Source: Microcoleaceae cyanobacterium
Lineage (GTDB): Bacteria; Cyanobacteriota; Cyanobacteriia; Cyanobacteriales; Microcoleaceae
Length of the DNA: 32,000 nucleotides
Assembly: GCA_049649525.1 (NCBI GenBank)
Contig: JBARZE010000001.1
Span: 1 to 32,000, forward strand
Direction: 5' to 3'
Shown one piece after another: positions 1 through 32,000 of this stretch (position 1 is the stretch's first letter; each line of letters begins with the position of its first letter). Below the pieces are notes generated by a model. It was not told where the DNA came from and did not search any database. It worked only from the letters and a program-made list of their open reading frames with translations. The translations under genes were made by a program, and so were the position numbers.

Positions 1-199
1 ATAAAATTAACGGATAAAATAATAGTAATTTTTCATGAAATACAGAAGTAAAACTGACTGAGTTAGAAAAGAATTAAGTAAGACTTCTGACTTCCGATTA
101 TATTATAGTCATTCCAGTTATTATCTATGAAATTAACGGATAAAATAATAGTAATTTTTCATGAAATACAGAAGTAAAACTGACTTCTAACTTACGAAT
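1..199. repeat. Imperfect direct repeat with ~126-bp period. The 56-bp core is identical at 4..59 and 130..185. Related tails lie at 82..97 and 182..197.
   Basis: Direct comparison: AAATTAACGGATAAAATAATAGTAATTTTTCATGAAATACAGAAGTAAAACTGACT occurs twice. The tail GACTTCTGACTTCCGA vs GACTTCTAACTTACGA matches 14/16. The second copy lacks ~26 bp between two GACT microhomologies. Each core contains the 10-bp palindrome TTTCATGAAA. The array may continue beyond the window start. Confidence 0.85.
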
Positions 200-241
200 G
201 ACTGCCACAAAAATCATGACAGTCAATTATCAAAAAATAAA

Positions 242-562
242 CTATTTTTGAACAACTTCTGTACTATTATTTTCTTCTATAGAAGCACTGGGAGCAGCCT
301 CTTTTAATGTTGCACCCACAATCTTTTCACAAGTGCCTGCTGGAACATAAATCCATTCTTCAGAATCACCATCTGTTGTTGCCATTCCTGCACAATCATG
401 AGCACTAGTCCCACAATCATTTTGTCCAGCTTTAACAATACCCGCACATTTTTCAAACCCAGCTTTCCCGGCTAAAACCTCTTCTGACTGAGTCCCTAAA
501 CCCAGTGCTAAAATACCAGTTAATGCAGCGGTAACAGCGACTTTATTTTTGATGTTATTCAT
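242..562 (-). CDS. DUF2282/BufA1-type secreted four-cysteine peptide (bufferin-like RiPP precursor family)
   Basis: 106 aa with an ATG start. N-terminal signal peptide [23 protein letters not shown]. Family signature [23 protein letters not shown]...[11 protein letters not shown] with Cys at 39, 50, 57 and 78. Confidence 0.8.
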
Positions 563-878
563 GATTGAAATAATGTCTCCAATACTTTGTTTTAATAGCT
601 TTGAGGCAAATTATATCTGGAATAATTATCCGAAAACTATCTTAAGTCAAAATCCTATCGATATAACCTTAAATGAAGCTGAGAAAACGATGATTGAAAT
701 TTCATAAAAGTACTCATTGCCTTAACTACAGTCATTTGAGTTAATTATAATGGGTGGAGTGAGTCAGAAGTTGAGGGGAAATAAAGGAGACTAAGCTTGA
801 TGTCTATAGCAATAAAAAATAGAGATATAAACTACATTGCCTCCATAATAGGGGGTTTGGGGGCTGATATAGATTATT

Positions 879-1023
879 TTTTTTATAAATAAAGTAAGGT
901 TTATATATAGCATTCCTAAATCATTTATGAAAACTTTTTTAATCAACCACAAATACACTCATGACACAGAGGGAAGACGATAGAGAGTTTTTTATAAATA
1001 AAGTAAGATTGCTATATAACCTT
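879..1023. repeat. Two copies of a ~36-bp AT-rich element (879..914 and 988..1023) in the long divergent intergenic region
   Basis: The identical 20-mer TTTTTTATAAATAAAGTAAG sits at 879..898 and 988..1007. The following ~16 nt are about 70% identical between the two copies. Spacing is 109 bp. Confidence 0.7.
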
Positions 1024-1342
1024 ATTCAATAATAGAATAGTTCAATGATTCTTGAATATAGCTGATTCTTGCTTCAAACTACCTGTTAATGATATGTTAA
1101 ATGCATAGTTTAATTTTTTAGCGTTGTCTAGTCTACAAAACAGAATATATTTTTATCTCTATCCTCTATAGTGATTAGAAATTACTCTGGAATAATCAAT
1201 ATCATGACTAATTTTATAAAAAACCTAAAATCATTTATTCTATTGCCTATCTGGATTATATGTAAAAATAACTCTTGATAAAATTGCTATTGAAAATGCT
1301 AATATTATTTAGTTTATTGGAAAAACAAATATCAATAAAATC

Positions 1343-3823
1343 ATGAAACAGCAAAGGCGAGATATTTTAATTTTATGTTTAATTTGGCTACTTGCCGCCG
1401 TAAGCGATCGCCTATGGTTTGCTTTCGATAAAAGTGTTCCATCCTGGGATCAAGCTGATTATCTTACCGGTTCTTTTAACTATTTTTATTTTCTCCAATC
1501 TCCTCAATGGTTGTCCCCGGAATGGTGGAAAGAGTTATGGATGTTATCGCCAAAAGTGCCGCCATTAACCTATATTTTCACTGTTCCTTTTTTAAATATA
1601 TTTGGTAGAGGCGCAGATCAAAGTACTTTAGTTTATCTACTATTTAGTGCGATTTTATTGTATTCTGTTTACGGAATTGCTCGTCAACTATTTAATTCAA
1701 AAGTGGGTTTATGGGCGGCTGCATTATGTGTTGTATTTCCCGGATTATATGTTTATCGCTTACAATTTATCTTGGATTATCCTCTAATTGCAATGATAAC
1801 ATTCTGTTTTTATTGCCTAACAATATGGCGAGAAACAATAGATAAAAATAAGTCTATTAATAGTAGTGTTTGGACTATTCTACTCGGAATCAGCTTAGGA
1901 TTAGCAATATTAGTTAAACAGACAGCAATATTTTTCCTATTTATTCCGTTTTTATGGATAGGAATAGAACTGCTGAAAAAGCGATATTGGAAGAAAATAA
2001 TTCAATTATTATCCGCTGTCACTATTTCTATTATCATTATTTTTCCGTGGGTTAGAAGCAATTGGTTATTGATGTTAACGTCGGGAAAAAGAGCAACAAT
2101 AGATTCTGCTTTAGCTGAAGGTGACCCAGCTTTAAATACTATAAAAGCATGGACTTATTATTGGGATATATTACCTCAACAGATTTCCTGGCTATTGTTA
2201 ATTATTCCTATTGTGGGATTATTACTATTTGGTATTAAAACAAGACTAGAAATTAATCATCCTAAAGCCTATTCGTTTCGCTGGCTAATCGTATTTTTAA
2301 TAGGTGGCTATTTATTATGTTCTCTCAATATCAATAAAGACTTTCGCTACAGTTTACCCCTACTTCCTATATTCTCAATATTATTGGCTTATAGTTTACT
2401 GTGTTTTCCGAAATATTGGGGAAAAATAGTGCGTTGGCTGGTTGTAATATTAGCAATTATCATAATGGAATTGAGTCTATGGCCGATAGGTGGAAAAATT
2501 ACAGAACAGTTAATAACAGTAATTAGTCCGAAAGGAGAATATCAAGCTTATTTAGGTGAAGCTTTCCCTCATAAACAGGTAATTAACCAAATAACTAACA
2601 CTGAACCCTATTTACAATCTACCCTGGGTGTTTTACCCTCAACTCCAACCATTAATCAACATAATCTGAACTATTACGGTGCATTAACAGACTTTCAAGT
2701 TTATGCGAGGCAAGTGGGGACTCGCCTAGAAAATGTATTCCAGGATGCAGTATCTTTATCTTGGTTTGTGACAAAAACGAATGAACAAGGATCGGTTAAT
2801 CGAATTTCTGATGCTCAAGCTGCGATTGTGCAAGAAGTGGAAAAAGGTGTACAATTTAAATTGCATCAACAGTGGCAACTCAGAGATAAAAGTATTCTCA
2901 ATCTTTATCATCGTAAATTGCCTTATCTTGAAGTTACTCCCATTGATGTAGCCAGTTCAAAGATTCAATTAAAACAAGTCTTATTACCTCCTGTCGCCCC
3001 GCCTGGATTACCCATTCCCATTACTTATACTTGGACAGGTTCGGGAGAAGCGTTAAAATCAGGTTTAGTTTTATTAAGCTGGCAACAACAAACAAAAAAT
3101 CAACCCAATTCTCGATGGTTACATGATCATGGAATAGCGATGGGATTATTATATTCTGCTTCTGTCTCGGATGAGTCTAATTTTGCAGTGGTGGAAAGGA
3201 TGGGAATGTTGCCCCCAACAGAAGCAACGCCCGGAATTTATACTCTCAAAGCGACTTATTTAAACCGTCAAACAGGGGAAACTTACCCTATAGATATTCC
3301 GAATACTACTATCGAAATTAACCCTTCCTCAACGGCCCTACCTGCCCCAGAATTAGATTTAATTACCCAACTGCGGCAACTCGCCCAACAATTACCAAAA
3401 GGAATAACGGGATTAGAACCTGTTTTTGATCAAGTGGCTCGGATTAATCAATATGATCCCACACAAGATTATTTACGTCAAGCCGAACAATCTTTAACTT
3501 ATCGTTTGCAGCAACAACCGAATAATTTAAAATTAGCTTATAGTTTAACATTAGCCACTGTTTTACAACAGGATGCTGAGGCGGCGATCGCGGCTTTAAA
3601 TCAAGTTGTTAAATTAGATTCAAATAATGCTTTCGCCCATGCTTATCTGGCTTTTGTTTATTTATATAATTTGCAACCGAAAGCGGCTGAAACAGCTTTA
3701 AAACCTGCCTTAATTATGCAACCCAATCAAATAGAATTTCAACTGCTTGAAAGAATTGCTAAGCTGATGCAAGGCAACTTAAAAGCTGGGTGGGAAGCAT
3801 TAAAAATAGCGAATCAAGAATGA
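1343..3823 (+). CDS. Polytopic GT-C glycosyltransferase (family 39 / ArnT-PMT-like) with a C-terminal TPR region
   Basis: 826 aa. About 12 hydrophobic helices in the first ~400 aa. An acidic first-loop motif (SWDQADY) sits where ArnT/PMT enzymes carry their DE motif. The soluble C-terminal half ends in TPR-like repeats (AFAHAYLAFVYLYNLQPKAAETALKPAL). Confidence 0.7.
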   Translation: MKQQRRDILILCLIWLLAAVSDRLWFAFDKSVPSWDQADYLTGSFNYFYFLQSPQWLSPEWWKELWMLSPKVPPLTYIFTVPFLNIFGRGADQSTLVYLLFSAILLYSVYGIARQLFNSKVGLWAAALCVVFPGLYVYRLQFILDYPLIAMITFCFYCLTIWRETIDKNKSINSSVWTILLGISLGLAILVKQTAIFFLFIPFLWIGIELLKKRYWKKIIQLLSAVTISIIIIFPWVRSNWLLMLTSGKRATIDSALAEGDPALNTIKAWTYYWDILPQQISWLLLIIPIVGLLLFGIKTRLEINHPKAYSFRWLIVFLIGGYLLCSLNINKDFRYSLPLLPIFSILLAYSLLCFPKYWGKIVRWLVVILAIIIMELSLWPIGGKITEQLITVISPKGEYQAYLGEAFPHKQVINQITNTEPYLQSTLGVLPSTPTINQHNLNYYGALTDFQVYARQVGTRLENVFQDAVSLSWFVTKTNEQGSVNRISDAQAAIVQEVEKGVQFKLHQQWQLRDKSILNLYHRKLPYLEVTPIDVASSKIQLKQVLLPPVAPPGLPIPITYTWTGSGEALKSGLVLLSWQQQTKNQPNSRWLHDHGIAMGLLYSASVSDESNFAVVERMGMLPPTEATPGIYTLKATYLNRQTGETYPIDIPNTTIEINPSSTALPAPELDLITQLRQLAQQLPKGITGLEPVFDQVARINQYDPTQDYLRQAEQSLTYRLQQQPNNLKLAYSLTLATVLQQDAEAAIAALNQVVKLDSNNAFAHAYLAFVYLYNLQPKAAETALKPALIMQPNQIEFQLLERIAKLMQGNLKAGWEALKIANQE

Positions 3824-3931
3824 TAATAGACTTCATCGCAGTTTTTAAAAATGAGGAAAAAAGAAAATAAGGGGTATTAAAAGTACCCAAAATGACTATT
3901 TTTTGAATCTTGAAAAAAACATAATAAACAA

Positions 3932-4840
3932 TTAACTAATAAATCCTAATATAGCCTGGGCTGTCAATTGAGGTTGTTCTAAATGAGGCACATGACCACA
4001 ATTAGGAATCCATTTTAATTGAGAATTCGCAATAAGTTGCTGAAAGTTTGCTGCATCTTTTGTGCCTAATATTTTGTCATTTTCGCCCCAAATAATTAAA
4101 GTATTTTGCTTTATCTTTTTTAACTGATTTTTATAACTGCCATAACCGCCACTTTTGGTAAAACTAATTAAAGCCTGACTCCAATTGGGATGTTCTAAAT
4201 GTAAAGCGGCACAAATTCTGGCATCTTCTGAGGCGAATTGTTTATTAAAATAGGCATTTTGACTAATTCCTTGACGCACTTTAGGATTACTTAAAAAATT
4301 AGTTGCCCAACGATCAAACGGTGAAAATAAGAACTTGCCAATAATAGGCCCACGACTGATACCCGCACTATCAATTAAGACTAAATATTTAACTAATTCT
4401 GGATAAGATAAAGTGAAATCAATCGCGGCTGCACCGCCCATCGAAGCCCCAACTACAATGCAGGGTTGATTAATCAATGCTTTCCAAAAACTATATAAAT
4501 GAGTGGTAATATTTTGAGGATTAATTGCAATATTTGTATCTCTTTCTGTTAATCCAAATCCTAATAAATCAACAGCGAAAATTTGATTTTGATGAGCGAG
4601 TAAAGGTAATAAACGGCGAAACTCAAATACAGAACTGTCAAATCCATGTAATAATAAAATTGGTATTCCACCATTGCCTTGATGAACATAGGTGGTTTGT
4701 AGTGGTGAATCTTTGAGATGGGTTGTAATTCCTTGTAATTGTAGGTTTTGAGCCAGTTGAATAGAAGTAGATTCAGTTAGCTGTTCAGCTAAGGAAGGAA
4801 GAAGACTTGGAAACATTGATCGTGGTAAAGCAGCGATCAT
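3932..4840 (-). CDS. Alpha/beta-fold hydrolase
   Basis: 302 aa. HGFDSS oxyanion region, nucleophile elbow GASMGG, and a C-terminal CGHVPHLEQP catalytic-His motif. Confidence 0.85.
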   Translation of the reverse strand: MIAALPRSMFPSLLPSLAEQLTESTSIQLAQNLQLQGITTHLKDSPLQTTYVHQGNGGIPILLLHGFDSSVFEFRRLLPLLAHQNQIFAVDLLGFGLTERDTNIAINPQNITTHLYSFWKALINQPCIVVGASMGGAAAIDFTLSYPELVKYLVLIDSAGISRGPIIGKFLFSPFDRWATNFLSNPKVRQGISQNAYFNKQFASEDARICAALHLEHPNWSQALISFTKSGGYGSYKNQLKKIKQNTLIIWGENDKILGTKDAANFQQLIANSQLKWIPNCGHVPHLEQPQLTAQAILGFIS

Positions 4841-5037
4841 ACTTTACAACTTATTACAGGCACTTGACAAATGCTGTTTAACTGATTATTGCTTCAGGGT
4901 TGAACGGAATTGATAATTCTTAACACAATTTTTCATTTAATCAAGATAGGCTATTAATTCAGATGGTTTGATAGACTGTCTTTTCACCATGAAATCAACT
5001 TGTTGTTAATTTTTACTTTTGGGATCAAAAATATAAT

Positions 5038-5757
5038 ATGAGTGTTAATTTAGCGACTCAACTCCGGGAGGGAACCAAAAAGTCCCACACCATGGCAGAA
5101 AATGTGGGATTTATCAAATGCTTCTTAAAGGGAACCGTTGAGAAAACCTCTTACCGTAAATTAGCGGCAAATCTTTACTTCGTTTATTCTGCGATGGAAG
5201 AAGAGATGGAACGTCATCAAAACCATCCAATTCTGTCTCAGGTTTATTTCCCCGAGTTAAACCGCAAACAAAGTTTAGAAAAAGATCTATACTTCTATTA
5301 CGGTTCCAATTGGCGGGAAACGATTGAGCCTTCTGAAGCAACTAAAGCTTATGTACAGCGCATCCGAGATTTGTCTAACAATCAACCCGAATTGCTCATT
5401 GCTCATCTTTATACTCGCTATTTAGGCGATCTCTCCGGTGGACAAATTCTCAAAGGAATTGCTCAACGCGGCATGAACTTAAGTGAGGGTCAAGGGACTC
5501 AATTTTATGAGTTTGATGATATCCCTGATGAGAAAGCGTTTAAAGCCAATTATCGCTCTGCGATGAATAATTTACCCATTGACCAAACAACAGCCGAACA
5601 AATTGTACAGGAAGCTAACGATGCTTTTGGGATGAATATGAAGCTGTTTAATGAGTTAGAAGGTAACTTAATCAAAGCCATTGGTTTAATGCTATTTAAC
5701 ACATTAACCCGTAAACGCACGAAAGGAGCCACCGAACTGGCAACCGCTGCGGATTAA
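5038..5757 (+). CDS. ho1: Heme oxygenase 1 (biliverdin-producing)
   Basis: 239 aa. The N-terminus LATQLREGTKKSHTMAENVGFIKCFLKG and the YTRYLGDLSGGQILK motif are canonical for HO-1 family proteins of cyanobacteria. Confidence 0.92.
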   Translation: MSVNLATQLREGTKKSHTMAENVGFIKCFLKGTVEKTSYRKLAANLYFVYSAMEEEMERHQNHPILSQVYFPELNRKQSLEKDLYFYYGSNWRETIEPSEATKAYVQRIRDLSNNQPELLIAHLYTRYLGDLSGGQILKGIAQRGMNLSEGQGTQFYEFDDIPDEKAFKANYRSAMNNLPIDQTTAEQIVQEANDAFGMNMKLFNELEGNLIKAIGLMLFNTLTRKRTKGATELATAAD

Positions 5758-5798
5758 TTAATCACAAACAAGAGTTAGCTGATTTTGAGATAATAATG

Positions 5799-5847
5799 CC
5801 CTGAAAGCCAGATGGCGTATGTAGCGTCGCTAGGTTTTCAGGGTTTT
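5799..5847 (+). terminator. Candidate Rho-independent terminator of ho1
   Basis: 11-bp stem CCCTGAAAGCC (5799..5809) / GGTTTTCAGGG (5833..5843), including one G-U pair. The loop is 23 nt and is followed by TTTT (5844..5847). The large loop lowers confidence. Confidence 0.5.
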
Positions 5848-5872
5848 GCCATGAACAGACATTTAAACCCAA

Positions 5873-6115
5873 CTAATCTTGAACGGTACTATCAGAGTAA
5901 TGATTAGTTTTAGCCAATTTTAGGACAGGGCTAAAAATTGAACCTCGAATGGCTTCTGCTTCGACTTCAGAGTCACTCGACTCCTGTTGAGCTGTAATTT
6001 CGTCTTTTAATCTGAAGCTTCTAATTTCAGGCTCAGAAGACCAGATCATAGAGTACCCTCCAACCATGAGGCTACAAGCTAAACCAACCCAATAGATATC
6101 CCGTTTCTGAAACAT
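5873..6115 (-). CDS. Small hypothetical single-pass membrane protein with an acidic tail
   Basis: 80 aa with an ATG start. AGGAGA precedes the start by 7 nt on the minus strand. One hydrophobic helix (IYWVGLACSLMVGGYSMIW). No family recognised. Confidence 0.45.
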   Translation of the reverse strand: MFQKRDIYWVGLACSLMVGGYSMIWSSEPEIRSFRLKDEITAQQESSDSEVEAEAIRGSIFSPVLKLAKTNHYSDSTVQD

Positions 6116-6327
6116 TCAAGCTTCTCCTGAGGATGCCATCACAAATTATATCTTGTTCTACTGAAATTGTTGTATCCGGATCGGCGAAAATCTCGTTAGA
6201 ATTTCTTATACATCTTTTGTAAATACTGGGATATTGTCAATCTGTGATTCAACTCAGATAACACAAAAATTATATCATTGGGAATAGAGGGACAATTCTT
6301 CTACTGACTCATTGATAGTCAACGCGA

Positions 6328-6537
6328 GGGAGTAGGGAGTAGGGAGTAGGAGATGGGGGAGACTTGGGAGACTTGGGAGACTTGGAGAGATGGGGGATAT
6401 GGGAGACTTGGAGAGATGGGGGATATGGGAGACTTGGAGACTTGGAGACTTGGGAGAGATGGGGGATATGGGAGACTTGGAGACTTGGGGGAGATGGGAG
6501 AGATGGGGGAGATGGGAGAGATGGGAGAGATGGGAGA
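6328..6537 (+). repeat. G-rich compound microsatellite: GGGAGTA x3, then GGGAGACTT / GGAGAGAT / GGGGGATAT-type 7-9-mers
   Basis: Read directly. Runs such as GGGAGACTTGGGAGACTTGGGAGACTT and GGGGGAGATGGGAGAGATGGGGGAGATGGGAGAGATGGGAGAGATGGG. It generates overlapping repeat-artefact ORFs on both strands. Confidence 0.9.
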
Positions 6538-6612
6538 CTGAGTGCCCATTACCTGTTGCCTTACTCATAATTCATAATTCAAACCCCTGTAGCGCTACAC
6601 AAAGCACTATCG

Positions 6613-8619
6613 TTATTCCCAATCTTGCCAAGAATTGTTAAAAATCGAGGTTTCAGGAAAAATAGTCGGGTTTCCCCGTTGTTGAATTCGACGCTGTAAA
6701 GCCTCTAACTGCGCTTCTGGGCGCGGTAACTCATCAACTAATTCATAAGGAAATAAATCTTGTTCTAAAGCAAAATCAGCCGTCATTGCTGCCGCCACCC
6801 CAGAAGACCATTCAAACGAATGCACCCGATACGCAGCAGAGGCGATATGAGTGGTGGCGATACTTTTACCCACAATTAACAAATTATCCAATTTTTGCGG
6901 AATCATCGCCCTCAGAGGAATTTGGAACGGATAAGCCGCCCCTTGCCCAAGACGTTCCCCGGCACGTTCTGTGTTTCCCGGCGCTTCTGGGGGACTGAGG
7001 GTCATGCAGGGATGAAAATCAATTGCATAATGACCAATACCCACGGAATCTTGATAAATTGTAGCGCGTTCTCTCTGTGTAGTTTCCGCAATAGTTTTTT
7101 CTTGGGTAATTAAAGCGGGTAATTCTAACCCGACTAAGCGAGTCCACAGCGTACGATAATCAGATAGGGATAAATTTTCACTATAAAAATCTTTGCTAAA
7201 ATCATTGCGAGAAATATCGATTTCTGCGATCGCAAACCCGTCTGGGTATCCCCAAGTCGGACGACCAATAATGCGGCGACCTTCGCGAATATAAGGATAT
7301 TTAGATAACCCATGTTCGGTTCCCATGGGAGAGTCTAAACCTGTAACATAACGATGGTTAGGATGAGGCTGTTTAACGTTATCTCCCAACTGAGAATCTG
7401 TTTCTCCAGTTACTAACCAATAAAAGTACCCTATTGCGTGTTCTTCCCCCCGTTGCAAAGCTTCAGTGCGTAAACCCCCCATCCATTCTCCTGGTTGTAA
7501 CTGTCCGGTTGCTTGTAATTGATTGCGAGTTAAAATAAAATTATCTTCAGGATTTCCCGGACGATAATCATTTCCCCAAGTCCAATTTTGCATGGAAATA
7601 TCACCGGGATAAATCGGCCATTCTCGTACATTTCCCGGTCGAGTTTCATCCGGTTTCATGCTATGAATTCGACGATAAGTATAGACTAAAGCAAAGTTAG
7701 CGAGTCGTTCTAATTCATAACTATAATACGGGGCATATTGTGAATAGAAACTTGGTAATTTATGGTTTTGAGGTAATTCTGTTGCCTGCATGGCAAAAGT
7801 ATAAGTAAAACCTTGAGTACAATATTGCATCCCTTCAATACTAGAAGAGGTGGGTTCATCAGGGGAGCGTGGATCGACTCCTAATTGATAAGGAATATCT
7901 GTTAAACCAATAATTTCCCCGGTTTCTGTTGCTTCAATCACATACCAAGGCGTAGATTTATTGTTAGATTTAGGAGGAATAAATTCTATAATTGTTTTCT
8001 TGAGCCGCGCCGAATCTTCGTAACGATATGCATCTTCAATAATATAAGATAACGGTTCAGTATTCAGGGGTGGTGTACCCGCAACAGGTTGATGTTTAAT
8101 TGCCATCACTTGAGTAATTTGACGGTTATCTGTTTTCACTTCTTTAACCACCGTTGAAGGAAACCATTTTAAAGTACCGTTGCCTTTTTGGGCAGCATCT
8201 TGTAACATTTCAAATAAGATATTATGCCCATCAACAGGTAGAAAACAAGACACACTCACCCAACATCCACCCGGATTTAACCGACCATAAAACGCTTCAA
8301 TTCGTTCTCTTAATTCCAGATAACCTTGAGGAAAATAGAGTAGCGATCGCTGAGTTTTGCGTTCATCTAAAGCAGAAGTTCCTTGAGAAGAAATTTGACC
8401 GCCAACCCAGTCGGTAATTTCTGTCATACAAACGGTTCGTCCGGCAAGTAATGCTTCATAAGCCGTTGCTGAACCCGCTAAACCGCCGCCAATGACTAAA
8501 ATATCGCAGGTTTCTTGTTGGTCAGGAATTGGGGTTGCTTCTACTTTTGGAAGTATAATTCCAAGAGAAATAATGCTAAAAAATATAGGAATAAAAGAAC
8601 GTTTTCTGAATGCTCTCAT
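6613..8619 (-). CDS. Secreted or membrane-anchored FAD-dependent oxidoreductase
   Basis: The ORF track starts at TTG 8625. ATG at 8619 (MRAFRKRS...) is more likely. N-terminal signal/anchor FIPIFFSIISLGIILPKVEA. Dinucleotide-binding motif DILVIGGGLAGSATAYEALLAGRTVCMTE. Confidence 0.8.
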   Translation of the reverse strand: MRAFRKRSFIPIFFSIISLGIILPKVEATPIPDQQETCDILVIGGGLAGSATAYEALLAGRTVCMTEITDWVGGQISSQGTSALDERKTQRSLLYFPQGYLELRERIEAFYGRLNPGGCWVSVSCFLPVDGHNILFEMLQDAAQKGNGTLKWFPSTVVKEVKTDNRQITQVMAIKHQPVAGTPPLNTEPLSYIIEDAYRYEDSARLKKTIIEFIPPKSNNKSTPWYVIEATETGEIIGLTDIPYQLGVDPRSPDEPTSSSIEGMQYCTQGFTYTFAMQATELPQNHKLPSFYSQYAPYYSYELERLANFALVYTYRRIHSMKPDETRPGNVREWPIYPGDISMQNWTWGNDYRPGNPEDNFILTRNQLQATGQLQPGEWMGGLRTEALQRGEEHAIGYFYWLVTGETDSQLGDNVKQPHPNHRYVTGLDSPMGTEHGLSKYPYIREGRRIIGRPTWGYPDGFAIAEIDISRNDFSKDFYSENLSLSDYRTLWTRLVGLELPALITQEKTIAETTQRERATIYQDSVGIGHYAIDFHPCMTLSPPEAPGNTERAGERLGQGAAYPFQIPLRAMIPQKLDNLLIVGKSIATTHIASAAYRVHSFEWSSGVAAAMTADFALEQDLFPYELVDELPRPEAQLEALQRRIQQRGNPTIFPETSIFNNSWQDWE

Positions 8620-8780
8620 GATCAAAATAAAATCTATTATAAAAACGTTAAATATAACACCTCTACAGGATTTAATAAAATGTCCTTACCCCGAACCCAC
8701 CCTCTAAAATCTTTATGATATAGCACTACGTTCTATGGTGTAAGACAATTCAAAATCCTGTGATCCTCTTACCGTCTACT

Positions 8781-8822
8781 GTTCTCCGTTTCCTGTTCCC
8801 TATTCCCTATTCCCTGTTCCCT
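8781..8822 (-). repeat. Six tandem heptamers. The minus strand reads AGGGAAC AGGGAAT AGGGAAT AGGGAAC AGGAAAC GGAGAAC.
   Basis: Plus strand: GTTCTCC GTTTCCT GTTCCCT ATTCCCT ATTCCCT GTTCCCT. It lies between the stop of 8827..9888 and the start of 6613..8619. Confidence 0.85.
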
Positions 8823-8826
8823 AGCG

Positions 8827-9888
8827 CTATAAGATAATTGGCCGTCCATTCTGTTGCAAAGACTGACTTAACCCACTGAGAATTTTAACTAATTCTGTGG
8901 CAATATAACCATCCGAACGGTTAGACGGAATATTCTGTCGTACACAATAAAGAAAATGATCGCAAACTTTGGCTAAAGGTTCCTGTTTCGGGATAGTAAT
9001 AACATCTTGTTTTTGACCTGCGCCTTTCCAACCTTGACTCACTGTTTCGAGGTATCCTTGTTGTAAAGTTAGGGGTGCATCTACAGACAATTCATCAAAA
9101 ATTAACGTTCCTTCACTTCCTACAACCCCTAAACGTCGCTGTTTATCCTGATTCAGCCAACACAGATGTAAAAAGGCTTGAAATCCGCTATTGTAAGTTA
9201 AGGTTGCCATCACCATATCGGATAATCCGGTATTATAAATTGGGGTAAAATCCTCAACATTATCCGTTTCAAATTGTTGCTGAGGTTGTAACCAAACCGT
9301 TCCGGTGGCTTGAACTTTTACAGGAGTTTGACCCAGCCAACTATTGAAAATTGCGATATCATGAATGGCTAAATCCCATAATGCATCGACATCCGGTCTA
9401 ACAGGTTCAAGATGAGTCCGCGCCGCATAACCATAGCGTAAATCACCCAGTTTACCTTTAGCAATGACTTGTTGACCCGTTTCTACTGCCGGATGAAATA
9501 GATAAGTATGGTCAATAACCAGTTGACGTTGATGTTTGACGGCTAAATCACATAACGCTTGAGATTCTGATAACTTTATCGTTAAGGGTTTTTCCGCCAA
9601 TACATGATAACCTTGTTGTAATGCTTGGGAAATAATCGTGTAATGGGTTGAAGCCGGAGTCGCAATTACAACTGCATCTAATTCGTCTAATGCTAAAACT
9701 TGTTGCCAATCCGTTGCTAAACAAACTTCATCAGATAATTGTAAACGAGTTTTGATAGTTTTAAGAGATTCTGGGTTAGGATCTGCGATCGCCACAACTT
9801 CTGCTTGGGGATGTTGATGAAAGTTACGGATGAGGTGAGTCCCCCAACGTCCGGCCCCGAAAATTGCAACTTTAGTTAAATTTGTCAT
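8827..9888 (-). CDS. Gfo/Idh/MocA-family NAD(P)-dependent oxidoreductase
   Basis: 353 aa. N-terminal Rossmann motif KVAIFGAGRWGTHLIRNF and the family EKP motif (VLAEKPLT). Confidence 0.85.
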   Translation of the reverse strand: MTNLTKVAIFGAGRWGTHLIRNFHQHPQAEVVAIADPNPESLKTIKTRLQLSDEVCLATDWQQVLALDELDAVVIATPASTHYTIISQALQQGYHVLAEKPLTIKLSESQALCDLAVKHQRQLVIDHTYLFHPAVETGQQVIAKGKLGDLRYGYAARTHLEPVRPDVDALWDLAIHDIAIFNSWLGQTPVKVQATGTVWLQPQQQFETDNVEDFTPIYNTGLSDMVMATLTYNSGFQAFLHLCWLNQDKQRRLGVVGSEGTLIFDELSVDAPLTLQQGYLETVSQGWKGAGQKQDVITIPKQEPLAKVCDHFLYCVRQNIPSNRSDGYIATELVKILSGLSQSLQQNGRPIIL

Positions 9889-10003
9889 AGGGTGAGCTCT
9901 GGTAATTTTTAATGTTGATATGGTGATGATTCCCTGATTTGACCTGAATCTAGGCTATTTTGAGACTCTAGCAACTTAAAATTATCTGTCAACCCCTGTT
10001 AAA

Positions 10004-10050
10004 TGTTACACGTAAAGACGTTACATATGTAGAGACGTTACATGTAACGT
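10004..10050. promoter_or_regulatory. Tandem 17-mers running into a perfect 16-bp palindrome. This is a candidate operator or small dispersed repeat in a divergent promoter region.
   Basis: ACGTAAAGACGTTACAT (10010..10026) and ATGTAGAGACGTTACAT (10027..10043) are 15/17 identical. ACGTTACATGTAACGT (10035..10050) is its own reverse complement. A partial GTTACA sits at 10005..10010. The repeat is certain; its function is unknown. Confidence 0.5.
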
Positions 10051-10179
10051 TCCTACAGAATAATGAATTCACAAAGATATAAGGATGTAAGATAGTCTGA
10101 CAATTCTAATTGATCCAGAATCCTAGAATATAAAATAGAAGTTATATTTAGCTTTCTCTATAATTGCTTAAGATTAACA

Positions 10180-10638
10180 ATGGAACCAATAGAATGGGTT
10201 GTTGCGGGGCTTATATTTGTTGCTGCCAAAGTACCAGATAAAGCGGCTGATAAGATTTTAGATCAATTGTGGGATCGGGGTCAAAACCTACTGAGTCAAC
10301 TGCAACGTAAAGCGCCTCAAACAGCAGCAGCTATTGATCAGGCACAAACTACACCGTTAAACTGGCAACAAACGGTGATTGAAATTGAGGCGATCGCACA
10401 AACGGATACAGAAGTGGCTGAGGCGGTTCAAGCTGTAGAAGCAACCGTGACAGAACATCCAGAATTGCAACAAAAAATAGCAACAGAAATTCAGTCTCAA
10501 CCTACCGTTATTCAGAATAATACAAAATTAGCTGAGAAAATTAATACCGTCATTCAGGGTACGACTATTAAAGGCGGCAACGTCGGTAATACAGGAATTG
10601 TTGGAAGTACAATTCAAGGCGGTACATTCAATATATGA
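10180..10638 (+). CDS. 152-aa helical N-terminal module with a hydrophobic first helix and a Gly/Asn/Thr-rich C-terminal tail. It is in frame with the downstream NB-ARC gene across one TGA.
   Basis: ATG start. IEWVVAGLIFVAA hydrophobic helix, then an acidic/Gln-rich helical middle. Tail TVIQNNT...TVIQGTTIKGGNVGNTGIVGSTIQGGTFNI. Stop TGA at 10636..10638. Confidence 0.7.
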   Translation: MEPIEWVVAGLIFVAAKVPDKAADKILDQLWDRGQNLLSQLQRKAPQTAAAIDQAQTTPLNWQQTVIEIEAIAQTDTEVAEAVQAVEATVTEHPELQQKIATEIQSQPTVIQNNTKLAEKINTVIQGTTIKGGNVGNTGIVGSTIQGGTFNI

Positions 10639-10716
10639 CTACAGTCGTCTGCTGGGGGGCAGACAAAGTTAACCTCCATTCCCCAAAATTTACCCCGTAG
10701 CGGCGCAACCAAGTTT

Positions 10717-13095
10717 GTGGGGCGAGATCGACCGCTAGAACAACTCTATCATCACCTGCAACAAAACCATCAGGTGGCAATTTCTGCGATCGCAGGCATG
10801 GGAGGTATCGGTAAAACTGAACTCGCCTTGCAATATAGCCAGTTACATTTGCAACGAGAAACCTATCCAGGGGGAGTCTGTTGGTTACGGGTCAGCGATC
10901 AAAACGTTGGGGTGAATATTCTTAATTATGCTAAAGTTTATCTCAAGTTAAACCCACCAGAAGACGAAGATCTAGACATTCAGATTGCTTACTGCTGGCG
11001 TAACTGGCCAATTCCCCCTAACCCTCCTTACCCGACATCAGATGTTTTGCTAATTTTTGATGATGTCTCTGACTACACGGCTATTGAGAAGTTTCTCCCG
11101 TCTGATCCTCGCTTCAAAATCTTGGTGACAACCCGTAAACAATGGTTAGCAGACTCTTTTCAACAACTGCCATTACCTGTATTAGATGAGTCCCCTGCCT
11201 GGGAACTTTTAGCGGCTTTAATTGGAGAAAATCGCCTGCAACAGGAACCGCAACAGGTAAAATTGCTGTGTGAAGATTTAGGTTATCTGCCGCTGGGTTT
11301 GGAATTAGTCGGACGCTATCTCAAGCGCAAGTCTAACTTATCTTTAGCAGAAATGCGCGATCGCTTAAACCTGCATCATAACGCCCTACAGAAACGCGAT
11401 CGCAAAGGTGAAGCTTTCCCAGACATGACGGCTAAACGAGGGGTTAAAGCCGCCTTAGAATTAAGTTGGCAAGAATTAGATGATGAAGAGATTGAATTAG
11501 CGTGTTTACTGAGTGTGTTTGCCTCAGCCCCCATTATTTGGGAATGGGTGGAACAAAGTCAACCTCAACAGGATATTGAGGAGTTAGAAGAAATTCGTGA
11601 TGATGTTTTAGTGAATTTAAGTTTACTTCAAGATGAAGGAGAGAATACCTATCAACTTCATCCCCTCATCCGAGAGTTTCTCAAATATAAGCGAGAACAG
11701 CGAGAGTCTGCGGACAACATGAAGCAAGCTGTTTGTAAAGTTATGGTGGCGATCGCTAAGACAATTCCCGATACTCCCACCCGCGAAGATATTGTGGCTG
11801 TTACTCCTGCCATTCCTCATATTATTGAAGTAGCTGAAGTGCTGACAGACTGGCTGAGTGATGAAGATTTCTTCTGGCCATTTACAGCCCTCGGTCGATT
11901 TTACAACGGTCAGGGACTCTATTTCCAGGCAGAACCTTATTTTAAGCAGTGCCTTGAAATCTGTAAAAGTCGCTTAGGAGAGCATCATCCCCATGTGGCA
12001 GATAGCCTAAATAACTTAGCTTTACTTTACTGCTCTCAAGGCAAATATGCAGAAGCTGAACCCCTTTACCAACAAACTTTAGAGATGACACGGCTGCTTT
12101 TCGGAGCAAATCATCCCCATACAGCAACTAGCCTCAATAATTTAGCCTCTCTTTACGACTCTCAAGGCAAATATGCAGAAGCTGAAGCCCTTTATCAACA
12201 AGCCTTACAGATATTAAATCATCCTGATGTTGCTGATAGCCTAAATAACTTAGCCGGACTCTACTGCTCTCAAGGCAAATATGCAGAAGCTGAACCCCTT
12301 TACCAAAAAGCCTTACAGATCAGACAACAGTTTTTAGGAGACCATCATCCTGATGTTGCTGATAGCCTTAACAACTTAGCCGGACTCTACTGCTCTCAAG
12401 GCAAATATGCAGAAGCTGAACCCTTGTTTCAACAAGCCTTAGAGATGACGCAGCCGCTTTTCGGAGAGTCTCATCCTAATGTAGCACCAAAACTTAACAA
12501 TTTAGCCTATCTCTACTGCTCTCAAGGCAAATATGCAGAAGCTGAACCCTTGTTTCAACAAGCCTTAGAGATATTAAAGCAACTTTTCGGAAATAACCAT
12601 CCCAATGTTGCTGCTAGCTTAAATAATTTAGCCGAACTTTATCGATATCAAGGCAAATACATAGAAGCTGAACCCTTTTACCAACAAGCCTTAGAGATAC
12701 TAAAACAACTTTTCGGAGAGTCTCATCCTGATGTAGCGACCAGCCTCAACAATTTAGCTTTACTTTACTACTCTCAAGGTAAATACGCAGAAGCTGAACC
12801 GCTTTACAAACAAGCTTTAGAGATGAGACAGCAACTGTTAGGAGAGCATCATCCTCATGTAGCAACTAGCCTCTATAATTTAGCTTTACTTTACGATTCA
12901 ACAGGGCGCTACAAACAAGCAGACTGCCTCTATCTAGAAGCAGTTATAATTGCAATCGAAACATTAGGGGAAGATCACCACGATACTAAACTTTATCAAA
13001 ACAATTATCTGCTCTTTTTACAACAAGTAGCTGCTGAGGGTCGTCAGTCGGAGTTATCTGAAGTGAGTTTGCAGATTCTTTCAAAGTTGGGATAA
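10717..13095 (+). CDS. NB-ARC (AP-ATPase) STAND NTPase with nine 42-aa TPR (TPR_12/KLC-like) repeats. The nominal GTG start truncates the conserved pre-P-loop linker.
   Basis: Walker A GMGGIGKT, Walker B VLLIFDDV, KILVTTR, GLPL-type LGYLPLGLELVG, and MHD-like YQLHPLIREF. The TPR units read HP.VA.SLNNLA.LY.SQGKYAEAEPLYQQALEI. The frame stays open upstream to 10639 (LQSSAGGQTKLTSIPQNLPRSGATKF). Confidence 0.88.
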   Translation: MGRDRPLEQLYHHLQQNHQVAISAIAGMGGIGKTELALQYSQLHLQRETYPGGVCWLRVSDQNVGVNILNYAKVYLKLNPPEDEDLDIQIAYCWRNWPIPPNPPYPTSDVLLIFDDVSDYTAIEKFLPSDPRFKILVTTRKQWLADSFQQLPLPVLDESPAWELLAALIGENRLQQEPQQVKLLCEDLGYLPLGLELVGRYLKRKSNLSLAEMRDRLNLHHNALQKRDRKGEAFPDMTAKRGVKAALELSWQELDDEEIELACLLSVFASAPIIWEWVEQSQPQQDIEELEEIRDDVLVNLSLLQDEGENTYQLHPLIREFLKYKREQRESADNMKQAVCKVMVAIAKTIPDTPTREDIVAVTPAIPHIIEVAEVLTDWLSDEDFFWPFTALGRFYNGQGLYFQAEPYFKQCLEICKSRLGEHHPHVADSLNNLALLYCSQGKYAEAEPLYQQTLEMTRLLFGANHPHTATSLNNLASLYDSQGKYAEAEALYQQALQILNHPDVADSLNNLAGLYCSQGKYAEAEPLYQKALQIRQQFLGDHHPDVADSLNNLAGLYCSQGKYAEAEPLFQQALEMTQPLFGESHPNVAPKLNNLAYLYCSQGKYAEAEPLFQQALEILKQLFGNNHPNVAASLNNLAELYRYQGKYIEAEPFYQQALEILKQLFGESHPDVATSLNNLALLYYSQGKYAEAEPLYKQALEMRQQLLGEHHPHVATSLYNLALLYDSTGRYKQADCLYLEAVIIAIETLGEDHHDTKLYQNNYLLFLQQVAAEGRQSELSEVSLQILSKLG
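11980..12900 (+). repeat. Intragenic 126-bp DNA repeats encoding the TPR array
   Basis: CTCTCAAGG-type unit landmarks at 12033, 12159, 12267, 12393, 12519, 12645 (variant) and 12771. Spacings are 126, 108, 126, 126, 126, 126. An identical 62-nt run occurs at 12385..12446 and 12511..12572. Confidence 0.9.
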
Positions 13096-13122
13096 TTTAG
13101 GAATTGTGATATTTTTTTAGCA
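13073..13122. repeat. Repeat A (50 bp). It covers the 3' end and stop of the NB-ARC/TPR gene. It also carries a reverse-strand remnant resembling the PIN gene 3' end.
   Basis: 44/50 identical to 13507..13556. The plus frame reads ...LQILSKLG*. The reverse strand reads LKKYHNS*, compare LLKKYQKF* of the PIN gene. Confidence 0.85.
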
Positions 13123-13205
13123 TAAATAATTATAGATTACCGCCTACGCGGCAATGACAGCTTACGTTGTGTTTTGACTATTTCATTCTTTGCTATACAA
13201 ACAGT

Positions 13206-13484
13206 ATGAAATCTGAAGCCTTAAAAAAACGATTAAATAAAAATCGTCCGATGACAAACGTTACTCTTTCTATCCCTGAAGATGTGATTGAGGATTTAGA
13301 GAAAATTGCACCTTTGCTGGGTTTTTCTAGCTATCAACCGTTAATGCGTGCCTATATTGGTCAGGGACTAAGGAGTGATTTAGAACGCTTTGAAGGCGAT
13401 CAAATTCCTGCGCTGATTGAAAGTTTAAAACGTCAGGGGGTGAGTGAGGAAGTGATTCAAAAAGCGCTTGAAGATATTGCTTAA
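13206..13484 (+). CDS. CopG/ribbon-helix-helix-type (BrnA-like) antitoxin-family protein, with no adjacent toxin gene
   Basis: The ORF track starts at TTG 13167. The in-frame ATG at 13206 (MKSEALKKRL...) is more plausible. The motif VTLSIPEDVIEDLEKIAPLLGFSSYQPLMRAYIGQGLRSDLERF is typical of small RHH antitoxins. Confidence 0.6.
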   Translation: MKSEALKKRLNKNRPMTNVTLSIPEDVIEDLEKIAPLLGFSSYQPLMRAYIGQGLRSDLERFEGDQIPALIESLKRQGVSEEVIQKALEDIA

Positions 13485-13487
13485 ATC
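13454..13487. repeat. Repeat B (34 bp), the 3' end and stop of the RHH gene
   Basis: TGATTCAAAAAGCGCTTGAAGATATTGCTTAAAT is 31/34 identical to 14323..14356. Confidence 0.85.
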
Positions 13488-13506
13488 AGATCTCAGAAGA
13501 ATTTAG

Positions 13507-13556
13507 AGATTCTTTCACAGTTGGAATAATTTAGAATTTCTGGTATTTTTTTAGCA
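13507..13556. repeat. Repeat A' (50 bp). It overlaps the 3' end of the PIN gene and retains a remnant NB-ARC/TPR-type C-terminal frame (LEILSQLE*).
   Basis: AGATTCTTTCACAGTTGGAATAATTTAGAATTTCTGGTATTTTTTTAGCA is 44/50 identical to repeat A. Confidence 0.85.
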
Positions 13557-14010
13557 AGGTATTGATTAATTTGGGCGAAGCATAAAAAGTAGTTTCCTGT
13601 AAACAAGTGATTGCTGTTGAGAAGTCAATTAAACCTTTTGATGCTCCATAACCTAAGACACCTAAAAGACCCGTTACATTTAAATTTCGCGCCTGGGCTA
13701 TTCGTCGGGCAGCTCGTTCATCAATTAATAATAAATTGATTTTGTACTCCTCTGCCAGTAAAATAGCTTCCTGTTCACCTAAATCTAGTTTTTGGAGAGT
13801 TAGGTCAGACTGTGGATTAATTGACTTAATTTGTAACCAATTTGGAGGCTTTGCAATCCAATTTTTAATTAATTCAGGTGCATTGCGATCGCTTAATTCG
13901 TTGGCGACAGCTTGAGGGATTAGGACAGATTCATATAACTGTGGAAGAAGATTAATATAATCAATAAGTATCAGATAACAAAGTGGAGATGTATCAGACA
14001 CAATAATCAT
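13531..14010 (-). CDS. PIN-like nuclease toxin (DUF3368 family)
   Basis: 159 aa. N-terminal acidic site MIIVSDTSPL, internal LGEQEAILLA and LLLIDERAAR motifs. It starts 6 nt after the stop of the upstream UPF0175 gene. Confidence 0.8.
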   Translation of the reverse strand: MIIVSDTSPLCYLILIDYINLLPQLYESVLIPQAVANELSDRNAPELIKNWIAKPPNWLQIKSINPQSDLTLQKLDLGEQEAILLAEEYKINLLLIDERAARRIAQARNLNVTGLLGVLGYGASKGLIDFSTAITCLQETTFYASPKLINTLLKKYQKF

Positions 14011-14016
14011 ATCAGT

Positions 14017-14292
14017 TTATCCCAATTCCAACTTTTCTAGCTTTTCTAGCGTTTCTAAATCTTGTTCAAAATCTTCAATTTCATAATTTAGATAAACCCC
14101 CGCCTGTTTTAAAAAGGCATCCACTTGTAAACGATGAGGCAAGTTTAAAATTCGACCGATCTCAGCGTGGGTAATCAGTTCATTTTTATAGGCTTCAACG
14201 ACAAGTATCTCTAAAACTTTTTCAGGTAAATTATCCCATTTATCTTGAACTCGACTTGCTAGTATATCTGGAATATCAAGAGTAATTTGCAT
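14017..14292 (-). CDS. UPF0175-family antitoxin (HTH), the partner of the DUF3368 PIN toxin
   Basis: 91 aa. MQITLDIPDILA...ILVVEAYKNELITHAEIGRILNL is typical of UPF0175. The gene is tightly coupled upstream of the PIN gene. Confidence 0.75.
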   Translation of the reverse strand: MQITLDIPDILASRVQDKWDNLPEKVLEILVVEAYKNELITHAEIGRILNLPHRLQVDAFLKQAGVYLNYEIEDFEQDLETLEKLEKLELG

Positions 14293-14322
14293 CTGATTTT
14301 GCTCCTGTCGTTGATAATAAAT

Positions 14323-14356
14323 TGATTCAAATAGCGCTTGAAGATATTACATAAAT
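14323..14356. repeat. Repeat B' (34 bp), a remnant of an RHH-gene 3' end (QIALEDIT*) upstream of the TA pair. It abuts the stop of the HugZ-like gene.
   Basis: TGATTCAAATAGCGCTTGAAGATATTACATAAAT is 31/34 identical to repeat B. Confidence 0.85.
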
Positions 14357-14865
14357 TAGGATCGTTTTTGATGAGTTAATACGTCTAATTCATCCCCACT
14401 AATTTGATAGGCTTGCCCAAAACCCATAACAAATTGTCCTTGAGTGGGTGTTAATTTAAATAAATGAAAATCCATTAACCCGCGCAACATCCCGACAATT
14501 TCACCAAAACGTGCTTGTAATTGATCGACAATTGATTCCCATTGGTTTGTCTCCCGTTCAATAATTGTTGCTGTACAATTAAACGTTAAACGAGTCCGCG
14601 CAAAGATTTGGGGTGTATTACTTTCTTCTGCAATAAACAATACACCAGCTTTACCACTATTGCGTAAATGTTGCGTATGGCTGGCTAAGTCACTGGCTAA
14701 GATATAAATATTCTTGGCTTCATCCATTACAAACGGCGCGTAACTGGTATGAGGAAAGCCATCCTCACTAATTGTACTTAAAATAATAGTTTGAAGCTGT
14801 TGTGGAAATTGATTATAAGCCGTTTGTGCTTTTTCTAATGCGGTTAAAGATGAATTTTGTTCCAT
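14356..14865 (-). CDS. HugZ/HutZ-like protein of the pyridoxamine-5'-phosphate-oxidase split-barrel family (heme utilisation/degradation-like)
   Basis: 169 aa. FPHTSYAPFV...IYILASDLASHTQHL...AGVLFIAEE pattern of PNPOx-like split-barrel proteins. Confidence 0.6.
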   Translation of the reverse strand: MEQNSSLTALEKAQTAYNQFPQQLQTIILSTISEDGFPHTSYAPFVMDEAKNIYILASDLASHTQHLRNSGKAGVLFIAEESNTPQIFARTRLTFNCTATIIERETNQWESIVDQLQARFGEIVGMLRGLMDFHLFKLTPTQGQFVMGFGQAYQISGDELDVLTHQKRS

Positions 14866-14981
14866 GCTTTTCTGTTCTAACTTTACTTTGATATTGAATA
14901 AAAAATATTAATTTCGATCTCAAATACTCTTTCTCAGCTACCCCCATGTATCAAAGCCCCCAATTTTGAGGGTACTCGGAG

Positions 14982-15057
14982 AGAAGCCCTAGCGGTCTAT
15001 GGGGGCAGGAGGTTTAGGGGGCAAGAGATTACTCTACAAGAAGCCCAAGCGGTCTAT
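14982..15057. repeat. Direct repeat AGAAGCCCNAGCGGTCTAT at 14982..15000 and 15039..15057
   Basis: 18/19 identical, 57-bp spacing. Both copies are followed by G-rich tails (GGGGGCA / AGGGAGCA). Confidence 0.75.
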
Positions 15058-15085
15058 AGGGAGCAAAAAACGCTAATCAACCCAA

Positions 15086-15433
<348 letters not shown>

Positions 15434-15978
15434 TTATCTACTGTGCGTCTCCATTGCAGCAATGGATGACAAACTCCATTACAGAAGTTGCTCATCAATA
15501 CCTCATTAGTGTAGCGGGTGAGTGGATGAGTGAGTAGAAAGGCGTAGATCCTTAACCTCAATTGTGATAATTTTTAATCTTCAGCCTGCTTCTCAAGTGA
15601 GTGATTGTCTAATCAGATCAGCTATGATTCTATATTCAATCAATTTTATATGGGCTTAAGCGTATATTTACTGAATCTAGAATAAATCTTTGTATGAAAA
15701 ACTGATTTTAATCAGTAGAGCCAATTTTAACTCGAAGATCATCAAAGTGCGAGAAATTTCGGGCCAAAAATCAGATGACACAGATGCAGAATCACAAAAG
15801 CCACAATTGAGTCTTGCTATAATCATTTTAACTGATTATCCTAAATCAGCTCATTTAATAGTTGAAAGAGCGATCATTCTTCTATAAATTAGTATTTATT
15901 CTCAAGAATGCTATTGAATAACTATAACGGGTTCATCATAAATTATTAACTAGTTTTTCTATAATTTCAATATTTACT

Positions 15979-17625
15979 ATGGTGAAGTCACGAAAAAAAA
16001 GTAAGAAATCAAAGAAATCGAAAAATAAATCGAATCAGCCGACTTTAAGTAAGAAAGAGATTAAAGCCAGAAAACGGAAATTCGATAAAGAACTAAAGAA
16101 GTTTATTTCTACTGCAAGTGGTATTGGCGCAGTGGCGGTATTAATCGGAGTTGTATTGTTTTTTGTGGCTAATGAAAAGTTAGCGATCGCAGGCGGTGGC
16201 GGTATTTTAGTAATGGCATTATGCTATCTTTATCCCTCTCCGGGTTTATGGGCATTTTTAATATATTTACCGTTTTCGGGAACAATAACGTATTGGATTG
16301 GTGGGGGAAATATTATCTTTCAGTTAGCGAAAGATGGCTTTTATATTCCGGCTTTTTATGCCATGTTTCAAGAGTGGAAACGCAAGCGAAAACCGTTTGT
16401 TGTCTCCAAACAAATTAAGCAACCGCTGTATATTTTACTTGTTTTTTGCATTTTAACTTTATTACTCGTTAATGGAGTTCAACAATTCAGTTCTGAACCT
16501 GTATTTGATAAAGGTGTAGAGATTAATGAAAAACCCATTTTGATGGGAATATTAGGCTTAAAAGTTTTATTGGGTTATATTCCCTTATTGCCTTGTGCAT
16601 TTTATCAAGTCAAAGGAAAGAAAGAATTGCTATTTCTAACTCGGATGACTTTAGTATTAGCGATTATTTGCTGTTTACTCGGAGTAATACAATACCAATT
16701 TTTATCCTCTGGTCGGTGTCAAGGAACTGACCACTTAATTGGAGATGATTTATTCAAAGCCACCATTGATGCAAAATGCTTAGTGGGAGGGTCTCTTGTT
16801 TTTAGTCCGTCTCAAAATATGATTCGCTTACCGGGTACATTTGTTGCCCCCTGGCAATGGGCATGGTTCCTCATTTCTAATGCCTTTTTCACCTTTGCAA
16901 CTGCTTTTAGTGACCCTTCTGGGTTGTGGCGAATGGCAGGTTTAGGAGGAATGGCGTTAGTATTTGTTAATGCTGTAATTTCCGGTCAACGTATTGCTTT
17001 AGCCTTAGTTCCTTTAGTGATTGTGATTCTATTAATCTTAACAGGTCAAGTCACAAACTTAAAACGATTTATTCCCATTGCAGCCGGACTCGGTTTGATT
17101 TTAAGTATTGCTATTCTCGCCAACCCCGCTGTCATACAAGAACGAATTGATAGTTTTGTTAGTCGTTGGCAAGCCTCGCCGCCGACGGAATTTATCGCCG
17201 AACAATTTGCCTTTACCACAGAAGGACAACAGGGAATTTTTGGTAAAGGTGTAGGACGGGCAACCAATTCAGCGCGGGCATTTGGTAAAACTAAACTAAT
17301 AGAAACTTATTATCCTAAACTCATCTATGAAATTGGCCCCTTGGGAACCATTGCCTTTCTCAGTTTAGTCACTGCCATTACCACCAGTACATTTAAAGCC
17401 TATCGTTCGGTAAAAGACAAAAATATCCGCAGTTTTGGGGCATCATTTTGGGTATTCATCCTGATTATTAGTTACAACACCTATTACTATCCCCTCGATG
17501 TTGACCCGGTTGCCGTTTACTATTGGTATATTGCCGGAGTCATTTACCGACTCCCCGATATTGACCGCCAGGAACAAAAACGCATTATAGCCGAAGCCGA
17601 ATTGGAAAATGGTAAAAGTGGGTAA
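15979..17625 (+). CDS. Polytopic membrane protein, O-antigen ligase/polymerase (Wzy_C)-like, with a Lys-rich N-terminal tail
   Basis: 548 aa with 10 or more hydrophobic helices. N-terminus KSRKKSKKSKKSKNKS. A C-proximal IFGKGVGRATN motif resembles the G.G.G motif of O-antigen-ligase-family proteins. It is followed by two glycosyltransferase genes. Confidence 0.55.
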   Translation: MVKSRKKSKKSKKSKNKSNQPTLSKKEIKARKRKFDKELKKFISTASGIGAVAVLIGVVLFFVANEKLAIAGGGGILVMALCYLYPSPGLWAFLIYLPFSGTITYWIGGGNIIFQLAKDGFYIPAFYAMFQEWKRKRKPFVVSKQIKQPLYILLVFCILTLLLVNGVQQFSSEPVFDKGVEINEKPILMGILGLKVLLGYIPLLPCAFYQVKGKKELLFLTRMTLVLAIICCLLGVIQYQFLSSGRCQGTDHLIGDDLFKATIDAKCLVGGSLVFSPSQNMIRLPGTFVAPWQWAWFLISNAFFTFATAFSDPSGLWRMAGLGGMALVFVNAVISGQRIALALVPLVIVILLILTGQVTNLKRFIPIAAGLGLILSIAILANPAVIQERIDSFVSRWQASPPTEFIAEQFAFTTEGQQGIFGKGVGRATNSARAFGKTKLIETYYPKLIYEIGPLGTIAFLSLVTAITTSTFKAYRSVKDKNIRSFGASFWVFILIISYNTYYYPLDVDPVAVYYWYIAGVIYRLPDIDRQEQKRIIAEAELENGKSG

Positions 17626-17685
17626 CCTAATATAAAGAGGGTGTTTCTATCTTTTGCCCCTTATTCGTTGTCAGGAGTTGAATAG

Positions 17686-18714
17686 ATGAACACTGAAACA
17701 TCAACATCGTTATCCACAGCACAGAAAACATTATCTATTTCTGTGATAATTCCAACTTATAACCGCGAGGAAGCCTTGCGAGATACCTTAGTCGATGTCC
17801 TCACACAGGACTATCCGGACTATGAAATTATTGTAGTTGACCAAACGGCAAAACACGAACCTGAAACTCAGACTTATTTGGAAGAGTTAGCCACTCAGGG
17901 CAAAATTCAATGGTATAAAATCAATTGGGCCAGTTTACCAGGGGCGCGGAATTATGCAGTCCGGCGGGCGAAAGGAGATATTATTGTATTTATTGATGAT
18001 GATGTGGAATTACCCGATGGGTTTTTAGCAGCTCATGCTCGTAATTATACCGAAGCGGGAGACTCAACCCCGAAAAATATTGGGGCGGTGGCGGGACGGG
18101 TATTAGACCGGATGAAACTCGGGGACTCTGGCGGCGCGTTAAAGATTGAAGATTTACCCCCCGAGGCAATGGACCCTGGTATCGCCTGGTATCACATGGA
18201 TGTGGTACATACTATTAAACCGCAACAAGTGATTTCTGCCCGAGGCTGTAATATGTCGTTTCGTCGGGAATTATTCGACCAATATGGTTTACACTTTGAT
18301 GAACGCTACGGCGGTAGTGCGATACGGGAAGAGTCGGATTTTTGTTTAAGTATCCGCAAAACGGGTTATATGATTTGGTACGACCCAGAAGCGGAATTGG
18401 TGCATTTAGGGGAAGTTGTGGGGGGTTGTCATAATATTGGGACTCGTTCAATTCAATATCAAATTACCTTTTATCATAATCACTTTTTTATGGGGTTAAA
18501 ACATTTAACGCCACTGCAATGTTTACGCTTTTTTGCGAAGTTATTTGATTGTCATGTATTAGGGCATCCGCCTTGTAATAAAAGCGGTTCTCCCCTTAAA
18601 ATTATTACGCGATTTTGTTTTTATAGTTTAGGATTATTGAAAGCAATAGGAACTCGAATTAAATCTCTTTGGAATCAAGGACAAGTTTATACTCAGCAAG
18701 ATGAATTGGCTTAA
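17686..18714 (+). CDS. Family 2 glycosyltransferase (GT-A)
   Basis: 342 aa. SVIIPTYNREEALRDTL...IIVVDQT and the DxD motif FIDDDV. AGGAG lies 9 nt upstream of the ATG. Confidence 0.9.
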   Translation: MNTETSTSLSTAQKTLSISVIIPTYNREEALRDTLVDVLTQDYPDYEIIVVDQTAKHEPETQTYLEELATQGKIQWYKINWASLPGARNYAVRRAKGDIIVFIDDDVELPDGFLAAHARNYTEAGDSTPKNIGAVAGRVLDRMKLGDSGGALKIEDLPPEAMDPGIAWYHMDVVHTIKPQQVISARGCNMSFRRELFDQYGLHFDERYGGSAIREESDFCLSIRKTGYMIWYDPEAELVHLGEVVGGCHNIGTRSIQYQITFYHNHFFMGLKHLTPLQCLRFFAKLFDCHVLGHPPCNKSGSPLKIITRFCFYSLGLLKAIGTRIKSLWNQGQVYTQQDELA

Positions 18715-18766
18715 ATTTTAGCTGTTTCAATATTGAACTTTATCCCCTCATTCTTCTGTAAAAATC

Positions 18767-19930
18767 ATGAAAATTTTAGTTGCTAGTCATACTTATATTG
18801 TCGATCTCAATCGCGAAAAATTGCGTGCGCTGGCTGAATTACAACCCGAAATTGAAGTCACGGTTATTGTGCCGAAGCGTTGGAAACCGGGCGGTGTACA
18901 GAATAAAATTATTGATTCTGAATGGGTTGATGAAGGCTCTTTTAAAGTGGTTCCTGTTTCTAATTTTAGTCAGAATAATCAAGGTTTATTGACGTTTGGT
19001 TTAGATTTAATTTCACTACTAAAACAGTTTAAGCCGGATATCATTCAAGTTGAACAAGGCTCAAAAGCAGTAACCTATGCTGAATTTATTACTTTGAATA
19101 AGTTACTTGGATTAAGAGCAAAAAATCTATTTTTTACTTGGTGGAATCTCCCTTATCAATTGAAATTCCCCATTTCTACTCTGGAAAATTATAACTTAAA
19201 AAATACCGATGGAATTGTTGTCGGTAATAAAGATGGGTTTGAAATTTTACGGGAACGAGGTTATCAAGGGGCAATGGAAATTATGCCACAATTAGGAGTA
19301 GATGAACGGCTGTTTAAACCCACTCCTCAACCGGAGTTAAGAGAAAAACTAGGAATTAAAATAGATGAATTTGTGGTCGGTTTTGTCGGTCGTTTTGTGG
19401 AAGAAAAAGGGCTTTTAACCTTAATTGAAGCATTAGCTAGGTTAAAAGATTTATCGTGGAAAGGAGTATTACTGGGACGGGGAGAATTACGAGAAACGTT
19501 AATACAAAAAGCAACGGAATTAGGCATCCGAGAACGGTTAATTTTTGTTGAAAGTGTGCCTCATAACCAGGTACAAAACTATATTAATTTAATGGATACG
19601 CTTGTCCTTCCTTCCGAAACAACTTATAAGTTTAAGACATTAACTTCTGTGGGTTGGAAAGAACAATTCGGTCATGTTTTAATTGAAGCAATGGCTTGTA
19701 AAGTCCCGGTAATTGGTTCTAATTCTGGTGAAATTCCCCATGTTATTGGCAATGGAGGATTGATTTTTCCGGAAAAGAATGTAGACATATTACAAGATTG
19801 TTTGCGGCAATTAATAGAAAATCAAAACTTAGCAAAAGATTTAGGGGATAAAGGTTACAAACGAGTGATGGAACATTATACAAATACAGCATTAGCGAGA
19901 AAGTTATTGAATTTCTATCAACAACTGTAA
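18767..19930 (+). CDS. Family 4 (GT-B, group 1) glycosyltransferase
   Basis: 387 aa. EQFGHVLIEAMACKVPVIGSNSGEIPHVI (E-x7-E region). Confidence 0.9.
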   Translation: MKILVASHTYIVDLNREKLRALAELQPEIEVTVIVPKRWKPGGVQNKIIDSEWVDEGSFKVVPVSNFSQNNQGLLTFGLDLISLLKQFKPDIIQVEQGSKAVTYAEFITLNKLLGLRAKNLFFTWWNLPYQLKFPISTLENYNLKNTDGIVVGNKDGFEILRERGYQGAMEIMPQLGVDERLFKPTPQPELREKLGIKIDEFVVGFVGRFVEEKGLLTLIEALARLKDLSWKGVLLGRGELRETLIQKATELGIRERLIFVESVPHNQVQNYINLMDTLVLPSETTYKFKTLTSVGWKEQFGHVLIEAMACKVPVIGSNSGEIPHVIGNGGLIFPEKNVDILQDCLRQLIENQNLAKDLGDKGYKRVMEHYTNTALARKLLNFYQQL

Positions 19931-19944
19931 AGACATTTCTAAAT

Positions 19945-19974
19945 GAAAAAACCCAGTGTTACTCTCAACCTGGG
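19945..19974 (-). terminator. Weak candidate terminator for the UPF0104 gene
   Basis: On the minus strand, a CCCAG/CTGGG 5-bp stem (19952..19956 / 19970..19974) is followed by T7 (the complement of A-run 19945..19951). The short stem means low confidence. Confidence 0.3.
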
Positions 19975-20011
19975 CTTTAATGCAGTTAAAGATTTTTACT
20001 CAAAATCGCCA

Positions 20012-21025
20012 TTACTCCCTCACACGGGCAAACTGTTCTTTTGGTAAAGAAGTTGAAGTGTTAGAAGTATGGATAGGCTCAAACATTAAGGGGTTTTGTA
20101 CGGGTGAGTCCGAGAAAAACCGTTGATCCATTTCTGCATAAAGCGCTCCAGAAGCTTCTGCTAATATACTAATGAGTCGATAAAACGCAACCGCACCGAG
20201 TAGAATAGCAGGGGAAAATTCTTGATCGAGTAAGGCTAAAGCAGTGGCTTCAAAAATACCAATTCCACCCGGTGCGCCCGGTATCACTAAACCCAGTAAC
20301 CAAGCTAAACTAAATGAACTTAATAGTACAGGAACCTGTTGCCATTCGATTGGACTGAGTGCTAAAACAGCCAGAATAAACCCTAAAGAGCGTAAACTCA
20401 CAAATCCAATTTGTCCTAAAAAAGGTTTTAGTGGATACTGGTCAATATGAAATCCTCCTGCCGCAATGACTTGGGGATCTTCTCCTTTTAATTTCATTTT
20501 CCTGAACTGTTTAATCACAGGATTTAAAATGCGGGGATGGACTCCGGCTAAAACAATAATTAAGCTGAGAATTTGTAAAGGAAGATGCTCTTGTTGTGCA
20601 TTAATTAAAGCAAATAATAAGGCCGCAGATGCCATCAATAAGGGTTCTAACAACACACTTAATGAAGCTGCACCAATTGATACCCCAACTTGAGTAACAG
20701 CCATTATACGACCGTAAAAATGCCAGACATTACCGGGTAGATATTTGGCAATATTTGTTTTCAGATAAACTTGTAAACCCCAACGATTTTGTATCGGTTG
20801 CTTGAATTCTTTGAGAGTTAACAACCAAATTCGTCCCGACAAAAGATGCGCTATGATGGTAACAACCAAGGATAACCCAATCAACATCCAGCCAGTGCGG
20901 GTGACTTCAATTGCTGAAACTTCAGTCCAATTTTGCTTAAGAGCAGCCAATAAAAAGAACAAGGTTGCCCCAAGGAGCATCCAGCGGATATAGGGTTTAA
21001 TGCGGGACAAAATTTTTTTCATCAT
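20012..21025 (-). CDS. UPF0104 / lysylphosphatidylglycerol-synthase-TM-region family membrane protein (flippase-like)
   Basis: 337 aa, about 8 TM helices. Family motif KYLPGNVWHFYGR and PGAPGGIGIFEA. Confidence 0.8.
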   Translation of the reverse strand: MMKKILSRIKPYIRWMLLGATLFFLLAALKQNWTEVSAIEVTRTGWMLIGLSLVVTIIAHLLSGRIWLLTLKEFKQPIQNRWGLQVYLKTNIAKYLPGNVWHFYGRIMAVTQVGVSIGAASLSVLLEPLLMASAALLFALINAQQEHLPLQILSLIIVLAGVHPRILNPVIKQFRKMKLKGEDPQVIAAGGFHIDQYPLKPFLGQIGFVSLRSLGFILAVLALSPIEWQQVPVLLSSFSLAWLLGLVIPGAPGGIGIFEATALALLDQEFSPAILLGAVAFYRLISILAEASGALYAEMDQRFFSDSPVQNPLMFEPIHTSNTSTSLPKEQFARVRE

Positions 21026-21237
21026 CTCTGGTTACACTAATACTGTTGCCTTAGACATCATCCAATCTCAAGATATTTCTTGAAAAACAAGAGCTAACCT
21101 CAATCAGAAGATCTGTCGAATACACAAGAAATGAGATAATAACTAAAAGAGTACAATTCAATCAAGTTACCTGAAAAATAACATTAAGCTTTTGATTAAA
21201 CATCACTAAATGCTAAAATGTCAAAAAATAAACATAT

Positions 21238-22074
21238 TTAGTAGCTAGTAATAATGCGGCCAGCACTTTGTAACTGTTGATAATAGACTTTGCTCACTTG
21301 ATTGCCCTGCTCTGAAAGGACATCGATTCCTATGCCATTGCGACCGCGATCAATTCCAGAACTATGAATATACAGTCCTTTACCCAGGTACAGCCCTACA
21401 TGAGTAGCTTTGTACTTCAACCCAAAAAATACTAAATCTCCAGGTTGTAAATAGAATAGCATTATTTTTATAGAATTTTCCGGGTTCGGATTAATCAAGA
21501 TCGGATTTTTCGAGTCAGCAACACTGCTATTGCTGGGTCTTTCAGGCTTGATTTCCTCAAGAGTCCGGGTGGTTTGCCCTTGTTCTGATTCGGGGTTGAT
21601 AAACAGGGGTAGCGATCGCACAAAGGCTTGTTGTTGATAGGCATCTCGTGGAATCCAAATCCCCACGGAAGCAAAAGCCGCTTGCATGAGTCCAGAGCAG
21701 TCATAATTTGGCCCAACGGTTCCGCCCCATAAATACTGATTGGGTGTTTTCATTGCCTGATGAGTAAAATCGATCACTTGAGGCAATCGCTGCTGAATCT
21801 CGGTTTGAGACAGGGTCAGAGGTTGATAAGGATGAGTTGCGGGCTCAATTTTATCAAAGTCTGCCATCGCTAACCAAGCGGTATAATCATCTTCCGAAAG
21901 TTGGACTCGAATTGCTGTGGTGGGATCCCCATCTCGATTTAAATCTTGCCGTTGTAGACGCAAGTGTCGTCCCAAAGCTGCCTGGGTAGCCAGTCGATCG
22001 CATTGGGCTGAATCATAAAGATTGAGATGGTCTTTGCACTGATACTCAACGATATCGGATAATAAATCTGTCAT
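21238..22074 (-). CDS. NlpC/P60 (C40) cell-wall peptidase
   Basis: Catalytic Cys motif YDCSGLMQAAF and His motif ATHVGLYLGKGLYIHSS. The ORF track starts at TTG 22122. The in-frame ATG at 22074 (MTDLLSDIV) is preferred. Confidence 0.85.
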   Translation of the reverse strand: MTDLLSDIVEYQCKDHLNLYDSAQCDRLATQAALGRHLRLQRQDLNRDGDPTTAIRVQLSEDDYTAWLAMADFDKIEPATHPYQPLTLSQTEIQQRLPQVIDFTHQAMKTPNQYLWGGTVGPNYDCSGLMQAAFASVGIWIPRDAYQQQAFVRSLPLFINPESEQGQTTRTLEEIKPERPSNSSVADSKNPILINPNPENSIKIMLFYLQPGDLVFFGLKYKATHVGLYLGKGLYIHSSGIDRGRNGIGIDVLSEQGNQVSKVYYQQLQSAGRIITSY

Positions 22075-22222
22075 TGTAGATTTTGTCGATGGCCGCGATC
22101 GCCGCCAATAGTATTGAGTCAACTAAAGTGTAAAGCAAAGTTTATCCTATTAATCCGAGGAGAAGTTACTTCTCGAATAACTTCATGCATAATCTGTAAA
22201 AAGCACAAAGACTGTATTGGCT

Positions 22223-23161
22223 ATGACATTTTTTCAAACATCTAAATCATTAACACAACTCGGTAATGGCATTATCTCCGCCACTTTAGAACAATTTCCA
22301 GCTTTAGGAGAAAATCAACTGGCTTTAACTTGGATTGTCTATGACTCACCCCCAGCCATTAATACAGGCGCAGCCCTAACTCCTGGGGAATTCTGGAATT
22401 ATCCTCTACAAGGATTTGCTTATCGAGGAATTGAACGAATTTACCCCGGATCTTTGGTGCAGTTATTTTATCTTGTGGCATTGTATGAGTGGATTAACAA
22501 AGGAATGTTGCAACCCACGGCTGAGTTAGAACGGGCAACCCGTGATATGATAATTCACTCTAGTTGTGATGCCACCAGTTTAATCGTTGATAGCCTGAGC
22601 GGAACCACAAGCGGGCCAGAATTGTCCTCCGGGCCGTTTGAAACCTGGAAAGCCCAACGTAACCTGATTAACCGTTATTTTAAGTCTTTGAACTGGCCGG
22701 AATTTGCTTCAATTAATGTTAATCAAAAAATCTGGTGTGATGGGGCGTATGGCCGAGAACGGGCTTTTTTAGGGGAATTGATGGAACATCGTAATATGTT
22801 GACTCCCAACGCAACTGCTCGCTTGTTGCATAGTATTATCGGAGGAGTGGCAGCTTCTTCACAGGCCTCTAAAACGATGATGAAATTGATCCAGCGCAGT
22901 CTCAAACCCGAGGATTGGGCTGATAAACCAAAGAACTTTATCATCGGATTTTTAGGGGAAGGATTACCCGCAACTGCGCGATTATGGTCGAAATCTGGGC
23001 AAGATCAACAAGTACGTCATGAAGCGGCTTACATTGAAATTCCAGATCGCCCACCCTACTTACTGGTTGTGTTTACCGAAGGCAAGGCACCGAGTCAAAT
23101 AAAAGCGTTATTACCGTTTATTTCTCAAAAGATTGCAGAAGCAACTCATACCATTTGTTAA
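22223..23161 (+). CDS. Beta-lactamase-fold (class A-like) serine-hydrolase-family protein, possibly non-catalytic
   Basis: PGSLVQLFYLVAL (S-x-x-Q at the S-x-x-K position), HSSCDATSLIV at the SDN-loop position, and a KSG triad (WSKSGQD). ATG at 22223; the ORF track uses TTG 22217. Confidence 0.55.
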   Translation: MTFFQTSKSLTQLGNGIISATLEQFPALGENQLALTWIVYDSPPAINTGAALTPGEFWNYPLQGFAYRGIERIYPGSLVQLFYLVALYEWINKGMLQPTAELERATRDMIIHSSCDATSLIVDSLSGTTSGPELSSGPFETWKAQRNLINRYFKSLNWPEFASINVNQKIWCDGAYGRERAFLGELMEHRNMLTPNATARLLHSIIGGVAASSQASKTMMKLIQRSLKPEDWADKPKNFIIGFLGEGLPATARLWSKSGQDQQVRHEAAYIEIPDRPPYLLVVFTEGKAPSQIKALLPFISQKIAEATHTIC

Positions 23162-23572
23162 AAATCAATAGCTTGCCATTGATTTCAATATCATTGCAGA
23201 TTTCTATAGAAATTTTTGATGTATACCTGTCCCCTTCGTTAAAATAGATTATAAGTGCCACAATCCCATAAAACACAGAACATCACCTTTGTCAGCGATG
23301 TCAATAAATATGCCAAACTTTAATCGGTTGAGCCAATTTTAAGAAAAAGATAGAGCTTTATCCGAAATTCCTCATTTTCAAAGTGATAATAGTAGTAGAG
23401 GTGAACTATCCGTTATCAGCAAGCTTGGGTGTATTTACTTAATAGAGACACCAGCAACCCAATTGAAACTCTATTGCGCTCAGGTTTGTCGGTCTGTGGA
23501 GGCACTTTTCGATCAACCCGTGTGTTCCTTCTTCTGGCATTATTCACTTAACCTCAAGCACTCTTGAACACT

Positions 23573-25264
23573 ATGAGTTACTGTATTCATCCCGCTTGTC
23601 TTCATCCTCAAAATCCCAACAACGTTAAAACTTGTCAAGCGTGCGGTTCAAGACTAGTGTTACGTAAACGTTACCATATCATTAAACCATTGGGAAAAGG
23701 CGGATTTGGTGCAACGTTCTTAGCGCGGGATTTATCATTACCGGGTGTTCCGAGTTGCGTGGTTAAACAACTCCGTCCCACAGTCAAATCTCGCCGCGTT
23801 TTGGATATGGCGCAGCAACTGTTTCAGCGAGAAGCCAAAACATTAGGAAAAATAGGTAATCATCCCCAAGTGCCTCGGTTATTAGATTATTTTGTTGGAA
23901 AACAGCAATTTTATCTGGTTCAAGAACATATTGATGGTTGTACACTCAAGCAAGAAGTTAAGGGTACTGGAACGTATGATGAGGAAAAAATACAGACATT
24001 TCTACGAGAAATTTTACCCATTTTAGATTACATTCATTTTCAAGGTGTGATTCACCGAGATATTAAACCCGCTAACATCATTCGTCGCCGACAGGATAAT
24101 CGTTTAGTCCTGATTGACTTTGGTGCAGTTAAAGATGAAGTCAGCCAAGTTTCAGTGGCCGGGACAGGAGAAACCGCATTTACTGACTTTGCCATCGGCA
24201 CTTCGGGTTTTGCACCACCCGAACAAATGTCTTTACGACCCGTTTATGCGAGTGATATTTATGCAGTCGGCATGAGTTGTGTCTATTTGCTGACGGGACA
24301 GTCCCCCAACCGACTACAACATGACCCAATGACCGGGGAATTATTGTGGCGGAGTCAGGTTACAGTGAGTGAAGGATTTGCTCAGATCTTAGAGAAAATG
24401 TTAGAGATGTCTGTCCGTCATCGCTATCAATCTGCTCAACAAGTTATAGATGCGTTGGATAACTTAGCGGTTGCCACAACCTTAGAGACTCGATTTGAAG
24501 ATTTATCTGACGGTTTGAGTATTCAGCCGGCTGCCACTACTACGACATTCCTAGAAGAACCCCTCAACTCAGCTTTAGAACAAGAGCAAACAATATACAA
24601 AGAAGATAGCGCATCACCCCTTTCACCTTTTGCCTTAGAAGCCTCAAAAATTCGGGAGTTAAGAACACGACGTGCTCAAAAGGTGGGGATTTCTGAGCGC
24701 AACTTGAGTAATGAATACGGAAATAGTTTTAGCGCCACTCAAGGTGCTCCTAGAACTTCATTTGATCGGCCAAATTCATCTAGAATTCAAACTAAAAATC
24801 CTAATGCTTCTCATCCGAGTTCTGCTGGGGAAGAATGGACCCAACAGCGCTTAAAATCTGCTTATACTCGCGGAGAACGATATTTTACTGAGTGTGATTT
24901 AAGTTATTTCAATTTAGAAAGCACAAAATTTTCAGGTGCATATTTTTCAGGATGTAAGCTAATTCAGACCAATTTTCAAGCAGCGGATTTATCCAGTGTT
25001 AATTTTAGTCGGGCTCAATTAACTTATGCTGTGTTGCGAGATGCTAATTTACGCAATGCTTATCTGAGTACTGCTGATTTGGAAAGGGCCGATCTTAGAG
25101 GGGCCGATTTAACTGGGGCTTGTTTAAGACGAGCTAACTTGCGTGGGGCAAATTTATGTGGAGCAGATCTGACAAATGCTTTAATCTCTAAAGAACAAAT
25201 TGCTGGGGCGAAAACGAATTGGCGTACGATTAAGCCAGATGGAAAACGGACATTTGGAATATGA
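23573..25264 (+). CDS. Ser/Thr protein kinase with an N-terminal 4-Cys prefix and C-terminal pentapeptide repeats
   Basis: YCIHPACLHPQNPNNVKTCQACGSRL; GKGGFGATF; HRDIKPANI; DFG; GTSGFAPPE. The C-terminus has A(D/N)Lxx pentapeptide repeats (ADLRGADLTGACLRRANLRGANLCGADL). ATG at 23573; the ORF track uses TTG 23564. Confidence 0.9.
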   Translation: MSYCIHPACLHPQNPNNVKTCQACGSRLVLRKRYHIIKPLGKGGFGATFLARDLSLPGVPSCVVKQLRPTVKSRRVLDMAQQLFQREAKTLGKIGNHPQVPRLLDYFVGKQQFYLVQEHIDGCTLKQEVKGTGTYDEEKIQTFLREILPILDYIHFQGVIHRDIKPANIIRRRQDNRLVLIDFGAVKDEVSQVSVAGTGETAFTDFAIGTSGFAPPEQMSLRPVYASDIYAVGMSCVYLLTGQSPNRLQHDPMTGELLWRSQVTVSEGFAQILEKMLEMSVRHRYQSAQQVIDALDNLAVATTLETRFEDLSDGLSIQPAATTTTFLEEPLNSALEQEQTIYKEDSASPLSPFALEASKIRELRTRRAQKVGISERNLSNEYGNSFSATQGAPRTSFDRPNSSRIQTKNPNASHPSSAGEEWTQQRLKSAYTRGERYFTECDLSYFNLESTKFSGAYFSGCKLIQTNFQAADLSSVNFSRAQLTYAVLRDANLRNAYLSTADLERADLRGADLTGACLRRANLRGANLCGADLTNALISKEQIAGAKTNWRTIKPDGKRTFGI

Positions 25265-25332
25265 AAGATTAAACCATGCCGCGATTGTGATTCGACATGG
25301 CTTTGTAGATTACAGGTTAAGCATTAAATAAA

Positions 25333-28300
25333 CTAAATGGTTGCTTCAACCACTCCAGCGGGTAAACCAACAACTTCCCCCTTAAGCATCCGCTGTGCCG
25401 CTTCCAAGAGTTGTTCCTCTAAATAAGGTTTGGTGAAATAGCCTCTTGCCCCTAGTTGATAAGCCATTTGGCGGTGACGGTCTGCCCCACGAGAAGTCAA
25501 CATGGCAATGGGAAGCTCTGTCAATAGTGAATCTTTCTGCATCCGAGACAACAATTCCAAACCATCCATGCGAGGCATTTCAATATCACAGAAGACTAAA
25601 TCACAGGGTAAACCCGATTTGAGTTTTTCCCAAGCTTCCTTACCATCACGAGCCTCTTCGACTCGATAACCCGACTTCTCAAAAGTGATTGACAATAGCG
25701 ATCGCACCGTAATCGAATCATCTACAATCAATACCGTCGGTTCACTCTTCTGCTCTGTGGGTGGCTCTAAGATAGAGTCTCCGGCTTCCCAAATCTTGTT
25801 CCGGAAGTCTCGGCGAATGCGTCCCATCGCCAAATCAATTAATTCTAGGACATCAGCAATCCCAACTATCTGTCCATCCCCCAAAACAGTCGCTCCGGCA
25901 ATCCCCACCGGTTTCGGTACAGGCCCTTCAAGTTGTTTAATCACAATTTCTTGTTCGACCAAAACTTGATCCACTTGCACCGCCAGATAATTACCCGATG
26001 AGCGCAACACAATCACTGAAATCATATCCTCATCCGTATTCGTGCCGTAGACGTTACCCCGGCCTAAATGGCGATTGTAAGTCAACAAATCCCGTAGGTG
26101 TCGGAAAGGCAATTTAGATCCGCGCCATTCTAACGTTTGTTGTTCACCGCTTCCGATTTGGATTTGATCTTTGGGCACATCAATCATATCTTCCACCCCA
26201 TCCATCGGAAACGCAATCCGGGCGCGATCGCTAATACAACACAACGCCCGTGAAATACTCATATTTAGGGGTAAACGAATGGTAAATGTTGTCCCCTTAC
26301 CTAAAGTAGAATCGGTTGTAATTGTACCGCGCACTTCCATTAAACTGGTGCGGACCACATCCATCCCCACCCCACGGCCGGCAAACTCATCGGCTTGGTC
26401 TTTCATACTAAAGCCAGGGTGGAACAACAGATCATAAATGTCAATATTAGACATTAAATTAGCTTGTTCGGGGGTAATTAAATTTTTCCGCAGCGCTTTA
26501 GCCTTGACTTTCTCCGTATCAATTCCCGCCCCATCATCTGAGATGGCAATCACAGTTTGGTTCCCTTGGTGAAACACCTTCATCATAATTCGACCCGTGG
26601 GAGGCTTTCCTGAAGCTTGACGAACTTCTGCGGGTTCAATACCGTGGGTAATCGCATTATTAACCAGGTGAATCAGGGGATCATGCAATTTACCCAATAG
26701 CATTTTATCAATCAGGGTATCACGACCTTCAACATACAACTCGGCCTGCTTGCCACACTTAATCGAAATATCGCGCACGGGTCGTTTGAGGCGGTCAGCT
26801 TCTTGGGAAAACGGTTCCATCCGAGCCTTCGTCAAGCCTTCGCGTAATTGAGTTGTAACTTGACGTAACTGTCGCGACACTTGATCGGCTTCTTCGACCA
26901 AAAATTCAATATCCGCCGCCGACTCACGCACCCGCACCACCAACTCAATAATTTCTTGAGACAAGGTATGGAAGGGGGTAAAGCGGTCTAATTCAGTCGA
27001 TTCAAACTCCAACTCATCATGACGATTTTGGCTATCATTAATCGGTGATTGAGCGGGCCACGGAGAGGGTTTGCGGTTAGAGAGTAAAGAAATTTCGAGT
27101 AGACTGCGCTCATAAAAGTCCTGCATCCGCTGACCGACATCACTCAGCAAAGAAACTTGATCGAGTAAATTATCTAAAAACTGCCGCATCCGCTCTTGAT
27201 CTTGTTCCAAGCTGTTGCGGTTGACCACCAGTTCCCCCATTAGGTTACTTAAATTATCCAGTTGTTTGACTGGAACTTTAGCAATGGGTTCATAAATGGG
27301 TGCAGAGCGCTTTGAAGCAGGCCTTAAGGTGGCATTGGTTCTATTTCCACCTGGGGAATCCTCCAGTAACTTTTCAAGCTCTTTAAACTCATCCTCCTCT
27401 GCCGTTTCCGTCGTCTCGGTGTCCTCACTATCGGCTTGACTTAAAAGCTGATCTAAATTGGCAAACAGATCCAAGTCTTCATCGGTGTCTTCCATGGAGG
27501 AATTGTCAACACCCGCCACGTCTTCTTCATCTTCTTGATTGAGTAAAGCATCTAAATCATTAAAATTCGCTTCAGCCGGCGGCCGGGCTGGGTCAGGTAT
27601 AGTAATCTCATCAGGAGAGTCTTCCTCTGCTGCTGAGTCTAGACTAAATAGATCTTCAAAGGCAGTACTCGGGTCTGGGATAGCCTCTTCTTCTTCCTGG
27701 TAATTATCAAACAGCTCATGATAGAGTTCATCACTGGTTGCGCTCACCTCAGTTGTGTCCACGGGGGAGATCTGCACTTCCGTATTGGAGGTATTGTCAG
27801 ACCCATCTGAGTCTGTAAAGAGATCTTCAAAGCTCATTTCCTCTATACCAGAGGTCTGAGGGGTTGGGTTTTCAGATACCGCTTCATTCGGTTCCGCAGT
27901 GGCGGTCGGACTGCCAATATTGAGTAGATCGTCAAATTCATCAATACCCATTTCTTCAGAAGATGAAGCGGTGCCGGGTGAGGCCGTTTTTGAGGAATTG
28001 GCAGCAGAAGCTCTCAACTCTTGAGATGATTGAGCCACCGTCTTGACTTCATCGAGCTGTTCAAATAAATCGAGAAAATCTTGGTCTATATCGTCACGAG
28101 CTGCATCTCCGAGAGACTGAGCAACTTCTGTATTTTCAATCAAGGTTTCTTCTTGCCAGTTTTCTTCGATTAGCCCTTTACCGTCGAATAAATCGGCTAA
28201 ACTTTTTAGTTCTTCTGGGGGAATTTGAGGGCCTCGAGATTTTTTGATCGCAAAAATTTCTTCAGAAATCAATGGAGCTTCGTCTTCTTCGTCTTCGTGT

Positions 28301-29310
28301 TGAGCAATTTGTTCTGCTTCCCACTCCGGGTCAGAATTTTGTTCTGCTTCTAATAGTTCGAGAAGTGAAAGCTCATCAGAATCTAGGGATTGTTCTGATA
28401 CTTCGACGGGTTGAGGGATATTAGGGAGTAAATCTTGCAGAGTTTCACTAACAATAATTTCCTCATCTCGATTTTCTAAAACCAATTCTTGAGCTTGTTT
28501 AATCGATTTAATAATCAGGGGAGCCAATACCTGATAAGTATTATTGGAATTAGCAATAACTTGTTCAATTGTATTAACAAAAATCACCCAATTCGGCAGA
28601 TCAAATGTTTCCCCAGCTCGACTCAAACTCTGACAAATTTCCTGCAGTTGCTGACGATTAGTTTGATCTTCAGATTGCTTAAAGTATTGCAACATCTCCC
28701 GCAAATAGTCCGGCACATCACTGCGGAAAAACAGTTCTTGAGCGCTATGCTCTCCCGAATGACTGACAGACGACGCAACAGCAGCAGCAGCAGCAGGGAC
28801 AGCAACAGCAGCAGGAGTGGGGGCAACCGCAGAGTGTCCAGTGGGAAACGTTAATTCTGTGACCGTCACATCATTTTGCTGAGCCAGTTGAGCGATATGA
28901 TATTTCAGCGCTTCAAATACAGGTTCGACTTCTTGTAGTAAAGTCTGTGCGGCTTCATCTGTCAGACCATAAGGCCCAGAAAGGCTATCAATCAGTGCTT
29001 GTAGGGTATCAAAGATTTGTAAAAATAATGATTCTAATTGTTGATCGACTCGAACCGCACATTTATCGCGAATTTTCTCTAAAATTTTAAAGCTATCTTC
29101 TAAGCGGTGCGAAGTTTGCTGAATGCTGTTTAACCCTAACATCGCGGCACCGCCCTTAACCGAATGAGCAGCACGATACACTTCATACAGCAGTTCTGGA
29201 TCTTCAATTGTAGATTGCAAGTTTAACAAGCCTTGCTCAATTGTATTGAGGTGATCTTTAGCCTCTTCAATAAAGTAACCCAGGATCCGTTGTTGTTGTT
29301 CTGCTTGCAT
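25333..29310 (-). CDS. Hybrid CheA-type histidine kinase (Hpt - acidic linker - HATPase - CheW - REC), PilL/HmpE-like
   Basis: 1325 aa. Hpt AAHSVKGGAAMLG (His49). N box HLVNNAITHGIE, G1 ISDDGAGID, G2 GRGVGMDVV. A CheW-like segment follows. C-terminal receiver LIVDDS...DLVFCDIEMPRMDG...LTSRG...FTKP. Confidence 0.9.
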   Translation of the reverse strand: MQAEQQQRILGYFIEEAKDHLNTIEQGLLNLQSTIEDPELLYEVYRAAHSVKGGAAMLGLNSIQQTSHRLEDSFKILEKIRDKCAVRVDQQLESLFLQIFDTLQALIDSLSGPYGLTDEAAQTLLQEVEPVFEALKYHIAQLAQQNDVTVTELTFPTGHSAVAPTPAAVAVPAAAAAVASSVSHSGEHSAQELFFRSDVPDYLREMLQYFKQSEDQTNRQQLQEICQSLSRAGETFDLPNWVIFVNTIEQVIANSNNTYQVLAPLIIKSIKQAQELVLENRDEEIIVSETLQDLLPNIPQPVEVSEQSLDSDELSLLELLEAEQNSDPEWEAEQIAQHEDEEDEAPLISEEIFAIKKSRGPQIPPEELKSLADLFDGKGLIEENWQEETLIENTEVAQSLGDAARDDIDQDFLDLFEQLDEVKTVAQSSQELRASAANSSKTASPGTASSSEEMGIDEFDDLLNIGSPTATAEPNEAVSENPTPQTSGIEEMSFEDLFTDSDGSDNTSNTEVQISPVDTTEVSATSDELYHELFDNYQEEEEAIPDPSTAFEDLFSLDSAAEEDSPDEITIPDPARPPAEANFNDLDALLNQEDEEDVAGVDNSSMEDTDEDLDLFANLDQLLSQADSEDTETTETAEEDEFKELEKLLEDSPGGNRTNATLRPASKRSAPIYEPIAKVPVKQLDNLSNLMGELVVNRNSLEQDQERMRQFLDNLLDQVSLLSDVGQRMQDFYERSLLEISLLSNRKPSPWPAQSPINDSQNRHDELEFESTELDRFTPFHTLSQEIIELVVRVRESAADIEFLVEEADQVSRQLRQVTTQLREGLTKARMEPFSQEADRLKRPVRDISIKCGKQAELYVEGRDTLIDKMLLGKLHDPLIHLVNNAITHGIEPAEVRQASGKPPTGRIMMKVFHQGNQTVIAISDDGAGIDTEKVKAKALRKNLITPEQANLMSNIDIYDLLFHPGFSMKDQADEFAGRGVGMDVVRTSLMEVRGTITTDSTLGKGTTFTIRLPLNMSISRALCCISDRARIAFPMDGVEDMIDVPKDQIQIGSGEQQTLEWRGSKLPFRHLRDLLTYNRHLGRGNVYGTNTDEDMISVIVLRSSGNYLAVQVDQVLVEQEIVIKQLEGPVPKPVGIAGATVLGDGQIVGIADVLELIDLAMGRIRRDFRNKIWEAGDSILEPPTEQKSEPTVLIVDDSITVRSLLSITFEKSGYRVEEARDGKEAWEKLKSGLPCDLVFCDIEMPRMDGLELLSRMQKDSLLTELPIAMLTSRGADRHRQMAYQLGARGYFTKPYLEEQLLEAAQRMLKGEVVGLPAGVVEATI

Positions 29311-29391
29311 AATGAGTTATAAGTGATTGGGTATTGCTGATATTAGGGCATAAAAAACAGACAATAGACAACTCAGACAAATAACGAAACT

Positions 29392-32000
29392 CTATTGTCT
29401 TTCCGACGGGTCAACGCGGAACCGTTCGACAGACGTGAGTAGGTCACGAGCAACCCCCACTAGGTTACTCAAGGCACTAGACACTCGGTGTGCTTCTTGG
29501 GAAGTTTCTTGAGCACTATGTTCGACTGCTTGCATCACCTGAGCGACAGCCCGAGCCGTTTCATTTTGTTCGACGGTATCAGCGGTAATAGAGCGCACTA
29601 ACACATCAATTCGATTGGTTACTTGAATGATATCATCGAGGGATCGTTTGGCATCTTCAGCGAGGCGTGTCCCTTCAATTACCTGCTGGTTTCCTTCCTC
29701 CATTGCCATCATCACAGAACTGGTTTGACTCTGGATTTGCATCACAATTTGTTCAATTTCTTTTAAGGATTTGGCCGATTTATCTGCCAGTTGTCGAACT
29801 TCATCGGCTACAATAGCAAATCCCCGTCCCGCTTCTCCGGCTCTGGCTGCTTCAATACTAGCATTGAGGGCCAGTAAATTTGTCCGAGAGGCAATGTTAG
29901 AAATAATCGCCACAATCTTAGAAATTTCTTGAGAAGATTCGGCTAAACGTTTCACATCCCGCGTCGTTTCGGCCACAGTTTCTCGAATTTTCAGAATCCC
30001 TGCCACCGTCATTTCTACTGATTCTCCCCCCTTCGTAGCCACAGCCGCCGCTGAGCGAGCCACCTCTTCAGCTTCGCGGGCACAATCTGCCACCCGTTGA
30101 ATGGCATCCGTCAGGACTTGAACCGAATTTAGGGTCGCCGCCAGTTCTTCAGCCTGTCGCAGCGCATCCCCTGCCACGTCTTTAGCGAACATCGAGCTAT
30201 CGGTGGCCCCTTTACTCACCTGACGGGCTGCGTGTTTAACTTGAACAACAATTTCTCGTAGATTTTGAATAGTCAGGTTAAACGAGTCTGCCACCGCTCC
30301 CAATACGTCGGCTGTGACTTCTGCTGTCACAGTTAGATCGCCCCGAGCCGCCCCTTCTACATCATCTAGCAGGCGAATCACTTGACGTTGTAGGTTTTCT
30401 TTGGCTTCTTCCTGTTCTTCTGCTTTGCGTTGGGCCTCTATTGTTGTTGTTTCAATAAACTGAGCCATTTGGTTAAACCGTGCTGACATTTGCCCTAGTT
30501 CATCGGCAGCATAAACCGTTGAGCGGGCTTTGAGATTATTTTTGGTAATGGCATCAAATTGGAATTGCAGATCATCAGAGGCTTTCTCCATCTGTTTGGA
30601 GGTCAAGCGTCCCATCACCAAAGCGGCGCTAAAGCTGCTAATTCCCGCCACAGCCGTCATAATCAAACCCGTTGTCCGCAAATAACTCACAACTTCATTG
30701 CGTCGGTCATAGACGGCTGTTTGAGTCGCAATATTACTGGCTAATGCCACGCTGATTAAGCTAGCGATTCCTGCCCCAATAGCAGTATAGAAAAATTTCG
30801 TTTTGATGGGAGCATTTTCTAAAAAGGCGAGTGGCCCTTGTTCGACAGAAATGGTAGTTTCTACCGCATCTTCAGTTTGAGGGGTAAATGTTGTGACAGC
30901 TTCTTTATCAAGGGACAGAGATCCAAACAGCTCACTACTGCCAATGGATGAAGTATCGGTATCAATGGCGCTGCTGGTTGTTGTGGCGACAAAGTTACTA
31001 TCGACCTCCTCATCAAATTCTGTGGTTTCTCCCAAGAATGCAGAAGTATCACTAGCAGACACCTCAAAATCCGGAACATTTCCTAAATCATCAAATTCTT
31101 CAAAGTCATCTAAAAAGTCATCTGCATCTGTTGGAGGGGGAGATAAGGAGGGATCATTTTCTTCATCATAGGCAGAGGAGTTATCAAATTCATCTGAAAA
31201 ATCTGCCACTGAAATAGAAGCATCATCTACTAAATAACCAGAATCTAACGGGTCTATTTCAAAGCCTTCTGAAAAATCGTCATCGACCGACATTGCAAAA
31301 GCATCATCATCAGTTGCATAATCTGTCGTGTCGGTGTGATCTAAATAAGAACGGTTTGCTGCATCAAAATTGGATGAACCCGGAGATACAGAGTTCCCCG
31401 TGAGTAATGTTTCTGCTTCTAAGCCGGATTGAATGTCTTCAACTTCAGAGTCGTAATCTAGAACTTTGCCATTGCCATTGATGTAGTCAGACTCACCTGT
31501 TGCAAAAGCATCGAACTCTTCAGCTCCGGCATCTTCTACAGTCCCAAAAATATCATTGAGATTGTCATTAAATTCCTCAAGGGCCAGTTCTCCGGTTGTC
31601 GGTTCATCAATATCTAATTGAACCGATTGACTTGATGCAGCCGGGAGGTCTGTTTGAGTTGGGGGTGAGTCGGGCGGACTGATGTCTGTCTCTGAGATGG
31701 GCATCTCGAATAGGTCATCGAAATCCTCAAATGATTCTGTCGGGAGGTCGGGTTGAGTGTCAATCTGGGCAGAATCTAATTCTTCCGCCTCGTTAAACAA
31801 GTCGCCCGATAAAAGGTCACTTTCTTCGAGATCTTCGTCAACAATTGCTTCGTCTCCCAAGGCAAAAGGGTCGTCATCAAAATCTATTGGCTCGTCGGTC
31901 TCTATGGCGTTGCTGGGCGCGTTTGTTGGTGTGATCGATGAGGTTTGAGAGTCAAAGGGATTATCAGACAACGGATCTAAGGCGATTGAGTCGGAAACAT
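29392..32000 (-). CDS. Methyl-accepting chemotaxis protein (PilJ/HmpD-like) with a long acidic N-terminal region. The frame is open to the window end, so the 5' end may lie outside.
   Basis: Signalling hairpin [37 protein letters not shown]. Two TM helices (about aa 393-415 and 435-454, counted from TTG 31971), then a HAMP-like segment. There is no in-frame stop between 31971 and 32000 (...[15 protein letters not shown]). Confidence 0.88.

What the first reader, a model, noticed from the sequence alone, without database searches (positions are those of the whole stretch)
10180..13095. One in-frame TGA (10636..10638) is all that separates an effector-like N-terminal module from an NB-ARC/TPR STAND NTPase
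Seen in sequence:
- The ORFs 10180..10638 and 10717..13095 are in the same frame (both starts are 1 mod 3).
- The 26 codons between them (10639..10716) contain no stop and read LQSSAGGQTKLTSIPQNLPRSGATKF. This runs straight into VGRDRPLEQL and then the P-loop GMGGIGKT.
- The NLP..S...FVGR..EL stretch is the linker normally found just N-terminal of the P-loop in bacterial NB-ARC/STAND proteins. The nominal GTG start at 10717 cuts it in half.
- There is no in-frame ATG, GTG or TTG between the TGA and 10717.
- The stop context is TGA-C, reported as the weakest termination tetranucleotide in E. coli.
- A perfect 6-bp GC-rich hairpin, GTCTGC (10647..10652) / GCAGAC (10659..10664), with loop TGGGGG, starts 8 nt after the stop.

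Inference, three alternatives:
1. A very recent nonsense pseudogenisation of an all-in-one NLR-like protein.
2. An assembly or sequencing error.
3. Regulated stop-codon readthrough giving both a free 152-aa module and a full-length module-NB-ARC-TPR protein from one locus. That would be an unusual way to set effector/sensor stoichiometry in a bacterial NLR-like system.
Basis: partly seen in the sequence, partly recalled or inferred. Interest (0 to 1): 0.75.

Follow-up and report, generated by a model that had tools for sequence, protein, structure and literature searches.

The report
Conserved leaky stop joins effector to NLR
In a group of filamentous cyanobacteria, one conserved TGA stop codon in a weak context separates a small cell-death-type effector gene from an immune-receptor (NLR-like) gene that has no start codon of its own, so the receptor is most likely made only when ribosomes read through the stop.

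Summary
It is not a sequencing error or a recent nonsense mutation.

- **Conservation.** The 152-aa module has relatives of 41-100% identity in Microcoleaceae, Lyngbya, Limnoraphis, Caldora and Symploca. In 17 distinct loci it ends at the same place with TGA followed by C, then runs in frame and stop-free into a STAND NTPase. Three different NTPase types occur downstream.
- **Selection.** Module and NTPase both show dN/dS of about 0.1-0.3, while synonymous sites between lineages are saturated.
- **No own start.** No conserved start codon exists for the NTPase.
- **RNA element.** A 5-bp stem begins 8 nt after the TGA. It pairs in 14/14 core loci, has one covarying pair, and sits in a stretch of raised synonymous-site conservation. 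Its folding energy is unremarkable.
- **Module identity.** It resembles a Bell domain (helical) with a disordered C-terminal G/N/Q-rich motif. In a 73%-identical relative, the NLR has its own ATG and its own motif copy, which is the canonical two-gene amyloid-signalling layout.

Best reading (about 0.62): programmed UGA readthrough yields abundant free effector plus a rare effector-motif-NLR fusion. No product has been observed. I found no published description.

The parts
10105..10179 (+). Conserved upstream region (likely promoter and 5' leader) that travels with the cassette.
   Evidence: About 75 nt before the ATG align across loci that sit in different genomic neighbourhoods (GGAAT..TAGAATATAAAATAGAAGTTATATTTAGC..). 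The function is inferred.
10180..10557 (+). Helical, Bell-like domain of the 152-aa module (residues 1-126). It has an N-terminal hydrophobic helix and Glu at position 2.
   Evidence: The AF2 model on a 66-sequence alignment has helices 3-15 and 25-126, mostly at pLDDT 70-90. The family has 258 clusters, nearly all of 120-165 aa. It has no Pfam, NCBIfam or PADLOC match. The features match the Bell description in Dyrka et al. 2020.
10558..10635 (+). C-terminal G/N/Q/T-rich signalling motif (QGTTIKGGNVGNTGIVGSTIQGGTFNI). It is BASS-like and predicted to be disordered.
   Evidence: pLDDT is below 50 for residues 129-152. In L023 and L031 the downstream sensor gene carries its own copy of the motif at its N-terminus. 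Canonical NLR N-termini carry a similar motif directly before the linker.
10636..10639 (+). TGA stop plus +4 C, the candidate recoding site.
   Evidence: TGA-C is found in 17 of 17 in-frame loci. The window's other ORFs mostly end in TAA (14 TAA, 3 TGA including this one, 3 TAG). UGA-C is documented as an inefficient terminator (PMC5289835).
10647..10664 (+). Stem-loop that starts 8 nt after the stop. The conserved core is GTCTG (10647-10651) with CAGAC (10660-10664). In this window a sixth pair, C10652-G10659, extends it.
   Evidence: The stem pairs in 14/14 core loci. Pair 27-38 of alignment A4 is UA in 7, CG in 5 and UG in 2. Synonymous-site identity is 0.9-0.97 in codons +6 to +11 (sliding 7-codon window), against 0.5-0.7 background. 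It is not an intrinsic terminator. Its energy z-score is unremarkable.
10673..10678 (+). CCUCCA, a possible partner of the loop UGGGGG (10653-10658). Pairing would form an H-type pseudoknot. Tentative.
   Evidence: A loop-to-downstream helix of 4-7 bp is possible in all 14 core loci. Position 32-52 is AU, GU or GC. Shuffle and swap controls are not significant.
10639..10716 (+). 26 in-frame, stop-free codons that encode the linker (..IPQNLPRSG..KF) found N-terminal to the NB-ARC domain. There is no start codon inside.
   Evidence: Homologous linkers lie inside single ORFs in canonical relatives. Indels in this segment among loci are all multiples of three.
10717..13095 (+). NB-ARC (about 10726-11352; P-loop 10795-10818) plus a TPR_10/TPR_12 array (about 11881-13074), ending at TAA 13093-13095. 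The nominal GTG start at 10717 is the Val of FVGRD.
   Evidence: Pfam gives NB-ARC at E 1.4e-17 and TPR_12 at 5e-122. dN/dS is 0.1-0.2 against relatives. The GTG is absent in Limnoraphis, which has FFGRD.

Best explanation
The locus is a single translational unit of an NLR-type cell-death or immunity system.

**Termination product.** Ribosomes start at ATG 10180. Most terminate at UGA-C (10636-10639) and release a 152-aa effector. The effector is a Bell-like helical, presumably membrane-targeting domain followed by a C-terminal amyloid-type (BASS-like) signalling motif.

**Readthrough product.** A minority of ribosomes decode the UGA, most plausibly with near-cognate tRNA-Trp. Three things would help: the weak UGA-C context, the relatively low RF2 reported for cyanobacteria, and probably the conserved stem (possibly a pseudoknot) placed 8 nt downstream. 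These ribosomes continue into the linker, NB-ARC and TPR, giving a fusion of about 971 aa: effector-motif-NB-ARC-TPR.

**Proposed signalling.** The NLR has no start codon and no motif of its own, so readthrough is its only route to expression and supplies its signalling motif. When the TPR sensor is triggered, NB-ARC oligomerisation would cluster the motifs. The clustered motifs would nucleate the amyloid fold and template the excess free effector into its active, membrane-damaging form.

**Status of each step.**
- Shown: the anatomy, its conservation, and purifying selection on both halves.
- Inferred: readthrough itself, the decoding tRNA, the role of the stem, amyloid templating, and the cell-death output.
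For: 1. **The stop is ancient and specific.** Thirteen module homologues of 45-100% identity all end at the same position. In 17 distinct loci the stop is TGA followed by C. The window otherwise prefers TAA, and dS between lineages exceeds 1.
2. **The downstream sequence is always in frame and open.** Frame 0 has 0 stops against 35 and 41 over 812 codons. This holds although the spacer varies from 25 to about 51 codons before F[VF]GR, and although three different NTPases follow: NB-ARC-TPR, a NACHT-like GKPGSGKST protein in L004, and a GLGGIGKST NB-ARC in L026.
3. **Both halves are under purifying selection**.
4. **No conserved initiation codon.** The window's GTG is the Val of FVGRD and is missing in Limnoraphis. 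There the first canonical start lies two codons before the P-loop, inside the beta-strand that leads into it. No promoter or terminator pattern was found on the + strand between the module's stop and the NB-ARC ORF.
5. **A natural contrast.** In L023 the module is 73% identical to that of L024. Its NLR has its own ATG overlapping the stop (ATGA), its own motif copy (MIEKAVNLAQGDYASINIEKQ...), a different frame, and +4 T. L024 and L012 carry the same motif type with TGA-C, an in-frame NLR and no second motif.
6. **The conceptual readthrough junction matches real proteins.** It aligns across the TGA with the N-termini of canonical NLRs that carry their own motif and linker in one ORF (P0268, P0291). 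A distant all-in-one Bell-motif-NACHT ORF has TCA (Ser) directly after ...LNF.
7. **The RNA stem 8 nt downstream is conserved.** It pairs in 14/14 loci, has a UA/UG/CG pair, and shows raised synonymous-site conservation. Limnoraphis-type loci have unrelated G/C-rich hairpins. In L008 and L011/L019 a stem can start 8-10 nt after the stop. In L024 the predicted stem starts about 19 nt downstream.
8. **Published background.** UGA-C is a poor terminator, tRNA-Trp misreads UGA in E. coli and B. subtilis, and cyanobacteria group with species that have more RF1 than RF2 (PMC5289835).
Against: - No protein, ribosome-profiling or reporter evidence exists. Readthrough is purely inferred.
- The stem is short and no more stable than shuffled sequence (z -0.1 to -1.7). 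The pseudoknot is not statistically supported.
- Only one S1 pair covaries, and the number of independent changes is small.
- About half of the evaluable downstream NTPases are interrupted by stops, frameshifts or truncation (L003, L005, L007, L011/L019, L012, L021, L025). These could be real decay or metagenome assembly artefacts.
- One relative's predicted NLR fragment (P0273) begins MESSERDRTKSIPQNLPRSG. That is a start called exactly where the post-TGA linker begins, so at least one lineage may initiate there independently. Its DNA could not be fetched.
- Bell and BASS membership rests on described features and genomic logic, not on a family model.
- Efficient programmed readthrough of chromosomal genes is, to my knowledge, rare in bacteria.
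Confidence: 0.62

Rival explanations
1. Two separate proteins. The NLR is initiated independently at a non-canonical or weak start (GTG 10717, or a near-cognate codon in the linker), perhaps by termination-reinitiation after the TGA. It works without a motif of its own, and no fusion is made.
For: Gene callers do split the locus. A GTG exists at 10717 in the window and several relatives. P0273 starts with M at the first linker codon. Canonical relatives use coupled two-gene layouts such as ATGA in L023. Dyrka et al. report that 42% of Bell/NLR pairs overlap.
Against: No start codon is conserved. GTG 10717 is the Val of the FVGRD motif, would delete the conserved IPQNLPRSG..F linker, and is absent in Limnoraphis. 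Reinitiation does not require the same frame, freedom from stops, TGA specifically, or +4 C, yet all four hold in 17/17 loci. Without a motif or an effector domain the NLR would have no evident output, unlike its canonical relatives.
Confidence: 0.17
2. The TGA is functionally just a stop. Only the 152-aa effector matters, working in trans with other NLRs, and the downstream NTPase is an untranslated, decaying relic of an ancestral all-in-one gene.
For: About half of the evaluable downstream NTPases are interrupted or truncated while the module stays intact. Caldora carries three paralogous cassettes. L027 keeps NF-TGA-C followed by stops.
Against: Intact downstream ORFs of 712-1242 codons persist in five lineages. 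Their dN/dS is 0.02-0.28 over saturated dS, which untranslated DNA would not show. Frame 0 is stop-free from the TGA to the P-loop in 13/13 loci. The cassette has been recombined onto three different NTPases, always in frame.
Confidence: 0.13
3. The UGA encodes selenocysteine, with the downstream hairpin acting as a bacterial SECIS element.
For: A UGA followed closely by a stem-loop with a G-rich apical loop is the general bacterial SECIS layout.
Against: No Rfam SECIS family matches, even at E <= 10. [quoted passage not shown] No homologue has Cys at this position. Aligned sense residues in relatives are Ser (TCA), Ala or Gln. The site lies in a linker after an amyloid-type motif, not in a redox centre. 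There is no tRNA-Sec in the window, though the window covers only 32 kb.
Confidence: 0.03
4. Sequencing or assembly error, or a very recent nonsense mutation in an all-in-one NLR.
For: None beyond the single-sequence view.
Against: The identical TGA-C recurs in independent assemblies from NCBI, ENA, JGI and Logan, across several genera.
Confidence: 0.01

Closest known systems
Bell-domain / BASS amyloid-signalling gene pairs of filamentous bacteria (Dyrka et al. 2020, bioRxiv 10.1101/2020.01.06.895854). The fungal analogue is HET-S/NWD2.
   Same: A short (~120-150 aa) helical protein with an N-terminal hydrophobic helix and an acidic residue at position 2. A C-terminal ~25-aa G/N/Q-rich motif. 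A collinear NB-ARC/NACHT + TPR gene immediately downstream. Restriction to filamentous cyanobacteria. Relatives L023 and L031 show the defining duplicated motif: effector C-terminus matching sensor N-terminus.
   Different: Here the NLR has no motif copy and no start codon. It follows in frame behind a conserved TGA-C plus stem. The paper does not mention stop codons, readthrough or in-frame arrangements. Homology to the published Bell HMM and membership of a particular BASS class were not tested.
All-in-one NLRs (effector-NOD-repeat in one polypeptide), including the rarer Bell-NLR fusions noted by Dyrka et al.
   Same: The conceptual readthrough product has exactly this architecture. An all-in-one Bell-motif-NACHT ORF exists in Calothrix membranacea, with TCA (one base from TGA) after ...LNF.
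   Different: A conserved stop interrupts the fusion, so the main product would be the free effector. No uninterrupted orthologue was found within the close subfamily.
Programmed stop-codon readthrough in viruses: Q-beta coat/A1 (UGA), MuLV gag-pol (UAG, 8-nt spacer, pseudoknot), alphavirus UGA-C. From general knowledge. Weiner & Weber 1973 and Tang et al. 2016 appear in the reference list seen.
   Same: One ORF gives an abundant short product and a rare C-terminally extended one. The stop context is leaky (UGA-C). A structured RNA starts about 8 nt downstream.
   Different: This is a chromosomal bacterial immune-type locus, not a virus. The stem is only 5-6 bp and the pseudoknot is unproven. 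The extension is a whole 818-aa receptor rather than a capsid or polymerase extension.
prfB (RF2) autoregulatory recoding at CUU UGA C
   Same: It uses the poor termination of UGA-C in bacteria, so the outcome depends on RF2 availability (PMC5289835).
   Different: prfB uses a +1 frameshift with an upstream Shine-Dalgarno-like stimulator. Here the downstream ORF is in frame 0 and no slippery CUU precedes the stop.

Membership tests
Bell/BASS two-component NLR amyloid-signalling system | Short effector protein with an N-terminal hydrophobic alpha-helix, an acidic residue at position 2-3, and a helical-bundle fold. | tested here: met
   The protein starts MEPIEWVVAGLIFVAA. AF2 gives helices 3-15 and 25-126. 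The family is nearly all 120-165 aa.
Bell/BASS two-component NLR amyloid-signalling system | Sequence homology to the published Bell domain profile. | not tested
   No Bell model is present in Pfam, NCBIfam or PADLOC. No reference Bell sequence was at hand. Foldseek and HMM searches against the PDB found nothing.
Bell/BASS two-component NLR amyloid-signalling system | The same short motif at the effector C-terminus and at the N-terminus of the adjacent NLR. | tested here: not met
   The window's NLR has no second motif copy and no N-terminus of its own. The feature is met in relatives L023 and L031.
Bell/BASS two-component NLR amyloid-signalling system | An adjacent collinear STAND NTPase (NB-ARC or NACHT) with TPR or WD repeats. 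| tested here: met
   NB-ARC plus TPR_10/12. The same holds in relatives.
Bell/BASS two-component NLR amyloid-signalling system | The motif forms amyloid or prion-like fibrils. | not testable with these tools
   The only data are composition (G/N/Q/T-rich, two pseudo-repeats) and predicted disorder.
Programmed stop-codon readthrough | Conserved stop identity in a leaky context. | tested here: met
   TGA-C in 17/17 in-frame loci, against a TAA-rich background. The canonical two-gene relatives have TGA-T and TAA.
Programmed stop-codon readthrough | The downstream frame-0 ORF is conserved, under purifying selection, and lacks independent initiation. | tested here: met
   Stops per frame are 0, 35 and 41. 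dN/dS is 0.02-0.28. No start is conserved. One unresolved exception is P0273.
Programmed stop-codon readthrough | A stimulatory RNA structure at a fixed short distance 3' of the stop. | tested here: inconclusive
   The stem pairs in 14/14 loci with one covarying pair and raised synonymous conservation. Its energy is not exceptional, and the pseudoknot is not significant.
Programmed stop-codon readthrough | The extended protein product is observed. | not testable with these tools
   No proteomic or ribosome-profiling data are available.
Selenoprotein gene (UGA = Sec with bacterial SECIS) | Sec machinery in the genome, Cys-containing homologues, and a SECIS match. | tested here: not met
   No Rfam SECIS hit. 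No Cys homologue. The literature reports no Sec-decoding trait in Cyanobacteria. The genome-wide presence of selA, selB and selC could not be checked.

The most novel reading that the evidence does not exclude
The UGA-C plus a downstream H-type pseudoknot is a tuned bacterial readthrough signal, analogous to retroviral gag-pol. Because the NLR nucleator exists only as a readthrough product, its level would report the cell's termination capacity (RF2 activity, tRNA-Trp state). Phage- or stress-induced disturbance of translation termination would then raise the nucleator and arm or trigger amyloid-mediated cell death. Immunity would be gated by translational fidelity, and one motif would serve both sensor and effector.
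Probability: 0.12. Interest if true: 0.92.

Novelty: new variant of a known kind. Interest (0 to 1): 0.8.

Why it matters
- **Recoding.** If confirmed, this would be a conserved, family-wide case of programmed stop-codon readthrough in bacterial chromosomal genes. To my knowledge such recoding is known almost only from phages and viruses.
- **NLR systems.** It would be a third way of building NLR/amyloid signalling systems, alongside two-gene pairs and all-in-one fusions. One gene would produce both the abundant effector and the rare receptor that nucleates it, so their ratio would be set by termination efficiency.
- **Annotation.** Pipelines give these NLRs truncated or implausible starts, for example inside the P-loop in Limnoraphis. 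Surveys of bacterial NLRs and of effector/NLR motif pairs will therefore miss or misclassify them.
- **Testability.** The locus offers a compact element of about 45 nt that can be placed directly in a reporter assay.

Tried and rejected
- **Family libraries on the module** (Pfam, NCBIfam, PADLOC): only sub-threshold noise.
- **PDB profile search and Foldseek on the AF2 model:** no significant match, best E about 1. The fold could not be tied to HeLo, MLKL or Bab.
- **Rfam on the junction and on the whole window:** nothing, including SECIS families.
- **Thermodynamic significance of the hairpin:** rejected as evidence, z -0.13 in the window.
- **Pseudoknot S2:** possible in all 14 core loci, but the swap and shuffle tests do not separate cognate from non-cognate pairings. 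I keep it only as tentative.
- **Junction-spanning protein search:** no uninterrupted module-NB-ARC protein among 5.8 billion sequences.
- **Intrinsic terminator or internal promoter between the two ORFs:** none on the + strand.
- **Other mechanisms considered and dropped:**
  - Frameshifting is unnecessary, because the ORFs share a frame.
  - Transcriptional slippage lacks a long homopolymer.
  - An altered genetic code is excluded, because TGA ends other ORFs in the window.
- **DNA of P0273** could not be retrieved, because the look-ups were exhausted.


Full report
**1. The observation**

The sequence is as described.
- ORF 10180..10638 encodes 152 aa and ends with TGA at 10636-10638, followed by C.
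- The next 26 codons are in frame and stop-free (LQSSAGGQTKLTSIPQNLPRSGATKF). They run into VGRDRPLEQL, the P-loop GMGGIGKT and a long TPR array, ending at TAA 13093-13095.
- The first canonical start after the TGA is the GTG at 10717, the Val of FVGRD.
- GTCTGC (10647-10652) and GCAGAC (10659-10664) form a 6-bp stem beginning 8 nt after the stop.
- Pfam finds NB-ARC and TPR_10/TPR_12 downstream. Pfam, NCBIfam and PADLOC find nothing credible for the 152-aa module.
- Taken alone, the hairpin is no more stable than shuffled sequence (z = -0.13).

**2. The TGA is conserved, not an accident**

- A protein search found 13 homologues of the module at 45-100% identity. All are 133-156 aa, so all stop at the same place.
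- I fetched their contigs, ran a genome scan and ran a metagenome scan. This gave 17 distinct loci from Microcoleaceae, Lyngbya, Limnoraphis, Caldora and Symploca MAGs and genomes, plus uncultured samples.
- In all 17 the stop is TGA, the next base is C, and the downstream sequence continues in frame without a stop into a STAND NTPase.
- Over the 812 codons between the TGA and the P-loop in 13 loci, frame 0 has 0 stops. Frames +1 and +2 have 35 and 41.
- The spacer differs in length among lineages: F[VF]GR begins at codon 26, 29, 43 or 52 after the TGA. The differences are always whole codons.
- The partner NTPase differs too. It is NB-ARC-TPR in most loci, a NACHT-like 1176-aa protein in L004, and a different NB-ARC (GLGGIGKST) in L026.
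- Module and NTPase both show dN/dS of roughly 0.1-0.3, while dS between lineages is at or beyond saturation.
- TGA is an ordinary and minority stop in this window (14 TAA, 3 TGA, 3 TAG). The genetic code is therefore standard, and TAA would be the expected drift outcome.
- Together these results exclude sequencing error and recent pseudogenisation.

**3. The NTPase has no start of its own**

- No in-frame ATG, GTG or TTG is conserved between the TGA and the P-loop.
- The window's GTG exists only because Val is conserved in FVGRD. Limnoraphis has FFGRD, and its first canonical start lies two codons before the P-loop. One gene caller even started that NLR at the Met of GMGGVGKT.
- Starting at 10717 would also remove the IPQNLPRSG..F linker. 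Canonical relatives always encode that linker inside the ORF.
- No promoter-like or terminator-like pattern was found on the + strand between the module's stop and the NB-ARC ORF.

**4. An RNA element follows the stop**

- In 14 core loci the sequence is TGA C... (8 nt), GTCTG, 8-nt loop, CAGAC, AAAGTTAA.
- The five stem pairs form in 14/14 sequences. One pair is U-A in 7, C-G in 5 and U-G in 2.
- Among sequence pairs that share an amino acid, codon identity (sliding 7-codon window) rises from a background of about 0.5-0.7 to 0.9-0.97 at codons +6 to +11 after the TGA. TCG, ACA and AAG are invariant. This is the usual signature of an RNA-level constraint on coding sequence.
- Limnoraphis-type loci have unrelated G5/C5-rich inserts that fold strongly. 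In L008 and L011/L019 a stem can start 8-10 nt after the stop. In L024 the predicted stem starts about 19 nt downstream.
- The G-rich loop can pair with CCUC, CCCC or UCCC located 8-9 nt beyond the stem, for 4-7 bp in all 14 loci. That would make an H-type pseudoknot. My swap and shuffle controls do not make it significant, so it stays tentative.
- Folding-energy z-scores are unremarkable throughout. The support for this element is comparative only.

**5. What the module is**

- A profile search of 1.84 billion representatives found 258 clusters. Nearly all are 120-165 aa. Those that carry a source organism name come from filamentous cyanobacteria, including Symploca, Caldora, Moorena, Calothrix, Anabaena, Nostoc, Oscillatoria and Laspinema.
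- AF2 on a 66-sequence alignment gives an all-helical domain, with a hydrophobic helix at 3-15 and helices through residue 126. The C-terminus (129-152) is disordered.
[quoted passage not shown] 2020: Glu at position 2, the hydrophobic first helix, the size, the taxonomic range, and an adjacent NB-ARC/NACHT-TPR gene.
- The decisive evidence for the motif comes from relatives.
  - In L023 the module ends ...NTIEKVVNLAQGENASINIEKQDIKL-TGA. An ATG overlapping that stop (ATGA) opens MIEKAVNLAQGDYASINIEKQF...ERDKFVG, so the NLR carries its own copy of the motif.
  - In Anabaena cylindrica (L031) the module ends with TAA. The next gene starts at its own ATG with a matching motif.
- Homology to the published Bell profile, assignment to a BASS class, and amyloid formation were not tested.

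**6. Why a fusion makes sense**

- L023 is the canonical case: two genes, two motif copies, +4 T, and a different frame. L024 has TGA-C, an in-frame NLR and one motif. Their modules are 73% identical. L012 has the same motif type with the TGA-C layout.
- Across this set, the NLR lacks its own motif and start exactly where the stop is TGA-C and the frames coincide.
- The conceptual readthrough junction (...IVGSTIQGGTFNI-X-LQSSAGGQTKLTSIPQNLPRSG..FVGRD) aligns across the X with the N-termini of canonical NLRs that encode motif, linker and NB-ARC in one ORF. An example is P0291...VDSTVHGGIHTGDINIQPATS...ENIPHSHVIKFVGRS.
- A distant all-in-one Bell-motif-NACHT ORF in Calothrix membranacea has TCA (Ser), one base from TGA, directly after ...STLNF.
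- No uninterrupted module-NB-ARC protein exists in the close subfamily among 5.8 billion database proteins.

**7. Mechanism proposed**

- Most ribosomes terminate at UGA-C and release the free effector.
- A fraction read through and make effector-motif-NB-ARC-TPR.
- Ligand-driven oligomerisation of the fusion would cluster the motifs, nucleate the amyloid fold, and convert the excess free effector into its active form. This follows the HET-S/NWD2 and Bell/BASS logic.
- Published work documents that UGA-C terminates poorly, that tRNA-Trp misreads UGA in E. coli and B. subtilis, and that cyanobacteria group with species having more RF1 than RF2 (PMC5289835).
- Every step after the sequence anatomy is inference.

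**8. Rival explanations**

- **Independent non-canonical initiation or reinitiation.** It cannot explain why TGA, +4 C, a shared frame and freedom from stops are all conserved. It remains possible, and P0273 (MESSERDRTKSIPQNLPRSG...) hints that one lineage may start at the first linker codon.
- **Untranslated relic.** This conflicts with the purifying selection. However, about half of the evaluable downstream NTPases are interrupted: L003, L005, L007, L011/L019, L012, L021 and L025. I cannot tell how much of that is assembly artefact.
- **Selenocysteine.** This is unlikely. There is no SECIS match. No Cys homologue occurs at the position; the aligned sense residues in relatives are Ser, Ala and Gln. 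[quoted passage not shown] The genomes themselves could not be searched for selA, selB and selC.

**9. Novelty**

- Full-text searches found no paper combining readthrough with NB-ARC and cyanobacteria.
- The founding BASS paper does not mention stop codons, readthrough or in-frame arrangements.
- The components are known: NLR with an amyloid-motif effector, and leaky UGA-C with a 3' structure. Their combination appears new: a receptor expressed only as a readthrough extension of its own effector.
- I rate it a new variant of a known kind, with interest 0.8 and confidence in the readthrough reading of about 0.62.

Noticed in passing
window 10105-10179 (and L001, L003, L004, L005, L007, L014 upstream of the module ATG): About 75 nt upstream of the module's ATG are conserved across loci that lie in different genomic neighbourhoods (GGAAT..TAGAATATAAAATAGAAGTTATATTTAGC). 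The cassette seems to carry its own promoter or leader and to have moved as a unit.
   Followed up: partly
window 10003-10050: A cluster of GTTACA repeats, including the palindrome GTTACATGTAAC, lies upstream of the cassette. It is shared with L001 but not with other loci. It could be a regulator binding site.
   Followed up: no
window 13531-14292 (- strand): A UPF0175 (antitoxin-like) gene and a DUF3368 (PIN-like) gene lie just downstream of the NLR. The near-identical locus L001 lacks this pair and has only a 92-aa ORF there, so this is a recent indel next to the cassette.
   Followed up: partly
L008/L009/L010, L011/L019, L024 (Limnoraphis/Lyngbya), first ~100 nt after the TGA: The spacer contains G5/C5-rich repeat-like inserts that translate as ..SPQ(T/N)WGARGAKP.. 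They fold very stably (-39 to -48 kcal/mol) yet stay in frame and stop-free.
   Followed up: partly
L007/L017 nt ~4850 (uncultured Lyngbya MAG): The NLR carries a second in-frame TGA (..DVSDY-TGA-DIEKF.., +4 G) at a position where the window has Thr. This is either a plain nonsense mutation or a second leaky stop.
   Followed up: no
L027 4269-6740 (Calothrix membranacea FACHB-236): An all-in-one Bell-motif-NACHT ORF has TCA after ..STLNF, a glycine-rich multi-pass hydrophobic C-terminal region and no obvious ATG. Just upstream is a separate small module gene that ends NF-TGA-CTAGAG and is followed by stops, next to a DDE transposase.
   Followed up: partly
P0273 (JGI metagenome protein, 134 aa): This predicted NLR fragment starts MESSERDRTKSIPQNLPRSG, so a start codon was called exactly at the first post-TGA linker codon. 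Its DNA could not be fetched, so what lies upstream is unknown.
   Followed up: no
window 11881-13074 vs L001: The TPR array consists of near-identical ~42-aa units (..HPDVADSLNNLAGLYCSQGKYAEAEPLYQ..). The ORF after the TGA is 818 codons in the window and 740 in the 96%-identical L001, which suggests repeat-number variation in the sensor region.
   Followed up: no
L020, L021, L022 (Caldora sp. SIO3E6): One MAG contains three paralogous module-TGA-C-NLR cassettes. L021 has a frameshifted NLR.
   Followed up: partly
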